Below are positions 1-41,788 of a stretch of DNA of 41,788 nucleotides, one piece after another. Position 1 is the stretch's first letter. Each line of letters opens with the position of its first letter. The notes under the pieces are model-generated. The model made no database searches. It had not been told where the DNA came from and saw nothing but the letters and a program-made list of their open reading frames with translations. A program made the position numbers and the translations under genes. The DNA is from a virus. The stretch is taken from IMG/VR virus record IMGVR_UViG_3300029531_000014; one strand, 5' to 3'.

Positions 1-99
1 GAAGAAAAGAAGCTGGAAATTCCATCCCAAGCCGCCTCTGACGCCTGCCGTGCCTGCTGGAATCTTTCACTGAAAAATTCCTTGACAGCAGAAAAAGCT
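1..99. repeat. 99-bp terminal overlap, identical to 41690..41788 (circular assembly signature)
   Basis: Direct comparison shows gaagaaaagaagctggaaattccatcccaag...cagcagaaaaagct at both window ends. Confidence 0.95.
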
Positions 100-1625
100 C
101 CCTTAATCCCTTCCCACACACCGGAAAAGAAGTCCTTCACCGTACTCCACGCAGCTACAATGGCGTCTTTTGCCGAAAGGAAAAATCCTTTAATTGCTTC
201 CCAAATTGCGCCAACGGCATCTCGGAACCCTTCATTCGTTGTCCACAGGGTAACAATCGCGGTAACAAGAGAAACCACCAATGTAATGATCGCGCCAATT
301 GGGTTGGCTTTCATTGCCACATTTAACCCTTGTTGTGCTGTTGTCGCCGCAACCGTCGCCGGGACAAACAAGCTGGTGAGAGAGGAAACAATCCCAGAGA
401 TCAAGGAGGTCACTTTCCAAGTAGCAAATGCTGCGCCAATTCCCGCAACCGCAGAAATGATTGTGGGGCCGTTATTCACAAAAAATCCCACAAACTGAGA
501 GAACCCATTGACCAGAGAAGAAACATCAATCCCAGAAATAAAGTTTGCAATCTGGGGGGCAACCGCCGCCAAGGCCGGTGCAAATTCTGTTAAAAGCGCC
601 GTTTTAACCTGAGAGACCGCGCCTCCAATCTGTGCCATTGCATCTTGCACTTGCTGCTGTGCAGACCTGGATTGTACCAATGCGTCATTGTTTCTATAAA
701 ATGCGTCACTGGCTTCATCATAGGTGCCCGCAAGGGTATCCATAATGAGTTGATTCCGCTCGCTCTCTGTGGTGCAAGCCGCCAATTTTTTATTGAAATC
801 ATCTTCGCTGATTCCTGCCCAATTAAGGGCATCAGCCAGAGACCCCGTTACTTGGCCGACTTTTGCTGTTTCGTTCGCAGATTCAATCAGACCTTCAATG
901 GGAAGAGAGTCGCCGAAGGTCCCAAAAACTCCCGCTGCAATATCAGTCCAGGTAGCAATATCCTGCTCACTTCGAGCCAGCTTTGCCAGAAGCTGAGAGG
1001 CTTCCGTCGCTGTGTCAGTGTCGCCGAGAATACCATAAAACGCACTGTAAGCCTGCTGCGCTGCCCCAGCGCTCATCCCCGCAGCGTCAAAGGCAGTATT
1101 TAACTTGCCTTGCGCAATCCGATATTCTTCCGTCGTTTGATCTAAATTCCAAATTGCAGAAACTAAACCACTAAAGGCAGCAACCGCTTTTTGAATACCG
1201 TTTGAAATAAGGTCCGCAAGGACACCTTTTGCGACAGTAAAACCGTCAGACATTTTGGAGGCTGAATCTCCGGCCCCGCGAGCCTCGTTCGATAAATCAT
1301 CTAATTCTGATTTTAGTGCCGCAGCCTTTTCTTCCGCCGCACTTAGTTCTTGGGCAAGGTTTTCCGTTTCTTCCGACGCGTACCCATTTTCTTTCGCAGA
1401 TTTATTAAATGCATCTGTTAATTTCTCTACATCTGCTTTCGCGGCTGAATATTGACTTGCCAACAGCTTTATTTTGTTTTTTGTCGTCTCGGAACTTTTT
1501 GCGACCTCTTGAAACTTTTCGCTCAATCCTCGACTTTCTTTTGTTGCATCGCTGACTGCTTTTTTATACTCTTTTGTGTCCAGTGATATCTTTGCGTAAA
1601 GATCAAATAGGTTAATCGGTGCCAC
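1..1625 (-). CDS. Tape measure protein, N-terminal part (runs off the left edge and continues at 41689)
   Basis: The minus frame is open from GTG 1625 / ATT 1616 (just after GGGAGG) to position 1, as far as I translated it (about the first 150 codons). It begins INLFDLYAKISLDTKEYKKAVSDATKESRGLSEKFQEV... and is Ala-rich and coiled-coil-like. 1625+694 nt = 2319 = 3x773, so it joins 40996..41689 in frame. It lies directly after the tail chaperone pair. Confidence 0.85.
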   Translation of the reverse strand, partial: MAPINLFDLYAKISLDTKEYKKAVSDATKESRGLSEKFQEVAKSSETTKNKIKLLASQYSAAKADVEKLTDAFNKSAKENGYASEETENLAQELSAAEEKAAALKSELDDLSNEARGAGDSASKMSDGFTVAKGVLADLISNGIQKAVAAFSGLVSAIWNLDQTTEEYRIAQGKLNTAFDAAGMSAGAAQQAYSAFYGILGDTDTATEASQLLAKLARSEQDIATWTDIAAGVFGTFGDSLPIEGLIESANETAKVGQVTGSLADALNWAGISEDDFNKKLAACTTESERNQLIMDTLAGTYDEASDAFYRNNDALVQSRSAQQQVQDAMAQIGGAVSQVKTALLTEFAPALAAVAPQIANFISGIDVSSLVNGFSQFVGFFVNNGPTIISAVAGIGAAFATWKVTSLISGIVSSLTSLFVPATVAATTAQQGLNVAMKANPIGAIITLVVSLVTAIVTLWTTNEGFRDAVGAIWEAIKGFFLSAKDAIVAAWSTVKDFFSGVWEGIKGAFSAVKEFFSERFQQARQASEAAWDGISSFFS

Positions 1626-1668
1626 CTCCCATCTGAAATGGCACCGCTTAGCCCTTCTCCACAACCAC

Positions 1669-1989
1669 TTATGTAGAGGAAATAAGTCTCAATCCTGTTT
1701 TTTCAATCACTTGAGCGACAATTTCTTCCCCCGTTTGCTCTTTTTTGGGATTGTCCTCGATAAATGAAATCCATCGTTTCTTGATATAACTTCCCCCCGC
1801 ATACTTGGCTGTATTTTCCCCAATTACACGCAAAGAATCTGTGATATAAATATCGTATAGTTCTTTTTTAATCGCATTTTTTATCAGTGTTGGAAGGACA
1901 GAAATATAAGCACTTCCACTCATTTTTGGTGCTGACAGCAGAGATAGAATTACTTTGTCTCTTCCTCCTGCTGCCACGATTTGAAAAAA
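1669..1989 (-). CDS. -1 frame extension of the tail assembly chaperone (G-T-like fusion product 1669..2318)
   Basis: After the heptamer T_TTT_TTC the -1 frame reads QIVAAGGRDKVILSLL..., which matches track ORF 1669..1977. This is the classic position between the major tail protein and the tape measure protein. Confidence 0.6.
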   Translation of the reverse strand, partial: FFQIVAAGGRDKVILSLLSAPKMSGSAYISVLPTLIKNAIKKELYDIYITDSLRVIGENTAKYAGGSYIKKRWISFIEDNPKKEQTGEEIVAQVIEKTGLRLISST

Positions 1990-2318
1990 GTTAGAATCTC
2001 TCGATCTTGAAATAATTCTCTAATCTGTCTGATTGTCGTTCCTATATTCTGTTTCCCAATTTCATCCACCGAAGTTTCATTCAGTACAGCCAGAACTCCG
2101 AAAATATCCGCTCGATGCGCTTTCAGTAAAACCGGCGCCAATGCCGCACACTTTTGCGCCGCAAATGTGTACATTTCTGCGACACTCTTTCCTTTTGTAT
2201 CAAATTTCTTACCCAATTCGTCCAGCAGTGCCTTGTCCCCTGTAATGTTTGCAACGTAAGGAGTCAGTTCGCACAGGACGTCCAATGCCCGATCTGTGGA
2301 AAGTTCAGAAATTTTCAT
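1950..2318 (-). CDS. Tail assembly chaperone (G-like)
   Basis: ATG 2318 overlaps the major tail protein stop (TGATG). It sits between the major tail protein and the tape measure protein, and ends ...ILTFFKSWQQEEETK with a slippery site near the 3' end. Confidence 0.7.
   Translation of the reverse strand: MKISELSTDRALDVLCELTPYVANITGDKALLDELGKKFDTKGKSVAEMYTFAAQKCAALAPVLLKAHRADIFGVLAVLNETSVDEIGKQNIGTTIRQIRELFQDREILTFFKSWQQEEETK
1983..1989 (-). promoter_or_regulatory. Candidate -1 programmed ribosomal frameshift slippery heptamer T_TTT_TTC
   Basis: In the zero frame the sequence is ACT TTT TTC AAA. It is an X_XXY_YYZ-type heptamer lying 11 codons before the G stop. Confidence 0.55.
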
Positions 2319-2914
2319 CAAGACTCACCCGCTTCCGCTGTCCCAGCCTTAATATAAACCTCAAAAGGCACTCTGCTTTGTTCCGCAAGGGAGTAATGCC
2401 CTGTAAATTCAAACTCAAATTGTCCTTTTTCTTTTTTTCCGCTTTGCAGCTGGAACCCCCCTGTGGACAGGCCATTCAACATATGAATTGCGACAAACCC
2501 ACCATTTGTTGCCCCCGTCTTGTCTGAGTAATCTCCCACCCACCAAATGTCTTTGAAATCAGTCGTTAAAAGGTCATTGCGTGGTTTAACAAGGGTTTTG
2601 TCCGATGTGTCAATATCCGCAATTCCAACCAATGTTTTTGCAAGGTTTACATCAACGGTCACAAAAGTCCCGGACATGGTAACCTCCCAGCTATCAAGAC
2701 GCTTTAATTCAAGAACATTGACCGGGGCATTATCAATATCCTCTCCAAAGTCAGAGAATTCTGGCGTTGCAACAAAATTTACCCCGCCAGACGTTGCTCC
2801 AAGAATATCCTCTTCTTCCACAGTTCCAGTCCCTGGGGTAAAATCAGACAGTAAAATTCCAGCATTCAGCTGTAACTTCTGAAATGTAGTTTCCGGAATA
2901 CGTGTAAATTTCAT
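2318..2914 (-). CDS. Major tail protein
   Basis: 198 aa, MKFTRIPETTFQKLQLNAGILLSDF...GATSGGVNFVATPEF. It resembles Firmicute siphophage major tail proteins and lies immediately upstream of the chaperone pair. Confidence 0.75.
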   Translation of the reverse strand: MKFTRIPETTFQKLQLNAGILLSDFTPGTGTVEEEDILGATSGGVNFVATPEFSDFGEDIDNAPVNVLELKRLDSWEVTMSGTFVTVDVNLAKTLVGIADIDTSDKTLVKPRNDLLTTDFKDIWWVGDYSDKTGATNGGFVAIHMLNGLSTGGFQLQSGKKEKGQFEFEFTGHYSLAEQSRVPFEVYIKAGTAEAGES

Positions 2915-2929
2915 ATATAGTTCACTCCC

Positions 2930-3301
2930 TTAATTTAGTGTGAAATATTCCGCAGTTATATTTATGTATCTTCTCTTAATAGCTGGATCTTCCTGGTATG
3001 TAAGACTCTGACACCAAGGTGACCCACGCTTGATCCAGATAAACCCACCATCACAGGGGATTTGTACACCTCCATAGCCGATGCGCTGAGAAAGTTCCCT
3101 TGCTTTGGCGTTGGGAATGGCCTCGTCTGTGGTGTGATACCAGAGGTTTACCGTCAGCCCTACCTCCCCGCCATCCCATGCGCTGGTGGTCAGGTCATAG
3201 GTCAACCAGGGAAATACGGCGTCCTCAGGCACAGCGGAAGAGGGATAGCCCGGTATGTTGAACGAGTTAAAAAAACTATGAAGCGCCGCCTCTTTAGTCA
3301 T
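2930..3301 (-). CDS. Tail completion / tail terminator-like protein (by position)
   Basis: ATG 3301 overlaps the upstream stop (ATGA). It is the last small gene before the major tail protein. Confidence 0.45.
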   Translation of the reverse strand: MTKEAALHSFFNSFNIPGYPSSAVPEDAVFPWLTYDLTTSAWDGGEVGLTVNLWYHTTDEAIPNAKARELSQRIGYGGVQIPCDGGFIWIKRGSPWCQSLTYQEDPAIKRRYINITAEYFTLN

Positions 3302-3654
3302 AAAACTCCGGCCTCCTGCCATGCTTTAATCAACTTTGGGCCTTGTTTTGCAATCCAATCCACCATTTCCTCGTTCTGTGCCCATTCGCTGTTTTCAGCC
3401 AACCCACTTTCAAAAAGAAAAGCATGGATAATTTCGTGGCGGAGATTCTTTTGCTCTTGCAGTTCCAAATTGCCTTTGCTGCCCATCTCCCCGCGTTTAT
3501 AGTTTTCGACAACAATTTCTTTTGTGGTTTCGTCGCAAAATCCGTCGCAATCTTTTAAGCGTGTCTCTTCTCCCTCTGGAATAAAGTGAACAGTGTAGTC
3601 CGTACCTAAAACGCTGATTTTGTCTAACGCTTCTCCGATTTTTGTAAAGGTCAT
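3298..3654 (-). CDS. Small HExxH (SprT-like / minimal Zn-metallopeptidase motif) protein
   Basis: 118 aa with DCDGFCDETTKEIVVEN followed by LRHEIIHAFLFESGL. It has ATGA overlaps on both sides, so it is translationally coupled inside the connector module. Confidence 0.55.
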   Translation of the reverse strand: MTFTKIGEALDKISVLGTDYTVHFIPEGEETRLKDCDGFCDETTKEIVVENYKRGEMGSKGNLELQEQKNLRHEIIHAFLFESGLAENSEWAQNEEMVDWIAKQGPKLIKAWQEAGVL

Positions 3655-4001
3655 TCAGGCAGTTCCTTTCGTTCCGCTGTGCAGTATTTCAGGGCAAAAC
3701 TGGCGCTTTTCGGCGCCTCCGTTTCCTCTGGATTAGAGGTCACTCGGTAGGTCTTGCCCGTGGTCTTATCCTTGAAGTAGTCGTTGTATTCCAGCGGAAA
3801 GTCCCGGTCAACCAGGACGGAATAGATGCTTGTCACGCCCTCTTTTTCCGCTCTGCGAGCCTCCATGGAGGTATCCAGGTAGGGGTGGTTGACGAACTCC
3901 GCCCCTTCCTCCCAGGTGGTAGTCCAGCCGCCTTCATTGCCCGGTACACGCTTTTTCTCCATTAGTACACAAGATCGGGCGAACTCATCCAGTATGCTCA
4001 T
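3651..4001 (-). CDS. Head-tail adaptor / head closure protein (SPP1 gp16-like by size and position)
   Basis: ATG 4001 is preceded by AGGAGGTATTAT and overlaps the upstream stop (ATGA). Confidence 0.5.
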   Translation of the reverse strand: MSILDEFARSCVLMEKKRVPGNEGGWTTTWEEGAEFVNHPYLDTSMEARRAEKEGVTSIYSVLVDRDFPLEYNDYFKDKTTGKTYRVTSNPEETEAPKSASFALKYCTAERKELPE

Positions 4002-4420
4002 ATAATACCTCCTATTCTCCGCCAAGTATTCAGGCGGCCCTTAAAAACATCCTGCCATCCCACAGCCACGCCGCTTGCATTGGTAGCTTTGCTATACGAA
4101 TAACCACCAAAACTCTCACTGGTATATGGGCCAGGGACGCCATTTTTCTCGTCCCAGGCAGCAATTTCATCTGCAAGAGAGATGACCGCTTTCGGCACCG
4201 CCAGCGCCCACAAAGCGCCATCAAATGTTTCCTCGGTCATGTCCTTTGCCGGGTATTGGTGGAGGCCATCATTAAAGACAGACCCCACCACCCGAAAATA
4301 CTGCCCTGTTTGCAGGAAGGGCAGCGTAATACCGCCGTCCTGCACGGTGAACTCTCCGGAGTGAATGCCATCAGGCACCAAAAACCAGTTGTTCAGGTGT
4401 TGCAAAACTTGCTCCAGCAT
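3998..4420 (-). CDS. Head-tail connector protein (by position)
   Basis: ATG 4420 (GTG 4423 is also possible) follows AAGGAGG. N-terminus MLEQVLQHLNNWF. Confidence 0.45.
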   Translation of the reverse strand: MLEQVLQHLNNWFLVPDGIHSGEFTVQDGGITLPFLQTGQYFRVVGSVFNDGLHQYPAKDMTEETFDGALWALAVPKAVISLADEIAAWDEKNGVPGPYTSESFGGYSYSKATNASGVAVGWQDVFKGRLNTWRRIGGII

Positions 4421-4435
4421 CACGCCGCCCTCCTT

Positions 4436-4789
4436 TTATTGCTTTGCCCGGGCTTTCGTTTTGGCTTGCGGTTCAAACGTTGCCCCTGTAAAGGTAAATT
4501 TCACCACGCTGGAATCATCAACAAGAATCTCGAAGGTGTCATCCTTGGCCACCCGGAAGACAATATCTGCGTCAAACGGGATGTTTTCCTTTGTGGGAGA
4601 ACCGTTTTTCTTGAAGGTCATTTTGGTTCCTGTCTTGGTCAGATGGAACGGGAAGTAATACCCGCTTTGCTCGTCCGGCTCGCTGCTGAACTCCGTATAA
4701 TCAGAAACATAATGAAATGTTCCAATTACAGATCCGTCAGCCTTTACCTCCAGATCATCGCCGACTAAATCAGAAACCTGTTTCCCCAA
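4436..4789 (-). CDS. Hypothetical structural protein downstream of the capsid gene
   Basis: 117-aa ORF with beta-rich composition, in the head module. Confidence 0.55.
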   Translation of the reverse strand: MGKQVSDLVGDDLEVKADGSVIGTFHYVSDYTEFSSEPDEQSGYYFPFHLTKTGTKMTFKKNGSPTKENIPFDADIVFRVAKDDTFEILVDDSSVVKFTFTGATFEPQAKTKARAKQ

Positions 4790-4833
4790 TAGGGTCTGAC
4801 TGCTGGGGAATAGCGTTAAGATGTCAGACCCAA

Positions 4834-5763
4834 TTAACCCCCCGGCGATACAGTAATTTTGGCAATGCCATCCAAATACTCAGCCCACAGTTTCATGCCC
4901 ATAATGGCGTAACTTTCGCCCACAGCTGTGCTGTAATTGCCCTGGGCATGGAAGCCGATCAGGTTGGTCTCGCCCTGCACGGTGTAATTCAGCCCGAGCC
5001 GCGCAAACTCGCTGTCGCCAGGATCTGCATAATACAGGTCAATGTTTTCAACGGGAGTAGCGATTACAGTGTTCCGCGCAATGGCGGTATTACCAGAAAC
5101 GGTAGCGGGAAGCAGGAACAGGGTGGAATATCCCATGAAGTCCTTGACGTAGTTGATGCCAAACTGGGTCTGCACAGTGATGTCCGCCGCGCCCAGGTAA
5201 TCGTAAGCATCCAGGACATTCGCAAACCCGACGACAGAGGTCACGTCCTTTGCCATGCCTGCGAATTTATTCAGCACCTCGCCTTGGGCCTTTGCAAGTG
5301 CGGCCTGCCAAGTGGTGGCGGTTCCCGTCAAAGAACCAGTGTTCAGGAAGGTGTAGAAATCACCCAGCACCACGTTTTGCAATTTGGTCAGGAAAGCGTC
5401 GTCGCTCTTTTCCACGGCAATTTCCGCACCATACTTGTCCACGTCCTCGATGGGGACTGCCTTGGCATACTTCTTGATGGTCAAGTCAGCCTTTGTCGCC
5501 TGAGTAATGGTGGCCTTGCTGTACGGGATCACATTACCGGGGTCAACGTCACCGTCCTCCAACGTAACGTCAGCCGTGTAAGAGATTAGATGCGTGCCAG
5601 GGGTCTTTCGGATGGGCCGCATGATGCCCAGAATGGTGCGAAGCGCATCCCAGTTATCGTTAAACCGGGTAACAAAGTCCACCTCGCGGGCGGTAACGCT
5701 GGTATAGGTATTGGGGAGAGAATCCCTCGGATTAGTCAAGCTTTCAACTTTCGTAGCAGCCAT
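4834..5763 (-). CDS. Major capsid protein
   Basis: 309 aa following the scaffold gene. It starts MAATKVESLTNPRDSLPNTYTS and resembles Firmicute siphophage capsid proteins. Confidence 0.8.
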   Translation of the reverse strand: MAATKVESLTNPRDSLPNTYTSVTAREVDFVTRFNDNWDALRTILGIMRPIRKTPGTHLISYTADVTLEDGDVDPGNVIPYSKATITQATKADLTIKKYAKAVPIEDVDKYGAEIAVEKSDDAFLTKLQNVVLGDFYTFLNTGSLTGTATTWQAALAKAQGEVLNKFAGMAKDVTSVVGFANVLDAYDYLGAADITVQTQFGINYVKDFMGYSTLFLLPATVSGNTAIARNTVIATPVENIDLYYADPGDSEFARLGLNYTVQGETNLIGFHAQGNYSTAVGESYAIMGMKLWAEYLDGIAKITVSPGG

Positions 5764-5777
5764 TTAATTCAGTCCTT

Positions 5778-6392
5778 TCATGTAATTTGGTTTTCCATGA
5801 GCGCCTTTTGACGCTCTGCGGCAGACATGATATACCGGCCATGATCATCCTTTTTGTAAATGTCCGCCTTGGTCATTGCACTCCCGCCGCTATTTACAGG
5901 AGGTGCAGCAGTCTGTGCTCCCTGGGTTGTTGTGGTTTGGATAAAATCCGCCCATTCACTTTTGATGCTTTCTGTGAGCTTGTCCGCATCCTTGACAGCA
6001 CCCTTGTCATCCAGATCCACGCGGTCCACATCAGACACACGAAGCACGGCATCAAGGCGTTTGTCGCTCACCCCGGCTTGTTTCAGAAGTTCCCGGTATG
6101 CCTTTTCCTTGGCGGCGCGGGTCTCCTTCTTGGCCTGTTCACTCTTGTAGCCCTCAAATTCCTCTTTGATGGCCTCGTATTTAACCTTCCAACTGTCCTT
6201 CTTTCCAGCCTCAAGGTCATTCTGCGCTTTTTCGAGCTGCCGCTGTACCTCGGGCAGTGTTTCCGCATCGGCCTTATACTTTGCCACATCGGCTTTCAGG
6301 CCCTCCACGGTTTCGGTGTGCATATTGATGATCTCTTCGATTTTCTCGTCCTCAATGCCCATAGCCTTGAGGGCGCGTCTGGTGAGTGCCAT
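5778..6392 (-). CDS. Scaffolding protein
   Basis: ATG 6392 follows AAAGGAGACTGATT. The protein is highly charged coiled-coil (KADVAKYKADAETLPEVQRQLEKAQNDLEAGKK...) and lies directly upstream of the capsid gene. Confidence 0.75.
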   Translation of the reverse strand: MALTRRALKAMGIEDEKIEEIINMHTETVEGLKADVAKYKADAETLPEVQRQLEKAQNDLEAGKKDSWKVKYEAIKEEFEGYKSEQAKKETRAAKEKAYRELLKQAGVSDKRLDAVLRVSDVDRVDLDDKGAVKDADKLTESIKSEWADFIQTTTTQGAQTAAPPVNSGGSAMTKADIYKKDDHGRYIMSAAERQKALMENQIT

Positions 6393-6584
6393 AATCAGTC
6401 TCCTTTTCTTCGGCCCCAGTGCTTCGGGGGCGACTGTGATATAAAAACCGCTGTCCTCTGCGGTGTTTACCAAAAAGAAAAAGGAGCCAATTTACAAGAA
6501 ATTCTTGCAAATCAGCTCCACTTAGCCCTTCTGCCTAAACGCTTATAGACAGGAACAATATTCAATTGCTATGTATTTATTTTA

Positions 6585-6743
6585 TCATTTTTCTTTTGTA
6601 AAATCAATCAAATCTTCTTTTATTGTTCCAATTACTTCTCGCCTAACCCGAACAATTCTTATTCCATCCTTGACAGGTCTAAATTCAACGCATTCTTTGT
6701 TGTACAAAGCGGAATTTATTTTTTTAATTGTTTTTTCATCCAT
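6585..6743 (-). CDS. Small hypothetical ORF (52 aa) in an AT-rich island
   Basis: ATG 6743 lies inside AATGGATGA at the end of the gp10-like gene. It reads MDEKTIKKINSALYNKECVEFRPVKDGIRIVRVRREVIGTIKEDLIDFTKEK and is below the track length cutoff. Confidence 0.35.
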   Translation of the reverse strand: MDEKTIKKINSALYNKECVEFRPVKDGIRIVRVRREVIGTIKEDLIDFTKEK

Positions 6744-7149
6744 TCTTCATCTCATCCTCAATAATATTTCGGTAGGTTTGGGCGTGGTCGGCCACCGCAG
6801 GCTTGAGGAATGGCTGCGCCGGGTTGCCCGCTGTCCAATGCCAATTTCCTTCGTCGTCCTGATAGACCCACGGCGTGGGGCGGCCACCCTCAGCGTATTT
6901 GCCCGTTCCCAGCTCTTGGTAAATCATGTAATCCAGGTTTGTCCCAATATATGCTGCTGGTTCAGATTCATCCACTTGATGGGAAACGCTGTTTCTACCC
7001 GCTCCCGTATCTACAGGCGCCAGGTCTTTTGCATAGCCCTCGGCCTGGCTCCCGCACCGCTCCAGCGCCCGCACAACAGCGTCGTGCATGGCGTCCAACA
7101 CTTCGGCGCTGTAATCGTTAAATACCACACCACCTAAATCATTTGGCAT
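6736..7149 (-). CDS. HK97 gp10-family head-tail component
   Basis: Motifs PVDTGAGRNS...YIGTNLDYMIYQELGTGKY...AQPFLKPA are typical of the family. ATG is at 7149. Confidence 0.65.
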   Translation of the reverse strand: MPNDLGGVVFNDYSAEVLDAMHDAVVRALERCGSQAEGYAKDLAPVDTGAGRNSVSHQVDESEPAAYIGTNLDYMIYQELGTGKYAEGGRPTPWVYQDDEGNWHWTAGNPAQPFLKPAVADHAQTYRNIIEDEMKNG

Positions 7150-7159
7150 AGCAAATCCC

Positions 7160-7366
7160 CTACGCATCATCTTCTGAAAGCATATCTAAAATACTTTCAC
7201 AAATCAGGATTTTTTCCGTTACCTCATCAGGATGCTCCTGCGCTTCCTCTGTATATATGTCTCCAACGGTATCCTCTATCTTGCAGTAATCATCATCCGA
7301 TAACCTAAGAAAATTCATGTCAAGTCCGATGCTTTTCATAAACTCAATCTGTTTTTGAGAAAACAT
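7160..7366 (-). CDS. Small acidic protein, candidate immunity partner of the MuF C-terminal toxin domain
   Basis: 68 aa and strongly acidic (…EEAQEHPDEVTEK…SEDDA). Its ATG overlaps the MuF stop (TAATG). Confidence 0.45.
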   Translation of the reverse strand: MFSQKQIEFMKSIGLDMNFLRLSDDDYCKIEDTVGDIYTEEAQEHPDEVTEKILICESILDMLSEDDA

Positions 7367-8667
7367 TATTTCTTTCCTCCATAACGTTTTCGCTCCCTAG
7401 CTCCTGTTCTCCATACCGTTACAACATTTCCTGTGTCTGGGTTTATGTTGACTGTAGCTTCTGCGCCAATAAAGCGTTGGCTTTTTTGTCCTTTGTTGTC
7501 TGTCTTAACTTCCCGGACATATAGGGGATTTGTCACAGCATCGAGAACATGCGAAGATGCCACGCCTCTTTGGTCCCCACGGTCGATTGAGTGGGCTGAA
7601 ACCATTTTGATCTCAATGCCATTTGACGTTCTTTTTCCTATTATATCACTGTATGTGCGGCTTTGCACCCACCTTTCCCACTGTTTATAGGTCATTTCTT
7701 CAACAACCACATTCCGCCCGGTTTTCGGGTCACGCACACGCATTTTTCTCGGTTCCGCTTCTATACCCGGCTTTTCCACCGTCCGCATGGTGCAGCGGCA
7801 TCTGTAGACATTGGAGGGCTTAGCTTGCGGGTCGCCAGGATAGCGTATCTTCCCCAATTCGGAGTTGAAAGACTCATCCCATTCCACTGTCTGTCCGTCT
7901 AGTTTCTGGTGACTGTGGCGGGTCTTTCCGTCTTTGGTAGCCACCCACTGCTTGCGCACTTTAATCCCCTTATCCGCAGCGGCTTTATAGCTGTCCATCC
8001 GTCCGCCGTTCTGGGCGCTAGTAATGGACGTCTGGGCCGCTCGCACGGCGCTGGCACGGTTCATCTCCGTCACCCTGGCTTGCAAATCGGTAGCAATCTT
8101 CCCCACGCTTTTACCTTGCAAAAGTCCGCTGGTAACGCTCTTGGTGATTTGTTTCTTACCCCACTTTAAATCAATTCCCCGTTTGATGGCCTTTTTCTTA
8201 GGGTAATAGGGCATCAGGTCAGGCTCTTCCACGATGAGCCGCCGAATGGTGGATTCATCCCACAAGGTAAACCCCACGTTTCCGGCCACTTTTTCAATGG
8301 TGTACGCCGCATAGTTGCGGTTGAGGGAGTAAATACCCGGCGTGGCGTCATTCACATAGGCGATTGCCACCTCGTTTGCCTTGGTCATACGTTGCGCTAT
8401 CTTCTCCCGCAGGTCTTGATACCGTTCTCCCCGTCCGATCTGGTTGCGCCGCCATCGCTTATAATCCTGCTCCGTCCAAACTTTGCCGTTGATCTCTGTT
8501 CCGATTAGGGCTTTCATTTCCTCATCCCGCTTGCGGAAGCGCTCAAAGTAAATTTTGATAGCGTCGGAAAGCTCGTCCCGCGCCTCTCGGTACACTTTGG
8601 CAATACGCTTTTCCAGCGCGACCAGTTCCTTTTCGGTCAGACGATGGGCTTCATCAGGCTTCGGCAC
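7366..8667 (-). CDS. Head morphogenesis protein (SPP1 gp7 / Mu F family) with a C-terminal toxin-like extension
   Basis: MuF core motifs are present (RAAQTSITSAQNGGR...WVATKDGKTRHSHQKLDGQ...YRCRCTM). A further roughly 130 aa follow, ending SAHSIDRGDQRGVASSHVLDAV...ATVNINPDTGNVVTVWRTG, which looks RelE/BECR-fold or DUF4258-like. Confidence 0.8.
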   Translation of the reverse strand: MPKPDEAHRLTEKELVALEKRIAKVYREARDELSDAIKIYFERFRKRDEEMKALIGTEINGKVWTEQDYKRWRRNQIGRGERYQDLREKIAQRMTKANEVAIAYVNDATPGIYSLNRNYAAYTIEKVAGNVGFTLWDESTIRRLIVEEPDLMPYYPKKKAIKRGIDLKWGKKQITKSVTSGLLQGKSVGKIATDLQARVTEMNRASAVRAAQTSITSAQNGGRMDSYKAAADKGIKVRKQWVATKDGKTRHSHQKLDGQTVEWDESFNSELGKIRYPGDPQAKPSNVYRCRCTMRTVEKPGIEAEPRKMRVRDPKTGRNVVVEEMTYKQWERWVQSRTYSDIIGKRTSNGIEIKMVSAHSIDRGDQRGVASSHVLDAVTNPLYVREVKTDNKGQKSQRFIGAEATVNINPDTGNVVTVWRTGARERKRYGGKK

Positions 8668-10054
8668 CCTCCGTCACCTCGGTTTCCTCTTCCACCTCCG
8701 GTGGGAATGTTTCTTCTTCCAACCGCTCTGTTTCCTCCGCCGCCTTGCGCTCCATCAACGCGTCGTATTGGTCGGCGTCACCGTTGATGGTCAGCAGCTT
8801 TTTTGTAATATATTCGTCGTCGTAATACTCCGCGCCCATGAGGATGGTCTGCGTCTCTTCGGCCCGGTTAATGATGCGGCTACGAGTGTAGGATGGTTCA
8901 TCGTCAATGCCCGCCAAGGCCAGAATCCCAAGAATAAATTCTGTTACGCTGGCCTCAAAGTCATCTACCTTGAGATCAAGAGGCGTGTAGCTGGCGGCAA
9001 TGGCCGTGGCTGTTTGATTGCCAGCTGATACCGCCGAGCTGTCAAACGCCTGGAAATCTTCGTATAGCTTACGTTTGAGCATGTCGATGGTCGCCTCAGT
9101 ACCGCTGAACGGCGCTTCAATGGTGTGCGGTTCGGCTGTTGCTCCCTCATCCCCCTCAACTCCGGCGTGAACGATATGCATCGTGCGCACTTTGTCCAAG
9201 AACTTTGCGTCATCCAGATCCTCCATACCACCGCAGTTAGTCAGCACCCAATAGATCAGATTCCCCTCATCGACATTGTTGACCATGTTGGAGGTACAGA
9301 GGTCGAGCGCATCCACAGTATTTCTCTTTCCGGTCAATTCTGAGAGAGCATCTTCACCATTTTTTAGTGGCACAATCGGGAAGGACGGATAATTCTCGCC
9401 GTCGTAGATTTCCGTCCCATCTGCCTCAGTGCTACGCAAATGCAGGATGTAAGACCGCTTCTCTTTTTTGACTGTCATATCTTCACCGCTACGCTGGATG
9501 TAGTCCGTGTATCCGTCCTCTTCGTACAGAGTTGCTCGCAACGGCTTGTCTTTCGCCACCTGCCAGAAACGGATGCCGGCCATCAGTGCGCCATTCTCTT
9601 CATCATAAAGAGGAACAAATTCCCGCAACTTGAACACGTCCACATGGTCGAGATTCCAAAAACCAAACGAAACGCCAGCAATCAGGGCATATTTCCCGGC
9701 TCTGACTATTTCCAAGTCAAACTTCTTGCCCAGCTTGTCCTTTGTTGCATCATTCTGAAATGTCACACCATTGCCCAAGAGATAGGAAACCTCTTGCCGC
9801 ACATCAAGGCCAAAAAAGCTGCTTGCGATCTTGTGGTTTGCTGTGTACATATCCCTATGAGCATGACCCTGCATATCGTATATAATTTTCTCGTAGCGAT
9901 TGATGGTCGGATTCTCTCCCTTAAAGTATAGTTCAGCATCTACCGCCATTTTATAGGCCTCGCTGCCTTTGTGCTCATTGATCGCCTGCTGGATAAAATC
10001 CATCCGGGCTTTTTCATCTTTTCCCACGGCAAGTAAATCCTGATATGTAAGCAA
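8654..10054 (-). CDS. Portal protein (SPP1 gp6-like)
   Basis: 466 aa between terL and MuF, with an acidic C-terminus and a TTG start after GAGGTGA. Confidence 0.85.
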   Translation of the reverse strand: MLTYQDLLAVGKDEKARMDFIQQAINEHKGSEAYKMAVDAELYFKGENPTINRYEKIIYDMQGHAHRDMYTANHKIASSFFGLDVRQEVSYLLGNGVTFQNDATKDKLGKKFDLEIVRAGKYALIAGVSFGFWNLDHVDVFKLREFVPLYDEENGALMAGIRFWQVAKDKPLRATLYEEDGYTDYIQRSGEDMTVKKEKRSYILHLRSTEADGTEIYDGENYPSFPIVPLKNGEDALSELTGKRNTVDALDLCTSNMVNNVDEGNLIYWVLTNCGGMEDLDDAKFLDKVRTMHIVHAGVEGDEGATAEPHTIEAPFSGTEATIDMLKRKLYEDFQAFDSSAVSAGNQTATAIAASYTPLDLKVDDFEASVTEFILGILALAGIDDEPSYTRSRIINRAEETQTILMGAEYYDDEYITKKLLTINGDADQYDALMERKAAEETERLEEETFPPEVEEETEVTEGAEA

Positions 10055-10058
10055 AAAA

Positions 10059-11291
10059 TCACCTCTCCCACAGTGGGATATATTGCTGTTGTCCCGCCTT
10101 GCGCACCTTATGCCGAAGAATGGTCATTGTGAAGTAACGTATATCATCCATGGCGTGGTCGTTCTCCTTGATCGGCTTGTCCTCCGTGGATTTTTCATCC
10201 CAGCGATACAAGCCGAACTCCCGGATCGCGTCTTTGCAGCTCCGATATACCTTGATCGTCCCGTCTTGGATATATCGGGCCGTAGTAGCAATCCCCGGAA
10301 TCACATCATTGACTGCCTTTTGTACCCTGAACCTCTTGTGCCGCCGGATGACCTCAATAAACGATGCTGCCGACGGGTCAATGACAACGGACTTCACTGG
10401 CAAATCACCAGCCAGCTTTTCCAGTTCAATATAATATTCCTCGTCGGTCTTGTTACTGCGTTCATCCCGCCCCGAGTAGTAGTATTCCCGCACCCGCGTA
10501 GCCACCTTGCCATTCCAGCACCACAGTCCAGCGGAAAATGGGTTTAATGTGCCATAGTCACAGGACATATAATACTCACCACTCTCCGGCACCTCGTCCG
10601 TAATGTTTCTCTCATCAAACATAGGATACACCAGCCCCTCCGCCACAACCCACAACCCTCTAATGAACCGATCATAAAACACACCGGAGAACATGGATTC
10701 ATACTGCTCAATGACCTTCTCCGTCAGCCCTGGGTTATCTCGCATGGTGAAGTGGAGATACAACGCATTTCTTTCATCATGCTTCTTAATCCATTCCAGA
10801 TAAAACCAATGCTGCGGGCTTTCTGGGTTGCAGGAGAACCATTTCTTGTTCCCATCCACAGAACAACGCGCCAGGGCCTGTTCCACGAAGGAACGGGGCA
10901 TAAGCGCAACCTCATCCAATAGAACACCTGCCAGCGTTCGCCCTTGGATCAGTGCCGCGCTGCTTTCATCCTTGCCGCCAAACACCTCAAACCAATTTGT
11001 CGTAGTTCCCCGGCGCACCTCAAGGATCTTCTCTGACCGGCGCCAACGCATGGTATACTTTTCTTTTGCCAGCGTCATAGCTGTGAAAGGGACAATAATA
11101 TTCTTTGAGCATGAATCAACGGTTTTCCCACAAATACCAAACCGCTGACCAGAGAAGTTTTCCATGGCCCAGCGAACAAACGCCCACATCATGATAGAGG
11201 TTTTGCCTGATCGGACTGCACCATCGCAGATAATGGCATCATATTTGGAGTATGGGAATGCAAGGATTTTCTTTTGTTGTGGACTAATCAT
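10059..11291 (-). CDS. terL: Terminase large subunit (PBSX / Terminase_3-like)
   Basis: Walker A motif DGAVRSGKTS, plus LLDE and a C-terminal nuclease region. The ATG overlaps the terS end. Confidence 0.9.
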   Translation of the reverse strand: MISPQQKKILAFPYSKYDAIICDGAVRSGKTSIMMWAFVRWAMENFSGQRFGICGKTVDSCSKNIIVPFTAMTLAKEKYTMRWRRSEKILEVRRGTTTNWFEVFGGKDESSAALIQGRTLAGVLLDEVALMPRSFVEQALARCSVDGNKKWFSCNPESPQHWFYLEWIKKHDERNALYLHFTMRDNPGLTEKVIEQYESMFSGVFYDRFIRGLWVVAEGLVYPMFDERNITDEVPESGEYYMSCDYGTLNPFSAGLWCWNGKVATRVREYYYSGRDERSNKTDEEYYIELEKLAGDLPVKSVVIDPSAASFIEVIRRHKRFRVQKAVNDVIPGIATTARYIQDGTIKVYRSCKDAIREFGLYRWDEKSTEDKPIKENDHAMDDIRYFTMTILRHKVRKAGQQQYIPLWER

Positions 11292-11703
11292 CGCTTTCCA
11301 ACTCCTTTGCCATCTCTCGCAAGCTCTGGCTCAAACCATCTTCCTTTGCATCATTCCCAGGACCACCGCCAAAGGCTGTGAATTTATCAATCAGTGTCCC
11401 AAGCGCTGTCGTAACCTCTGCGGCGCTGCGTGCATTCTGAATCTTCTCTGGAAGAACGGAAAGTCCTACCTCAATAATATCGCATACTGCTTGCCTGCGA
11501 CTTTCCATGTAGGCAAGGATATCGGCTGTATTTTCTTCCTTTTTTTGTCTAAGTTTCTCTGCGAAATCTTCAGATGCCTCCACGACACGCCGAGCAGTTT
11601 CCCCACACACATGATTTCTTTTGGCAACTGCGTTGTAGCTGCCAAGTTCCAGATAATCAGCCACTATTTTCTTTTTCTTCTTATCTGTCAACCGTGCAGC
11701 CAT
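11284..11703 (-). CDS. terS: Terminase small subunit
   Basis: ATG 11703 follows GAGGTTAGTT. N-terminal HTH-like segment MAARLTDKKKKKIVADYLELGSYNAVAKRNHV. It lies immediately upstream of terL. Confidence 0.65.
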   Translation of the reverse strand: MAARLTDKKKKKIVADYLELGSYNAVAKRNHVCGETARRVVEASEDFAEKLRQKKEENTADILAYMESRRQAVCDIIEVGLSVLPEKIQNARSAAEVTTALGTLIDKFTAFGGGPGNDAKEDGLSQSLREMAKELESDD

Positions 11704-11732
11704 AACTAACCTCATCAATAAAAATCTATTTT

Positions 11733-11806
11733 TGGTGGTTCCTCTTGGAATCGAACCAAGGCCCGGCAGTTATGAGCTGCCTGCTCGACCTTCGAGCTAA
11801 AGAACC
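11733..11806 (-). tRNA. tRNA with anticodon CAU (Met, or Ile2 if lysidine-modified), CCA encoded
   Basis: Hand-folded 74-nt cloverleaf: GGTTCTT-TA-GCTC-GAAGGTC-GAGC-A-GGCAG-CTCATAA-CTGCC-GGGC-CTTGG-TTCGATT-CCAAG-AGGAACC-A-CCA. G1-C72 are paired, so it is not an initiator type. Confidence 0.85.
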
Positions 11807-12233
11807 AGATACCCCTTTCGGGGTATGTTGCGGGTTTTGTCAGGCTTTCCGCAGGCCTGTTTACACTTCCGCACGCACCTTCTCTGAAATGGTCTGCGTC
11901 TCCAACCGCAGTTTTCAGTGAAATGGCGAATGGTACGTGCTTCGGTTCACTTCGCGGCCGCAAAGCAATTTGCTGATTCGATAGAAGCACAATCTCCTTC
12001 CATCAAATTTCCCCAGCTGGGAATGGTCACCCGTTTTGGAGTTGCACCAAAATCTGCTCTGGCCGGGTGATAGAGAGACGAGAACAAGGCTCGCGCTCCC
12101 AAAGAAAAAGGAGGTACGCCCGATATTGAGACCGCCTCGGAGCCGGGCGAAGGAGGAAGAAAATCTTCTGTTTTATACATAGCGGCAAAGAAAATAAATT
12201 TTCTTTGCCTGCGTATGTATAAAACCATTTTCT
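11807..12233 (-). ncRNA. Unclassified large structured RNA / structured leader ending at the tRNA
   Basis: No credible ORF is present. The region has its own promoter, a 23-bp 5' hairpin, many nested helices and GNRA loops (details in findings). Confidence 0.5.
12170..12225. repeat. 56-nt near-perfect palindrome (12 bp + 11 bp helix, 4-nt loop)
   Basis: GTTTTATACATA-CGCA-GGCAAAGAAAA-TTTA-TTTTCTTTGCC-GC-TATGTATAAAAC on the minus strand, about 8 nt after the predicted transcription start. Confidence 0.85.
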
Positions 12234-12239
12234 GTCTAA

Positions 12240-12268
12240 ATTATATCGCAGCCCTCCATTTCGGTCAA
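12240..12268 (-). promoter_or_regulatory. Near-consensus sigmaA/sigma70 promoter TTGACC-17-TATAAT
   Basis: -35 at 12268..12263 and -10 at 12245..12240, about 25 nt downstream of the RuvC-like stop. Confidence 0.6.
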
Positions 12269-12294
12269 ATTGTTAGACGATCTTAACACTTTGT

Positions 12295-12762
12295 TTACAA
12301 TTTCAGTTTTGTTTCTATGTACGTAATTCCAACCGCATACGCCGCCCATACATCGGCAGAGAACCCATAGAACCAATCTGGGTTCTTTTTGGTTCCCTTC
12401 CCGTTTTTTAGATCATGGGTTGCAAATCGATCAATCAGTGCGCGGCGAATATTGCCATCCTTGGCCCTGCTGTCATGGCAGAGATGGAGTTTTTCATCCT
12501 GGCGGTATATGTAGTCCACTGGCTTCTGTGCTGCTTGCGTGAATCTCCCCACCCATTCGCAGGTTTCAAAAACATTGCGTCCAACCGGCATGCCGTAGCT
12601 TGCCAAGCGTTCAATGACCACAAGATCATACTTCTCCAACTGGAGCACCAAAAGGACCTCGGCATTTTCTGCTTTGCCAAACCGCAGCGGACGTAAATCT
12701 TCGCTGTCTATGAAGCAATAGGCGCTCTGCTTGTCCCCTGGGTCAATCGCTAAGATTGTCAT
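12295..12762 (-). CDS. RuvC-like Holliday junction resolvase (phage type)
   Basis: MTILAIDPGDKQSAY...VVIERLASYGMPVGRNVFETCEWVGRF, an RNase H-fold resolvase pattern. Confidence 0.65.
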   Translation of the reverse strand: MTILAIDPGDKQSAYCFIDSEDLRPLRFGKAENAEVLLVLQLEKYDLVVIERLASYGMPVGRNVFETCEWVGRFTQAAQKPVDYIYRQDEKLHLCHDSRAKDGNIRRALIDRFATHDLKNGKGTKKNPDWFYGFSADVWAAYAVGITYIETKLKL

Positions 12763-12980
12763 TCATTGCCCTCATGCTGTCCGCCCTCCCCGTCGTGGAC
12801 TTTCTTTTTCATCTCTTTTGCGGCTCCTTCGCCTACACCAAGAGCATACGAATAAATCATCCAGCAAACGAAGCTTCCTACCCAGCAGAAAACCAAAACA
12901 GGCATCGGGACTATAAACCATCCGTTTGCTTTGACAATAGACAGGATGATGCCCAGAAAAAGAAGCAGTTTAATCATCAT
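12759..12980 (-). CDS. Small two-TM membrane protein
   Basis: ATG 12980 overlaps the YopX end. It reads MMIKLLLFLGIILSIV...VPMPVLVFCWVGSFVCWMIY. Confidence 0.5.
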   Translation of the reverse strand: MMIKLLLFLGIILSIVKANGWFIVPMPVLVFCWVGSFVCWMIYSYALGVGEGAAKEMKKKVHDGEGGQHEGNE

Positions 12981-13410
12981 CGTAGCCCTCCCCGTCGTGG
13001 GTGGAGCCGATGACCTCAATTCCGCTCGTTGACAGATGTATATTTACGCCCATGCTTTCAGCGCCATTCAACCAAACACAAAATCTATTCCACTCTTGGT
13101 CATAGCATACAGGGGATTCTTTTTGTTCGCCGTTCCAGTTCGCCCAATGGATGATATCCCCCTCAAAAATCTTCATTCCGTTCTTATCAGTTATTCCGGT
13201 GTACTCGCAGACCGTGGAGGGGTCAACCTCAACTTCATCGTACTCGTGGAGGTTATCAATCCAGCCGAAAAACGTAATTAGACTACCATCATGGGCGCAC
13301 TGGCATTTCCCTTGCCTTTTTAAGGTGCAATCAGCACGGTCATATACCGGATATCCTTCCACCCATTCGCCATTATCCAGCCGCTTAGCTTTGAAAAGGA
13401 TCTCTCTCAT
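12970..13410 (-). CDS. YopX-family protein
   Basis: MREILFKAKRLDNGEWVEGY...EYTGITDKNGMKIFEGDII...IEVIGSTHD. Confidence 0.75.
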   Translation of the reverse strand: MREILFKAKRLDNGEWVEGYPVYDRADCTLKRQGKCQCAHDGSLITFFGWIDNLHEYDEVEVDPSTVCEYTGITDKNGMKIFEGDIIHWANWNGEQKESPVCYDQEWNRFCVWLNGAESMGVNIHLSTSGIEVIGSTHDGEGYDDD

Positions 13411-14033
13411 TCTGCGCCTCCGATGATCTCAATTAAATCAAACTCATTGCTCGGACGAATAGATGGGAAAAATTTATTTGGAAAATCATTTTTCGCTCTG
13501 TTTCCTACTTTCCACCATAGTTGTCCATTCTCATAACGTCCAAAAACAATGTCTTTTCTCTCATATAAACTCAAAATAAGCTCTGCTATCACTATCTCTT
13601 CTTCCGTCCAGCGGGGCTTGCGGATGATGTAATCAGCGTTGTTGATAATGTAACAAAGTTCGCTGGAGGTTACTTCTCCACCACGTGCATTTCTGATTTC
13701 TCCATTTGCACCGACAAAATAAGTTTTCGGCTCGTCAAATGGGAAGTCGTTAAACTGGAAGTTCTGGTTTACCTCCACCCCCAGCACCTCGCAAATTCTT
13801 GGCTTGCCCATGCGAGCGCCATAAGAGCAATAGTCCGTTTCGGTAATTTCCATTCCGGACGCTGGGCAAATCAGAAATCCCTTCTTGTTGATTTTTGCGT
13901 CCTGGTAATATTGGCAATCTTTACAGCGTACCACCTCCACCACATCAGGCCCTAGGTCAATATCAATCGGTCCGTGGTTCATATGCTCGTTGCACTTGGC
14001 CATCGCCTTAAAAGCTGGGATGTGTATTTTCAT
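13407..14033 (-). CDS. Hypothetical protein (Cys-rich N-terminal region)
   Basis: ATG 14033 follows GGAGGATTAAAA. 208 aa. Confidence 0.6.
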   Translation of the reverse strand: MKIHIPAFKAMAKCNEHMNHGPIDIDLGPDVVEVVRCKDCQYYQDAKINKKGFLICPASGMEITETDYCSYGARMGKPRICEVLGVEVNQNFQFNDFPFDEPKTYFVGANGEIRNARGGEVTSSELCYIINNADYIIRKPRWTEEEIVIAELILSLYERKDIVFGRYENGQLWWKVGNRAKNDFPNKFFPSIRPSNEFDLIEIIGGAE

Positions 14034-14035
14034 TT

Positions 14036-14317
14036 TTAATCCTCCTTGTCCATGGGAGCGCCGCAGTTGGGGCAAATCGCAGTATTTACGATGTATACTG
14101 ACCTAACATGACAAACACTGCAAGTTCCACACATACAACTTTTAATTAGTCTATTTGGCCCTAAAAACTCCCATCTCCCGTGCCTCACCTCCGCAACGTC
14201 GGCGGCGGGCTCTTTCAGAACAATATCAAACGTTGACCCAGGAAGGACATCAGCTCGTCTTGTTTCATCATACCCAAGATTTTTTAAGAGCTGTGCCCTC
14301 TCAATGTACTCCTTCAT
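14036..14317 (-). CDS. Hypothetical zinc-ribbon protein
   Basis: CMCGTCSVC...CPNCGAPM at the C-terminus. Confidence 0.6.
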   Translation of the reverse strand: MKEYIERAQLLKNLGYDETRRADVLPGSTFDIVLKEPAADVAEVRHGRWEFLGPNRLIKSCMCGTCSVCHVRSVYIVNTAICPNCGAPMDKED

Positions 14318-15060
14318 TCCTTTTCCCTCCGTAGTGCGGCCTCGGCCTCCTCGCGGGTCAAAATCTCAAATGACCACAGAGCGCAGTAATCATCTGTTTC
14401 CGCGTGACCACACCTGTACATCCATTCGGGCTTTTCGCCAAGGAGATGGAGTTCTGCCGTTCTAACCTCCCAGGCATCGCCAAAGCGGTCATAAATTGCA
14501 TCGCCTATGGTGTACTTCGAGATTTTCCCCTCCCTGTCCGCCTGGGCCAGTTCGCGGAGGCGGTCAGGCGTAACGCCCAGAAGCTGGCCTGTCCGTTTTA
14601 GCAGTGCGTCCTCGGTGAATGCTCTCTTAAAGTCCTCCGGCGCCAGCTCCGTTTCCTCATAAGCAGCAAGGCGGTCAAGGATTTTACTATCTATCTGACA
14701 ATCCCCACCCATTTTCCTGCAATCATCTCTTGCCATATTGCATGTAAGTTCTCCATTGCCAAGCCTATGAGTTAATCTTTCCATATGCTTCTTTAGATGA
14801 CCCAACTCCATTCCAAGCCGTAAAATTTCAGCGTCTTTTGTACGAGCAAAATCTAAAGATTCACGAGCTTGAGACATCTCGGCCCGCAGCTGCTCGTTTT
14901 CGGCCTGGAGCGTGGAAACCTTGGAAATTTCATCAGCGGCATCTACCATGATTTGTTCAAAATCAGAGCAGTCCATTCCAAGAACTTCTCCGTTGATATG
15001 GTAGCCATAGGCACATGCCTCTAAATTCTTCAACTGCTCAATCAGTTTCTCAATGTCCAT
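14314..15060 (-). CDS. Hypothetical protein with central coiled coil
   Basis: 248-aa ORF with ATGA-type overlaps to its neighbours. Confidence 0.6.
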   Translation of the reverse strand: MDIEKLIEQLKNLEACAYGYHINGEVLGMDCSDFEQIMVDAADEISKVSTLQAENEQLRAEMSQARESLDFARTKDAEILRLGMELGHLKKHMERLTHRLGNGELTCNMARDDCRKMGGDCQIDSKILDRLAAYEETELAPEDFKRAFTEDALLKRTGQLLGVTPDRLRELAQADREGKISKYTIGDAIYDRFGDAWEVRTAELHLLGEKPEWMYRCGHAETDDYCALWSFEILTREEAEAALRREKE

Positions 15061-15272
15061 CAGGTGTCCTCCTCTCCCTCCGGCGGGCGGTTGGAATTTT
15101 TCAACCTATATCCCTCATCAAATGCGGACAAGAATTTATCAAGAATCCGGTCCCGCAGCTTGTTATATCTTAACAGGTTATTGTGGCTTCCACCTTTGCA
15201 CGGTGCGGGCAACTTTCCAAGCTCCCTCATCTCAACGATCATGCGGGTTATGTCTTGATTGATATCATTCAT
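15060..15272 (-). CDS. Hypothetical protein
   Basis: 70 aa. The ATG lies inside ATGAATGA at the end of the upstream small ORF. Confidence 0.55.
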   Translation of the reverse strand: MNDINQDITRMIVEMRELGKLPAPCKGGSHNNLLRYNKLRDRILDKFLSAFDEGYRLKNSNRPPEGEEDT

Positions 15273-15417
15273 CTTTCAGCGTCTCCTTCCACCACGTCCC
15301 GTCTGGTTTATCCCTCCGAATGCTTTTATAAAATGCACATTTACTTGCTTCGGTTATGTTAAAGTGAGCACTTGGGCAAACATCCTCGAAAGCACAACTG
15401 TCGCAAATATCAGCCAT
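15265..15417 (-). CDS. Small Cys-containing hypothetical protein (50 aa)
   Basis: MADICDSCAFEDVCPSAHFNITEASKCAFYKSIRRDKPDGTWWKETLKDE. The ATG lies inside ATGGCTGA. It is below the track cutoff. Confidence 0.45.
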   Translation of the reverse strand: MADICDSCAFEDVCPSAHFNITEASKCAFYKSIRRDKPDGTWWKETLKDE

Positions 15418-15580
15418 CTTTCAGCGCCTCCAATCTCCATGTACTATACGGAGCATGATACAATCGCCCATCATCTGTACACACCATAATCTGCATTGCT
15501 GAGGCGGTCGGGGTGTAGATTTTTGTTATCACGCCCCGGACACCGCTCACCATGCAAACGACCCTGTCACCTATCTCCAT
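15410..15580 (-). CDS. Small hypothetical protein (56 aa, SH3/KOW-like N-terminus)
   Basis: MEIGDRVVCMVSGVRGVITKIYTPTASAMQIMVCTDDGRLYHAPYSTWRLEALKDG. It overlaps the upstream gene by 14 nt. Confidence 0.5.
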   Translation of the reverse strand: MEIGDRVVCMVSGVRGVITKIYTPTASAMQIMVCTDDGRLYHAPYSTWRLEALKDG

Positions 15581-15920
15581 ACAGCGCCTCCAATCTCTCC
15601 ATCACCATCTGCACGGCCTCGTCCGTCATGGGAGCGCCGCAGGAAGGACAGAAATTTCCATCTTTCACAAAAAGGGAGATCGCAAACGCTTCGTATCCAC
15701 ACTTTGAGCATTTAACAACAGCAAAATGATCTATTTCGCTTGTATGACTATATTTCCACTTCCCCCTCCACACCTTCTCCACCTGCTCCCGGCTGACAGG
15801 ACGGAGGGCGGAGAGGGCGGCTTCCTGCCGTGCGTTTACCCATTCTGACAATGTTTCGGTTTCGATGTGTTCGCAAATCTCGTTGACGTTCACATCAGCA
15901 ATCAAATCTTTTAGGCTCAC
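15567..15920 (-). CDS. Hypothetical protein with C-terminal zinc ribbon
   Basis: CSKCGYEAF...CPSCGAPM. Confidence 0.6.
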   Translation of the reverse strand: MSLKDLIADVNVNEICEHIETETLSEWVNARQEAALSALRPVSREQVEKVWRGKWKYSHTSEIDHFAVVKCSKCGYEAFAISLFVKDGNFCPSCGAPMTDEAVQMVMERLEALYGDR

Positions 15921-15936
15921 TCCATCCCCTCCTGCG

Positions 15937-16377
15937 TCATCTCTGTTCTTCCCTCCCCGGCCTAAATATCACAACCATGCACGGAAACGGTGCATTCCAT
16001 TTGGCGCCGACAAATTTTAGACGTCCAGGCACAAACCGGATCTCTGCCTGGTGATAGATGTACCGGTGAAACCACTGCGTATCCGTTCTGGCTGGCAGCA
16101 GCATCACGACCGTGGCACCTTCTGCAACGCTGGAAGCCGCTTTTTCGACCCATTTCCCGATCTTCCGTCCATAAGGAGGATTGCACCATACAACACCGGT
16201 CCAGATCTGAGACAATCCGTCTTGCTCTGGGGTGTAGTACCTTTCACACTTCGCATTCCACGGCAGAGCGCATGCGTCCAGGGAAAAACAAAACTCTGCA
16301 TTGAGTTGGTCAAAAAATGCTTGCGGTGTTTCCCAGAGATCCGTTGTGCTGGTAAACATTCCTTTTGTGATACTCAA
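15937..16377 (-). CDS. dam: Phage-type DNA N6-adenine methyltransferase (Dam family)
   Basis: DLWETPQAFFDQLNAEFCFSLDACA...NAKC...VWCNPPYG...LLPARTDTQWFH. The TTG 16377 start overlaps the HNH stop (TTGA); ATG 16359 is an alternative start. Confidence 0.8.
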   Translation of the reverse strand: MSITKGMFTSTTDLWETPQAFFDQLNAEFCFSLDACALPWNAKCERYYTPEQDGLSQIWTGVVWCNPPYGRKIGKWVEKAASSVAEGATVVMLLPARTDTQWFHRYIYHQAEIRFVPGRLKFVGAKWNAPFPCMVVIFRPGREEQR

Positions 16378-17006
16378 TCTTTTCCCCCCAGCGTCGCCAA
16401 TTCCCCGCCGCAAGCTGCGTAGCGCCATTCGTACCCGGCTGTTCTTTTCCTTCGACCTTTCAGCACTGCGCAAATATTTGATGAATCAGCCCCTATACTT
16501 TCTGCCGCGTCTTTAGTTGAACTATACTTTCTAACAACAACTCCATTCTGCAAGCACTCAACCGGAATAGACAATTTAGATGCAATTTTCTTTCTACTCT
16601 CTTTCGATAGAGACCGCCCAAGCAACTGTTTTCGCACTCGATCATATTCTGACGGATTTTTCTCAAAGTGCGCTTTCATGGATTCACTCATTTTCCTTCT
16701 TGCTTGCCCATAATTTACATTATACTTCGTCGTGCACCATTCTAAATTCCTAACATTATTGTTAGATTTGTTTTCGTCTATATGGTTTATAATCGGAAAA
16801 TTATTGGGATTCTCTATAAATGCCTCAGCAACAAGCCTGTGGACAAAAAAATTTTTCCATTTCCCATCATCGTACAGCCTAACCTTTACGTAGCCTCCAT
16901 GCCCTTTCTTTATCGGCTTTAACTCCTTTGTTTTCCCGCGCTTCTTCGAGAAAACTTTTCCGTCTTCGGAAACGAAGTAATCTTTCCCATAATCAATCTT
17001 TTTCAT
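16374..17006 (-). CDS. Free-standing HNH homing endonuclease (NUMOD4/HNH_3/IENR-like)
   Basis: FVHRLVAEAFIENPNNFPIINHIDENKSNNNVRNLEWCT, plus a C-terminal S..AA...G.....I......GRRKRTAGYEW module. The segment is AT-rich compared with its flanks. Confidence 0.8.
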   Translation of the reverse strand: MKKIDYGKDYFVSEDGKVFSKKRGKTKELKPIKKGHGGYVKVRLYDDGKWKNFFVHRLVAEAFIENPNNFPIINHIDENKSNNNVRNLEWCTTKYNVNYGQARRKMSESMKAHFEKNPSEYDRVRKQLLGRSLSKESRKKIASKLSIPVECLQNGVVVRKYSSTKDAAESIGADSSNICAVLKGRRKRTAGYEWRYAACGGELATLGGKD

Positions 17007-17316
17007 ATTCCCCACCTACATCGGTTTCTCTTGTCGCTATTTCTCCTCCGCAGCAACCGTATCCGACCAAATCAATCCAGCTATCAATGTGCTCAGGGTT
17101 TACAGATGCCCGAGCAATCTTGAGCAAGGCCATCATGGCCGCCACATCCTCCGGCTCTAACTGTACATGGACCCCAGCGGCAACACACTTCGCACTGAGG
17201 TAGGTGTGCCAGAATTCCGCAATCAAACGGAAGCTATTTTCTGGAATTCCATAATCCTGCTCCCGATCTCCACACACGCACTTCTCCGCAGCGGCGAGAA
17301 TTTCTTTTCTTGTCAT
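16993..17316 (-). CDS. DUF6378-like phage protein
   Basis: GDREQDYGIPENSFRLIAEFW...EDVAAMMALLKIARA...DSWIDLVGY. Confidence 0.55.
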   Translation of the reverse strand: MTRKEILAAAEKCVCGDREQDYGIPENSFRLIAEFWHTYLSAKCVAAGVHVQLEPEDVAAMMALLKIARASVNPEHIDSWIDLVGYGCCGGEIATRETDVGGEYEKD

Positions 17317-17394
17317 GGGGTCTCCTCCTTCTTCTTCGCTGGCTTTCCATACCGCTTAGCGATATAGCACTTTCTGCTGCAATAAATTTCGTTT

Positions 17395-17946
17395 TTAGCG
17401 ATCGCAAGGAATTTCGTCTTGCACACCGGGCAGGTTTTGATCTCGCTCTTTTTTTCTCTCACCTTGCTTCCCTCCGTGCAAATATGCTACCCGCTTATCA
17501 ATGCAAGCCTGGCATAATTTCTTCCCCGGCACAACATCGGGAGATTTGCAGAAAAAACAGGTTTCTCCACTCAGCGCCATTTCCCAAGTCCTTTGACCCT
17601 CTTGATTTCGTTTTTCTCGCTCACGGTTCCTATGCTTTATGCGACACCGCTCACAGAGGGAATGCCCGTCATTAGGTTTTTTCTTGTAGCAATTCGGGCA
17701 AATGTTTTCTTCGACCATTTTTGCATACCGCTTTCGGCTTTCTTCCCTCATTTTTTCTGCGTATTCTGGTTTGCTTCTTTTGTTTTCGCTCCAACGCCTT
17801 GACTTTTGATTGCAATATTCACACATCGCTCTCCCAGCCATTGTGTAGGCGTCTTCTCTTCCGCAGATAGTGCATAGGCCGCTCTCCCGTCTGACCTTTC
17901 TACGCCGCCTTTCAAATTCTCTATCTGCTTCTGTATGCATTCCCAT
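17395..17946 (-). CDS. Cys-rich multi-CxxC basic protein
   Basis: At least five CxxC pairs (CTIC, CEYC, CPNC, CERC, CQAC) in an Arg/Lys-rich context. ATG 17946 follows GGTGGTGA. Confidence 0.6.
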   Translation of the reverse strand: MGMHTEADREFERRRRKVRRESGLCTICGREDAYTMAGRAMCEYCNQKSRRWSENKRSKPEYAEKMREESRKRYAKMVEENICPNCYKKKPNDGHSLCERCRIKHRNREREKRNQEGQRTWEMALSGETCFFCKSPDVVPGKKLCQACIDKRVAYLHGGKQGERKKERDQNLPGVQDEIPCDR

Positions 17947-17948
17947 AT

Positions 17949-18479
17949 TCAATCACCACCAGACAATTCCTGATAGATCCGGCTGGCCACCACATCCCGG
18001 CTGCCCTGGTACTTTCCGTGATATTGTCTTAAAATCTCGCCGGTGGTGGTCTGATAATAAATTTGGCAAATCTCCATGCCGGGGTACACCCGCACCGGCT
18101 GCACGCAGGTCAGTTCCAGGGTCCAGTTCCCAGAGAAGCCCACATCGCCAAACCCGGCGGTCACGTGGACAAAGATGCCCAAGCGGCCAATGGAGGACCG
18201 GCCCACCAGCATGGGGACCAGGTTGTGGGTCTCGGTATATTCCATGGTTTTGGCCAGGTAGAGCCGCCCGGGGTGCAGCACCAGGCCCTCCTCCGGGATC
18301 ACCAGCCGCCCCGTCCGGTTGTCCTGCTTCGGGTCCAGGACGGCCTCCTTATAGGCCATCAGCTCGGGGGACAGCCGCAGGTTGTAGCTGTTTGGGCCCA
18401 GCCGGGATTCATCCCAATCGCTGATGATGATATTGCCCGCCCCCCGTTGGAGTTTGATTTCATTGCCCGTTAGAATCAT
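17949..18479 (-). CDS. dcd: dCTP deaminase (dUTPase superfamily)
   Basis: MILTGNEI...GPNSYNLRL...VGRSSIGRLGIFVHVTAGFGDVGFSGNWTLEL. Confidence 0.85.
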   Translation of the reverse strand: MILTGNEIKLQRGAGNIIISDWDESRLGPNSYNLRLSPELMAYKEAVLDPKQDNRTGRLVIPEEGLVLHPGRLYLAKTMEYTETHNLVPMLVGRSSIGRLGIFVHVTAGFGDVGFSGNWTLELTCVQPVRVYPGMEICQIYYQTTTGEILRQYHGKYQGSRDVVASRIYQELSGGD

Positions 18480-18646
18480 GTCGTCTCCTCCAGTTTTATC
18501 TGTTCTGGTTTGAATGCGCTGTCTTTGATGTCCACATAACGCACGGTCCCGTATTTCTCCAGGTCACAAGCAATCGCCTCCCGCGTTCCTTCGGGATTCT
18601 CAAGGCTGGACGGAATGGGCCGCAGCTTTACGGTGATCTCCCACAT
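18476..18646 (-). CDS. Small hypothetical protein (56 aa) between the MazF-like gene and dcd
   Basis: MWEITVKLRPIPSSLENPEGTREAIACDLEKYGTVRYVDIKDSAFKPEQIKLEETT. The ATG is 3 nt after the MazF-like stop, and its TGA overlaps the dcd ATG. Confidence 0.45.
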   Translation of the reverse strand: MWEITVKLRPIPSSLENPEGTREAIACDLEKYGTVRYVDIKDSAFKPEQIKLEETT

Positions 18647-18649
18647 GGC

Positions 18650-18970
18650 TCAAAGCTCCAACAGGCGGCAGAGGGTCCCCTCTACCCGGGCCATGGCATG
18701 CCGTGAGAGGTAGTCCTTTCTGCGCTGCAAGCTGCGCTCCGGCAGCGATTTGACGTGCTCCAGGACCGCCACATAGGTTTTGCCTTGGACACTCTCCACG
18801 GCGATATGGGACGCCGCCGCGTAGCGTTCCCGGGACACCAAGGGCGCCGCCACCACGCATCCGGTTTCCCGGTTGTTCTCGGCGGAAGAGAGAATCAGCA
18901 CCGGTCTGCCGTAGTCTTTCTTTCCGCCTCGGTATCGGTCGGTTATGTAAATTTCGCCTTTGTGAATCAT
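18650..18970 (-). CDS. MazF/PemK-family toxin-like endoribonuclease
   Basis: GEIYITD...GRPVLILSSAENNRETGCVVAAPLVS...VAVLEHVKSLPERSL aligns by eye with E. coli MazF (GDLIWVDF...HRPAVVLS...TGMCLCVPCT...DQVKSI). Confidence 0.65.
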   Translation of the reverse strand: MIHKGEIYITDRYRGGKKDYGRPVLILSSAENNRETGCVVAAPLVSRERYAAASHIAVESVQGKTYVAVLEHVKSLPERSLQRRKDYLSRHAMARVEGTLCRLLEL

Positions 18971-19794
18971 GTCTGCCTCCTTGCTGTCCGCCAGTTCCTT
19001 GCTCTGGAACAGTCCATGTAATATCCGCCTGCCATCTCAAACAGCCTTGAGCCGATGGCTTCATCGCCCCGGAGAATCGCCTCCAGCGTGTTCTCGCTGG
19101 AAAGGATGGTGGGCTTTTTGCTGATGTATCGCGCGTTAATCAGCTCGAATGCCAGGTGCACGTCCGCCGGTCGAATTTCCCCCTTCCAGAAGTCATCCAG
19201 ATAGAGCAGCGGCGTATTTTTCAAGGGTTCGGTTTCCTCCCGGAAATCGTCCCGGTCATTTCCAACCGCCTTGGCCCTTCGCGCAAACTCCCGCCACGAA
19301 ACATATAGGCCGGGTTTGCCGCCCTCAACGATGGCCCGGAAAATGGTGGTGCATAACGTCGTTTTCCCGCAGCCCGGGGTCCCGCAGATGATGAACCAGG
19401 AGGGATCTCCCGCCGCGATTTGCTGTACGTAGTCTTGCGCCATGGCAAGTGCTCTCCTCTGCCAGTTCTCCGGCGTTTTCCAGTTCTCCCAGGTACAAGC
19501 CGCCAAGGCATCCGGCGGGATTCCGCTGCGGTCCATGGCCCCCATGGCGTCACGGATGCTCTGGCATTTGCAGCGCTGAAACCGCAGCGCCCCATTTTCC
19601 TCCACCGTCATGTACCCGCCCCGGTCATGGCACGTGGGGCAATGATAGCCTTTCAGCGTCCCGGGGGTCGCGTTGAAAAGTTCCGCCCGTTTCCGCTGTG
19701 CTGCGAAGAAATCAAAACGGTTCGTCGTCCCAGCATCCGTCAGTCGCGGAGGGGAGTTTGTCGATGATTGGGCCCTTGTTGGGAAGTCTTGCAA
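18967..19794 (-). CDS. DnaC/IstB-like helicase loader ATPase
   Basis: Walker A motif GTPGCGKT and Walker B motif LLYLDDF, with an N-terminal CPTC zinc motif. TTG 19794 lies 9 nt after AAGGAGG (ATG 19803 is adjacent to the SD). It overlaps the upstream gene by about 83 nt. Confidence 0.75.
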   Translation of the reverse strand: MQDFPTRAQSSTNSPPRLTDAGTTNRFDFFAAQRKRAELFNATPGTLKGYHCPTCHDRGGYMTVEENGALRFQRCKCQSIRDAMGAMDRSGIPPDALAACTWENWKTPENWQRRALAMAQDYVQQIAAGDPSWFIICGTPGCGKTTLCTTIFRAIVEGGKPGLYVSWREFARRAKAVGNDRDDFREETEPLKNTPLLYLDDFWKGEIRPADVHLAFELINARYISKKPTILSSENTLEAILRGDEAIGSRLFEMAGGYYMDCSRARNWRTARRQT

Positions 19795-20425
19795 ATGGAT
19801 CATCCTCCTTTGCCCGCTTTTTCTTCTCGTCCTGGAGCCGGGTTACCACCCAGTTCAGAATGGCTCTGTAATCGCTCTTGTAGGTCTTCCCCGTCGCCCC
19901 TTTGTAGTTGTCCAGAATCTCGATCAAACGCTCGGTGTCGGCGGGGCCATGAGTGTCAAGCAGCTTCTGGTGCTCGGCATTGGTCATGGAAACAAACTCC
20001 GCCCATTGGACCTTGGGCCCTTGTTCGGATTCTCCGGCAGTTTTTTTCTTCTCCGTTTTCGCGCGCGCCCTTTTACGTGGGGGGGTGGGAGAGAAAGGGG
20101 GATTATAGGGGGATAGAGAGATAGGGGTTTCAGGGGAAAGAGAGGAAGGGGGAAGAAAGGGGGGAGGAGAGGGCGGGGGTGCGTTACTGTAACTGTTACT
20201 GTAACGGTTACAGTAACGCTCTCTATACTTTTTTACCCTGTCCGCAGTCTTTTTCCGGGCCGCAATCTTCTTTCGGATTGATGCCAAAGAATCTCGTTCC
20301 ACTTCCCCCCAATCCTCTGCTGCCTCTCCCCCAGCGAGAAGGGCGAAAAACACCCGATCTCGCTGGATGCTGGAGAGGTTGAGAAGCAACGTCCTGTCCT
20401 CTTCCGTGAAAGAAAGTGTAATCAT
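19712..20425 (-). CDS. Replisome organiser / DnaD-like replication initiation protein
   Basis: C-terminal VSMTNAEHQKLLDTHGPADTERLIEILDNYKGATGKTYKSDYRAILNWV pattern. It lies upstream of the DnaC-like gene. Its central low-complexity Pro/Ser linker is encoded by the repeat block. Confidence 0.55.
   Translation of the reverse strand: MITLSFTEEDRTLLLNLSSIQRDRVFFALLAGGEAAEDWGEVERDSLASIRKKIAARKKTADRVKKYRERYCNRYSNSYSNAPPPSPPPFLPPSSLSPETPISLSPYNPPFSPTPPRKRARAKTEKKKTAGESEQGPKVQWAEFVSMTNAEHQKLLDTHGPADTERLIEILDNYKGATGKTYKSDYRAILNWVVTRLQDEKKKRAKEDDPFARLPNKGPIIDKLPSATDGCWDDEPF
20078..20219. repeat. Candidate origin of replication: about 100-nt homopurine G-tract block plus GTTAC/GTAAC palindrome cluster
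   Basis: 13-bp inverted repeat GCGTTACTGTAAC (20181..20193) / GTTACAGTAACGC (20207..20219) flanks TGTTACTGTAACG. It is preceded by GGGGGGGTGGGAGAGAAAGGGGGATTATAGGGGG... Confidence 0.4.
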
Positions 20426-20449
20426 CTTTTGCCTTCTTCCCTGTTGAAA

Positions 20450-20647
20450 TCATAAGCGAATCCCAGAGGTATAGATCGAACCCCCGCGTTTGGATAAGAA
20501 GGCTTTCAATTCGTCCGGGGGAAAATAAACCCGGGCGCCAATATTGATTCCTTGAATGAACTTGGCTGCTCTCAACCTGTCCAATGTGTCCACACTGATA
20601 TTAAGGGTCTGAGCGGCCTCTTTCCGGGTCAACAGCAATTTTTCCAT
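20450..20647 (-). CDS. HTH_17 / excisionase-family DNA-binding protein
   Basis: MEKLLLTRKEAAQTLNISVDTLDRLRAAKFIQGINIGARVYFPPDEL. ATG 20647 follows GAAAGGAG. Confidence 0.65.
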   Translation of the reverse strand: MEKLLLTRKEAAQTLNISVDTLDRLRAAKFIQGINIGARVYFPPDELKAFLSKRGGSIYTSGIRL

Positions 20648-20661
20648 TTTATGCTCCTTTC

Positions 20662-21261
20662 TCAAAACGGCAGCGGTCCGTCCCCACTGTCATTGTCCCA
20701 GGGCAAGGGCCCATCATCAGGAATGGCGGCGAAGCCGTTCGAGGGCGCTGTGGCCTTTTTCAAGGGCTTATCCGGGGGCAAGGTGTATTCCCCGTTGCGG
20801 ACCCGATCTGCGCTCATGGCGCGGAAAGGACGTACCGCCCAGCCGGTTTTCCCGTTATAGGACCATTCCTCATTCCGGAAGAGGATGCCCACCAACTTTC
20901 CCACCAGGGAAGTTTCCTCCCAGTTCCAGGTGTAGCCGGGGTTGGAGTGCTCAAAGGCGGTGGTCAAGCCTTTGAAGGAGCTCTTTGTCCGTTCGTCGTT
21001 GTCAGTCCCATCGTCTTTGGGCAAGAACTGACGAATAACCCCCTTCCACTTTTTATCCTGCATGGTGTTGGCCTTAAACTCTTTGGAGAAGAACCCTCTC
21101 TGCTCTCCCTCCTCAATGTCGAAGAGGATCAGCAGCTGGGGACCATAATTGGTATCCGCAAAGGATACCTGCTTGACCCGGCAGACATAGGCGTCCAGGG
21201 GGAGTTTGGGACGGTCATAGAACTCCTGCACGGAATCCCAATTTTTCGGTTTTTGAATCAT
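20662..21261 (-). CDS. ssDNA-binding-like protein (DUF669-type) with SSB-like C-terminal tip
   Basis: It ends ...DNDSGDGPLPF, resembling the SSB D-D-D-I-P-F tip. It pairs with the upstream AAA_24-like ATPase, as in Sak4-type recombination modules. Confidence 0.5.
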   Translation of the reverse strand: MIQKPKNWDSVQEFYDRPKLPLDAYVCRVKQVSFADTNYGPQLLILFDIEEGEQRGFFSKEFKANTMQDKKWKGVIRQFLPKDDGTDNDERTKSSFKGLTTAFEHSNPGYTWNWEETSLVGKLVGILFRNEEWSYNGKTGWAVRPFRAMSADRVRNGEYTLPPDKPLKKATAPSNGFAAIPDDGPLPWDNDSGDGPLPF

Positions 21262-21341
21262 AGTTTTTGTTCCTCCTTGCGATTCATATCCATTTCGTGA
21301 TAAGATTAATTATCTCTTACAATTACGAAAGGAAAAACGTT

Positions 21342-21560
21342 ATGTTATTCTCGTTTGTCTGCAAATGTAAATATTGCAAAAAAGCAATTCACATTGACCG
21401 GTCCATGAATGATACCCACGAAATAATCTGTCCGTTATGTGGCCAAGCAGCAGAGTATAGGGATATGGGGCACATTCAACATTTGATGGATACAATTCAA
21501 ACAGCATCAGAAAGAAATGGTCTGCTCGAAATTCAAGAAATCAAAGTTTACGATTTTTGA
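21342..21560 (+). CDS. Small zinc-ribbon protein on the opposite strand (72 aa)
   Basis: MLFSFVCKCKYCKKAIHIDRSMNDTHEIICPLCGQ... ATG 21342 follows AAAGGAAAAACGTT. It lies in an AT-rich island and its 3' end overlaps a minus-strand gene by 13 nt. Confidence 0.55.
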   Translation: MLFSFVCKCKYCKKAIHIDRSMNDTHEIICPLCGQAAEYRDMGHIQHLMDTIQTASERNGLLEIQEIKVYDF

Positions 21561-21703
21561 TTTAATTCATTTCGGATTGTATCCAGAATACCGATCATGG
21601 AGAAAATGACTTCTTCCTGGTAATGGATAAGTCTTAAACAGGACTTTAACAGCCTGTCTAATTCTTCATTGATGTCAGCTTTGTTCTCCGGTGCTTGAAT
21701 CAT
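21548..21703 (-). CDS. Small hypothetical protein (51 aa)
   Basis: ATG 21703 follows AAGGAGGAACAAAGCGA and has an ATGA overlap with the upstream gene. Confidence 0.5.
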   Translation of the reverse strand: MIQAPENKADINEELDRLLKSCLRLIHYQEEVIFSMIGILDTIRNELNQKS

Positions 21704-21933
21704 TCGCTTTGTTCCTCCTTGGTGTAAAATATAAGGGGGCATCTACTCCCGATGTATTTGTCTGGGTACTCGCAAATTTCCCCGTTGAGACCGCAGCTGC
21801 GGTAGTTGCGGCGGTAGTATTTGCACTGATAGCAGCTAATGTCCACGTTATCCTTAAAGTCAACGGGAAACGTCACCTCAACCATGGCGCGGGCGCGGAT
21901 ATATTCCTTCACCCCGCGGGAGAATTTAGCCAT
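21700..21933 (-). CDS. Small Cys-rich hypothetical protein (77 aa)
   Basis: ATG 21933 follows AAGGAGGCGACAGACA. Contains CYQCKYYRRNYRSCGLNGEICEY. Confidence 0.55.
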   Translation of the reverse strand: MAKFSRGVKEYIRARAMVEVTFPVDFKDNVDISCYQCKYYRRNYRSCGLNGEICEYPDKYIGSRCPLIFYTKEEQSE

Positions 21934-22573
21934 TGTCTGTCGCCTCCTTGGGAGATGTGGTGGGGAGCAGCCCCCAATACTCTCTAATCTGCTGATCGAC
22001 AAATTTCAGGTCATTCTCAATCTCCAGGTCAAACATTTCTTCGGGCGACTTGGAAATGTCCATTCCATTGGATTGGGTGCGGAAGAAATGGCGGTCCCCT
22101 TCCACCATGCAGCGCAGACAGATTGTGACCATCCCCTCAATGCAAACCTTCTCGTCCAGCAGCTTTCCAATGGTCCGCAGCTTGGTTTCTCCAAAATCGG
22201 ATGTAGTTTCGTGCATGAGGATATAGACGATGACATCCTCTGGAAGCTGCGACTGGATGAACATCAGCAGCCGCCAGAAATTGTCCGCGATATCGTTGTA
22301 GAGGTCGAACGTAGAACTTCCCGACTTGGGTGCGGAATGACCTTTCATGAAAGTGTTCGTCAAAAGGTACCCAGCGTCATCAATGACAGCGGTTTTGGTG
22401 GGCATCTTTTGCAGGCCAGTGGTAATGGTCTGGTAGCTGTCTGTCTTCATCTGGTATCGGAAGGCCACGGGGAAAGGCAAGCGTTTGCCCACCACGTTAA
22501 TCAAAAAGATTTCATCTGGGGCAAAGTTTTTCAGGGAACGGGACTTCCCAGACCCGCTCTTGCCATAAATCAA
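21926..22573 (-). CDS. P-loop ATPase (AAA_24 / Sak4-like recombination protein)
   Basis: Walker A motif YGKSGSGKS and Walker B motif AVIDDAGY. The start is uncertain: TTG 22573, or a non-canonical ATC/ATT codon a few codons upstream closer to the SD. Confidence 0.65.
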   Translation of the reverse strand: MIYGKSGSGKSRSLKNFAPDEIFLINVVGKRLPFPVAFRYQMKTDSYQTITTGLQKMPTKTAVIDDAGYLLTNTFMKGHSAPKSGSSTFDLYNDIADNFWRLLMFIQSQLPEDVIVYILMHETTSDFGETKLRTIGKLLDEKVCIEGMVTICLRCMVEGDRHFFRTQSNGMDISKSPEEMFDLEIENDLKFVDQQIREYWGLLPTTSPKEATDNG

Positions 22574-22591
22574 AACTGGAATCCCGATAAG

Positions 22592-22795
22592 TCATTCCCC
22601 CTTTTCGCCGCAGTCCAGGTATTCCTGGAATAGGTCCATCTTCTCATCCAGATAGGCCGACATGGTGAAACTGTTATATAAGAACATGTAATCCATGAAG
22701 TCGTCCAGGCATGTGTCCATAATAAAGTTCCGGCATGTCCTGGCAGAAACCTCTATAACCACCTTTTTGGGGAAAAAGTTAATTCGTTCCTCCAT
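22592..22795 (-). CDS. Hypothetical protein
   Basis: 67 aa. ATG 22795 follows TGGAGGTTTGTCAAG. Confidence 0.55.
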   Translation of the reverse strand: MEERINFFPKKVVIEVSARTCRNFIMDTCLDDFMDYMFLYNSFTMSAYLDEKMDLFQEYLDCGEKGE

Positions 22796-22796
22796 C

Positions 22797-22824
22797 TTGA
22801 CAAACCTCCAATTTTTGTTACAAT
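22797..22824 (+). promoter_or_regulatory. Plus-strand sigmaA-like promoter TTGACA-16-TACAAT
   Basis: -35 at 22797..22802 and -10 at 22819..22824, in the gap between two minus-strand early genes. Confidence 0.5.
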
Positions 22825-22830
22825 AAAGTT

Positions 22831-22915
22831 AAGCGGAAGAAACATAGCTTATTTTTTCAAGTATTCTCCTTTCTGAACTCTGCCGGTGCTGCAAACCGGC
22901 AGAGTTCATTTTTCG
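22831..22915 (+). ncRNA. Candidate roughly 85-nt antisense sRNA (promoter plus intrinsic terminator unit)
   Basis: Bounded by the promoter above and a 13-bp hairpin with a T-run. It contains UUCUCCUUUC (anti-SD-like) and has no ORF. Confidence 0.45.
22874..22913 (+). terminator. Rho-independent terminator oriented for the plus strand
   Basis: TGAACTCTGCCGG-tgctgcaaa-CCGGCAGAGTTCA followed by TTTTTCGCTTTTT. There is no U-tract in the minus orientation. Confidence 0.6.
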
Positions 22916-23253
22916 CTTTTTCCACGGAGTTCTTTTTTCCATCGGGTGATAACCGTGGTATTCACGCCGTAATGGTCGATCAGCTCATGGTATCGAAGAA
23001 GCTTCTCCTTCTCTGGGAAGTCCTCCGGCATGGGAATAAGGGGGCGGCCCTGCTTCGTGCGAAACTCACGCGGACAGCGCCCGTTGCAATCTGGATTGGT
23101 ACAGTGCAAGCACTTCTGGATTTTCTCCGGGGAATCCCACACAGGGACAACCCCATTTTTGCTCTTTCGCCGGTCACAGCCGGGCCCAGAGGGAACGGTG
23201 TTCCAAGGCTTCCTCCCTTCGGTCTGCACCTTGACCCCGTTGATCTTCACCAT
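22906..23253 (-). CDS. Hypothetical protein with Cys cluster and C-terminal HTH-like segment
   Basis: CLHCTNPDCNGRC ... LIDHYGVNTTVITRWKKEL. Confidence 0.55.
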   Translation of the reverse strand: MVKINGVKVQTEGRKPWNTVPSGPGCDRRKSKNGVVPVWDSPEKIQKCLHCTNPDCNGRCPREFRTKQGRPLIPMPEDFPEKEKLLRYHELIDHYGVNTTVITRWKKELRGKSEK

Positions 23254-23368
23254 ATCCCCACCCCCTTTCGCACCTGGGGCAGAGATATACCTTCTCTCCA
23301 GGTTCCAGGGCGGACACGTTCCACCGCTGCTTGCACCGGCGGCAGAGACGATACACCGCGCCCCTCAT
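23174..23368 (-). CDS. Small zinc-ribbon protein
   Basis: CRRCKQRWNVSALEPGEKVYLCPRC. ATGA overlap with the upstream ORF. Its 3' 80 nt overlap the next ORF. Confidence 0.45.
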   Translation of the reverse strand: MRGAVYRLCRRCKQRWNVSALEPGEKVYLCPRCERGWGYGEDQRGQGADRREEALEHRSLWARL

Positions 23369-23532
23369 ACCGCGCGGAAGGGAATGCCCCGGCGGGCCAA
23401 GGCGGCGTTGATCCGGCTCTTCCCTACCTCCCTTCTGCGCCGGGCCTCCTGGCGCTTTCTGGCCGCTGGGGCAATGGCCCGCAGCAGGATGTCCATGTCA
23501 TGGCGTTGCTTGATCTCTTGTACTGGGTTCAT
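23365..23532 (-). CDS. Small basic hypothetical protein (55 aa)
   Basis: ATG 23532 follows AGAGGTGAAATTG. It reads MNPVQEIKQRHDMDILLRAIAPAARKRQEARRRREVGKSRINAALARRGIPFRAV and is below the track cutoff. Confidence 0.45.
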   Translation of the reverse strand: MNPVQEIKQRHDMDILLRAIAPAARKRQEARRRREVGKSRINAALARRGIPFRAV

Positions 23533-23743
23533 CAATTTCACCTCTTTTCTTCATCCACTCTTCCATCAGCTTTTCATAAACGTGGAAAATAGGCTGTTTT
23601 GCGCCCTCAATACATGTCCCAAAAAGGTATACTCCTTGTTTGATACCGCGTCTAAGAGTATCGGGTGATATACTCAATCCAGCCGCTCTTAAAATTTCGG
23701 TTGCTTCCTCGATGGTCAAAACTTTGACCTTATAATTCGTCAT
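23498..23743 (-). CDS. HTH DNA-binding protein (excisionase/MerR-like)
   Basis: LTIEEATEILRAAGLSISPDTLRRGIKQG. Confidence 0.55.
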   Translation of the reverse strand: MTNYKVKVLTIEEATEILRAAGLSISPDTLRRGIKQGVYLFGTCIEGAKQPIFHVYEKLMEEWMKKRGEIDEPSTRDQATP

Positions 23744-23952
23744 ATTCTGTTACCTTCTTTCTCTTGTAAAAAATCAGAGATATCACATTCAAACAATCGC
23801 GCCAACGCGTTGAGATGGAGAACTCCAGGAATTCGCTTTTCAGATTCCCAAAAGTAAACAGCCTGATTAGATACTCGTATCTGCCGCGCGACTTCCATTT
23901 GTGTAAATCCTCTTGAAATTCGAATTTTCCGAAGATTCGTCCCAATAGACAT
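23740..23952 (-). CDS. Cro-like XRE-family HTH regulator
   Basis: MSIGTNLRKIRISRGFTQMEVARQIRVSNQAVYFWESEKRIP. It is an early gene of the minus-strand operon, divergent from the lysogeny block. Confidence 0.75.
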   Translation of the reverse strand: MSIGTNLRKIRISRGFTQMEVARQIRVSNQAVYFWESEKRIPGVLHLNALARLFECDISDFLQEKEGNRI

Positions 23953-23969
23953 AAGATCACTCTCCAGAT

Positions 23970-23999
23970 CCCCGCCCGATTAAGGGCGGGGTCGTTTTT
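23970..23999 (+). terminator. GC hairpin with T-run in the plus orientation (within the cro-like leader)
   Basis: CCCCGCCC-gattaa-GGGCGGGG followed by TCGTTTTT. Confidence 0.5.
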
Positions 24000-24144
24000 C
24001 TCCGTTGCTTTTTCTTCTTTTCTTTTTGGGCTTGTCCCTCCATCCCTCTGCATACCCCGCAATATAAAACAGGGCTTCTTTTGGCAGTCCAGAAAGACTG
24101 TCTACCACGCTCTGAACATCAGAGAGTTTCTTTAGATCAATCAT
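23980..24144 (-). CDS. Small hypothetical protein (54 aa) at the head of the early operon
   Basis: ATG 24144 follows AAAGGTGGTGACAAC. It reads MIDLKKLSDVQSVVDSLSGLPKEALFYIAGYAEGWRDKPKKKRRKSNGEKRPRP. Its stop codon lies in the hairpin loop. Confidence 0.4.
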   Translation of the reverse strand: MIDLKKLSDVQSVVDSLSGLPKEALFYIAGYAEGWRDKPKKKRRKSNGEKRPRP

Positions 24145-24145
24145 G

Positions 24146-24174
24146 TTGTCACCACCTTTCTATTTTGGTAAAAT
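24146..24174 (+). promoter_or_regulatory. Plus-strand promoter TTGTCA-17-TAAAAT with TGn extension
   Basis: TTGTCAccacctttctattTTGGTAAAAT, 8 nt upstream of AAGGAGG and ATG 24197. Confidence 0.45.
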
Positions 24175-24196
24175 GTCCCATAAGGAGGAACATCTT

Positions 24197-24514
24197 ATGA
24201 ACGATAAAAATTTAGAAGAGTTGAACCGACTAAAAAATATACTTGAAACTGAATTAGAAACAGAAACTATCTCTTTGGAAGAGTCCTCTGCTGGGAAACA
24301 CCTAAGTGAATTACAAAAACTCCGTCAGGAATTTGACCAGTATCGTGCCGAGCAGGCTGCCTATCAAGCCGCCGCAGAACATCGAGAAAAAGTAGCGGAA
24401 CGAAAGGGATTCTTCCTTGGACTTGTTTCTGGTCTTGTTGCTACGGTCGTCGGTGGGCTTGTCATCTACTATTGGCCTGCTATCACAGCTTGGCTTTTTT
24501 CGCTTACTCAATAA
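24197..24514 (+). CDS. Coiled-coil protein with C-terminal TM anchor (lysogeny-side)
   Basis: MNDKNLEELNRLKNILETELE...GFFLGLVSGLVATVVGGLVIYYWPAITAWLF. Confidence 0.6.
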   Translation: MNDKNLEELNRLKNILETELETETISLEESSAGKHLSELQKLRQEFDQYRAEQAAYQAAAEHREKVAERKGFFLGLVSGLVATVVGGLVIYYWPAITAWLFSLTQ

Positions 24515-24782
24515 ATCACCTTCTCATTATTGTCGCCGTTCTCGCCTTGATCGTCGCTTTCATGGGACTCTACCTTCCAACGAGTAAGCACCCGCCCCAA
24601 ATTCAGCCCAGCTCAGAAAGCCAACAGCAAGCAAAGCAATATACCGAAAAAATTCAAAGTCAAAATTGATTTCACCGCTTTACTATCGATCCATTTTATC
24701 GTTCTTTTTCACTGCTTAGTTATATAGTAACATAACCAAGTTTCTCTGTCAAGCAATTTTTATAACTCAGTTAAATTTTCTA

Positions 24783-24811
24783 TTGACTTTTTTCTATCTT
24801 TATGTTTTAAT
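24783..24811 (+). promoter_or_regulatory. Promoter for the CI-like gene, TTGACT-17-TTTAAT with TGn
   Basis: Read directly from the sequence, about 25 nt upstream of GTG 24837. Confidence 0.45.
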
Positions 24812-24836
24812 GGATTTTAGACAGGAGGTGTAAAAA

Positions 24837-25205
24837 GTGGAGACCATTAACAATCGAATTGCATGGTGTGTTAAGGACAGTGGACTCACAAAAACAGCTT
24901 TTTCAGAACGCTTAAATGTATCTCAAGCATTTATTTCTCAGTTGTGTTCTGGAGTGAAAACACCAAGTGACCGAACAATTGCAGATATCTGCCGAGAGTT
25001 CAACATATCCGAAGTGTGGCTTCGCACCGGAGAAGGTGAACCCCACATGGAAAGAGATAAAGACGAAGAATTCCTTGAGATCATGGAAAAAATCAACATA
25101 TCAGATGATGATTTAATTAAACGGATTATTAAGGCTTATTGGTTTTTGGATGATGATGAAAAAGCCGCTGTAAAAAAAATGATCGACAATCTATCTGGAA
25201 AATAA
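24837..25205 (+). CDS. CI-like XRE-family repressor
   Basis: GTG start after AGGAGGTGTAAAAA. HTH segment LTKTAFSERLNVSQAFISQLCSGVKTPS plus a C-terminal domain. Confidence 0.75.
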   Translation: METINNRIAWCVKDSGLTKTAFSERLNVSQAFISQLCSGVKTPSDRTIADICREFNISEVWLRTGEGEPHMERDKDEEFLEIMEKINISDDDLIKRIIKAYWFLDDDEKAAVKKMIDNLSGK

Positions 25206-25208
25206 AAA

Positions 25209-25228
25209 GCCCCGGATTTCTCCGGGGC
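25209..25228. terminator. Hairpin terminator between convergent genes
   Basis: GCCCCGGA-tttc-TCCGGGGC with an A-run on the plus side, which gives a T-run in the minus orientation. Confidence 0.55.
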
Positions 25229-25236
25229 CTGGAAGA

Positions 25237-25371
25237 TCAGCAGATCAGTTTTTCTAATATTTTTGCACGGGTAATCATGGCTCTCAAAAATTCTTCATTA
25301 GAATTTCTCTCTATGATGTATTGAAGCTCTTTCTTTAATCGCTCTGTTTTCTTTCTTTTCTCTTCTTTCAT
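25237..25371 (-). CDS. Small basic helical protein (44 aa)
   Basis: MKEEKRKKTERLKKELQYIIERNSNEEFLRAMITRAKILEKLIC. ATGA overlap with the upstream ORF. Confidence 0.45.
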   Translation of the reverse strand: MKEEKRKKTERLKKELQYIIERNSNEEFLRAMITRAKILEKLIC

Positions 25372-25559
25372 ATAGCATCTACCTCTGAGCGATCAAAAGA
25401 GCTGCTTATTTTGGGTAATACCTGTTTAATAAACGTATCTAATCGTGGATCAGTAATTTCACGAATATCACGTACCCCAAAAAGTAGCTCTAAATCAGTT
25501 TCAATACGGTTTTTGTCCGGGCTCTCCTGAATCATCCAATAAATTCCTTCCATATTCAT
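25368..25559 (-). CDS. Small acidic hypothetical protein (63 aa)
   Basis: ATG 25559 follows AAAGGAGGAGTCGAC. Confidence 0.55.
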   Translation of the reverse strand: MNMEGIYWMIQESPDKNRIETDLELLFGVRDIREITDPRLDTFIKQVLPKISSSFDRSEVDAI

Positions 25560-25696
25560 GTCGACTCCTCCTTTTCGACTTTATATAAATAATAGAACGG
25601 TTGTTCGATATTTGCAAGTGAAACTATCCGACAGATATCGACGTTAGTCCATAGATTGGGCTACGTGATATATAAAAATAATTGGAGGTATCCATC

Positions 25697-26200
25697 ATGG
25701 AGACAAAAGAGAAAAAGAAAAAGGGAAAAGCAAAGTGGATCGTTTTAGCCGTTGTCGTTGTTATCATAATTGCTGCTATCGCTGGCGGCGGCAATGATAA
25801 TACGCCCCAAACTCCCTCAAATGAAGATCCCGTTGCCACTTCAGAACAGCCGGCGAGCAACCAGGAAACATCGGAAGAGAAAAAAGATGCAGATGTCCCC
25901 ACAGAGTACAAAAATGCGCTAAAGAAAGCCGAGACATATAGCAAAACAATGCACATGTCAAAGCAAGGAATCTATGATCAGCTTGTGTCTGAATACGGAG
26001 AAAATTTCCCGCCAGAGGCTGCTCAATATGCTATTGATAATCTGGAAGCCGACTACAAGGCAAATGCGCTTGAGAAGGCGAAGACATACTACGAAACAAT
26101 GAATATGTCAAAGGAAGGTGTCCGGGATCAGCTCGTTTCTGAATACGGAGAAAAATTTACGCAGGAAGAAGCCGATTATGCCGTAAACAACCTTGAATGA
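25697..26200 (+). CDS. Ltp-family surface protein (superinfection exclusion type), TM-anchored, two Ltp repeats
   Basis: Two copies of the pattern KNALKKAETYSKTMHMSKQGIYDQLVSEYGENF...AQYAIDNLE / ANALEKAKTYYETMNMSKEGVRDQLVSEYGEKFTQEEADYAVNNLE. Confidence 0.8.
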   Translation: METKEKKKKGKAKWIVLAVVVVIIIAAIAGGGNDNTPQTPSNEDPVATSEQPASNQETSEEKKDADVPTEYKNALKKAETYSKTMHMSKQGIYDQLVSEYGENFPPEAAQYAIDNLEADYKANALEKAKTYYETMNMSKEGVRDQLVSEYGEKFTQEEADYAVNNLE

Positions 26201-26322
26201 ATAAAAATATTCCTTTAAGAAATGAATCCCGATGCAGGAACGGGCAGTGTTCAATATTTCCCGTTCCTGCTCGGAAGGAATAATATGGGTTGTTCAAGGT
26301 GACACGATTGGAGGTATTCTGT

Positions 26323-26814
26323 ATGCCTATTTTCACAAGCAAAGACAAGGATAAAAATAGAAGCGTAAATTTTATGGCGGTTGATGGATTGCCGGAATAT
26401 CAGTTGGGAGATGCAATCAATGCAACTATTGTAAAAAACGAAAACGTCTTACGGATTAAAGCAAGAGTCTTCAAGCGCCCTATTATTAACTTACCGATCA
26501 ACAAAATTCTTTCTGCTGTTTTTGCTTCTGAAACGGAGATTTTAGAAAAAGATAAAAGCGTTATTGGCCGCGCAGCGGTTGGGACTCTTCTTCTTGGTCC
26601 TTTGGGAACTATCGTCGGAGGTATGTCAGGGATCGGCGCAAAGCACAAGCGAGAAATAAAGAACTTTTTGTTGATCTCTTACGCTGGCGAAGATGAAGAG
26701 AAAACGATTGTCTTTGAAGTAGTTGGGGCCTCCATTGGATGGGCAAAGTTCTTAAAAGAACTGAACGCCCTTATTCCAAACAAACCAGAACAAAAAACAT
26801 CAATCACATTATGA
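26323..26814 (+). CDS. Hypothetical protein with central glycine-zipper segment
   Basis: GRAAVGTLLLGPLGTIVGGMSGIGA. ATG 26323 follows GGAGGTATTCTGT. Confidence 0.6.
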   Translation: MPIFTSKDKDKNRSVNFMAVDGLPEYQLGDAINATIVKNENVLRIKARVFKRPIINLPINKILSAVFASETEILEKDKSVIGRAAVGTLLLGPLGTIVGGMSGIGAKHKREIKNFLLISYAGEDEEKTIVFEVVGASIGWAKFLKELNALIPNKPEQKTSITL

Positions 26815-26919
26815 AAAATCCGCCCCCGGTGTTGGCGCACCGAGGACGGTTGTAGAAGGGAAGATGCTTTGCAAGGGCTATCTTCCCTTCTATTCTAACG
26901 AATGGAAGGAGTATTGTCA

Positions 26920-27990
26920 ATGTTATGTATCAAGTGCAAAAAAGAAATACCAGAATATTCTATCTTTTGCCCTTTATGCGGGAAAAAGCAGGTTGCCGAA
27001 AAAAGAAAAGCTTTGAAAAGAGCAAATGGAACAGGGACTGTATATAAGCTCCAGGGGCGCCGGAAACGGCCCTGGGTGGCCGCAAAGAACCGAGTAATAA
27101 TAGGATACTACGAAACTAAGACAAGTGCTATGGAGGCGTTAGAGGGATTATCAGGACGTAATCTGTCAGATCGGTATAACATGACGTTTGCCGAGGTGTT
27201 TGATGAGTGGAAGACGGAACACTACAAAGAAATAACCAAAAGTGGTATTTCCTCCTATGACAGGGCATTTGATATATTCGAAAAACTGCATAGGCGAAAA
27301 TTCCGGGATTTAAGAACTGTCGATTTTCAGTCGATTATAGACCAGCACATGGACAAAACACAATCAACCGTATCAAAGTATAAGCAACTCATTACCCAAA
27401 TGTCTCGATGGGCGATCCGGGAAGAAATTTGCACAACAAATTTTGCAAAGTTCGTCAAGGTTCCGGAACGTATAAAAAAAGAAAAAGACATTTTCACAGA
27501 AGAAGAAATCAAAAAATTAGAAGAAGATGGAAGCGAAGCAGCCAGGATAATTCTAATGCTTCTATCGACAGGAATGCGGATAGGAGAACTTTTTTCCCTC
27601 CCTCTGAATAGTTATCACAAAACATACGTGATCGGTGGATCAAAGACGGAGGCAGGACGAGGAAGGGTAATCCCCATCCGGCCAGAAGGGCGGAAGCACT
27701 TTGAATACTTTGCCGGACAAGCAACTGGGCCGCTCCTGCTCTCTGGGTATGTAGGAGAAAAGCGACTTGAGAATTACCGGAGACGCAATTATTATCCACT
27801 TCTAAAGCGTCTCGGTATTGAGCGGCATACTCCGCATGCAACCAGACACACTTACACATCAAGGGCGGTCAAGGAGGGGATGTCTCCTGAAGTGCTACAA
27901 AAAATTCTCGGCCACGCAGACTATTCCACGACAGCAAACGTCTATACTCACATCGACATTGACACACTGGTTGAGGCAGTCGAGCGTTAG
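26920..27990 (+). CDS. int: Tyrosine integrase with N-terminal zinc ribbon
   Basis: CIKCKKEIPEYSIFCPLCGKK at the N-terminus and HATRHTYTSRAV...LGHADYSTTANVYTH at the C-terminus. Adjacent to attP. Confidence 0.9.
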   Translation: MLCIKCKKEIPEYSIFCPLCGKKQVAEKRKALKRANGTGTVYKLQGRRKRPWVAAKNRVIIGYYETKTSAMEALEGLSGRNLSDRYNMTFAEVFDEWKTEHYKEITKSGISSYDRAFDIFEKLHRRKFRDLRTVDFQSIIDQHMDKTQSTVSKYKQLITQMSRWAIREEICTTNFAKFVKVPERIKKEKDIFTEEEIKKLEEDGSEAARIILMLLSTGMRIGELFSLPLNSYHKTYVIGGSKTEAGRGRVIPIRPEGRKHFEYFAGQATGPLLLSGYVGEKRLENYRRRNYYPLLKRLGIERHTPHATRHTYTSRAVKEGMSPEVLQKILGHADYSTTANVYTHIDIDTLVEAVER

Positions 27991-27994
27991 AAAT

Positions 27995-28006
27995 TTGTTA
28001 GTAACC
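27995..28006 (+). repeat. Direct repeat TTGTTAGTAACC (candidate integrase arm-type site, P arm)
   Basis: Identical 12-mer also found at 28212..28223, on the other side of the tRNA-like core. Confidence 0.5.
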
Positions 28007-28109
28007 GAAATCATCTTCTCTTAACTCTTCTTGTTTGAAGTAATAAAAAAACATTGAAAAATCAAGGAAAATCAACGTTATGTAATATAAAAAATGATTC
28101 GTATATATT

Positions 28110-28153
28110 TGACGTGCGGGAGGTCACAGGTTCAAGTCCTGTATCGTCCACCA
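28110..28153 (+). other. attP core candidate: 3' portion of a tRNA gene (T-arm, acceptor 3' strand, CCA)
   Basis: ...GGTCACAGG-TTCAAGT-CCTGT-ATCGTCC-A-CCA with no matching 5' half upstream (AT-rich there). It lies directly downstream of the integrase. Confidence 0.65.
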
Positions 28154-28191
28154 AAGAAAGCCCTGAAACCAAAAGGTTTCAGGGCTTTCTT
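28154..28191. terminator. 17-bp-stem terminator hairpin
   Basis: AAGAAAGCCCTGAAACC-aaaa-GGTTTCAGGGCTTTCTT, between the convergent integrase/tRNA remnant and the cargo operon. Confidence 0.75.
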
Positions 28192-28211
28192 TACTCTCTC
28201 CCGTTGCGAGA

Positions 28212-28223
28212 TTGTTAGTAACC
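28212..28223 (+). repeat. Direct repeat TTGTTAGTAACC (candidate arm-type site, P' arm)
   Basis: Identical to 27995..28006. Confidence 0.5.
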
Positions 28224-28234
28224 TGCATGTAACG

Positions 28235-28561
28235 TCACAGGTATCTTATTTTTCTCATTACTCCTTCATATACACGGGGATTAACAGTATGCAATGTGTC
28301 CATAAGGTCATCTATTATTTCCCATACAGCGTCCGGGTCCCTATTCTTCACCTCACAGAGGAAATCACTTTCCCCCCAGCGGGGAGGATCTGGGGAAGTA
28401 GAATGCCCTCCATCATAAGCAATAGGAACCGCCTTTCCTTCCTCCCGATCCATGCAGTCCCGGATAGTATAAAGGTTTGCCAGCTTGGCATAAGCCGGGT
28501 AGCTACTCTCCCCATACTCCAAACGGGCAATTTCAATATCTATTTCCTTGCGGTCAAGCAT
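28235..28561 (-). CDS. Hypothetical cargo protein
   Basis: 108 aa, MLDRKEIDIEIARLEYGESSYPAYAKLANLYTIRDCM... Last gene of the cargo operon. Confidence 0.6.
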   Translation of the reverse strand: MLDRKEIDIEIARLEYGESSYPAYAKLANLYTIRDCMDREEGKAVPIAYDGGHSTSPDPPRWGESDFLCEVKNRDPDAVWEIIDDLMDTLHTVNPRVYEGVMRKIRYL

Positions 28562-28573
28562 GGGGGCACCCCC

Positions 28574-28963
28574 TTACGCTTTCTCCAGCTGCTCCATAGC
28601 CCGGCGCAGGATTTCCTTTTCTCTTTCGTTGGCACCACTCATCATATCCTCAATCTGGTCCATCATGTGTTCTTTAGCATCGGTGCGGGAATACATGCGT
28701 CCATCCCGGCTATACCGGCCCATGGAATCCCGTTTCCGGCCACGGTAACTGGAGCCTCGTCCATAGGTGCCGCGCATATCGGCCTCCCAGTCACCAGCCC
28801 GGCTGTAATCGCCGTGTTCCTCCAGCATCTCAATCTTGTCCAGGTTTTTAATGGTATCAGTCAGCTTGTGGACGATCTCCAGGTCTCCGGCGCCCAACTC
28901 GCCCTTGCGAGCAATTTCCTTCAGCTCTTCGCAGAGCTTTTCTTTCAGTTCATGCATATACAT
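28574..28963 (-). CDS. Hypothetical protein with an Arg/Ser/Tyr/Gly-rich disordered centre
   Basis: ATG 28963 follows AAAGGAGAGTCAAT. Central segment RGTYGRGSSYRGRKRDSMGRYSRDGRMYSRTD. Confidence 0.6.
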   Translation of the reverse strand: MYMHELKEKLCEELKEIARKGELGAGDLEIVHKLTDTIKNLDKIEMLEEHGDYSRAGDWEADMRGTYGRGSSYRGRKRDSMGRYSRDGRMYSRTDAKEHMMDQIEDMMSGANEREKEILRRAMEQLEKA

Positions 28964-28976
28964 ATTGACTCTCCTT

Positions 28977-29399
28977 TCAGGCCACACGCTCAACGATCAG
29001 GTTAGCATTTTCAATCTCAATCGTCTCTGTGCTGGTATTTTTGACTGCCACAGTCACACAGCAGCCACGGGGAACCTCAATAAAGGCCGCAGCAAACACA
29101 TTGAAAAACTCGTCCACCGCGGCAGGGGTCACGATAGCAGTGGCGCTGCCCAATGCTTCACCTTCCACTGCAATAGCAATAGAGATAGGTCCAACTGCGC
29201 CGCCTGTGGGAATGGCAATATTGCCGCCAAATACAACTTTGTAGCGGGCTCGGCATTGATTTGTTATACCGCGCAAGGTAACGATGCCAGAACCATCTCT
29301 ATGTACAACACAATTAGATCCGCTCACGGGGGTCTCTGTAAATACGACATTCTGTCCCGCAGCCACTTGCTGCACAAATACGCCAGTAAATTCAGCCAT
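28977..29399 (-). CDS. BclA C-terminal-domain-like (C1q/TNF-like jelly roll) protein without collagen repeats
   Basis: ATG 29399 follows AAAGGAATGATCTT. It ends ...IEIENANLIVERVA, which resembles the BclA C-terminus ...SASIIIEKVA recalled from memory. Beta-rich. Confidence 0.55.
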   Translation of the reverse strand: MAEFTGVFVQQVAAGQNVVFTETPVSGSNCVVHRDGSGIVTLRGITNQCRARYKVVFGGNIAIPTGGAVGPISIAIAVEGEALGSATAIVTPAAVDEFFNVFAAAFIEVPRGCCVTVAVKNTSTETIEIENANLIVERVA

Positions 29400-29513
29400 A
29401 AGATCATTCCTTTCAAAAAAGATAGCGGCGAGGCTATTGCCCCGCCGCGCTTGTTCCAAAATCGGCACGGGGCCGAACATTCCGGTCATGCCGGAAAGTT
29501 GATGTATTAGGTT

Positions 29514-30248
29514 TTAGCAGCCGCAGCCACAGGGATTACACCCACAACCGGCATAAGGATTCGGGACCTGATAGGCCGGAACGGGCATGGGGTTGATGCG
29601 TCGGATCAGCTCATTGGTCTGCGCATCCAGAGTCGCTGTCAAATAGCTGTTCTGATTAGCCTGAGAGGCAGCCAGTTTCAGAGACTGGTTCTCGGCTTGC
29701 AGCGTTGTAATCTTGTCCTGGGTCAAGAAGTCAAGAATGGCTCGGCTGTTCGCATTGGCATTGTCAATGATATCCCTGGTGCTGTTCTGGATAGTGTTTC
29801 GAGTATCGCATGCCTGGGTGGCCATGTTATAATTCACACCATCAATAGCGCGCTGGGTATCGCAGCAACACTGAGCCATCTGTGCCCCCAAAGCATTAAA
29901 GCCCTGCTGCGTCTGATAACCAAGAGTACAAACGGCATTATCAACGCCATGGAATCCGTTACTCACTGCATCACGAATGGAATTCTGTCCATTCTGTAAA
30001 CCATTCAGAGCAAAGCCTTCGTTGATGTCGGCGCGAGTAGCCCAGCCCTGAAAGCCAGGGCCATTGGTACCACCGTTACCGCCAAAACCGCCACCGAAAC
30101 CGTTCCCCCAGCCAAACATGCCGAAGATCAGAAACAGGATAATCCAGGAGGCCCAATCTCCACCCCACATGGAATTACCATAACCGCCGCCCTGATAGGC
30201 AGGAGTTACTGGCATGGTCATCACAGTATTGTCCGAAGAAAGACTCAT
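29514..30248 (-). CDS. Gly-rich TM protein with coiled coil and Cys-rich C-terminal tail
   Basis: WASWIILFLIFGMFGWGNGFGGGFGGNGG..., an internal CCC, and a GCGCNPCGCGC ending. ATG follows AAAGGAGAAAAAACA. Confidence 0.65.
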   Translation of the reverse strand: MSLSSDNTVMTMPVTPAYQGGGYGNSMWGGDWASWIILFLIFGMFGWGNGFGGGFGGNGGTNGPGFQGWATRADINEGFALNGLQNGQNSIRDAVSNGFHGVDNAVCTLGYQTQQGFNALGAQMAQCCCDTQRAIDGVNYNMATQACDTRNTIQNSTRDIIDNANANSRAILDFLTQDKITTLQAENQSLKLAASQANQNSYLTATLDAQTNELIRRINPMPVPAYQVPNPYAGCGCNPCGCGC

Positions 30249-30363
30249 TGTTTTTTCTCCTTTGTAGATTTATTTTCAAAACCGTGGCCACGGATTTTGA
30301 TTGAAATTGAATTGCCCATACAATTATGATAAAATATTAGAAAATGTGATGAGGTGATATAGA

Positions 30364-30537
30364 TTGAAATGCTATTTTTGTAAAATATTTGATGGGAAGC
30401 AAAAGGCGTTTGGGAAACCGTGTTGCTCCATCTGCAAACAAACAATAGAAATAAATAGTAAATTTTGTGAAATTCAGGAAAGTATTGTAGACTCATTCAA
30501 AAAAATTGAAAAAAATCTAAATCGTGATGATCCTTAA
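30364..30537 (+). CDS. Possible small zinc-ribbon ORF (57 aa, TTG start)
   Basis: GAGGTGATATAGA-TTG. It reads LKCYFCKIFDGKQKAFGKPCCSICKQTIEINSKFCEIQESIVDSFKKIEKNLNRDDP and lies in an AT-rich gap. Confidence 0.3.
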   Translation: MKCYFCKIFDGKQKAFGKPCCSICKQTIEINSKFCEIQESIVDSFKKIEKNLNRDDP

Positions 30538-30646
30538 TACAGATTTCTTCCGATCTTGATTAAAGGAACATTCTAATTCGATGATTTAATATTCGAAAAA
30601 TACAATATGATATTAAGAAATAAAGACAATTTTCTCGTTCATTAAT

Positions 30647-30874
30647 TCACTTCCCAAACATCCCCCGCATCCTCTCGAACATTCCTTGCATCTGCTGGGC
30701 CTGTTTCTGGGCTGCATCCAGTTGGGATTGGGTGAGTTTGCCACTGGACACCAATTCGTTAATCATAGCGTTTGGGTCCTTGCCTTTCATTTGATTCATG
30801 AACTGCTGAAACTGCTGCATCATATTGGATTGGCTATTCCCGCCACCAAGAACTTGAAAAATCGGATTAGGCAT
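30647..30874 (-). CDS. Small Gln/Met-rich protein
   Basis: MPNPIFQVLGGGNSQSNMMQQFQQFMNQMKGKDP...AQKQAQQMQGMFERMRGMFGK. Confidence 0.6.
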   Translation of the reverse strand: MPNPIFQVLGGGNSQSNMMQQFQQFMNQMKGKDPNAMINELVSSGKLTQSQLDAAQKQAQQMQGMFERMRGMFGK

Positions 30875-31283
30875 TACTCTCGTCCTCCTTAGATCCCTGC
30901 TCTTTTGCAGGTTGTTTCTGCGCTGTCAGAGCGTCCAAGCGGGCAGCCAGAGCGGCTAATTCCTCTTTTGTGGCAAACTGAACAGACGATTCCTGCACGG
31001 ATTGTGAGGCTTTCTTGCCCCCCATACGTTCGGTATAATCAAATACTCGAAGAGGCATGGGCATCCCTGACGCATCAGTTGATTTGATATAAAACGTGGA
31101 GTTTTCACTGTCCATCAGCAAACGGTTTTCTCCTGGTGCAACTAAATACCCTTTTGCCCCTTCTTCCCCTTGCACCCAGATAATCCCATTTCCAGCTGTG
31201 TTTCCCTGTGGCGGAACCGGTTGTCCCTGCATAGGAGCTTGGAATGGCTGTTGCCCACGAAGCTGTGCAAGATGATCCGGCAC
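30867..31283 (-). CDS. Hypothetical protein with a Gln/Pro-rich N-terminus
   Basis: GIIWVQGEEGAKGYLVAPGENRLLMDSENSTFYIKSTDASGMPMPLRVFDY. The start is uncertain (GTG 31283, no clear SD). Confidence 0.5.
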   Translation of the reverse strand: MPDHLAQLRGQQPFQAPMQGQPVPPQGNTAGNGIIWVQGEEGAKGYLVAPGENRLLMDSENSTFYIKSTDASGMPMPLRVFDYTERMGGKKASQSVQESSVQFATKEELAALAARLDALTAQKQPAKEQGSKEDESNA

Positions 31284-31339
31284 AGGTGGCGGATAATATG
31301 GAGACTGATAGCTTGGATAATATTAATAAGCCATTTTTG

Positions 31340-31768
31340 TTATCCTTTCTCCCAAAAATATAAAACGATTTCATTTCCACTATCCCAAGTATCGTAAATG
31401 GTGCCGTCTTGCACGCAAACGACATGTCCAGATAGGGCAAGAATATAGGTCCCTTCGGGGTTCCCGTCTGCAAAGGAATTTACTGTTGTATCTTCCTCTG
31501 CCAGATTCCTTCGGTATCCATGCTCTCTGAGGTATGCCCCCCAAACATGATTTGCCGATGGCATATCTCCCATTTGATACCCTTGTAGCACAACTCCGAT
31601 ATATGTTTTTTCCCAGCTCTGTCCTAACGCTTTTGATAAAGCTCTTATTGTGCAATCCCCGACGTTTTTCTTTTCTGGATTCGGGTTGTAATAAACAAAC
31701 ATAAAACCACCTAAATAAAAAAGGATACAGTCCGCGCCTATTGGCCAGTGGTTATTTCCACTATTCAC
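31340..31768 (-). CDS. Hypothetical protein with candidate Cys/His (papain- or transglutaminase-like) residues
   Basis: GDCTIRALSKAL ... LSGHVVCVQDGTIYDTWD. GTG 31768 follows AAAGGAGGATGCA; the alternative start ATG 31702 gives MFVYYNPNP. Confidence 0.55.
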   Translation of the reverse strand: MNSGNNHWPIGADCILFYLGGFMFVYYNPNPEKKNVGDCTIRALSKALGQSWEKTYIGVVLQGYQMGDMPSANHVWGAYLREHGYRRNLAEEDTTVNSFADGNPEGTYILALSGHVVCVQDGTIYDTWDSGNEIVLYFWEKG

Positions 31769-31841
31769 TGCATCCTCCTTTAATTTTTATTCTATTGCAA
31801 TTCTTTCGCTAAAATGTTCATCCTAAATACAGGAAAAGCAC

Positions 31842-31868
31842 AAAAAAAGACCACCCAAAAGGGTGGTC
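31842..31868 (-). terminator. Rho-independent terminator after the regulator gene
   Basis: GACCACCC-tttt-GGGTGGTC followed by TTTTTTT on the minus strand. Confidence 0.7.
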
Positions 31869-32190
31869 AAAGTACATGGGAAATTTTCCGAAGTGATTCT
31901 CTGTGCCTCTCTTTAATTGTACGTTCGGAAAACCCAAGAGAATCACCGATATATCGAAAATCTTTTTTCTGAACATAATGCATCCTCAAAATAGCTTTGT
32001 CCTCATCATTCAGTGTGCATCGCGCTAAAACTGCATCAAATTCAGATACAAGCGGAATCGCTTTCAATGCTCGTCTTGTTTCAATGTGTCCTGGGCTTGA
32101 ATTTTGTTTCTGTGCCAGCAAATCAAAGAGGATTAAACATAATGCTTTACACTCTTCTAATTCGTTTACTGTTCCTTCTGGAATCTTCAT
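31867..32190 (-). CDS. Sigma-70 region-4-like / ArpU-RinA-like transcriptional regulator
   Basis: C-terminal HTH FRYIGDSLGFSERTIKERHRESLRKI. 107 aa. Confidence 0.5.
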   Translation of the reverse strand: MKIPEGTVNELEECKALCLILFDLLAQKQNSSPGHIETRRALKAIPLVSEFDAVLARCTLNDEDKAILRMHYVQKKDFRYIGDSLGFSERTIKERHRESLRKISHVL

Positions 32191-32273
32191 AAATCAAACT
32201 CCTCCATTTTCTGGTTAAAGAGGACTAACAGTTGACATATTTACAAATATGAATTATTCTTTGTATAAAGGGG

Positions 32274-32645
32274 ATGATCATTATACAAGCAAAAATCAAA
32301 GGAACACCTGCTTCTCTCCACGAGTCACTAAAAAAAGCAACAACAAGTATGTTGGTTCTTTTTCTGTTGCGTCAGAAACCTATGTACATTTATGAAATTA
32401 TGTCATCTATTTCAAAAATGAGTGACGGAAAAATTTCTTTTTGTACTCTATACGCTTTATCTAATAAACTTCAAAAATTAGGTTTTGTCCGTGTTGCATC
32501 TAAAGAAGTGAGTGAAGATAACAGAATCCGCGTATACTTGTCAATTACAGAAATAGGATTAGATTATCTTTCGGACTGTATTGCATCTTACAAAGATTTT
32601 AACCATGATATAAACGAAATACTTTCAACTGACGTCTTAAAATAA
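32274..32645 (+). CDS. PadR-family transcriptional regulator
   Basis: MLVLFLLRQKPMYIYEIMSSISKMSDGKISFCTLYALSNKLQKLGFV...NRIRVYLSITEIGLDYL. Confidence 0.7.
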   Translation: MIIIQAKIKGTPASLHESLKKATTSMLVLFLLRQKPMYIYEIMSSISKMSDGKISFCTLYALSNKLQKLGFVRVASKEVSEDNRIRVYLSITEIGLDYLSDCIASYKDFNHDINEILSTDVLK

Positions 32646-32674
32646 CCCCTCTGGATATATCCCAGAGGGGTTTT
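32646..32674. terminator. Bidirectional terminator between PadR and the endolysin
   Basis: CCCCTCTGG-atatat-CCCAGAGGGG followed by TTTT. Confidence 0.65.
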
Positions 32675-32699
32675 CCATTTACCTCTGAGCAAACATAAT

Positions 32700-33464
32700 T
32701 TACAGTAATCCTTTTCGCCCCAGCACTGCAATCACCTCATCCCGTTTCATGGGGCGCTCCGGGCTGGTGCCATCCACGATGCCATTTGCCACAGCCTTTG
32801 CCCAATGTCCCTCCTGTTGGGACCAGGCGGGCTCAGACAGCGTCTTCGCGTGGAGCTCTGCTTTCTGCATGAGCTGGTAGGCTTGTTCGTTGGTCATTTC
32901 AGAGATCAACTTTGCAATATCCATGGGTTCATCCTCTCCTTCCAGCCGCCGGTTGACCTCGGCGGCAATCTCTCCGTGCCGATTGTATAGATAATCCCCC
33001 GGGCAGGCCTTGGCGGCGAACCACCGGTGAACCGTCATATTCTGCTTGTCCGCCTGGCCGATCAAGGATTTATCCCCTTTCCACAGTAGTTTCTTGATCC
33101 CATTTCTCCGGCAGATATCCGTCAATAGGTCCAGCAATGCGGCGTAGGCTTTGTCTGACACCGGCCAATCCGGCGCCCCACCATTGTTGGCCACCTCAAT
33201 GGTGATGGCCCGATGATCGTTGGAGGCGCTGGAGGTACACCAGGACCGATTTGCTTCATCTACATATAAGGCAATCCGTCCGTCGCTTCCAATGCCGTAG
33301 TTGCTGCTGGCCTTGCGGGACGGGTCGGCAAACAAGGCCCCGCAAGTCTCTACGCTGGCATTGCCCGCCATGCAGTGGATGGAAACGGTGTCGATTACAT
33401 GGTTGCGCCGCCCGGAATGGTTAGGGGATCGTTTGGTGTAGGTTACAAGTGGGCTGTTACTCAT
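32700..33464 (-). CDS. Endolysin: N-acetylmuramoyl-L-alanine amidase (Amidase_2/PGRP type) with a C-terminal binding region
   Basis: VIDTVSIHCMAG...SSNYGIGSDGRIALYVDE...AITIEVAN...AKACPG. ATG follows GGAGTGAGGAGTGG. Confidence 0.85.
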   Translation of the reverse strand: MSNSPLVTYTKRSPNHSGRRNHVIDTVSIHCMAGNASVETCGALFADPSRKASSNYGIGSDGRIALYVDEANRSWCTSSASNDHRAITIEVANNGGAPDWPVSDKAYAALLDLLTDICRRNGIKKLLWKGDKSLIGQADKQNMTVHRWFAAKACPGDYLYNRHGEIAAEVNRRLEGEDEPMDIAKLISEMTNEQAYQLMQKAELHAKTLSEPAWSQQEGHWAKAVANGIVDGTSPERPMKRDEVIAVLGRKGLL

Positions 33465-33513
33465 CCACTCCTCACTCCTTTCAAGCAGGACAAAAAGTCC
33501 CCGGCCTGTTCTC

Positions 33514-33541
33514 TTGACAAACCAGGGCGGGATGGTATAAT
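33514..33541 (+). promoter_or_regulatory. Plus-strand consensus promoter TTGACA-16-TATAAT with TGn
   Basis: TTGACAaaccagggcgggaTGGTATAAT. It faces into the minus-strand lysis operon. Confidence 0.6.
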
Positions 33542-33547
33542 GAAAAA

Positions 33548-33645
33548 CAGAAAGGGCGCTGCTACAAGCGGTTTAGCCCGTGCAAGTTAAGAGATCAAAG
33601 CAAAAGCCTTGAAACCGTCACTTGGCCGAGTGGCGGTTTCTGCCT
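33548..33645 (+). ncRNA. Candidate antisense RNA (may extend to the 33855 terminator)
   Basis: Runs from the promoter above to hairpin 33611..33640. It has no ATG-initiated ORF downstream of the predicted start, and its 5' end is homologous to the opposite-strand leader. Confidence 0.4.
33611..33640. terminator. Shared 11-bp hairpin between the convergent promoters
   Basis: GAAACCGTCAC-ttggccga-GTGGCGGTTTC with moderately U-rich tails in both orientations. Confidence 0.5.
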
Positions 33646-33701
33646 TTAATGCGAATCGTTACGGTATATCCAAAGATATGTAACGTAATCGTAATGGGCA
33701 T
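33618..33701 (-). CDS. 27-codon ORF with a strong sequestered SD (candidate type I toxin-like peptide)
   Basis: AGGAGGTGAGGCCC-ATG gives MPITITLHIFGYTVTIRIKGRNRHSAK. The SD is paired in CCUCC-GAAA-GGAGG and the stop lies inside the shared hairpin. Confidence 0.4.
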   Translation of the reverse strand: MPITITLHIFGYTVTIRIKGRNRHSAK

Positions 33702-33786
33702 GGGCCTCACCTCCTTTCGGAGGATGTGGCTAAACCGCCTGCCGTTTTGTGCAGCGCCTCTTTCTGTCCCCTTTCGGGGCGCATCC

Positions 33787-33816
33787 ATCATACCATGCCG
33801 CGCCGCGGATTGTCAA
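33787..33816 (-). promoter_or_regulatory. Minus-strand promoter TTGACA-18-TATGAT with TGn
   Basis: TTGACAatccgcggcgcggcaTGGTATGAT, read on the minus strand. Confidence 0.6.
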
Positions 33817-33822
33817 TTTTTG

Positions 33823-33855
33823 CTGTCCCTTTACCAGGGGCAGTTTTTTGTTTTT
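33823..33855 (+). terminator. Rho-independent terminator oriented for the plus strand
   Basis: CTGTCCC-tttacca-GGGGCAG followed by TTTTTTGTTTTT. Confidence 0.65.
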
Positions 33856-33861
33856 GCAAGA

Positions 33862-34062
33862 TTATCGGAACAGATCCGCCAGCGTCTTTGTCTTAGACTT
33901 CAAGTAGGAACGCTGAATATCGTTCCATTCGTCCATCTCCTTCTCCCAGCCGGTCCAGCCCTGCTGCTGCGCATACATGCGGGAGGCAATGTCTACGTCC
34001 ACGCCCTCTTTCTCGCTGATAGCCTTAATTGCCATGCGATTCGCATAAAAACGGTTTGCCAT
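33862..34062 (-). CDS. Hypothetical protein in the lysis cassette
   Basis: 66 aa. ATG follows AAGGAGAATTCGT. Confidence 0.55.
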   Translation of the reverse strand: MANRFYANRMAIKAISEKEGVDVDIASRMYAQQQGWTGWEKEMDEWNDIQRSYLKSKTKTLADLFR

Positions 34063-34083
34063 ACGAATTCTCCTTCTTTGTCT

Positions 34084-34311
34084 TTAGTTTTTGTTTGCAG
34101 TTTCTTTCTCAACTTCCGGCAGGCCCTTGATACTAACCAGCAAGGACAGTATGCCGGACAGTATGGTGGCCGACAGAACCACCGGCCATTCCACCGCAGA
34201 AAGCACCGCTGCCGCCCCAATCGTGGCAATGGCGGTCTCTGCCATGGTCTTGATTGCACGGATTCCCGCCGCTTTCCACCAGGCTTTCCATTTCTCACTC
34301 ATTCCCTTCAC
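34084..34311 (-). CDS. Holin (r1t / LL-H-like)
   Basis: KAAGIRAIKTMAETAIATIGAAAVLSAVEWPVVLSATILSGILSLLVSIKGLPE. The start is GTG 34311 or ATG 34302. Confidence 0.7.
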   Translation of the reverse strand: MKGMSEKWKAWWKAAGIRAIKTMAETAIATIGAAAVLSAVEWPVVLSATILSGILSLLVSIKGLPEVEKETANKN

Positions 34312-34317
34312 CCCCTC

Positions 34318-34668
34318 TCACAGCCCGATTTTTGCCAGCAGAAACGCAATCACTGCCGCGAAAACAGCCCAGATTGCTTTATCAGCCAACCCTTCCCACC
34401 GGCGTGCGGGCTTGATCTGGAGCTCACTCACCTGGCTGAGTGCCGATGTGATTTTGGAGGACATTTCATCCAGCTTGTCCAGAATCTGAACATACTGTTC
34501 GTCCCGGCGTGCGCTCTCAGTTTCCAGGGCCCGGATGCGGTCATACATCTCCTTATGGGTCTGCCGGGCCGCATCTAAATGGCTGTTCAGAGACTTCTCC
34601 AACATGTTAGCCTTTTGCAGCCCCAGGCATTCATTCCCGGGGTTAAAGGTACACTTGTCCATGGGCAT
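34318..34668 (-). CDS. XhlA-like protein (coiled coil plus C-terminal TM)
   Basis: A coiled coil followed by AIWAVFAAVIAFLLAKIGL. It lies immediately upstream of the holin, as in PBSX xhlA-xhlB-xlyA. Confidence 0.55.
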   Translation of the reverse strand: MPMDKCTFNPGNECLGLQKANMLEKSLNSHLDAARQTHKEMYDRIRALETESARRDEQYVQILDKLDEMSSKITSALSQVSELQIKPARRWEGLADKAIWAVFAAVIAFLLAKIGL

Positions 34669-34701
34669 AACAGTCCTCCTCTCTCTGTGTGGGATGGTTC
34701 G

Positions 34702-35172
34702 TCAGGGTTCCACTTCCTCCCAAAACTCCGGATTCGTCTCCGGGGACCAGGTGTTGGTGTCGATCTTGCTGCGCCAGGTTTTGCCACCAGCGGTGCAGCA
34801 GTCCCCTTTGGCGTAGGGGGACGTGGAGAGGGAGAGGAAGGGCAGCGCCTTGTCCGGGTCGGTGGACCAGACAAATCCCCACTGGGCGGGCAGTTCCTCC
34901 GGTTCCTGGGGGTAGATTTCACTGTCGTAGACCTGGAGGAGACGAACCACCCGCCCGGCGCTGGACCGGCAGACAAAGCCATCTTTCTGGCCTGCCTTGC
35001 GCTCCAGCATGTTTTTGGCAGTTCTGGCCGCCTGGAAGTCTGGGATATACTCCTCTGCGGCACAGAGTTCCGTGCCGGTCATGGAGGGGGATTCTGCTTG
35101 CAAGTTGACTGCGGCAGACTTCCCCGCCCGGCGCAAGGTATCCAAAACAAACTCTTTTTCAGTCAACGTCAT
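34702..35172 (-). CDS. Hypothetical protein with CBM5/12-like C-terminal motif
   Basis: PYAKGDCCTAGGKTWRSKIDTNTWSPETNPEFWEEV. Confidence 0.5.
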   Translation of the reverse strand: MTLTEKEFVLDTLRRAGKSAAVNLQAESPSMTGTELCAAEEYIPDFQAARTAKNMLERKAGQKDGFVCRSSAGRVVRLLQVYDSEIYPQEPEELPAQWGFVWSTDPDKALPFLSLSTSPYAKGDCCTAGGKTWRSKIDTNTWSPETNPEFWEEVEP

Positions 35173-35455
35173 TCACTCCTTCTCGAATTGCTGCCGCCAT
35201 GGCGGCCCAGGTAACGGGTTCCTCCGGATCTTCCGGCGGGAGGTCGGGGTGGTCTGCTTCATAGGCGTCCAGCGCCTCCTGGTTGGTCTCCAGGCTTGTC
35301 ACAGCGCCCTTTTCCACGGTCAGGGTCACAAACCCCTTTGCCGCAAGATAGGGGCTCAGGAGATCGTCAGGTAGGGTCACACAGTTTGGAAAAGGTTGTC
35401 CCATGGGGTTGCCGTGGTTGCCAGATTCGTTGGGGGTTGGGTTAATGTAATACAT
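35159..35455 (-). CDS. Hypothetical tail-fibre-associated protein
   Basis: 98 aa, MYYINPTPNESGNHGNPMG..., following the fibre gene. Confidence 0.5.
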   Translation of the reverse strand: MYYINPTPNESGNHGNPMGQPFPNCVTLPDDLLSPYLAAKGFVTLTVEKGAVTSLETNQEALDAYEADHPDLPPEDPEEPVTWAAMAAAIREGVNDVD

Positions 35456-35470
35456 GGTTGGCCTCCTCTC

Positions 35471-36979
35471 TTAACCTAATGCAGCGAAAAAATATTTCAC
35501 TTTTTTTGCATTTAGTTGGGCGTATTCATTGTTTTGATACCAGGATAGTATATTCTTATTGAATTTGGCATTCAGGGGATACAAATCGTTAGACGAACTT
35601 GGCCCTATTGTAAAACCGCGGGTCCCAGAAAGAAAAAATGCAAAACCATATCCGGTACCATCACCGTTGCCAATACTGTAAGATTGAATATGGACGAATT
35701 TTGGTTCAAATCCAAATGTAAGAGTATTGGGATTTCCGCTCCCAGACGTTCCGGTTCCCACGTAGGAACCGGTTTCTATGCTTGTCTTATCCCCCAACAC
35801 CCCCAGATACTCAATAGTGGTGCCTGCGGGGATGGCGGGGTAGCCGGTGACCTGTTGCATTTTATTGACAAGAAATCCATAATTATATGGATAACCGAGA
35901 GAGACTCCGTTTTCAAAGTAACTGACAATGGCATCATCGGGGATATAGACAAGGTTAGTTCCTTCACTTCCACCATTATCTTTTTCTCCACTCACAGTAA
36001 TAAATTTACCTCTAATAGCACTTTGAATATTACTAACCCAGCTATCATTAGTGGCATTTGCGGTATAACTTTTTACATTTTCCTGTGTCAATGTCCCAGT
36101 ATCGGAAACTTTAATTGTCTCGGAGTAATAATAATTGGACGCATTACCAGTCCACGCCGATGCAAACAGGTATCCACTCACCATATCCCCCAACACATAC
36201 CCCGCCTCTTTCGCATCATCTCCCTCCTGGTAAGCGTTGCGGTTCGTGGAAGTTAGGTAGGTGACGTGGGTGCCGGGGGGAACGGCTGGATAAGCATCTA
36301 CATACTGTAATTTGTTCACAAGAATCCAGCCATTATTGTTAGAATTCAGGGTTACAGTTGCGTCTGATGGTATATAATAAATCTTATTCGTATCTAAATT
36401 AACTGGACCTTTACCAAAAGAATATCTAAGTTGTATATATTTACCGTTAAGAACAGTAACAGGGCTCGGAACACTATTTGTAGAAATTACGGAATTAAGA
36501 TTTACTACTCCATTCTCATTTACAGTGATTTCCGTACTATATTTTAGTTCAGCAGTGGTATCCCCAATTAAAAAAATTAATGCGTTAGATACTGTTTGAT
36601 CTCCTACGTTATTTCGATTAGTAGTGTCATCCACCAATCTGTACCCCGCCGGAATCTCCTCCTCCGTAACAACCGTCTTCCTCCACACATGGACATTGCC
36701 GATGTTTGCAAGGACATTGAAAGCATCGTTAGGAGTTGAATTAGCTCCCGTAGAAAGGCCCAGCGTGGAGATCACCGTATCTGAGAGAAGGTTTGCTTTG
36801 TTTAGAAGGGTTCCCAGCTGGGTCCAACCGTCCTTGTTGATCCCATTGAAATCTACGGGAAATGTCCCGGCAATCATGGCCTGTAAAAAGTCCTCATAGG
36901 TTGGATATAGGGACAAGGCCTCCCCCACTGTCTTTAGGTATCGTGAATTCCCGTTCCCTTTCATAATGGCGTCTTGCAC
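35471..36979 (-). CDS. Tail fibre / receptor-binding protein with an internal domain duplication
   Basis: N-terminus KGNGNSRYLKTV...YPTYEDFLQAMIAGTFPVDFNGIN...NKANLLSD. Two homologous roughly 75-aa modules are present. Confidence 0.7.
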   Translation of the reverse strand: MQDAIMKGNGNSRYLKTVGEALSLYPTYEDFLQAMIAGTFPVDFNGINKDGWTQLGTLLNKANLLSDTVISTLGLSTGANSTPNDAFNVLANIGNVHVWRKTVVTEEEIPAGYRLVDDTTNRNNVGDQTVSNALIFLIGDTTAELKYSTEITVNENGVVNLNSVISTNSVPSPVTVLNGKYIQLRYSFGKGPVNLDTNKIYYIPSDATVTLNSNNNGWILVNKLQYVDAYPAVPPGTHVTYLTSTNRNAYQEGDDAKEAGYVLGDMVSGYLFASAWTGNASNYYYSETIKVSDTGTLTQENVKSYTANATNDSWVSNIQSAIRGKFITVSGEKDNGGSEGTNLVYIPDDAIVSYFENGVSLGYPYNYGFLVNKMQQVTGYPAIPAGTTIEYLGVLGDKTSIETGSYVGTGTSGSGNPNTLTFGFEPKFVHIQSYSIGNGDGTGYGFAFFLSGTRGFTIGPSSSNDLYPLNAKFNKNILSWYQNNEYAQLNAKKVKYFFAALG

Positions 36980-36995
36980 TAAAACACACCCTTTC

Positions 36996-38240
36996 TTAAA
37001 ATTCTCCGCACATGGCCTCTCCCGCCATGAGATAGGATTTATCCATCCATTGGAACATGGATTCTACTTGGACAAGGATCTTTTCCAAATTGTTCGCTTC
37101 CTGGAAGGTGAAACTCTGCATATCAGAGGGGGCTTCTGGAAGATCAGGTACAAAGGGGAATGTCTCTCGAATCCGTTTAACATTAGAAACATATCCCTCA
37201 GATTGCTCTAATGTTGGCTTGTCCTCTTTCACCCAATAATCTCTGCCCGGTTCTGGATTGACTGGAACATACGGGTTTATATACCCACGGGAATATAAGC
37301 TATCTGAAAGGAACTCGGCAGCCGTTGTAACCCGGTTCATATCAGTTTCGTTATATGCTCCCTTGTAGCTTGTCTGTGCAAGCTGAATTAGTTCTTCTTC
37401 TGTCTGATCTTCTTTGGATAAAATCGTAAGAAGTTCCTCAATGTCCGCCTGGCTACGGTCTGTAATGAGCCGTATGACATAAAGCCGAAAAGAAGAGGAC
37501 AGACCTGCTTTGTCCGTTGCGGTAACAGTGATGTAGTTCTCCCCCACGCGAAGCGGCACCGTATGTGAGAACTGTCCGTGTTCATCAATAGCCGCTTCCT
37601 CCCCTCCCACAAGCAAGGTGACAGGAGATGTCGTCACATCCTTTGTTATCCCTTCCACCGTAATAGATTCATCGTCAACGATTTGTCTGTACTCGTTCAC
37701 TGTCAGCTCAGGAGGAACCGTATCTACAATGTAAACCGAAGATAAACTGGCTTGATTCCCGTCGTTGTCCTGGATGGAGGCGGTCAAGCTGTGATTCCCT
37801 TCGCTCAGTTCATTTCGTGGAGTATAGGTGAACTGATAACCTTTCTCCGTGGCCTGCGTGGAAATATCTCCCTCGACCCCATCAATCAGCATAGACAGAG
37901 AGGATGGATCAATCCCGGAGCCGTTCTCCTCGTCAAATGCTTCTACAACAAAGGTCGGAACATTGGTTGTCAATATCCCTTCTGCCGGAGATAATAGCTG
38001 AATAGTCGGGGGGACTTCCTCTTGCACCGTCAACCGAAGCCCAGGGATATTCGTCCCATCCGTTGTGGTGGAAACGCCCTTGTCGTTCGTCGCGGTTATT
38101 TCTGTGTTGAAATATCCCCCTTCTTCATTGTGGGAGGTTTTGGCCGGAACAATGACAGTCTCATATTTCCTTGTCGTTTCATTAAATGTAAGAGTGTATT
38201 CCTGTCCATCGAACGTCGCTTTTACCGTAGTTATCGACAT
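36996..38240 (-). CDS. Tail-associated protein with Ig-like (Big) domains
   Basis: Repeated beta-rich modules (PPTIQLLSPAEG..., VDTVPPELTV..., ENYITVTATDKAGL). Confidence 0.6.
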   Translation of the reverse strand: MSITTVKATFDGQEYTLTFNETTRKYETVIVPAKTSHNEEGGYFNTEITATNDKGVSTTTDGTNIPGLRLTVQEEVPPTIQLLSPAEGILTTNVPTFVVEAFDEENGSGIDPSSLSMLIDGVEGDISTQATEKGYQFTYTPRNELSEGNHSLTASIQDNDGNQASLSSVYIVDTVPPELTVNEYRQIVDDESITVEGITKDVTTSPVTLLVGGEEAAIDEHGQFSHTVPLRVGENYITVTATDKAGLSSSFRLYVIRLITDRSQADIEELLTILSKEDQTEEELIQLAQTSYKGAYNETDMNRVTTAAEFLSDSLYSRGYINPYVPVNPEPGRDYWVKEDKPTLEQSEGYVSNVKRIRETFPFVPDLPEAPSDMQSFTFQEANNLEKILVQVESMFQWMDKSYLMAGEAMCGEF

Positions 38241-38243
38241 GAA

Positions 38244-38405
38244 CTACACCTCCCCACTCTGAAACTCACCCGACACTCTGATCTCTTCTTGCTCTATCGT
38301 CTGCACATCAAGTACGATCACTTGGAGCAATACAGAATCCCCGACATTTGCAGTCGCTGGCGTGAACGTCGCTGAGATCACAATAGGAGACCACTCTTCT
38401 GCCAT
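38244..38405 (-). CDS. Small Ig-like-fragment protein (53 aa)
   Basis: ATG 38405 follows GGGGGTGATCTAA. It reads MAEEWSPIVISATFTPATANVGDSVLLQVIVLDVQTIEQEEIRVSGEFQSGEV. Confidence 0.5.
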   Translation of the reverse strand: MAEEWSPIVISATFTPATANVGDSVLLQVIVLDVQTIEQEEIRVSGEFQSGEV

Positions 38406-38445
38406 TTAGATCACCCCCCAGATATCGGCCAAAAAGTTCACTCGT

Positions 38446-40575
38446 CTACTGTATATCCCAATATAAAATGACGCACCCGGAAGCTCCAGGCACACCTTCT
38501 TCTCCTTCTCCGGGGTAGTTGTCGATCACAGTCCTGCTCCAGGAATTACCTTCCTCATCTGTGCCGCTCTCTTCACGTCTATTCCCTTTCACGCCCCCGG
38601 CGCCACCTTTTCCACCGTCTCCTGTATTTGCAGTTGGAAGTTGAACCCCGTCTCTTGCAAAGGCATCCCCCGACGCAATGTCTGTATAGTTAGGGTCAAA
38701 ATTTTGTCCATCTGCGCCAGAATATGAGCCGAATTTTGTTATCCCACCAGATTCTCCAGGAGCGCCACCTCGACCAATCTCCACATTGAACACCTGATTG
38801 GGGTTAATTGTGATTGTTCCTGCCCAAACAAGGCCCCCCTGTCCGTCTGTTCCATCTGTACCGGCTTCATCCCAAGAACCATCGGTCCCGGTTCCTCCAC
38901 CAGACCCGCCATTTACAAGGATGGCACGTAATTTTAGAACTCCGTCCGGCGCTGTCCATGTCCCTGACGAAGTGATGATTTCCCGGTTCTGGAAAAGAAA
39001 CGCACCGTCTGCCTGGAGCAAAACGCTTGTGCAATTAGATAGCACCCCGCTCGAAAAAGAGAGGTCCTGCTGAATCCGACGCGCCGTCGTGGCATTGGAT
39101 TCATCCAGCCAAATTGTATCAACGTCTCCAACTTCGGACGCCGGATTCCCACAGTTTGAAATTTCATATTGATTCCCGCCAAAGGTAGACAACATAAGAC
39201 GTGCAGCGGCAAGCGCCTGCTCCTTTGTTTTGATAAAGGGGTTGTCTACGGACTTTGTCTCACTTGATGAGGTTGAATTGCCGGAAATAACATATTTTGT
39301 GTCGTTCCCGTCATTTAAGGTGAAAATGATCGCAGCAACATCGGGATTTGCTTTCATTGTGGGATAGGAAATCAAATTTTCCAACGTAATCTTATCTCCT
39401 TGATTCCATAGAGGTTCGACAGCAAGTTTCCCTGTTTCTGCGTCTGCTCTTGGCCAAGTGGCAGAGGCCATACATACCCATAAAAGGAGGTCTCCACAGG
39501 TTATACCAGAAACGTCTTCCTCATTTGAAACGATCAACGCGGTATCCGCATAATTTGCGTCCACTGTATATCGGTTTTCAAAGTTCACTCCAAGCTGCGC
39601 CACGATAGCAGCGACCCATCCTTCCAACGTCTCTGGCAAAGAATCTGGAACAATAAATTCTCTGGATTGCAGGAGACCAATGATGTCTACCAGGTCCCAT
39701 TGCATGGTCAATCCGTTATCGCTGGTCTTCCATCCTCCAGAATACTGATAAAACATCCCGACGCTCTTATACTCGTCCGTCCCGTCTGGGAGACGAATTC
39801 CCATAGAAATGTCTATGGCCTGTCGTTCTTCAATCGACTTAAAAACACCCGCTTTATTCCTTGGTTCAAATCGCCGGTCTAAATTATCCATCTTGATCGT
39901 ACATGTTCCATACGGAAGGGATAAGCAAGAAATATCCCCCTGGTGTTTCAAGCTGAATTCCGCGATTACATTGCCATCCCATTCCTCATAGATGCCGGGG
40001 ATGATCTCAACAACCCGCAGTCTTCTATATGGCAGAGACCACTTCGTAACAGTAACCCGAATGGCGTCTGGATTGTTTACTGTAAACCCATCCACGTTGA
40101 TTTTTCGCTTTGTATTCCCCTTAAATTCTTTTACAAAATATGCTGTGCCTCCCTGTTTCACTTCAATCTTAAAGTCAACGGGATATCCATCCCATACCGC
40201 CGTGGGGAAAATGACCGAACATGCCTGCAAAATTAAAACATTGGAAAATGTCTCTTCCACGTAAACTGGAGAAGAAAAGGTCCCGTCTTCCTTGGACAAA
40301 GAATCTCCAATAAATCCAACTTGGTCGCCCTCTGCTCTGGGAAAGAGATTGAATTCACCATTCAAAATAAACCGATTCCATTCCAACGTTGCATAAGGAA
40401 CAATCTCAAATACATGGTCATGAACCTGCCCTGGGACGCTGAAATCGTCCTCTCCATCCGAGTTCACGACGCCAAATACAATATCCGGGCTGCTGATATC
40501 AATCACAGCCCGAAGGACAACGCGCCTGGCATCCCCATAAACCGCCAATTTATAGGTAGAAGAGCTGTCAATCAT
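38446..40575 (-). CDS. Tail-associated lysin-like / prophage tail (Tal) protein with Gly-rich C-terminal domain
   Basis: 709 aa, two genes after the tape measure protein. Its C-terminus contains GGSGGGTGTDGSWDEAGTDGTDGQGG...GDGGKGGAGG. Confidence 0.7.
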   Translation of the reverse strand: MIDSSSTYKLAVYGDARRVVLRAVIDISSPDIVFGVVNSDGEDDFSVPGQVHDHVFEIVPYATLEWNRFILNGEFNLFPRAEGDQVGFIGDSLSKEDGTFSSPVYVEETFSNVLILQACSVIFPTAVWDGYPVDFKIEVKQGGTAYFVKEFKGNTKRKINVDGFTVNNPDAIRVTVTKWSLPYRRLRVVEIIPGIYEEWDGNVIAEFSLKHQGDISCLSLPYGTCTIKMDNLDRRFEPRNKAGVFKSIEERQAIDISMGIRLPDGTDEYKSVGMFYQYSGGWKTSDNGLTMQWDLVDIIGLLQSREFIVPDSLPETLEGWVAAIVAQLGVNFENRYTVDANYADTALIVSNEEDVSGITCGDLLLWVCMASATWPRADAETGKLAVEPLWNQGDKITLENLISYPTMKANPDVAAIIFTLNDGNDTKYVISGNSTSSSETKSVDNPFIKTKEQALAAARLMLSTFGGNQYEISNCGNPASEVGDVDTIWLDESNATTARRIQQDLSFSSGVLSNCTSVLLQADGAFLFQNREIITSSGTWTAPDGVLKLRAILVNGGSGGGTGTDGSWDEAGTDGTDGQGGLVWAGTITINPNQVFNVEIGRGGAPGESGGITKFGSYSGADGQNFDPNYTDIASGDAFARDGVQLPTANTGDGGKGGAGGVKGNRREESGTDEEGNSWSRTVIDNYPGEGEEGVPGASGCVILYWDIQ

Positions 40576-40987
40576 GCGGCCTCACCTCTCGTAACTCCAG
40601 GGAAAAATCCCCCCAAAGCGGCCTTGCGGTATCCCCATTTTCTCCCGGAAGCATCTGACTCCACATGAATTTAGGGTACGTAAAGGCCATGACAAGAAAG
40701 TTTGAATAAAGGAGTGGTCCAGAGGAATCCGGAGGCAAAAAACCACACGTAATTGCTTGTCTTTTTCCCTTTCGGCACACTGAAATCAATTTATTTTTCG
40801 TATCATCATCAAAAAAACCATACTGATATGTAATATGCCAGGCATTTCCTCTCAGTTGACGAACGATCCGACCTGTAATCATTTCCACATCAACAGACAA
40901 CGCCTGTTCTTCCACCACATAGCCGCCCTTTATGCTTTCTGGCAAGATCATGTTGTATCCAGTTGTGTCTAAAATAAGTTGTGTCAT
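40568..40987 (-). CDS. Distal tail protein candidate (by position; unusually short)
   Basis: ATG 40987 lies 8 nt after the tape measure protein stop, preceded by GAGGAAGG. 139 aa. Confidence 0.45.
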   Translation of the reverse strand: MTQLILDTTGYNMILPESIKGGYVVEEQALSVDVEMITGRIVRQLRGNAWHITYQYGFFDDDTKNKLISVCRKGKRQAITCGFLPPDSSGPLLYSNFLVMAFTYPKFMWSQMLPGENGDTARPLWGDFSLELREVRPHD

Positions 40988-40995
40988 AACCTTCC

Positions 40996-41788
40996 TCACG
41001 TCGGATTCAGAATGGGAGTTCCGTTTGCTTTTGCATACTTTGTCAAGGGGTCAAACAGATATGTCGCCAGCTTCGTCCCATCCGGGAGAACAAGATTGAG
41101 TGTAATCGGCCCATTCTGTCCTGAATTTTGCACTGCGGAAGAGATTCCATTGATTATCCCCGCAGAGGATCTTCCAATACCAGAGTCAGAAAAACTAACT
41201 CTCGCCGTATCAAGTGCTTTTACATCTCTGATAGCCGGTGCCGGGACCTCAACACTTCCCGCTTCTAAAAGCCGATTTGCCATGTTTGACATAGCATCAA
41301 GCGCAGATGGCATCCCCTTGTCAACTCCAACCGCAATGCCCGCTGGGATCATCATACCCACAACATCTCGAAACGCTCTGGAAGGACTGTTTATCCCAAG
41401 GGCACTCTTAGCTGCATTCAGCAAGCTTTTTGCTTTATCACTTACCCAACCGGTTAAAGCGCTCCACCCTCTTGATATTCCGTTTTTGATCCCATTCACA
41501 ATGGCGCTTCCAATGTCTAAAAACGCATTGAACGCATTCGAAAAAACGCCTTTTATGTCTTCCCAAACCCCACTAAAGAAATTTGTGATCCCATCCCATG
41601 CAGACTGAGCGGCTTCTTTTGCAGACTGAAATTTCTCACTAAAGAAGTCTCGAACCGCAGAAAAAACACTTTTAATTCCTTCCCATACAGAAGAAAAGAA
41701 GCTGGAAATTCCATCCCAAGCCGCCTCTGACGCCTGCCGTGCCTGCTGGAATCTTTCACTGAAAAATTCCTTGACAGCAGAAAAAGCT
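40996..41788 (-). CDS. Tape measure protein, C-terminal part
   Basis: The frame of track ORF 40996..41499 stays open upstream to the window end (AFSAVKEFFSERFQQARQASEAAWDGISSFFSSVWEGIK...). It shows tandem roughly 38-aa FFS/WDGI/VWEGIK repeats typical of tape measure proteins. TGA stop at 40996. Confidence 0.85.
   Translation of the reverse strand, partial: AFSAVKEFFSERFQQARQASEAAWDGISSFFSSVWEGIKSVFSAVRDFFSEKFQSAKEAAQSAWDGITNFFSGVWEDIKGVFSNAFNAFLDIGSAIVNGIKNGISRGWSALTGWVSDKAKSLLNAAKSALGINSPSRAFRDVVGMMIPAGIAVGVDKGMPSALDAMSNMANRLLEAGSVEVPAPAIRDVKALDTARVSFSDSGIGRSSAGIINGISSAVQNSGQNGPITLNLVLPDGTKLATYLFDPLTKYAKANGTPILNPT
41690..41788. repeat. Second copy of the 99-bp terminal overlap
   Basis: Identical to 1..99. 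Confidence 0.95.

What the first reader, a model, noticed from the sequence alone, without database searches (positions are those of the whole stretch)
11733..12268. Promoter-driven, roughly 430-nt highly structured non-coding RNA fused to a tRNA(CAU) immediately upstream of terS
About 590 nt between the RuvC-like stop (12295) and terS (11703) have no credible coding capacity. The two track ORFs here run through a tRNA and a 23-bp hairpin. On the minus strand I read the following elements in order.
- A near-consensus promoter TTGACC-17-TATAAT (12268..12240).
- A 56-nt near-perfect hairpin starting about 8 nt after the predicted start (12225..12170).
- About 360 nt of nested helices. Examples: TCACCCG...TTTTGG-tgcaact-CCAAAA-CGGGTGA; CTGAAAACTGCG-gttggaga-CGCAGaccaTTTCAG enclosed by GCACGTACC/GGTGCGTGC; CGCCCG...CGGGCG; CAGGC-ctgcggaaa-GCCTG; and ATACCCC-GAAA-GGGGTAT at 11826..11809.
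- A canonical 74-nt tRNA with encoded CCA, only 2 nt after the last hairpin.
Large ornate RNAs (GOLLD, ROOL) are known to sit beside tRNAs in phages and prophages. This element looks shorter than I remember those being, so it could be a truncated relative, a new class, or a processed leader or antitermination element for the late operon.
Basis: partly seen in the sequence, partly recalled or inferred. Interest (0 to 1): 0.85.

Follow-up and report, generated by a model that had tools for sequence, protein, structure and literature searches.

The report
Modular structured phage RNA fused to tRNA
The 590-base gap before the DNA-packaging genes of a very common human-gut prophage encodes no protein but a roughly 430-nt folded RNA joined to a tRNA, built from modules that recur next to tRNAs in hundreds of other gut phages and match no catalogued RNA family; its function is unknown.

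Summary
Window 12268..11733 (-) has a near-consensus promoter, a 56-nt hairpin, about 360 nt of strongly folding non-coding sequence (z = -5.9) and a canonical tRNA(CAU) 2 nt after the last hairpin. Neither internal ORF is conserved. About 90 human-gut phage contigs carry the same leader at 84-99% identity. Compensatory and strand-specific G-U changes occur, and the central 185 nt diverge 3-5 times less than third codon positions of the upstream resolvase gene.

It is not GOLLD or ROOL: nothing but the tRNA reaches threshold in Rfam 15, even at E<=10. Three of its modules belong to wider, undescribed motifs:
- a CUGAAAAC/GACAAUCUAAG internal-loop domain (87 versions; 8 of 12 pairs compensatory);
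- a hairpin plus GNRA hairpin that ends 2 nt before tRNAs (at least 120 contigs);
- a T-loop-like hairpin.

The domain lies at quantised distances from same-strand tRNAs, sometimes inside tRNA arrays. It sits upstream of packaging genes of unrelated families.

Best reading (about 0.5): a new modular, tRNA-punctuated phage ncRNA, made as a precursor with the tRNA and released by RNase P. This is the same kind as GOLLD/ROOL but unrelated to them. Main rival (about 0.3): a purely cis-acting late-operon leader. Function and transcript ends are untested.

The parts
12240..12268 (-). Sigma-70/SigA-type promoter TTGACC-17-TATAAT. The predicted start is near 12233.
   Evidence: 11 of 12 matches, the best site in 11000-13000. 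Both hexamers are unchanged in most of the 30 related leader variants. The promoter is absent from the L106-type variants. Transcription is not shown.
12170..12225 (-). 56-nt near-perfect hairpin with a small internal loop. It is specific to this phage group.
   Evidence: Present in the MFE and centroid folds. Three pairs show compensatory changes (AU/GC, GC/AU, CG/GC) and two pairs show G-U only on this strand. It is long enough for RNase III, but this is inference only.
12071..12169 (-). 5' domain. It has CU-rich tracts, including two boxes identical to the 16S rRNA 3' tail: CCUCCUU starts at 12156, and ACCUCCUUU is at 12116..12108. It also has GC-rich hairpins.
   Evidence: Mean pairwise divergence is 0.025, against 0.073 at resolvase third codon positions. 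RNAalifold pairs 12165..12153 with GAUGGAAGGAGAUU at 12004..11991, but that helix is invariant and therefore untested. Anti-SD-like boxes also occur in the unrelated leaders L040, L052 and L053.
12027..12070 (-). T-loop-like element: closing helix UCACCCG/CGGGUGA, junction GCCAGAGCAGA, and hairpin UUUUGG-UGCAACU-CCAAAA abutting the 3' strand. ACCA follows at 12027..12024.
   Evidence: Invariant in all ~90 contigs. In other leaders the same loop UGCAA(A/C)U has different stems (GGCUG/CAGUC, GUGAGG/CCUCAC) and different closing helices. There are 36 occurrences against 0.5 in shuffles. The ACCA is not conserved in those relatives.
11985..12026 (-). Invariant continuation: hairpin UUCCC-AGCUG-GGGAA (12023..12009) and the purine box GAUGGAAGGAGAUU (12004..11991).
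   Evidence: The segment 12070..11985 has mean divergence 0.014, the lowest in the leader and below the first and second codon positions of the neighbouring genes.
11871..11940 (-). CUGAAAAC/GAC(A/C)AU(C/U)U(A/C)AG internal-loop domain. The outer helix is GCACGUACC/GGUGCGUGC, then CAC/(G)AG, then the inner hairpin UGCG(G)-UUGGAGA-CGCA.
   Evidence: A regex anchored on the loop strands alone finds 87 distinct versions, including in phages whose terS is 36-67% identical or unrelated. On 44 versions, 86.6% of cells pair against 26-50% when partners are slid. Eight of 12 pairs have compensatory changes (72 cells; shuffles 28.7 +/- 6.4; 0 of 500 reach the observed count).
11809..11863 (-). 3' module: helix UGCGG/CCGCA around the loop AAAGCCUGACAAAAC (a possible pseudoknot with CAGGC/GCCUG), then AAC, then the 7-bp hairpin AUACCCC-GNAA-GGGGUAU.
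   Evidence: Found in at least 120 IMG/VR contigs. It is single-copy in the window: 85.4 bits, next best 14 bits. The helix has seven sequence versions. The tetraloop is GAAA, GCAA, GGAA or GUAA. Diverged copies in L040 and L052 also end 2 nt before a tRNA.
11733..11806 (-). tRNA(CAU) with encoded CCA. Residues 1 and 72 pair, so it is an elongator Met or Ile2 type, not an initiator.
   Evidence: ARAGORN; Rfam RF00005 55.7 bits. Related phages carry a second allele in the same slot, with compensatory stem changes.
11284..11703 (-). Context: putative small terminase. It is followed by terL (10059..11291) and an SPP1-type portal (8654..10054).
   Evidence: Position and N-terminal HTH-like sequence; no Pfam or PHROG hit for the candidate terS itself. 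terL and the portal are confirmed.
12295..12762 (-). Context: RuvC-like Holliday junction resolvase, the last gene before the leader.
   Evidence: PHROG 1770, E = 7e-20.

Best explanation
Window 12235..11807 (-) is a non-coding, structured RNA of a previously uncatalogued modular family. It is carried by temperate phages of human-gut Clostridia.

Proposed pathway:
- It is transcribed from its own strong promoter as one precursor with the tRNA(CAU), and by read-through with the terS-terL-portal genes.
- RNase P cleavage at the tRNA 5' end fixes its 3' end 2 nt after the GNRA hairpin. This would release an RNA of about 430 nt.

The RNA is a chain of modules:
- a lineage-specific 5' hairpin;
- a CU-rich 5' domain with anti-Shine-Dalgarno look-alikes;
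- a T-loop-like hairpin stacked on a closing helix;
- the CUGAAAAC/GACAAUCUAAG internal-loop domain;
- a pseudoknot-capable hairpin plus a GNRA hairpin.

In other phages the last three modules are placed between tRNAs like extra members of a tRNA array. I therefore read the family as tRNA-punctuated accessory RNAs, the same kind of object as GOLLD and ROOL but not related to them. Their conserved loops (T-loop, GNRA, A-rich internal loop) would serve tertiary folding or a conserved host partner.

Shown:
- the stretch is non-coding;
- it is conserved;
- structure is strand-specific, with covariation in several modules;
- modules are shared with other phages;
- spacing to tRNAs is fixed;
- no Rfam family matches.

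Inferred:
- transcription from the promoter;
- RNase P release and accumulation as a discrete RNA;
- any activity in trans.
For: Non-coding and structured:
- z = -5.86.
- ORFs are broken in 12 of 31 and 6 of 31 variants.

Conserved:
- 45 viral contigs and 43 human-gut metagenome contigs carry the leader at 84-99% identity; 45 full-length variants are distinct.
- The central 185 nt diverge 0.014-0.025, against 0.073 and 0.125 at third codon positions of the flanking genes.

Structure on this strand:
- 8 pairs (44 cells) have compensatory change, against at most 3 pairs (6 cells) when partners are slid.
- Many one-sided changes give G-U on this strand, which would be A-C on the other.

Modules are real motifs beyond this lineage:
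- CUGAAAAC domain: 87 versions, 8 of 12 pairs compensatory, 0 of 500 shuffles as good.
- 3' module: at least 120 contigs, seven helix versions, tetraloop GNAA with all four N.
- T-loop hairpin: three stem versions, 36 occurrences against 0.5 by chance.

tRNA punctuation:
- The module ends exactly 2 nt before tRNAs of several different sequences.
- Upstream tRNA end to CUGAAA is 65-71 nt in 10 cases.
- AAG to the next tRNA is 14-18 nt (6 cases) or 77 nt (18 cases).
- 0 of 87 contexts have an opposite-strand tRNA.
- The domain sits inside tRNA arrays in L343, L348 and L375.

Not tied to one protein:
- Downstream genes include this terS family (42 of 87), GP3_package terS, an HTH protein that may be a small terminase (L110), terL and portal.

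Known analogues:
- GOLLD and ROOL are phage and prophage RNAs near tRNA islands, and tRNAs sometimes lie inside the GOLLD linker (PMC12286853; PMC5737381).
Against: - No expression data, so the promoter, the transcript ends and RNase P processing are all inferred.
- The window-type core of about 340 nt exists only in one narrow phage group (at least 84% identity). Its most conserved helices never vary, so covariation says nothing about them.
- Averaged over its whole length, the leader diverges about as fast as resolvase third codon positions (0.065 against 0.073).
- About a dozen variants have the leader but no tRNA after it; a GCNNGA-loop hairpin stands there instead. RNase P release therefore cannot be universal.
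- No terminator separates the RNA from terS. By position it is also a 5' UTR, which fits a cis role equally well.
- The spliced alignment for the domain was built by hand. One unpaired U was removed in non-window types after inspection, which favours the inner helix slightly.
Confidence: 0.5

Rival explanations
1. It is purely a cis-acting leader of the late (packaging and structural) operon. The conserved RNA modules would act on the transcribing polymerase or on the mRNA itself. Possible modes are processive antitermination of the put/EAR/nut kind, 5' stabilisation after processing, or control of terS translation. The tRNA would simply be lodged in a well-transcribed leader, as in Stx phages.
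For: - It has the same orientation as the first packaging gene and lies directly upstream of it, with no terminator before terS.
- The domain lies upstream of packaging genes of unrelated families, at a median of 290 nt from terS homologues and 33 nt from terL in L357.
- A strong intrinsic terminator (17-bp stem plus U run) lies inside the late region at 6519..6483 (-). It would need read-through if the capsid genes depend on this promoter.
- The phage is temperate: integrase at 26902-27990. A near-consensus promoter in front of late genes therefore calls for some downstream control.
- The GNRA hairpin preceded by an A-rich conserved stretch recalls boxA/boxB (my own knowledge, not tested).
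Against: - In L343, L348 and L375 the domain sits in the middle of tRNA arrays with up to seven tRNAs after it. Its spacing to flanking tRNAs is quantised. This is hard to explain by translation control of terS and is not needed for antitermination.
- Processing at the tRNA would sever the modules from the mRNA.
- No terminator lies within the leader for the modules to override.
- No antiterminator or NusG-paralogue gene is evident next to it.
Confidence: 0.3
2. It is a DNA-level site rather than an RNA. Candidates are the pac or terminase-recognition region, an operator (the 56-bp palindrome just after the promoter), or conserved linker sequences that promote mosaic recombination between phage modules.
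For: - PBSX-type terL and an SPP1-type portal suggest headful packaging, and pac sites usually lie in or just before terS (family knowledge).
- The 3' module marks recombination joints. The sequence diverges exactly after it, and a Bro-N gene is inserted between duplicated copies of the GNRA hairpin.
- Symmetric changes also keep the palindrome as a DNA operator.
Against: - Helices covary while loops stay fixed, the signature of a folded single strand.
- One-sided changes give G-U on the minus strand only.
- The same modules precede non-homologous terS families and even terL or portal. The window-type core also occurs without this terS. A TerS-specific site is therefore unlikely.
Confidence: 0.06
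3. It is decayed remains of a phage tRNA array, that is pseudo-tRNAs and spacers. It would be conserved only because the phages are recent relatives and would have no function of its own.
For: - Degenerate tRNA-like pieces are common in related leaders: sub-threshold tRNA hits in L074, and T-arm-like sequences in L025 and L219.
- The central element has an acceptor and T-arm topology and is followed by ACCA.
- Whole-leader divergence is close to the synonymous rate.
Against: - The central 185 nt are 3-5 times more conserved than resolvase third codon positions, and the 86-nt centre (0.014) is below even its first and second positions (0.023).
- The domain and the 3' module keep their loops and compensate their helices across phages whose terS is only 36-67% identical.
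Confidence: 0.07
4. It is a diverged or truncated member of GOLLD or ROOL.
For: Only the context fits: a phage setting, a position next to a Met-type tRNA, and large size.
Against: - Neither family appears in the window at E<=10 with relaxed filters.
- Neither reaches its gathering score in 32 related loci, nor appears at E<=5 or E<=1 in 10 of them.
- At 340-430 nt it is smaller than ROOL (about 580 nt) and GOLLD (about 800 nt).
- None of its conserved loop sequences was reported by those models.
Confidence: 0.02

Closest known systems
GOLLD (RF01998) and ROOL (RF03087), the large ornate phage and prophage RNAs
   Same: - Encoded by phages and prophages, beside or between tRNA genes (GOLLD env-38 lies downstream of a Met-tRNA, and tRNAs occur in the GOLLD linker).
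- Several hundred nucleotides long, multi-domain, with conserved and variable parts.
- No associated protein and no known function (PMC12286853; PMC5737381).
   Different: - No sequence or structure match.
- Shorter: about 340-430 nt.
- Modular, with modules that shuffle, occur alone and are separated by tRNAs.
- Consistently placed at the head of the packaging genes.
- Oligomerisation is unknown.
cow-rumen-3 RNA (RF03083; Weinberg et al. 2017 candidate motif)
   Same: - One distant relative of the leader, L040 2491-2618, aligns to it at 26.4 bits (E about 4e-4 for that stretch).
- The alignment includes the conserved single strand AAAAACUACCGU, which corresponds to CUGAAAACUGCCGU.
- Both come from gut or rumen metagenomes.
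   Different: - The score is far below the gathering score of 86.7.
- The window itself and eight other relatives give no hit.
- The Rfam model ends before the 3' partner strand GACAAUCUAAG. At best it describes part of a related RNA.
Late-operon leaders with cis-acting RNA signals (lambda PR'-6S/qut, HK022 put, lambda nut boxA/boxB, Bacillus EAR), and the Stx-phage late leader carrying tRNA genes
   Same: - A strong promoter followed by a long untranslated structured leader in front of a long late operon that contains an internal terminator.
- A tRNA lodged in the leader.
- A GNRA-type hairpin after a conserved A-rich stretch.
   Different: - No sequence similarity.
- No terminator within the leader.
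- No antiterminator gene alongside.
- The modules also occur inside tRNA arrays.
- The comparison rests on my knowledge of those systems, not on a test.
tRNA-punctuated processing and tRNA-like elements (mitochondrial punctuation, mascRNA, P1 c4 and P4 CI RNAs matured by RNase P)
   Same: - A non-tRNA RNA whose end would be defined by RNase P cleavage at an adjoining tRNA.
- An internal acceptor/T-arm-like minihelix with a T-loop-like heptaloop.
   Different: - Processing has not been demonstrated.
- The RNA is much larger than c4 or CI.
- No antisense target has been identified.

Membership tests
tRNA (RF00005), for 11733..11806 | Cloverleaf scoring above the Rfam gathering score, with an anticodon loop and acceptor stem | tested here: met
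   55.7 bits against 29. ARAGORN calls tRNA-Met(CAU). CCA is encoded.
GOLLD (RF01998) | Match to the covariance model, especially the universally conserved 3' domain | tested here: not met
   No hit at the gathering score or at E<=10 with relaxed filters on 11600-12400.
ROOL (RF03087) | Match to the covariance model (about 580 nt, six multistem junctions, three pseudoknots) | tested here: not met
   No hit. The core is only about 340 nt.
GOLLD/ROOL kind (context only) | Encoded in a phage or prophage next to tRNA genes | tested here: met
   The window has an integrase, an amidase and a terminase. A tRNA lies 2 nt downstream. Relatives lie inside tRNA arrays.
GOLLD/ROOL kind (context only) | Accumulates as an abundant discrete RNA; forms homo-oligomeric particles | not testable with these tools
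   Needs RNA-seq or Northern blots, and native gels or cryo-EM.
cow-rumen-3 (RF03083) | Score at or above the gathering score of 86.7 | tested here: not met
   The window gives no hit at E<=10. The relative L040 scores 26.4 bits. Eight other relatives give no hit at E<=1.
CUGAAAAC/GACAAUCUAAG domain (family defined here) | Two conserved loop strands flanked by an outer and an inner helix that covary, with an inner insert of variable length | tested here: met
   The window copy is at 11940..11871. There are 87 versions, and 8 of 12 pairs are compensatory. The window has the UUUCAG variant of the 3' strand, which closes the loop into Watson-Crick pairs.
S2 hairpin + GNRA hairpin module (family defined here) | A 5-6-bp helix around AAAGCC..CAAA, then a 7-bp hairpin with a GNAA loop, ending 2 nt before a tRNA or a GCNNGA-loop hairpin | tested here: met
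   85.4 bits with model R1, but the window copy was in the training set. Independent diverged copies in L040 and L052 score 29 bits, each before a tRNA.
Intrinsic terminator (for the hairpin 11826..11809) | GC-rich stem followed directly by a conserved U tract | tested here: not met
   It is flagged only because the tRNA begins CUGGUUCUUU. With the other tRNA allele, or with the GCNNGA hairpin, the tail is CUGGUCCGCUAUC or AUAUGCCG.
Protein-coding gene | An open frame kept across relatives | tested here: not met
   Frames are broken in 12 of 31 and 6 of 31 variants, and indels are not multiples of three. Gene callers leave the gap empty in 6 of 8 public contigs.
Processive-antitermination leader (put, nut, EAR, Q types) | The RNA element makes RNA polymerase read through downstream terminators | not testable with these tools
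   Only circumstantial: promoter, long leader, and a terminator at 6519..6483.

The most novel reading that the evidence does not exclude
These modules define a new class of tRNA-island RNA in some of the most abundant temperate phages of the human gut. The precursor would be cut by tRNA-processing enzymes into one or more stable folded RNAs. Their T-loop, GNRA and pseudoknot elements would build a compact particle, possibly self-assembling like ROOL and GOLLD. The particle would act in trans on the host translation or tRNA machinery. One example is through its exact copies of the 16S rRNA 3' tail (ACCUCCUUU), acting as a decoy for Shine-Dalgarno sequences or for defence nucleases that target rRNA or tRNA.
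Probability: 0.15. Interest if true: 0.85.

Novelty: new variant of a known kind. Interest (0 to 1): 0.62.

Why it matters
- Phage-borne, tRNA-linked structured RNAs (GOLLD, ROOL) are among the largest bacterial RNAs whose function is still unknown. Only a few classes are known, which limits inference.
- This is a further, unrelated example with useful properties. It is short and modular. It is found in a phage whose exact terL occurs on more than 400 public contigs, and one of whose proteins occurs in more than 500 blocks of public assemblies. A cultivable candidate host genus is indicated (Evtepia).
- The quantised spacing to tRNAs makes one idea directly testable: that such RNAs are matured by the tRNA-processing machinery.
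- The alternative cis reading would give the first RNA-based late-gene control element for gut Clostridia phages.
- For annotation, it explains a recurrent roughly 600-nt 'empty' gap in front of terS. It also explains why gene callers sometimes place spurious ORFs there.

Tried and rejected
- **Sequence searches for distant core homologues:** blastn against GenBank phages found only the tRNA. An nhmmer profile of the leader found no distant homologue. The wider family came only from motif-level searches.
- **Distant RuvC loci:** L127-L159 have genes rather than a gap after the resolvase, so they are uninformative.
- **Wasted scan:** one viral scan was lost to an off-by-one pattern.
- **Host from genomes:** the genome-collection scan with a 19-mer gave two chance hits of 20-21 nt, in a Rhizobiaceae MAG and a Methanomicrobiales MAG. 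No species-representative genome carries the core, so the host rests on one MAG name.
- **Stem covariation in the T-loop hairpin:** a degenerate metagenome scan meant to reveal it returned only the same stems.
- **Literature:** supplements of the two large csRNA catalogues and of Weinberg 2017 are not held. I could not check whether parts of this family are listed there without a name. No paper mentions cow-rumen-3 in its text.
- **Rejected readings:**
  - the CAGGC/GCCTG hairpin as the main helix, because it shows no covariation;
  - the GNRA hairpin as a terminator;
  - the central element as a true tRNA or CCA-bearing mimic, because ACCA is not conserved in relatives;
  - a kink-turn, hammerhead or known ribozyme reading of the internal loop, because the consensus does not fit and Rfam gives no hit.
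- **Inconclusive:** scans for a promoter-proximal terminator in the other leader types L025 and L053.
Full report
**What is in the window.**
- On the minus strand, the resolvase gene (12762..12295; PHROG 1770) is followed by 591 nt without a credible gene. Next come a putative small terminase (11703..11284), a PBSX-type large terminase and an SPP1-type portal.
- The gap starts with TTGACC-17-TATAAT (12268..12240; 11 of 12).
- It ends with a canonical tRNA(CAU) with encoded CCA at 11806..11733.
- The RNA from the predicted start to the tRNA end folds 5.9 standard deviations better than dinucleotide shuffles.
- The window also holds an integrase (26902-27990) and an amidase (32700-33464), so this is a temperate phage.
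- Its exact terL is on 417 public contigs and is 99% identical to one from an Evtepia gabavorous MAG. The resolvase protein is in 506 blocks of public assemblies.

**Not coding, not a known RNA.**
- The 93-aa and 91-aa ORFs are frameshifted, lack a start codon or contain stops in 12 and 6 of 31 related variants. One runs through the tRNA, and indels of 1, 2, 5 and 29 nt occur.
- Rfam 15 gives only the tRNA at gathering scores. At E<=10 with relaxed filters it gives only noise on the long hairpin. GOLLD and ROOL do not appear.

**The close family.**
- Protein-anchored and DNA-pattern searches brought in 45 IMG/VR contigs and 43 human-gut metagenome contigs. Two of the latter are 0.6 and 1.4 Mb long, that is, integrated prophages. 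They carry the same leader at 84-99% identity, with 45 distinct full-length versions.
- On 32 versions the RNAalifold structure has 121 pairs. Eight pairs (44 cells) show compensatory changes, against at most 3 pairs (6 cells) when partners are slid. Many one-sided changes give G-U on this strand only.
- The informative helices are the 5' hairpin and the 3' domain. The central helices never vary.
- Divergence is very uneven:

| Segment or site class | Mean pairwise divergence |
|---|---|
| 12070..11985 | 0.014 |
| 12169..12071 | 0.025 |
| 3' domain (11940..11871) | 0.147 |
| Resolvase, third codon positions | 0.073 |
| terS, third codon positions | 0.125 |
| Resolvase, first and second positions | 0.023 |

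- The centre is thus under strong sequence constraint, while the 3' domain changes fast but keeps its pairs.
- One variant group (L106 type) replaces the promoter and the 56-nt hairpin with an XRE-type ORF plus another hairpin, and has a diverged 5' domain. The conserved unit therefore begins near 12150.

**The leader is a mosaic of modules with a wider distribution.**

(a) *The last 55 nt (11863..11809).*
- This module occurs in at least 120 viral contigs, far more than carry the core. It follows quite different upstream sequences.
It is UGCGG/CCGCA around the loop AAAGCCUGACAAAAC.
- That helix has seven sequence versions: UGCGG/CCGCA, CGCGG/CCGCAG, CCCGG/CCGGAG, CUCCGG/CCGGAG, UCGGG/CCCGA, GCAGG/CCUGC and GUGAG/CUCAC. 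The two helices could form a pseudoknot.
- The second hairpin keeps a GNAA loop with all four N. One copy has a compensated stem (AUAGCCC/GGGCUAU).
- A covariance model finds the module once in the window (85 bits; next best 14). It also finds diverged copies in L040 and L052.
- In every case the module ends 2 nt before a tRNA (several different tRNAs), or before a hairpin with a GCNNGA hexaloop in the same position.

- This belongs to a motif with two conserved strands, CUGAAAAC and GAC(A/C)AU(C/U)U(A/C)AG. They are flanked by an outer and an inner helix, with an insert of 15-90 nt.
- A search anchored only on the two strands finds 87 distinct versions.
- On 44 versions, 86.6% of cells pair (26-50% when slid). 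Eight of 12 pairs have compensatory changes (72 cells; 0 of 500 shuffles reach that).

(c) *The invariant central hairpin UUUUGG-UGCAACU-CCAAAA with its closing helix.*
- It has counterparts with the same T-loop-like loop but other stems (GGCUG/CAGUC, GUGAGG/CCUCAC) and other closing helices. There are 36 occurrences against 0.5 in shuffles.
- The ACCA that follows it in the window is not conserved, so I do not call it a tRNA mimic.

**Relation to tRNAs and to packaging genes.**
- Around the 87 domain versions, 17 have a same-strand tRNA within 700 nt upstream and 29 downstream. None has an opposite-strand tRNA.
- Distances are quantised: 65-71 nt from the end of the upstream tRNA; 14-18 nt, or 77 nt in the window type, to the next tRNA.
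- In L343, L348 and L375 the domain sits inside arrays of 8-11 tRNAs. There it is preceded by two further conserved hairpins, giving a unit of about 200 nt bounded by tRNAs.
- Downstream protein genes are this terS family in 42 of 87 cases (36-99% identity; median 290 nt away). Otherwise they are GP3_package-type small terminases, a short HTH protein that may be a small terminase, a large terminase 33 nt away, a portal, or an inserted Bro-N gene.
- The window-type core itself also occurs without this terS (L082 type).

**Interpretation.**
- The data rule out a coding gene, a GOLLD/ROOL relative and a terminator reading of the last hairpin.
- They argue against a TerS-specific DNA site: the same modules occur with unrelated terminases, helices covary while loops stay fixed, and G-U pairs appear on one strand only.
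- Two RNA-level readings remain, and they are not exclusive.
- I favour (about 0.5) a tRNA-punctuated accessory RNA, made as a precursor with the tRNA and freed by RNase P. The reasons are the exact 2-nt junction, the quantised spacing and the placement inside tRNA arrays.
- This is the same kind of object as GOLLD and ROOL, which are phage RNAs at tRNA islands with tRNAs sometimes inside the GOLLD linker (PMC12286853).
- The rival (about 0.3) is a purely cis-acting late-operon leader. It fits the constant position and orientation ahead of packaging genes, the lack of a terminator before terS, a strong terminator within the late region at 6519..6483, and the need to control a near-consensus promoter in a lysogen.
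- Nothing here shows transcription, processing or activity.

**Closest catalogued family.**
- A distant relative (L040) aligns weakly to cow-rumen-3 (26.4 bits against a gathering score of 86.7), through the strand that corresponds to CUGAAAACUGCCGU.
- The window and eight other relatives do not. This is a lead to a possible superfamily, not membership.
- Bulk catalogues of candidate structured RNAs from viromes and human microbiomes (PMC10690425, PMC8040213) may contain fragments of these motifs. Their tables were not available to check.

**Verdict.** The finding is real and more interesting than a single odd leader. It is the entry point to an uncatalogued, modular, tRNA-associated RNA family in abundant gut phages. 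Its function is unknown, and the window-type core is confined to a narrow lineage, which tempers the score.

Noticed in passing
L126 807-1580 (ORF 923-1570); also L122, L118, L121, L303, L259: A Bro-N (PF02498) antirepressor-like gene of about 215 aa is inserted between the 3' module (plus a GCNNGA hairpin) and a second copy of the GNRA hairpin plus tRNA. The hairpin is thus duplicated at both ends of the insert.
   Followed up: partly
window 11733-11806 compared with L091, L101, L124 and others (alignment columns 526-600): Two alleles of the tRNA(CAU), about 70% identical and with compensatory stem changes, occupy the same slot 2 nt after the hairpin. Whether they are Met or lysidine-dependent Ile2 tRNAs was not determined.
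   Followed up: no
window 12116-12108 and 12156-12150 (-); L040 2140-2160; L052 2540-2560; L053 2655-2670: CU-rich boxes ((A)CCUCCUU(U)) match the 3' tail of Firmicute 16S rRNA (the anti-Shine-Dalgarno sequence); ACCUCCUUU is exact at 12116-12108. They recur in otherwise unrelated leaders. CCTCCTTT occurs 28 times on the same strand and 2 times on the opposite strand in 87 contexts, though redundancy inflates this.
   Followed up: partly
window 6483-6519 (-): A strong intrinsic terminator (17-bp stem plus U run) lies inside the late region, between a 144-aa ORF and the putative scaffold and capsid genes.
   Followed up: no
L018, L040, L051, L105, L219, L238 and others, just after the GNRA hairpin or after the CUGAAAAC domain: A hairpin with a conserved GCNNGA hexaloop (GCAUGA, GCACGA, GCAGGA or GCGGGA), a 3-bp inner stem, a conserved R-G mismatch and a covarying outer stem. 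It always follows (A/C)(C/U)AUAUGCC and sits exactly where a tRNA sits in other phages.
   Followed up: partly
L106 3470-3700; L040 1800-2010; L052 2210-2440: Some leader variants are preceded by a short XRE-type HTH ORF in the same orientation instead of the strong promoter. It is a candidate late regulator.
   Followed up: no
L343 880-2970; L348 5600-7090; L375 8420-10520: Phage tRNA arrays of 8-11 tRNAs have the CUGAAAAC domain embedded as if it were an array member. Several sub-threshold tRNA-like elements lie alongside.
   Followed up: partly
L045 1944-2013; L400 6728-6790: Known Rfam motifs occur elsewhere in related phage loci: int-alpA RNA (51.8 bits) and GP20-b RNA (42.6 bits).
   Followed up: no
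window 15937-17015 (-): An HNH/NUMOD homing-endonuclease gene overlaps the start of a Dam-type methyltransferase gene upstream of the resolvase module.
   Followed up: no
L330 and L331 3581-4018 (-): In some public assemblies, gene callers place a 145-aa opposite-strand ORF inside the leader. It overlaps the structured RNA and is probably spurious.
   Followed up: no

Follow-up and report, generated by a model that had tools for sequence, protein, structure and literature searches.

The window, that is, the whole 41,788 nt stretch of viral DNA analysed (IMG/VR record IMGVR_UViG_3300029531_000014), harbours four minus-strand ORFs at 28235–30248, herein termed A, B, C and D, all of which are real genes. 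An earlier note had taken these for a four-gene operon of spore-surface cargo; whilst the ORFs themselves are as described there, they do not form a separate unit, as three further genes, u142, u138 and u75, precede A on the same strand. The placement next to attP was correct, with comparison of the window to an integrated copy (locus L098) fixing the core at 28109–28153 (plus strand), which corresponds to the terminal 45 nt, CCA included, at the 3′ end of a tRNA-Val(GAC) gene. The two sequences are colinear through D and the hairpin that follows it, and then diverge inside tRNA-Val(GAC) (10096–10172 of L098). Between the core and the stop codon of D are 82 bp, and D is the last prophage gene of the integrated copy. 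The hairpin, which has a perfect 17 bp stem (28154–28192), abuts the tRNA 3′ end, is kept beside D in L098, and is probably the terminator of the reconstituted tRNA-Val gene as well as of the cassette.

Flanking genes and regulatory features

Beyond attP, and convergent with the cassette, lies a tyrosine integrase (26902–27990, plus strand; Pfam Phage_integrase, 1e-16), and the lysogeny module also contains a Sie-like lipoprotein (25682–26200; phrog_4980, 3e-60). The phage carries an r1t-type holin and an amidase, the latter at 32700–33464, upstream of the cassette. Between this amidase and the cassette are a PadR-like gene on the plus strand and a gene for a small, 107 aa sigma-70 region-4-like protein (31867–32190, minus strand; Pfam Sigma70_r4, 1.4e-8, with a weak ArpU-family match). 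Homologues of the latter occur directly upstream of u142 in three other loci (L023, L064 and L068), and it is possible that this protein is a regulator linked to the cassette. In a further locus (L028), a 90 aa HTH-like ORF without a Pfam match is found inside the cassette itself.

A terminator-like hairpin with a T-run (31849–31868, minus strand) separates the sigma-like gene from u142 and is the nearest such element upstream; comparable structures are found 5′ of u142 in L020, L023, L026, L033, L037 and L042. A promoter scan of the region returned 14 sigma-70-like sites against 9.1 ± 3.4 expected, none of them convincing before A or u142, and counts of upstream 6- to 8-mers recovered only the T-runs of terminators. 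The AT-rich stretch of 398 bp immediately before A (30249–30646) contains a polymorphic insertion of ~340 bp, which, in an alignment of the four sequences, the window shares with L096 and which L098 and L100 lack. Its edges display an imperfect repeat (TGTTTGGGAAGT/TGTATGGGCAAT), and it holds a plus-strand ORF of 57 aa (30364–30537) with a CxxC...CxxC arrangement and no Pfam match. The gap between u75 and A is 57 bp in L097–L100 and, given that this short spacing is found in most copies, A is unlikely to be an operon start.

Protein A, a predicted anchored helix

Protein A (29514–30248, minus strand; 244 aa) belongs to phrog_16490 (2e-92), a family of unknown function and its sole family match, with no holin or spanin family recovered from Pfam, NCBIfam or PHROG. 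Its N-terminus consists of an acidic, Gly-rich tail devoid of Lys and Arg, followed by a hydrophobic segment, WASWIILFLIFGMFGW (residues 33–48), and a Gly-rich linker; thereafter come an internal QCCCDT sequence (CCC at 127–129), a PxPxY..NP motif and the Cys-rich tail GCGCNPCGCGC (AGCGCNPCGCGC). The AF2 model places helices at residues 34–45 and 81–218, with pLDDT values of 72–97 along 91–230, rising above 90 for 151–220. The second of these is a single continuous helix of ~140 residues, or ~20 nm, with a hydrophobic periodicity of 3.64–3.66 residues, i.e. a hendecad pattern. The hydrophobic segment is short, at 12–16 residues with a mean Kyte–Doolittle value of 2.0 for the best 15-mer, and it is not certain that it is a true transmembrane span; the topology signal is similarly weak (K+R of 0.4 before the segment and 0.8 after it). 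The CCC triplet is invariant across 72 sequences, and the triplet and Cys-rich tail occur together in 77 of 77.

The protein is widespread, being 100 % identical on at least 964 public contigs, with homologues of both A and B numbering in the thousands. The A family comprises 1,596 clusters at 50 % identity, and the 150 clusters listed range from 79 to 340 aa, none being longer and none being a fusion. Proteins of the same architecture extend to crAss-like phages, a Bacteroides uniformis phage, Clostridium perfringens phages and viruses assigned to Methanomassiliicoccales, and homologues have been labelled by annotators as ‘viral fiber’ or ‘spike’. An A profile also gave weak, non-significant matches (E 0.3–1) to the fusion peptide and helix of influenza HA2.

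Protein B, a TNF/C1q-like domain

The ORF for B spans 28977–29489 on the minus strand (170 aa), although its extra 30 codons are not conserved, and the conserved start, M31, which is that used by gene callers, gives a product of 140 aa (28977–29399). It begins at the first β-strand and ends in ENANLIVERVA. The AF2 model is all-β (pLDDT 86.2, pTM 0.79), and Foldseek returned 103 PDB chains at E ≤ 1e-3, the best being the C-terminal domain of F-BclA (9h38; E 4e-7, TM 0.72–0.75), followed by ExsFA (7r5i) and BxpB (8d02) (E 1e-5, TM about 0.7) and then TNF ligands (EDA-A1, 4-1BBL) and C1q. Judged by this model, B is a stand-alone TNF/C1q-like jelly-roll with the fold of the BclA C-terminal domain. 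The matches equally include phage fibre tips, namely that of cyanophage A-1(L) (8ke9) and C1q-domain phage proteins, whilst those from BFVD are stand-alone proteins of 130–142 aa from gut sipho-, podo- and myoviruses. Protein B was thus not assigned to an unrelated fold, an outcome that would have spoken against a spore-surface role; the TNF/C1q fold is, however, common to the BclA domain and phage fibre tips.

The resemblance to BclA that had been proposed from the C-terminus of B therefore holds at the level of the fold only. BclA, of the exosporium nap of the Bacillus cereus group, and the F-BclA domain, of the F-ENA tip fibrillum (PDB 1WCK, 9h38), share with B an all-β, TNF-like jelly-roll of about 135–140 residues, and the C-terminal strand of BclA, which we take to read ...IIIEKVA, is similar to the ...IVERVA of B. 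Sequence identity to the BclA domain is only 15–17 %. No Pfam or NCBIfam family was matched at E ≤ 0.1, and neither phmmer nor a nine-sequence profile recovered a BclA, Exs or C1q chain from PDB. The F-BclA domain has been described as a trimeric TNF-like domain (PMC12357932). As had been stated correctly, B has no collagen (GXX) repeats; unlike BclA, it possesses neither this stalk nor an N-terminal exosporium leader, and is a separate 140 aa polypeptide, encoded in phages beside the helical anchor protein A. ExsFA/BxpB, the protein of the exosporium basal layer by which BclA is anchored, is likewise a stand-alone TNF-like domain of similar size; yet identity is 10–12 %, there is no sequence match, and B is found in a phage cassette, in hosts that include non-sporulating bacteria. 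A further feature of B is its Cys113–Cys114 pair, which is nearly invariant (76 of 77 homologues).

The remaining cassette proteins

The first gene of the cassette, u142 (31340–31699, minus strand; 119 aa from ATG, with the ORF extending to 31768), belongs to phrog_3754, of unknown function. Residues D15, C16, H92 and D103 are invariant amongst 49 homologues, with Cys, His and Asp in canonical order, and this sequence pattern makes the protein a putative papain-like peptidase or transglutaminase-like enzyme. Homologues in Bacillus Tsamsa-like phages are labelled ‘putative peptidase’, and others are present in Lak and Pseudomonas phages; no Pfam family was matched by more than one of the 49 members, and a profile search of PDB was empty. 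The next gene, u138 (30867–31283, minus strand; phrog_21718), encodes a conserved N-terminal region, WV..G...A..Y.V.P...L.D....FY.K....G.P, followed by a C-terminal region, and has no Pfam or PDB match; in INPHARED, amongst the matches listed, every record that contains it also matches A or B. The third, u75 (30647–30874, minus strand; phrog_22984), specifies a Q/M-rich protein of 75 aa, with a u75-like ORF of 66 aa at the equivalent place in Butyrivibrio virus Ceridwen and L092.

Downstream of B, gene callers assign C 129 aa (28574–28963, minus strand; the ORF extends to 28993, giving 129–139 aa), with a partial match to phrog_28802. It comprises an N-terminal helix, a low-complexity centre and a C-terminal helix. 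The Arg/Ser/Tyr/Gly-rich composition previously described for it is accurate and conserved across the family: the centre is 70 % R/S/Y/G/D, the richest 50 aa window of family members reaches 60–96 %, and repeats such as GYSRD, RRDSMGRYS and HYVRGHYSRD recur. The likeness to CotG of the Bacillus subtilis spore coat is one of composition only (low-complexity, repeat-rich, Arg/Ser/Tyr). In contrast to CotG, the repeats of C contain Asp and Gly, its helical ends are conserved and it is a fixed member of a phage cassette; with no Pfam, NCBIfam or PDB match for C, homology to CotG or to another coat family was not supported. The last gene, D (28235–28561, minus strand; 108 aa), has no PHROG, Pfam or NCBIfam family match, but displays a conserved motif, ygdSdFl...W.vmDELM.tL.v.npr.Y..VmRkl.

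Conservation and genomic settings of the cassette

Across 185,579 species genomes, 147 relatives of B were confirmed, and the 80 loci fetched from these, together with loci from phage records, gave 88 loci with B. Across related loci the gene order u142-u138-u75-A-B-C-D is fixed, with a core of u138-u75-A-B-C. By tblastn, A was immediately upstream of B in 86 of the 88, with C following B in 63, u138 found in 60, u142 in 59, u75 directly before A in 37 and D in 28, the latter following C and including Ceridwen and Dulem virus 33. Even a diverged group (L092, L103 and L027) retains a u138-like gene, a u75-like gene, A, B and a C-like gene in the same order. HNH/NUMOD4 homing-endonuclease genes lie beside A in Dulem virus 33 and Bacteroides phage C3_41T2LP, as is expected next to conserved backbone genes. 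None of the 88 loci was seen to lie in a sporulation locus, and wherever the flanks of B could be identified they were phage genes.

Three settings recur. The cassette may lie between the lysin and attP, following the lysin in at least 15 loci; between the integrase and early genes; or, in at least 16 loci (Dulem virus 35 amongst them), between a MuF-like head protein and the scaffold/capsid genes, on the same strand. It adjoins attP in the window (as in its integrated copy, L098), Dulem virus 33, L011, L036, L042 and the L092 group, and occupies the classic moron position, by the attachment site at the prophage end, in three phage lineages. Morons would otherwise be expected to be sporadic, dispensable, absent from virulent relatives and located outside morphogenesis operons; here, the order is fixed in about 60 of the 88 loci, at least 16 loci are amongst head genes, and Ceridwen harbours u142, u138, the u75-like ORF, A, B, C and D. 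This virus has no integrase, only lytic growth has been seen, and its host, B. fibrisolvens, is a non-spore-former.

The cassette is carried by gut Clostridia of the Oscillospiraceae, Lachnospiraceae and related families, classes in which spore-formers occur. Some carrier MAGs bear the labels Faecalibacterium, Subdoligranulum and Agathobacter, which are usually regarded as non-sporulating taxa; homologues are thus present in non-sporulating hosts, although not confined to them, a distribution that goes part of the way towards what the earlier note would have taken as refutation, namely occurrence in such hosts alone. In some prophages (L097 and L099), A–D are kept whilst u142 and part of u138 have been lost, a pattern compatible with selection in the lysogen and equally with simple decay. 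Outside this set, in the crAss-like phage cr52_1 and the archaeal virus vir215, A lies beside retroelement-diversified tail proteins and virion structural genes, and in cr52_1 it is two genes downstream of a gene annotated as LysB/FtsL-like.

A proposed stalk and knob

From these observations, the reading favoured here, to which we give a probability of about 0.4, is that the four ORFs form the distal end of a phage-intrinsic, late-expressed cassette in which an anchored helical stalk, A, carries a TNF-like knob, B. The cassette is probably a phage device that acts in lytic development, rather than spore-coat cargo. What we infer of A–B contact, oligomeric states, topology, expression timing and biological role is as follows. 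Protein A would oligomerize via its ~140-residue, ~20 nm helix to form a stalk, held in a membrane by the short, Gly-flanked hydrophobic segment; the acidic, K/R-free N-terminal tail weakly suggests that the N-terminus would be out and the stalk cytoplasmic. The invariant Pro/Cys-rich C-terminal tail of A could then dock B, which by analogy would be a trimer, with the vicinal cysteines of A (CCC and GCGCxxCGCGC) and of B (CC) locking the two together via disulfides or metal. The product would be a split fibre, its stalk and knob supplied by A and B. As inspection of their sequences reveals no evident N-terminal signal peptide in C, D, u138 and u75, these would assemble with the fibre in the cytoplasm, where their processing or cross-linking may fall to u142, the Cys-His-Asp enzyme. 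Position suggests that transcription of the cassette coincides with that of the late genes or follows it, possibly driven by the adjacent small sigma-region-4 protein. Its role may lie in the envelope of the infected cell, in release or exclusion, or on the particle.

Viral fibres with a shaft and a TNF-like or C1q-like knob are exemplified by PRD1 P5, adenovirus fibre and reovirus sigma1. In these, as in C1q-tipped collagen-like phage fibres, a long oligomeric shaft bears a jelly-roll knob at its far end, an arrangement to which A and B may be likened. The proposed fibre differs in that shaft and knob are separate gene products, which would have to make contact, and in that the shaft is a single α-helix of hendecad pattern with a hydrophobic anchor and no capsid-binding N-terminus.

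Alternative explanations

The particle itself could instead be the destination, with A, B and their partners serving as virion-associated accessories, either as head or tail decoration with a knob that binds gut glycans, or as internal proteins that leave the particle along with the DNA, the hydrophobic segment and ~20 nm helix of A then entering the host envelope and reaching across it. We regard this as possible, if on balance doubtful. It accords with the at least 16 loci in which the cassette is flanked by the MuF-like minor head protein and the scaffold/capsid genes, with the tail and structural genes near A in cr52_1 and vir215, with a fold typical of fibre knobs (8ke9 and C1q-domain tail proteins), and with partners that, like virion proteins, have no evident signal peptide; the all-gut hosts, with their very different envelopes, also fit a particle role. 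Set against this, the place of the cassette relative to structural genes varies (after the lysin, after the integrase or within head genes), stand-alone B-like proteins in sipho-, podo- and myovirus contigs point to no single tail type, and a hydrophobic anchor is unusual in a decoration protein. An accessory role in lysis or egress, with A working at the cytoplasmic membrane much as a class-III holin (T4 T) or an i-spanin does and the other proteins regulating it, appears unlikely. The i-spanin Rz of phage lambda and holin T of T4 have an N-terminal membrane anchor, a large helical soluble domain and conserved cysteines, all of which A displays in its model and its invariant CCC. The cassette follows lysis genes in the window, Ceridwen, Dulem virus 33 and others, A is near the LysB/FtsL-like gene of cr52_1, and the HA2 matches, non-significant as they are, point the same way. 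Yet A has no sequence similarity to holin or spanin families, the phage already possesses its own holin and amidase, and the frequent position amongst head genes in relatives is not a lysis position. Furthermore, most hosts, being largely Clostridia, are monoderm and have no outer membrane for a spanin to reach, and no cassette protein has a lipobox, such that A has no outer-membrane lipoprotein partner.

The proposal of the earlier note, i.e. a prophage-encoded lysogenic-conversion module that decorates the spore or cell surface of the lysogen, and whose products would here be expressed from the prophage and assembled in the mother cell, is considered quite unlikely. In its favour are the exosporium proteins (F-BclA domain and ExsFA/BxpB) as the best structural matches of B, and the vicinal-Cys motifs, Tyr/Arg/Ser-rich C and possible papain-like cross-linker or protease, which together recall coat, exosporium and ENA assembly. 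The attP-adjacent copies, the clostridial carriers and the retention of A–D in prophages stripped of upstream genes also agree with it, and assembly in the mother cell would explain why signal peptides are not needed. Against spore decoration stands the context: a fixed-order cassette, with A beside B in 86 of 88 loci, is carried whole by the lytic, integrase-less Ceridwen on a non-spore-forming Butyrivibrio, sits inside head-gene clusters elsewhere, and has A relatives in crAss-like, Bacteroides and archaeal viruses. Its orientation is that of late genes, in most copies A appears to lack a promoter region of its own, carriers include MAGs labelled Faecalibacterium, Subdoligranulum and Agathobacter, and B has no collagen stalk, exosporium leader or sequence match to BclA, CotG or Exs proteins. 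It is very unlikely, finally, that the cassette serves superinfection exclusion or anti-defence from the membrane of an infected cell or lysogen. A moron-like position in several lineages and the combination of a membrane-anchored protein with a binding domain would suit such a function, and exclusion systems are encoded by temperate and lytic phages alike. Conversely, PADLOC returned no match for any cassette protein, strict seven-gene synteny with strong conservation across very different hosts is unusual for exclusion genes, and the window already has its Sie-like lipoprotein.

Possible split fibres in other viruses

The stalk-and-knob reading can be extended, tentatively and on balance doubtfully, to an undescribed class of split fibre in viruses of the gut, and perhaps of other habitats. 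Such a fibre would combine an anchored ~20 nm helix, A, with a small β-rich knob, locked by cysteines and aided in assembly by a YSRDG-repeat protein and a Cys-His-Asp enzyme, and would serve either envelope penetration or egress, or attachment of the particle to gut glycans. If true, this would imply a step common to the infection of very different envelopes, encompassing those met by viruses of Bacillota, Bacteroidota and Methanomassiliicoccales, with the knob having a BclA/TNF fold in phages of Clostridia. The gene after A in crAss-like, Bacteroides and C. perfringens phages belongs to another small β-rich family, one without detectable similarity to B, and the pairing of A with B may thus be lineage-specific.

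Extent of the cassette

The four ORFs beside the attachment site, A (29514..30248), B (28977..29399), C (28574..28963) and D (28235..28561), all on the minus strand, had been described in the earlier note as an operon of their own. Every sequence feature listed there for the four proteins is present, but they do not constitute a separate unit. Instead, they belong to a cassette of five to seven genes, in which u142 (31340..31699), u138 (30867..31283) and u75 (30647..30874) precede A on the same strand. When the window proteins were compared by tblastn with 91 loci, comprising phage records and 80 loci from one-genome-per-species bacterial and archaeal assemblies, B was found in 88. Amongst these, A lies immediately upstream of B in 86 and C downstream of it in 63, with u138, u142, u75 and D occurring in 60, 59, 37 and 28 loci, respectively; the order is always u142-u138-u75-A-B-C-D. 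A diverged group of loci (L092-95, L103 and L027) displays A and B only by tblastn. On inspection, however, the same arrangement is apparent, consisting of a u138-like protein (hhalign E 1.4e-4), a Q/M-rich protein of 66-78 aa, A, B and a C-like protein, which is longer than C and shares its layout of a helix, an R/Y/G/D-rich centre and a further helix.

The 398-bp AT-rich gap before A (30249-30646) was considered as the promoter or regulatory region of a separate operon, and this was rejected, as the gap is a polymorphic insertion. It contains approximately 340 bp present in the window and in L096, and absent from the otherwise near-identical L098 and L100; throughout L097-L100, further copies of this prophage, 57 bp separate u75 from A. 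A promoter motif search upstream of u142 in 52 loci recovered terminator T-runs alone.

Genome layout and attachment site

The window comprises a temperate phage genome that is circularly permuted. Its minus-strand head genes are ordered as large terminase (10059-11291, minus strand), portal, MuF-like minor head protein, scaffold and major capsid protein, with a tRNA-Met(CAT) gene (11733-11806, minus strand) just upstream of the terminase region. The late genes continue past the window end, through the tail genes to an Amidase_2 lysin (32700-33464), upstream of which an r1t-type holin is found in copies of this prophage. After the lysin come a PadR-like gene (32274-32645, plus strand), a 107-aa sigma-70 region-4 protein (31867-32190), a terminator-like hairpin (31849-31868) and then the seven minus-strand genes of the cassette. 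Beyond D are a perfect hairpin with a 17-bp stem (28154-28192), a 45-nt tRNA 3′ end, the CCA of which abuts the hairpin, and the integrase and lysogeny genes on the plus strand. An Rfam search of 27000-33700 returned no match with E <0.4, and megablast of the region against phage records returned no match.

The location of attP next to the four genes, as proposed in the earlier note, was verified against integrated copies, using the attachment regions of the window (27985-28240), L098 (10010-10360) and L096/L099 (10010-10270). In L098 the prophage ends with A-B-C-D and the hairpin, running into an intact tRNA-Val(GAC), and as identity with the window ceases within this tRNA, the attP core corresponds to 28109-28153. 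Following integration, the hairpin would act as a terminator for the rebuilt tRNA-Val and, from the opposite side, for transcription of the cassette. The A-D genes are the same in the further copies L096, L097, L099 and L100. In L096 and L099, the two of these that were aligned, these genes abut a different tRNA 3′ fragment from that of the window and L098. It reads ...GGTTCAAATCCGCC... and adjoins a response-regulator/histidine-kinase operon. Identical A-D genes accompanied by two attachment cores and different host neighbours indicate that the integration module has been swapped.

The lysogeny module beside the integrase also contains a match to a superinfection-exclusion PHROG (25682-26200, plus strand; phrog_4980, 3e-60), adjoined by a gene for a 174-aa protein (26290-26814, plus strand). 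These two genes are better candidates than A-D for expression in the lysogen.

Genomic settings and carriers

The cassette recurs in three genomic settings. In the first, found in at least 15 loci including the window and mostly of Oscillospiraceae type, it lies between the lysin and attP/integrase. In the second, it sits between a MuF-like minor head protein and the scaffold and major capsid protein genes, all on a single strand; this applies to at least 16 loci, mostly of Lachnospiraceae type, and includes the complete genome of the phage Dulem virus 35. The third, represented by the L092, L103 and L027 group, has the order integrase, attP, cassette, then antirepressor-like and early genes, with both excised and integrated forms recovered. 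The Butyrivibrio virus Ceridwen, whose host, B. fibrisolvens, is a non-spore-former, encodes the cassette downstream of its lysin as u142, u138, a u75-like ORF, A, B, C and D. Only lytic growth of this phage was seen and no integrase was found, so that its authors consider it probably virulent (PMC7372960).

Carriers in genome collections are gut Clostridia, namely Oscillospiraceae, Lachnospiraceae, Ruminococcus, Acutalibacteraceae and Butyricicoccus, together with MAGs labelled Subdoligranulum, Faecalibacterium and Agathobacter; host labels of metagenome bins and archaeal viruses are those written in the records. A few phage-sized cassette contigs (20-57 kb) have been placed in bins of Collinsella, Alistipes, Alloprevotella, Akkermansia and Candidatus Cryptobacteroides; others are binned with Methanobrevibacter (139 kb) and Paludibacteraceae (8 kb), and one of 4 kb bears the label Dialister hominis. 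These assignments (P0193; L014, L015, L037, L039, L052, L054, L076 and L084) are probably binning or contamination artefacts rather than true hosts.

Protein A, a predicted single-helix protein

Protein A possesses a Gly-rich N-terminus, a hydrophobic segment and a QCCCDT motif, and ends AGCGCNPCGCGC. The AlphaFold2 model, built with 67 diverse family representatives (mean pLDDT 71.5, pTM 0.35), predicts a disordered acidic Gly-rich tail (residues 1-30), a short helix (34-45), a disordered Gly-rich linker (46-80), one uninterrupted helix (81-218) and a disordered Pro/Cys-rich tail (219-244), with pLDDT values of 72-97 along residues 91-230 and >90 for 151-220. Hydrophobic periodicity in the long helix is 3.64-3.66 residues, both for the window protein and the family profile, which is the hendecad value. 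The hydrophobic segment is short, at 12-16 residues, and K+R averages 0.4 in the N-tail vs 0.8 after the anchor; an N-tail almost devoid of Lys and Arg weakly favours a topology with the N-terminus out and the stalk in the cytoplasm. The CCC is invariant, and C147, S195, Q196, Q199, P222, P231 and the tail cysteines are nearly so.

Searches with A and B each retrieved thousands of homologues, and a protein matching A at every aligned position (P0122) occurs on at least 964 public contigs, one of them labelled Evtepia gabavorous, indicating that the A-D genes are real; yet the cassette genes are all of 'unknown function' or without a family. By phmmer against 1.84 billion representatives, the A family contains 1,596 clusters at E<=1e-3, its size being stated as about 1,600 clusters at 50% identity. 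The 150 A clusters listed span 79-340 aa with none longer, and thus fusions are not seen among the matches listed.

Distant members identified by tblastn share a common architecture of a Gly-rich region, an aromatic hydrophobic segment, GWGGNGFGG, CCC, PxPxY..NP and a GCGCG end. They occur in C. perfringens phages, crAss-like Suoliviridae, Bacteroides uniformis phage C3_41T2LP and two Methanomassiliicoccales-assigned viruses. The Suoliviridae homologues are annotated as 'spike protein/glycoprotein' or 'viral fiber'. Matches of A to HA2, which occupy many PDB rows, have E-values of 0.3-1 and were dismissed as due to Gly-rich and coiled-coil composition; HA2-type matches probably explain the 'spike glycoprotein' label in crAss annotations. 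In cr52_1 (L004 133-2664) and vir215 (L104 833-3967), A is located just downstream of a tail-protein and reverse-transcriptase pair, a diversity-generating retroelement. The phage cr52_1 also reads TAG as a sense codon, given the in-frame TAGs in gp20-gp25. Downstream of A, these more distant lineages encode another small beta-rich family (125-180 aa), exemplified by cr52_1 gp24 and CPD1_040, which is kept beside A in several crAss-like genomes and shows no detectable similarity to B; profile-profile comparison between B and this downstream partner from crAss and C. perfringens phages gave a probability of <1%.

Protein B, a stand-alone BclA/TNF-like domain

Protein B ends in ENANLIVERVA and, from the conserved start M31 of its 170-aa ORF, is 140 aa in length. 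Using an alignment of 73 homologues (59-94% identity), for which a profile search was needed to pass near-identical sequences, AlphaFold2 generates an all-beta model (pLDDT 86.2, pTM 0.79). Its first-ranked match in the PDB by Foldseek is 9h38, the F-BclA C-terminal domain of the B. thuringiensis F-ENA tip (E 4e-7; TM 0.72-0.75; identity 15-17%), followed by ExsFA and BxpB, and then EDA-A1, 4-1BBL and C1q, with a cyanophage short-tail-fibre domain also retrieved. The F-BclA domain is described as a trimeric TNF-like jelly-roll close to that of BclA (1WCK; PMC12357932). The resemblance to the BclA C-terminal domain suggested earlier therefore holds at the level of fold, but not at that of sequence, where searches of the PDB by sequence and profile returned nothing for B; unlike BclA, B has neither a collagen stalk nor a leader. 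Amongst predicted viral structures, those ranking highest for B are stand-alone proteins of 130-142 aa encoded on gut sipho-, podo- and myovirus contigs, one of which already bears the name 'BclA protein', and next are C1q- or collagen-tipped proteins of phages and giant viruses. Cys113-Cys114 is present in 76 of 77 homologues, and A and B both harbour invariant cysteine motifs.

The remaining cassette proteins

In protein C, two helices enclose a variable run of GYSRD / RRDSMGRYS / HYVRGHYSRD repeats, with R, S, Y, G and D making up 70% of its centre; D is 108 aa in length. u142 displays an invariant Asp-Cys...His...Asp arrangement, and its homologues in Bacillus Tsamsa-like phages, Lak megaphages and Pseudomonas PAK_P1-like phages are annotated 'putative peptidase'. 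Such varied carriers indicate that u142 is a generic phage gene, often heading the cassette. Pfam, NCBIfam and PADLOC scans of all cassette proteins produced nothing significant, weak ZorA, Fcf1 and DUF matches being discounted as noise, and member-by-member Pfam scans of 49 u142 and 55 u138 homologues revealed nothing recurrent. PDB sequence and profile searches with A, C, u142, u138 and the crAss-type partner family of A were likewise negative. Profile-profile probabilities were <1% for u138 against crAss gp25 and C3_41 gp34, and for C against the DUF7841 protein cr52 gp22.

PHROGs of unknown function cover six of the seven cassette proteins, with D in none; with the individual families already catalogued in this way, the novelty does not lie in the sequences themselves. 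It lies in defining the cassette, in assigning to B the fold of a stand-alone phage BclA/TNF domain, and in the finding that A has a single-helix anchored architecture and is spread across phyla; the invariant vicinal cysteines and the recurrence of three settings are likewise new. Literature searches on prophages with exosporium, BclA or TNF-like proteins, and for the Methanomassiliicoccales virus study, brought up no description of the cassette.

A putative stalk-knob assembly

The anatomy of A and B suggests a split stalk-and-knob fibre. Protein A would provide the stalk, an oligomerising helix of ~20 nm with an anchor at one end and the invariant Cys/Pro tail at the other, and the product of the next gene, B, the knob, being a TNF-like domain of a normally trimer-forming kind with an invariant Cys-Cys of its own. 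The two proteins may be in contact, and the fibre could be locked through disulfides or metal. It might remain in the infected cell's membrane or leave with the particle. The other partners appear to be cytoplasmic-type proteins, with no signal peptide evident by inspection. A generic form of this phage-intrinsic assembly, presumably expressed late, is the reading we favour, with a probability of roughly 0.4. A version in which it is associated with the virion is possible, if doubtful; that the cassette is a lysis accessory seems unlikely, and a role in exclusion or defence very improbable.

The earlier note instead proposed that A-D decorate the spore or cell surface of the lysogen as conversion cargo, a view that rests on how B folds, on a composition rich in Cys and Tyr and on proximity to the att site. 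Against this, a lytic phage whose host does not sporulate carries the full cassette, many relatives hold it within head-gene clusters, and A extends to Bacteroidota phages and archaea-assigned viruses, each of which argues against the proposal. In addition, relatives of B are never seen apart from the cassette, and the TNF/C1q fold is equally that of viral fibre knobs. It is on the basis of these five findings that the cassette is read as phage-intrinsic and late-expressed, and spore conversion is considered quite improbable; position beside attP alone provides no ground for the label of lysogenic-conversion cargo.

The BclA/TNF-fold knob, the single-helix anchored stalk and the invariant vicinal cysteines offer a first structural handle on the cassette, and Ceridwen on B. 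fibrisolvens DSM 3071 a cultivable carrier, so that a sizeable portion of gut-virome dark matter now lends itself to direct functional testing. Furthermore, a fold familiar from Bacillus spore surfaces, that of BclA/ExsF, is in circulation among anaerobic Clostridia as a stand-alone phage gene, which bears on the origin of exosporium and ENA tip domains.

Insertions and losses within the cassette

In L097 and L099 (5900-7950), the sigma-like gene and u142 are missing and u138 is truncated to 84 aa, with u75 and A-D intact and A 100% identical, which points either to partial decay or to the distal genes being selectively kept. The ~340-bp insertion before A has an imperfect 12-bp direct repeat on either side and contains a 57-aa CxxC...CxxC ORF (30364-30537, plus strand); a miniature mobile element is one possible origin, a decayed homing-endonuclease gene another. 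Free-standing HNH/NUMOD4 (I-HmuI-like) homing-endonuclease genes, identified by Pfam, are situated directly upstream of A in Dulem virus 33 (L003 6280-6831, minus strand) and Bacteroides phage C3_41T2LP (L005 3943-4563, plus strand). Two mutually similar ORFs without a known family lie between B and C in Ceridwen (L001 7518-8312) and upstream of A in C. perfringens phage CPD1 (L002 5212-5835). The cassette seems to be a preferred landing site of selfish genes. In Lachnospiraceae-type prophages with the cassette between the MuF-like and scaffold genes, a methyltransferase insertion is also seen, as in a Lachnospiraceae chromosome (CP143549.1; L028 6825-7940), where a C-5 cytosine DNA methyltransferase gene (Pfam 2.9e-58) separates A and B, and a 90-aa HTH-like ORF lies between u142 and u138.

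What the first reader, a model, noticed from the sequence alone, without database searches (positions are those of the whole stretch)
33514..33855. Inverted-repeat pair of convergent consensus promoters flanking a 27-codon ORF with a sequestered SD: type I toxin-antitoxin-like module inside the lysis cassette
The 397-nt gap between the 66-aa lysis-cassette ORF and the endolysin is not empty.
- Plus strand: TTGACA-16-TGGTATAAT (33514..33541).
- Minus strand: TTGACA-18-TGGTATGAT (33816..33787). The two promoters face each other.
- Their downstream leaders are homologous: plus 33547..33578 ACAGAAAGGGCGCTGCTACAAGCGGTTTAGCC versus minus 33767..33728 ACAGAAAGAGGCGCTGCACAAAACGGCAGGCGGTTTAGCC. The whole unit is therefore an imperfect inverted duplication.
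- Only the minus arm carries an ORF: MPITITLHIFGYTVTIRIKGRNRHSAK at 33701..33618, with a hydrophobic N-terminus and a basic tail.
- Its strong SD (AGGAGGTGA) is locked in a CCUCC-GAAA-GGAGG hairpin.
- GGCGGUUU in the 5' leader can also pair with AAACCGCC in the 3' hairpin.
- Both transcripts converge on a shared hairpin (33611..33640) that contains the ORF stop codon. A strong plus-only terminator (33823..33855) would stop a longer, fully antisense plus transcript.
This layout resembles the prophage-borne type I TA systems of Bacillus (bsrG/SR4, txpA/RatA) and par of pAD1. It has not, to my knowledge, been described between a holin and an endolysin. It could alternatively be an antisense-controlled promoter and leader for the endolysin.
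Basis: partly seen in the sequence, partly recalled or inferred. Interest (0 to 1): 0.8.

Follow-up and report, generated by a model that had tools for sequence, protein, structure and literature searches.

The report
Toxin-like peptide and antisense RNA cassette
A self-contained 346-base cassette swapped into this phage's lysis genes, and present in hundreds of gut Clostridia genomes and phages, encodes a tightly silenced 25-29-residue peptide and a strongly promoted antisense RNA; this is the layout of an RNA-controlled toxin-antitoxin system, but the peptide is unlike known toxins and its toxicity is untested.

Summary

Comparative data show a conserved, unannotated module. It occurs in at least 100 viral and at least 120 genome contigs of Oscillospiraceae, Ruminococcaceae and Lachnospiraceae.
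- The ORF is protein-coding (pN/pS 0.15 in the 25-aa class).
- The antisense promoter is a perfect consensus in 97 of 123 representative modules, while the mRNA promoter is weaker.
- The SD sits in a GNRA-capped hairpin that shows covariation.
- The central hairpin is mainly the antisense RNA's terminator.
- The inverted repeat is best explained as a 5'-3' fold-back of a read-through peptide mRNA. It shows strand-specific covariation: 69 G·U-type against 3 A·C-type differences.

The module is a hairpin-bounded cassette (33499-33844). It replaces a 35-aa ORF found in close relatives, and in one relative it sits at a different junction. Neighbouring genes elsewhere are unrelated.

A type I toxin-antitoxin-like mechanism is the best reading, with confidence about 0.6. 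The peptide is a cationic beta-hairpin rather than a membrane helix, and toxicity is untested. The reading as an endolysin leader is not supported.

The parts
33822..33855 (+). Left boundary hairpin (stem 33822-33844) with a T-run. It is terminator-like for + strand (antisense-direction) transcription. The stem belongs to the mobile cassette.
   Evidence: 9 pairs, TTTTTGTTTT tail. The same stem flanks the cassette at a different junction in L244 and L235.
33787..33816 (-). Promoter of the peptide mRNA: TTGACA-18-TGgTATGAT (11/12). The predicted start is near 33780.
   Evidence: Across the family this promoter is the weaker of the two (7-12/12).
33768..33779 (-). 5'-terminal CCCC-GAAA-GGGG hairpin of the peptide mRNA.
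   Evidence: MFE folds.
33728..33767 (-). mRNA leader, the right arm of the inverted repeat. It contains GGCGGUUUAGCC, the 5' half of the predicted 5'-3' fold-back.
33707..33723 (-). Anti-SD / GAAA tetraloop / SD hairpin: CCUCC 33723-33719, GAAA 33718-33715, GGAGGUGA 33714-33707.
   Evidence: In the family the loop is GNRA in 95 of 121 modules, and pair 3 is C-G in 78 and U-A in 25. The SD is paired in the MFE of 110 of 123 modules.
33618..33701 (-). 27-codon ORF encoding MPITITLHIFGYTVTIRIKGRNRHSAK, plus the stop codon.
   Evidence: pN/pS is 0.15 and variation is concentrated at third codon positions in the 25-aa class. AF2 predicts a beta-hairpin, E3-9 and E12-18.
33611..33640 (.). Central hairpin. 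It is the intrinsic terminator of the antisense RNA and is weaker (C·A mismatch, poorer U-tract) in the mRNA direction. It holds the last codons and the stop of the ORF.
   Evidence: Covariation: 19, 43, 31 and 56 double changes at four pairs. It is more stable on the antisense strand in 122 of 122 modules.
33548..33652 (+). Predicted antisense RNA of about 100 nt. It has a 5' stem-loop (33554-33579), a spacer, the terminator hairpin and a U-rich tail.
33547..33578 (+). Left arm of the inverted repeat. It is the antisense RNA leader. Its complement on the - strand is the 3' UTR partner of the mRNA leader.
33514..33541 (+). Antisense RNA promoter: TTGACA-16-TGgTATAAT (12/12).
   Evidence: The match is 12/12 in 97 of 123 family representatives. 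Conservation stops immediately upstream of the -35 hexamer.
33490..33527 (-). Right boundary hairpin (33527..33499) with a U-run. It is terminator-like in the mRNA direction and overlaps the antisense -35. It is the likely 3' end of the read-through mRNA and the end of the cassette.
   Evidence: A comparable terminator is present in 50 of 117 modules, against 15 of 117 in the opposite-direction control. The boundary was defined by comparison with L244.

Best explanation
The region is a discrete 346-nt cassette (33499-33844) bounded by two hairpins. It is a phage 'moron' that works like a type I toxin-antitoxin locus.

**Peptide mRNA.** A moderately strong promoter (33816..33787) makes an mRNA for a 27-aa cationic beta-hairpin peptide. 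The ribosome-binding site of this mRNA is locked in a GNRA-capped hairpin. The mRNA reads through the weak central hairpin. Its 3' UTR then folds back onto its own 5' leader, which is why the DNA looks like an inverted duplication. The mRNA ends at the hairpin 33527..33499.

**Antisense RNA.** A perfect-consensus promoter on the other strand (33514..33541) makes an abundant antisense RNA of about 100 nt. This RNA terminates at the central hairpin. It is fully complementary to the end of the ORF and to the 3' UTR of the mRNA.

**Proposed control.** Pairing of the two RNAs is proposed to keep the peptide from being made, through duplex-triggered degradation and/or by displacing the fold-back. 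The peptide would be produced when antisense supply fails.

**Shown here:** the anatomy; conservation; the coding status of the ORF; covariation of the SD hairpin, the central hairpin and the fold-back; promoter asymmetry; and the cassette's mobility.

**Inferred:** that both RNAs are made, how the duplex silences the mRNA, and that the peptide is harmful.
For: - Hosts include Faecalibacterium, Gemmiger, Evtepia and Anaerotruncus. Tandem copies occur in 8 loci. There are 123 representatives below 88% identity.
- **Coding ORF.** In the 25-aa class pN/pS is 0.15, and entropy by codon position is 5.4 / 2.6 / 17.8.
- **Promoters.** The antisense promoter is 12/12 in 97 of 123 representatives, while the mRNA promoter scores 7-12/12.
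- **SD hairpin.** It has a GNRA loop and C-G to U-A covariation.
- **Central hairpin.** It covaries. It is stronger on the antisense strand in 122 of 122 modules and has the better U-tract on that strand in 93 modules against 9.
- **Arms co-evolve within each module.** The arm-similarity score is 9.08 within modules and 6.56 between them, and 0 of 2000 permutations reach the observed value.
- **Fold-back pairing.** At the 4 positions after GCGGUU, 95-98% are pairable within a module, against 58-83% when partners are shuffled. Differences between the arms are the mRNA-strand G·U type in 69 cases and the A·C type in 3. The leader change U to C is matched in the other arm in 3 of 4 independent variants.
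- **Predicted folds.** The fold-back forms in the MFE of 121 of 123 read-through mRNAs. For the window, MFE is -123.4 kcal/mol with z = -7.9.
- **Autonomous unit.** Neighbouring genes are unrelated and their orientation is inconsistent.
- **Cassette behaviour.** Close relatives have a 35-aa ORF at this site instead. L244 has the same cassette at another junction.
Against: - No expression or toxicity data exist.
- The peptide lacks the hydrophobic transmembrane helix of essentially all characterised Gram-positive type I toxins.
- There is no homology to any Pfam, NCBIfam or annotated PHROG family.
- The antisense 5' domain shows no trans complementarity to the translation start region beyond shuffled controls (mean z 0.32). 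Any silencing must therefore act through the 3' overlap.
- An mRNA-direction terminator beyond the antisense promoter was detected in only 50 of 117 modules.
- The three search motifs were partly ascertained by the search pattern, although an independent pattern re-found 60 of 66 of the same loci.
Confidence: 0.6

Rival explanations
1. The module encodes a non-toxic small protein whose level is tuned by a cis-antisense RNA. The protein could be a regulator, a nucleic-acid-binding peptide, or a phage-defence or anti-defence effector. The regulatory architecture is the same, but there is no addiction or killing function.
For: - The peptide is a cationic beta-hairpin with a basic tail, not a membrane helix.
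- It has no homology to known toxins.
- Many copies sit next to housekeeping genes rather than on mobile elements.
- Decayed copies exist, for example L131 with MRITFHIG*.
Against: - Three layers of silencing (weak promoter, locked SD, consensus antisense promoter) are conserved in 123 diverse modules. This is what is expected for a harmful product.
- Tandem copies and scattered multi-copy distribution resemble type I TA loci.
Confidence: 0.25
2. The unit is an antisense-controlled promoter, leader or attenuator for the downstream endolysin. In this reading, translation of the small ORF opens the hairpin and lets transcription continue into the endolysin gene.
For: - In the window the mRNA promoter points at the endolysin.
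- The ORF stop lies inside the central hairpin.
- The cassette brings its own SD context next to the endolysin start.
Against: - Across the family the downstream gene is in the opposite orientation in 71 cases and the same orientation in 43. The neighbours are unrelated genes.
- A terminator-like hairpin (33527..33499) lies between the module and the endolysin.
- The same cassette sits at a different junction in L244.
- The peptide sequence itself is under purifying selection.
Confidence: 0.06
3. The unit is a miniature inverted-repeat mobile DNA element or recombination site. The inverted arms would act at the DNA level (transposase or recombinase binding, or cruciform formation), and the ORF and promoters would be incidental.
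For: - Inverted arms are present.
- The unit has cassette-like presence or absence and alternative insertion points.
- Six of 107 upstream neighbours are integrases.
Against: - The arms differ between copies but co-vary within a copy. The differences show a strand-specific G·U bias (69 against 3), which is an RNA signature and not a DNA one.
- The repeat is internal to the cassette. The true ends are two unrelated hairpins.
- The ORF is under coding selection.
- Insertion in the window is a replacement without target duplication.
Confidence: 0.04

Closest known systems
par locus of Enterococcus faecalis pAD1 (Fst toxin mRNA RNA I / antitoxin RNA II); comparison from established knowledge
   Same: Convergent promoters, a terminator hairpin used by both RNAs, a small peptide ORF, and a 5' structure that masks the ribosome-binding site.
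   Different: - In par the 5' repeats are direct in DNA, so the two RNAs are complementary there. Here they are inverted, so the two RNAs have like-sense leaders, and no trans complementarity to the start region was found.
- Fst is a membrane helix, whereas this peptide is not.
- There is no sequence homology.
bsrG/SR4 and txpA/RatA of Bacillus subtilis prophage-like elements (SPbeta, skin); comparison from established knowledge and the review PMC6562991, which appeared in search but was not read
   Same: Borne on prophages, with a convergent antisense RNA that overlaps the 3' end of the toxin mRNA. Silencing is presumed to act through the 3' duplex.
   Different: - Those toxins are hydrophobic membrane peptides.
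- No leader/3'-UTR fold-back built from an inverted repeat is known for them.
- They are unrelated in sequence.
hok/sok, including hokW-sokW of prophage Sp5 (PMC8621323)
   Same: - The full-length toxin mRNA is closed by a 5'-3' fold-back.
- There is a prophage copy that is produced on induction and aids phage release.
   Different: - Sok pairs with the 5' translation region, not the 3' end.
- The hosts are Gram-negative.
- Hok is a membrane protein.
- There is no homology.
Type I TA systems of Clostridioides difficile (CD2517.1/RCd8; phiCD630-1 loci; PMC5961336, PMC7699646; abstracts only, seen)
   Same: Found in Clostridia, borne on prophages, and controlled by an antisense RNA antitoxin. 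They are implicated in keeping mobile elements.
   Different: By recollection, those toxins are 34-53 aa with a membrane domain and a lysine-rich tail, unlike the peptide here. They are also unrelated in sequence.
Phage 'morons' (autonomous promoter-gene-terminator units inserted between genes that are adjacent in related phages); established concept
   Same: The cassette has its own promoters and flanking hairpins. It is present in some members of one phage lineage and absent in others, and it occurs at two junctions.
   Different: 'Moron' describes a genomic behaviour, not a mechanism. Here the cargo is a pair made of a small ORF and an antisense RNA.

Membership tests
Type I toxin-antitoxin systems (class) | A small protein that arrests growth or kills when expressed. 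| not testable with these tools
The only indirect evidence is the layered silencing.
Type I toxin-antitoxin systems (class) | A cis-encoded antisense RNA with its own promoter and terminator that overlaps the toxin gene. | tested here: met
   This is sequence-level evidence. The promoter is 12/12 in 97 of 123 representatives. The terminator hairpin covaries and favours the antisense strand. The predicted RNA is 92-120 nt. Expression was not shown.
Type I toxin-antitoxin systems (class) | The translation start of the toxin mRNA is masked by RNA structure. | tested here: met
   An anti-SD hairpin with a GNRA loop shows covariation. The SD is paired in the MFE of 110 of 123 modules.
Type I toxin-antitoxin systems (class) | The toxin is a hydrophobic peptide with a transmembrane helix (typical of nearly all known members). 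| tested here: not met
   The best 17-aa hydropathy is 0.62-1.68, against 1.79-2.70 for ten known toxins. The longest uncharged run has a median of 8 residues. The AF2 model is a beta-hairpin with pLDDT of about 82 over residues 1-20.
Type I toxin-antitoxin systems (class) | Sequence membership in a described toxin or antitoxin family. | tested here: not met
   No hit in Pfam, NCBIfam or Rfam. The only PHROGs match is a weak one (E 0.011) to a family of unknown function. Database entries carry no name beyond 'hypothetical protein'.
par / Fst-RNA II | 5' direct repeats that make the two RNAs complementary at the translation start region. | tested here: not met
   The repeats are inverted. The best duplexes between the antisense 5' part and the mRNA 5' part are no better than shuffled controls (mean z 0.32).
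par / Fst-RNA II | Convergent RNAs that share one terminator hairpin. | tested here: inconclusive
   The hairpin is shared in position. However, it is 6 kcal/mol weaker with a poorer U-tract in the mRNA direction. The covariation implies that the mRNA reads through it.
hok/sok | A 5'-3' fold-back of the full-length toxin mRNA. | tested here: met
   This rests on prediction and covariation only. It indicates analogy, not homology.
hok/sok | The antisense RNA targets the 5' leader or an overlapping reading frame, and the toxin is a Hok-family protein. | tested here: not met
   The antisense RNA overlaps the 3' end. No Hok domain was found.
Phage moron | An autonomous transcription unit lying between genes that are adjacent in related phages. 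| tested here: met
   Thirty-one relatives have the 66-aa gene, a gap of about 113 nt and then the endolysin, without the cassette. About 10 relatives have the cassette. The boundaries lie at the two hairpins, and a second insertion point exists.

The most novel reading that the evidence does not exclude
This is the founding example of an undescribed and very widespread family of RNA-controlled toxins in gut Clostridia and their phages.
- The effector would be a 25-29-aa cationic beta-hairpin peptide, not a membrane helix.
- Its mRNA would be kept inert by a 5'-3' fold-back.
- The antisense antitoxin would be a sequence mimic of the mRNA's own leader and would compete for the same 3' UTR.
- Phages would carry it as a hairpin-bounded cassette within their lysis region, for example to exclude other phages, stabilise the prophage or time lysis.
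Probability: 0.35. Interest if true: 0.8.

Novelty: new variant of a known kind. Interest (0 to 1): 0.66.

Why it matters
If this reading is right, several things follow.
- **A new family.** It adds a large, previously unannotated family to the type I toxin-antitoxin class, in the dominant and poorly studied Clostridia of the human and animal gut (Faecalibacterium, Gemmiger, Oscillibacter, Evtepia and their phages).
- **A different kind of effector.** The peptide breaks the rule that such toxins are membrane helices. Searches that rely on hydrophobicity would miss it.
- **An explained architecture.** The covariation gives a clean, testable RNA design. The inverted repeat is a fold-back, and the antisense RNA resembles the mRNA leader.
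- **A natural experiment.** Closely related phages carry the cassette, lack it, or carry it at another junction. This lets its effect on lysis, lysogeny and phage competition be measured.

Even if the peptide is not toxic, this is a strongly conserved small-protein gene that current annotation misses.

Tried and rejected
- **Rfam.** A scan of 33300-34100 at E up to 10 gave only chance hits: CRISPR-DR10 inside the endolysin ORF, mir-230 and NsiR4.
- **Protein family libraries.** Pfam, NCBIfam and PHROGs gave nothing usable for the peptide.
- **Tool limits.** The search for homologous proteins and the search for related loci refuse a 27-aa query. I searched the 57-aa upstream-extended ORF instead. 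It returned 32 unnamed proteins. Exact look-up gave only 'hypothetical protein'.
- **Literature.** Searches by peptide strings and by topic found no description of this family.
- **Trans pairing of the antisense 5' domain with the mRNA start region** (the SprA1-AS or par model) was rejected, because it is no better than shuffles.
The leader U-to-C variants are matched in the 3' UTR arm, not in the hairpin arm. The MFE chooses the 3' UTR in 121 of 123 modules.
- **Leader or attenuator of the downstream gene** was rejected on gene orientation.
- **MITE or DNA-level repeat** was rejected on the strand-specific G·U bias.
- **RNAalifold on the full mRNA alignment** recovered only the central hairpin and a weak leader-SD helix, because indels broke the SD hairpin columns. 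I therefore counted that hairpin with a register-free script.
- **The metagenome scan** was not used because the other collections gave enough.
Full report
**1. The observation.**
All genes in this part of the window run on the minus strand. They are:
- an r1t-type holin (34084-34311);
- a 66-aa ORF (33862-34062);
- an Amidase_2 endolysin (32700-33464).

A 397-nt gap separates the 66-aa ORF from the endolysin.
- a 12/12 promoter with an extended -10 on the plus strand (33514..33541);
- an 11/12 promoter on the minus strand (33816..33787); these are the two best promoter-like sites in 3.5 kb;
- an imperfect inverted repeat that includes both the promoters and the leaders;
- the 27-codon ORF at 33701..33618;
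- the CCUCC-GAAA-GGAGG hairpin over the SD;
- the hairpin at 33611-33640, which contains the stop codon;
- a plus-strand terminator at 33822-33855.

It overlaps the plus-strand -35 hexamer. Rfam has no family for the region.

**2. It is a family, not a one-off.**
A distant BLAST search found the same unit in a human-gut contig (MT835905). There it lies next to unrelated bacterial ORFs, not lysis genes, and the peptide is conserved: MPITLTFHIFGLVFTIKVKSENRHPAR.

A three-motif DNA pattern then found more copies:
- at least 100 IMG/VR contigs;

These contigs are overwhelmingly from Oscillospiraceae, Ruminococcaceae and Lachnospiraceae. They include cultured Faecalibacterium prausnitzii, Gemmiger formicilis, Evtepia gabavorous and Anaerotruncus colihominis. 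Eight loci have tandem copies.

After de-duplication there are 158 distinct modules and 123 representatives below 88% identity.

An independent pattern was built only from the SD hairpin and the first codons. It re-found 60 of its 66 hits among loci already collected. The three search motifs are therefore truly conserved, not just selected by the search.

**3. The ORF is a real gene.**
The peptides fall into classes of 25, 27 and 29 aa. Examples are MRITLHIGRFTVTIIVKSRNRHPGR, the window's MPITITLHIFGYTVTIRIKGRNRHSAK, and MRFTLTFHIGHKTVTLSLVVKSKNRHPGR.

I analysed the part of the ORF upstream of the hairpin. In the 25-aa class:
- pN/pS is 0.15;
- variation lies at third codon positions, with entropy 5.4 / 2.6 / 17.8;
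- one other reading frame gives a ratio of 2.8, and the remaining frame produced no usable comparison.

About a dozen modules use GTG or TTG starts. A few are decayed.

The C-terminal residues are largely dictated by RNA:
- the NRH codons (AAC CGC CAC) form the left arm of the central hairpin;
- the alternation HS.K against HP.R is a covarying base pair of that hairpin;
- the VKS codons are the antisense terminator's U-tract read backwards;
- some variants stop just before the hairpin, for example MPITITLHIFGITVTIKIKR*, so the tail is dispensable for the protein.

**4. The peptide is not a classical type I toxin.**
- It is rich in Thr, Ile and Val (T 20%, I 20%, V 12%).
- Polar and hydrophobic residues alternate around a central Gly turn.
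- The median net charge is +5.
- Its longest run without charged residues or His has a median of 8 residues.
- AlphaFold2, run on a 34-aa natural read-through variant with a shallow alignment, gives a beta-hairpin (strands 3-9 and 12-18). pLDDT is about 82 over residues 1-20 and the tail is disordered.
- No Pfam or NCBIfam family matches, and the only PHROGs hit is a weak match (E 0.011) to a family of unknown function. The only database name is 'hypothetical protein' for a mis-extended 57-aa ORF.

**5. The two transcription units.**
*Antisense unit.*
- Its promoter is a perfect 12/12 consensus in 97 of 123 representatives, and at least 11/12 in 115. It lies at a fixed distance from the conserved leader.
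- The peptide-mRNA promoter scores 7-12/12. Shuffled sequence scores 4-9/12.
- Conservation ends immediately upstream of the antisense -35 hexamer.
- The predicted antisense RNA is 92-120 nt. It has a conserved 5' stem-loop whose outer helix covaries: GGGC/GCCC, GGAG/CUCC, AGGC/GCCU, AGAG/CUCU. A variable spacer and the hairpin with a U-tract follow.

*Central hairpin.*
- It shows strong covariation, with 19, 43, 31 and 56 double changes at four pairs.
- It is asymmetric. A conserved C·A mismatch on the mRNA strand is a G·U pair on the antisense strand.
- It is more stable on the antisense strand in 122 of 122 modules (-21.0 against -14.9 kcal/mol).
- The U-tract is better on the antisense side in 93 modules and worse in 9.
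- It is therefore the antisense RNA's terminator and a leaky barrier for the mRNA.

*SD hairpin.*
- The loop is GNRA in 95 of 121 modules.
- Pair 3 switches between C-G (78) and U-A (25), in step with GGGGG against GGAGG SD sequences.

**6. What the inverted repeat is.**
Because the arms are inverted in DNA, the two RNAs have like-sense leaders, not complementary ones. No trans complementarity between the antisense 5' part and the mRNA 5' part exceeds shuffled controls (mean z 0.32).

The arms nevertheless co-evolve within each module:
- divergent modules carry the same derived leader sequence in both arms;
- the within-module score is 9.08 against 6.56 between modules, and 0 of 2000 permutations reach the observed value.

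I then treated the mRNA leader and the complement of the antisense leader as a helix. That complement is the 3' UTR of an mRNA that reads through the central hairpin.
- The four positions after GCGGUU are pairable in 95-98% of modules, against 58-83% with shuffled partners.
- Where the arms differ, the difference gives G·U in the mRNA-sense transcript 69 times. It gives the A·C type, which would be G·U on the other strand, only 3 times.
- This directional bias points to RNA pairing on the mRNA strand. It argues against gene conversion or a DNA-level function.
- Leader variants with GGCGGUC are matched by GACCGC in the other arm in 3 of 4 independent cases. The AACCGCC in the central hairpin stays unchanged.
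- The fold-back forms in the MFE of 121 of 123 read-through mRNAs.
- In the window it gives -123.4 kcal/mol with z = -7.9.
- An mRNA-direction terminator just beyond the antisense promoter, as at 33527..33499, is present in 50 of 117 modules. The opposite-direction control gives 15 of 117.

**7. Autonomy and mobility.**
- The nearest neighbours of 123 modules are unrelated genes. They include aconitase, PNPase, pyruvate kinase, SAM synthetase and transporters. Six are integrases, a few are HTH regulators and two are amidases.
- Neighbour orientation is inconsistent. Upstream it is 67 same and 44 opposite. Downstream it is 43 same and 71 opposite. The unit is therefore not a leader for a downstream gene.
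- Among phages whose endolysin is about 82-98% identical to the window's, 31 have the 66-aa gene followed by a gap of about 113 nt. That gap holds a 35-aa acidic ORF whose stop overlaps the endolysin start. About 10 phages have the cassette instead.
- The change is a replacement running from the stop of the 66-aa gene to the endolysin ATG.
- In a relative, L244, a near-identical cassette sits at a different junction, directly after the homologue of window ORF 34702-35172. That phage still has the 35-aa ORF in front of its endolysin.
- Comparing the two insertion contexts puts the cassette ends exactly at the two flanking hairpins, at window 33844 and 33499.
- In L235 the cassette joins that ORF directly to the endolysin, and the holin region is missing. 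This is the outcome expected from recombination between two such copies. That step is inference.

**8. Mechanism (best reading, confidence about 0.6).**
The cassette behaves like a type I toxin-antitoxin locus carried as a phage moron.
- The peptide mRNA has a locked SD, and its ends are joined by the fold-back.
- The antisense RNA is abundant and is complementary to the end of the ORF and to the 3' UTR.
- The antisense RNA has the same sequence as the mRNA leader in the region that pairs with the 3' UTR. It should therefore compete with the fold-back and create a long duplex. In Gram-positive systems such as bsrG/SR4 and txpA/RatA, such a duplex leads to RNase III-dependent decay (established knowledge).

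Shown here: the anatomy, conservation, coding status, covariation of three helices, promoter asymmetry and cassette behaviour.

Inferred: transcription of both RNAs, the way silencing works, and toxicity.

The main rival (confidence about 0.25) is the same regulatory design around a non-toxic small protein.

**9. Comparison and novelty.**

| Known system | What matches |
|---|---|
| par/Fst | Layout of convergent RNAs around one hairpin |
| bsrG/SR4 and txpA/RatA | 3' overlap of the two RNAs |
| hok/sok | 5'-3' fold-back of the mRNA |
| hokW-sokW in prophage Sp5 (PMC8621323) | A prophage type I TA linked to phage release |

It is a member of none of these families. It has no sequence homology to them, it lacks par's complementary 5' repeats, and it lacks hok's 5' antisense target.

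It also fails the usual criterion of a hydrophobic toxin. I found no description of it in Rfam, Pfam, NCBIfam, PHROGs, protein-database names or the searchable literature. That is absence of evidence within these resources only.

I rate it a new variant of a known kind.

Noticed in passing
L224, L225, L233 and other relatives, in the ~113 nt upstream of the endolysin start (corresponds to the window junction 33465-33861): Close relatives of the window phage carry a ~35-aa acidic ORF where the cassette sits: MEEKNAPLSVVHPEDDIPESMLDEMTNGKGEDKDE. Its stop codon overlaps the endolysin ATG. It has no PHROG hit, and its function is unknown.
   Followed up: partly
L244 230-600; L235 1120-1490: A near-identical cassette sits at a second junction in a related phage, L244, directly after the homologue of window ORF 34702-35172. 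In L235 the cassette joins that ORF directly to the endolysin, and the holin and 66-aa genes are absent. This looks like a deletion between two cassette copies, which would give a lysis-defective prophage.
   Followed up: partly
window 33499-33527 (-): A terminator-like hairpin with a U-run lies between the cassette and the endolysin SD. In this phage, endolysin transcription must therefore read through up to three hairpins, or rely on the cassette promoter.
   Followed up: no
L143 6040-6493 (Evtepia gabavorous KLE1738): The same cassette type is 83% identical over window 33359-33817, a span that includes about 100 nt of the endolysin 5' end. In L143 it is followed by an FAD-oxidase gene rather than an endolysin. 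This may be a prophage remnant and points to a possible host genus.
   Followed up: partly
L162, L175 (two copies), L160, L204; P0024, P0026, P0028, P0032-P0039: Natural length variants of the peptide exist. Some ORFs stop just before the central hairpin (20-22 aa, with no NRH tail). Others have lost the stop codon and run 31-52 aa. F. prausnitzii CP186691 (L131) carries a truncated copy, MRITFHIG*.
   Followed up: partly
window 34318-34668 (-): The 116-aa ORF upstream of the holin matches PHROG 937, annotated 'hemolysin', at E 1.5e-12. Its only Pfam hit is a spurious Med4 match.
   Followed up: no
window 31867-32645: Just beyond the endolysin lie a PadR-family regulator (32274-32645, +) and a small protein with sigma-70 region 4 / DUF1492 (31867-32190, -).
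   Followed up: no
window 33351-33386 (+): A weak Rfam CRISPR-DR10 match (20.4 bits, E 0.084, gathering score 39) lies inside the endolysin ORF. I take it to be chance.
   Followed up: no
L137 (Flavisolibacter), L168 (Polaromonas), L174 (Myxococcales), L210: A few genome hits to the three-motif pattern come from unrelated phyla. Where inspected (L137, L210), they lack the peptide ORF. They are probably chance matches to the pattern.
   Followed up: partly
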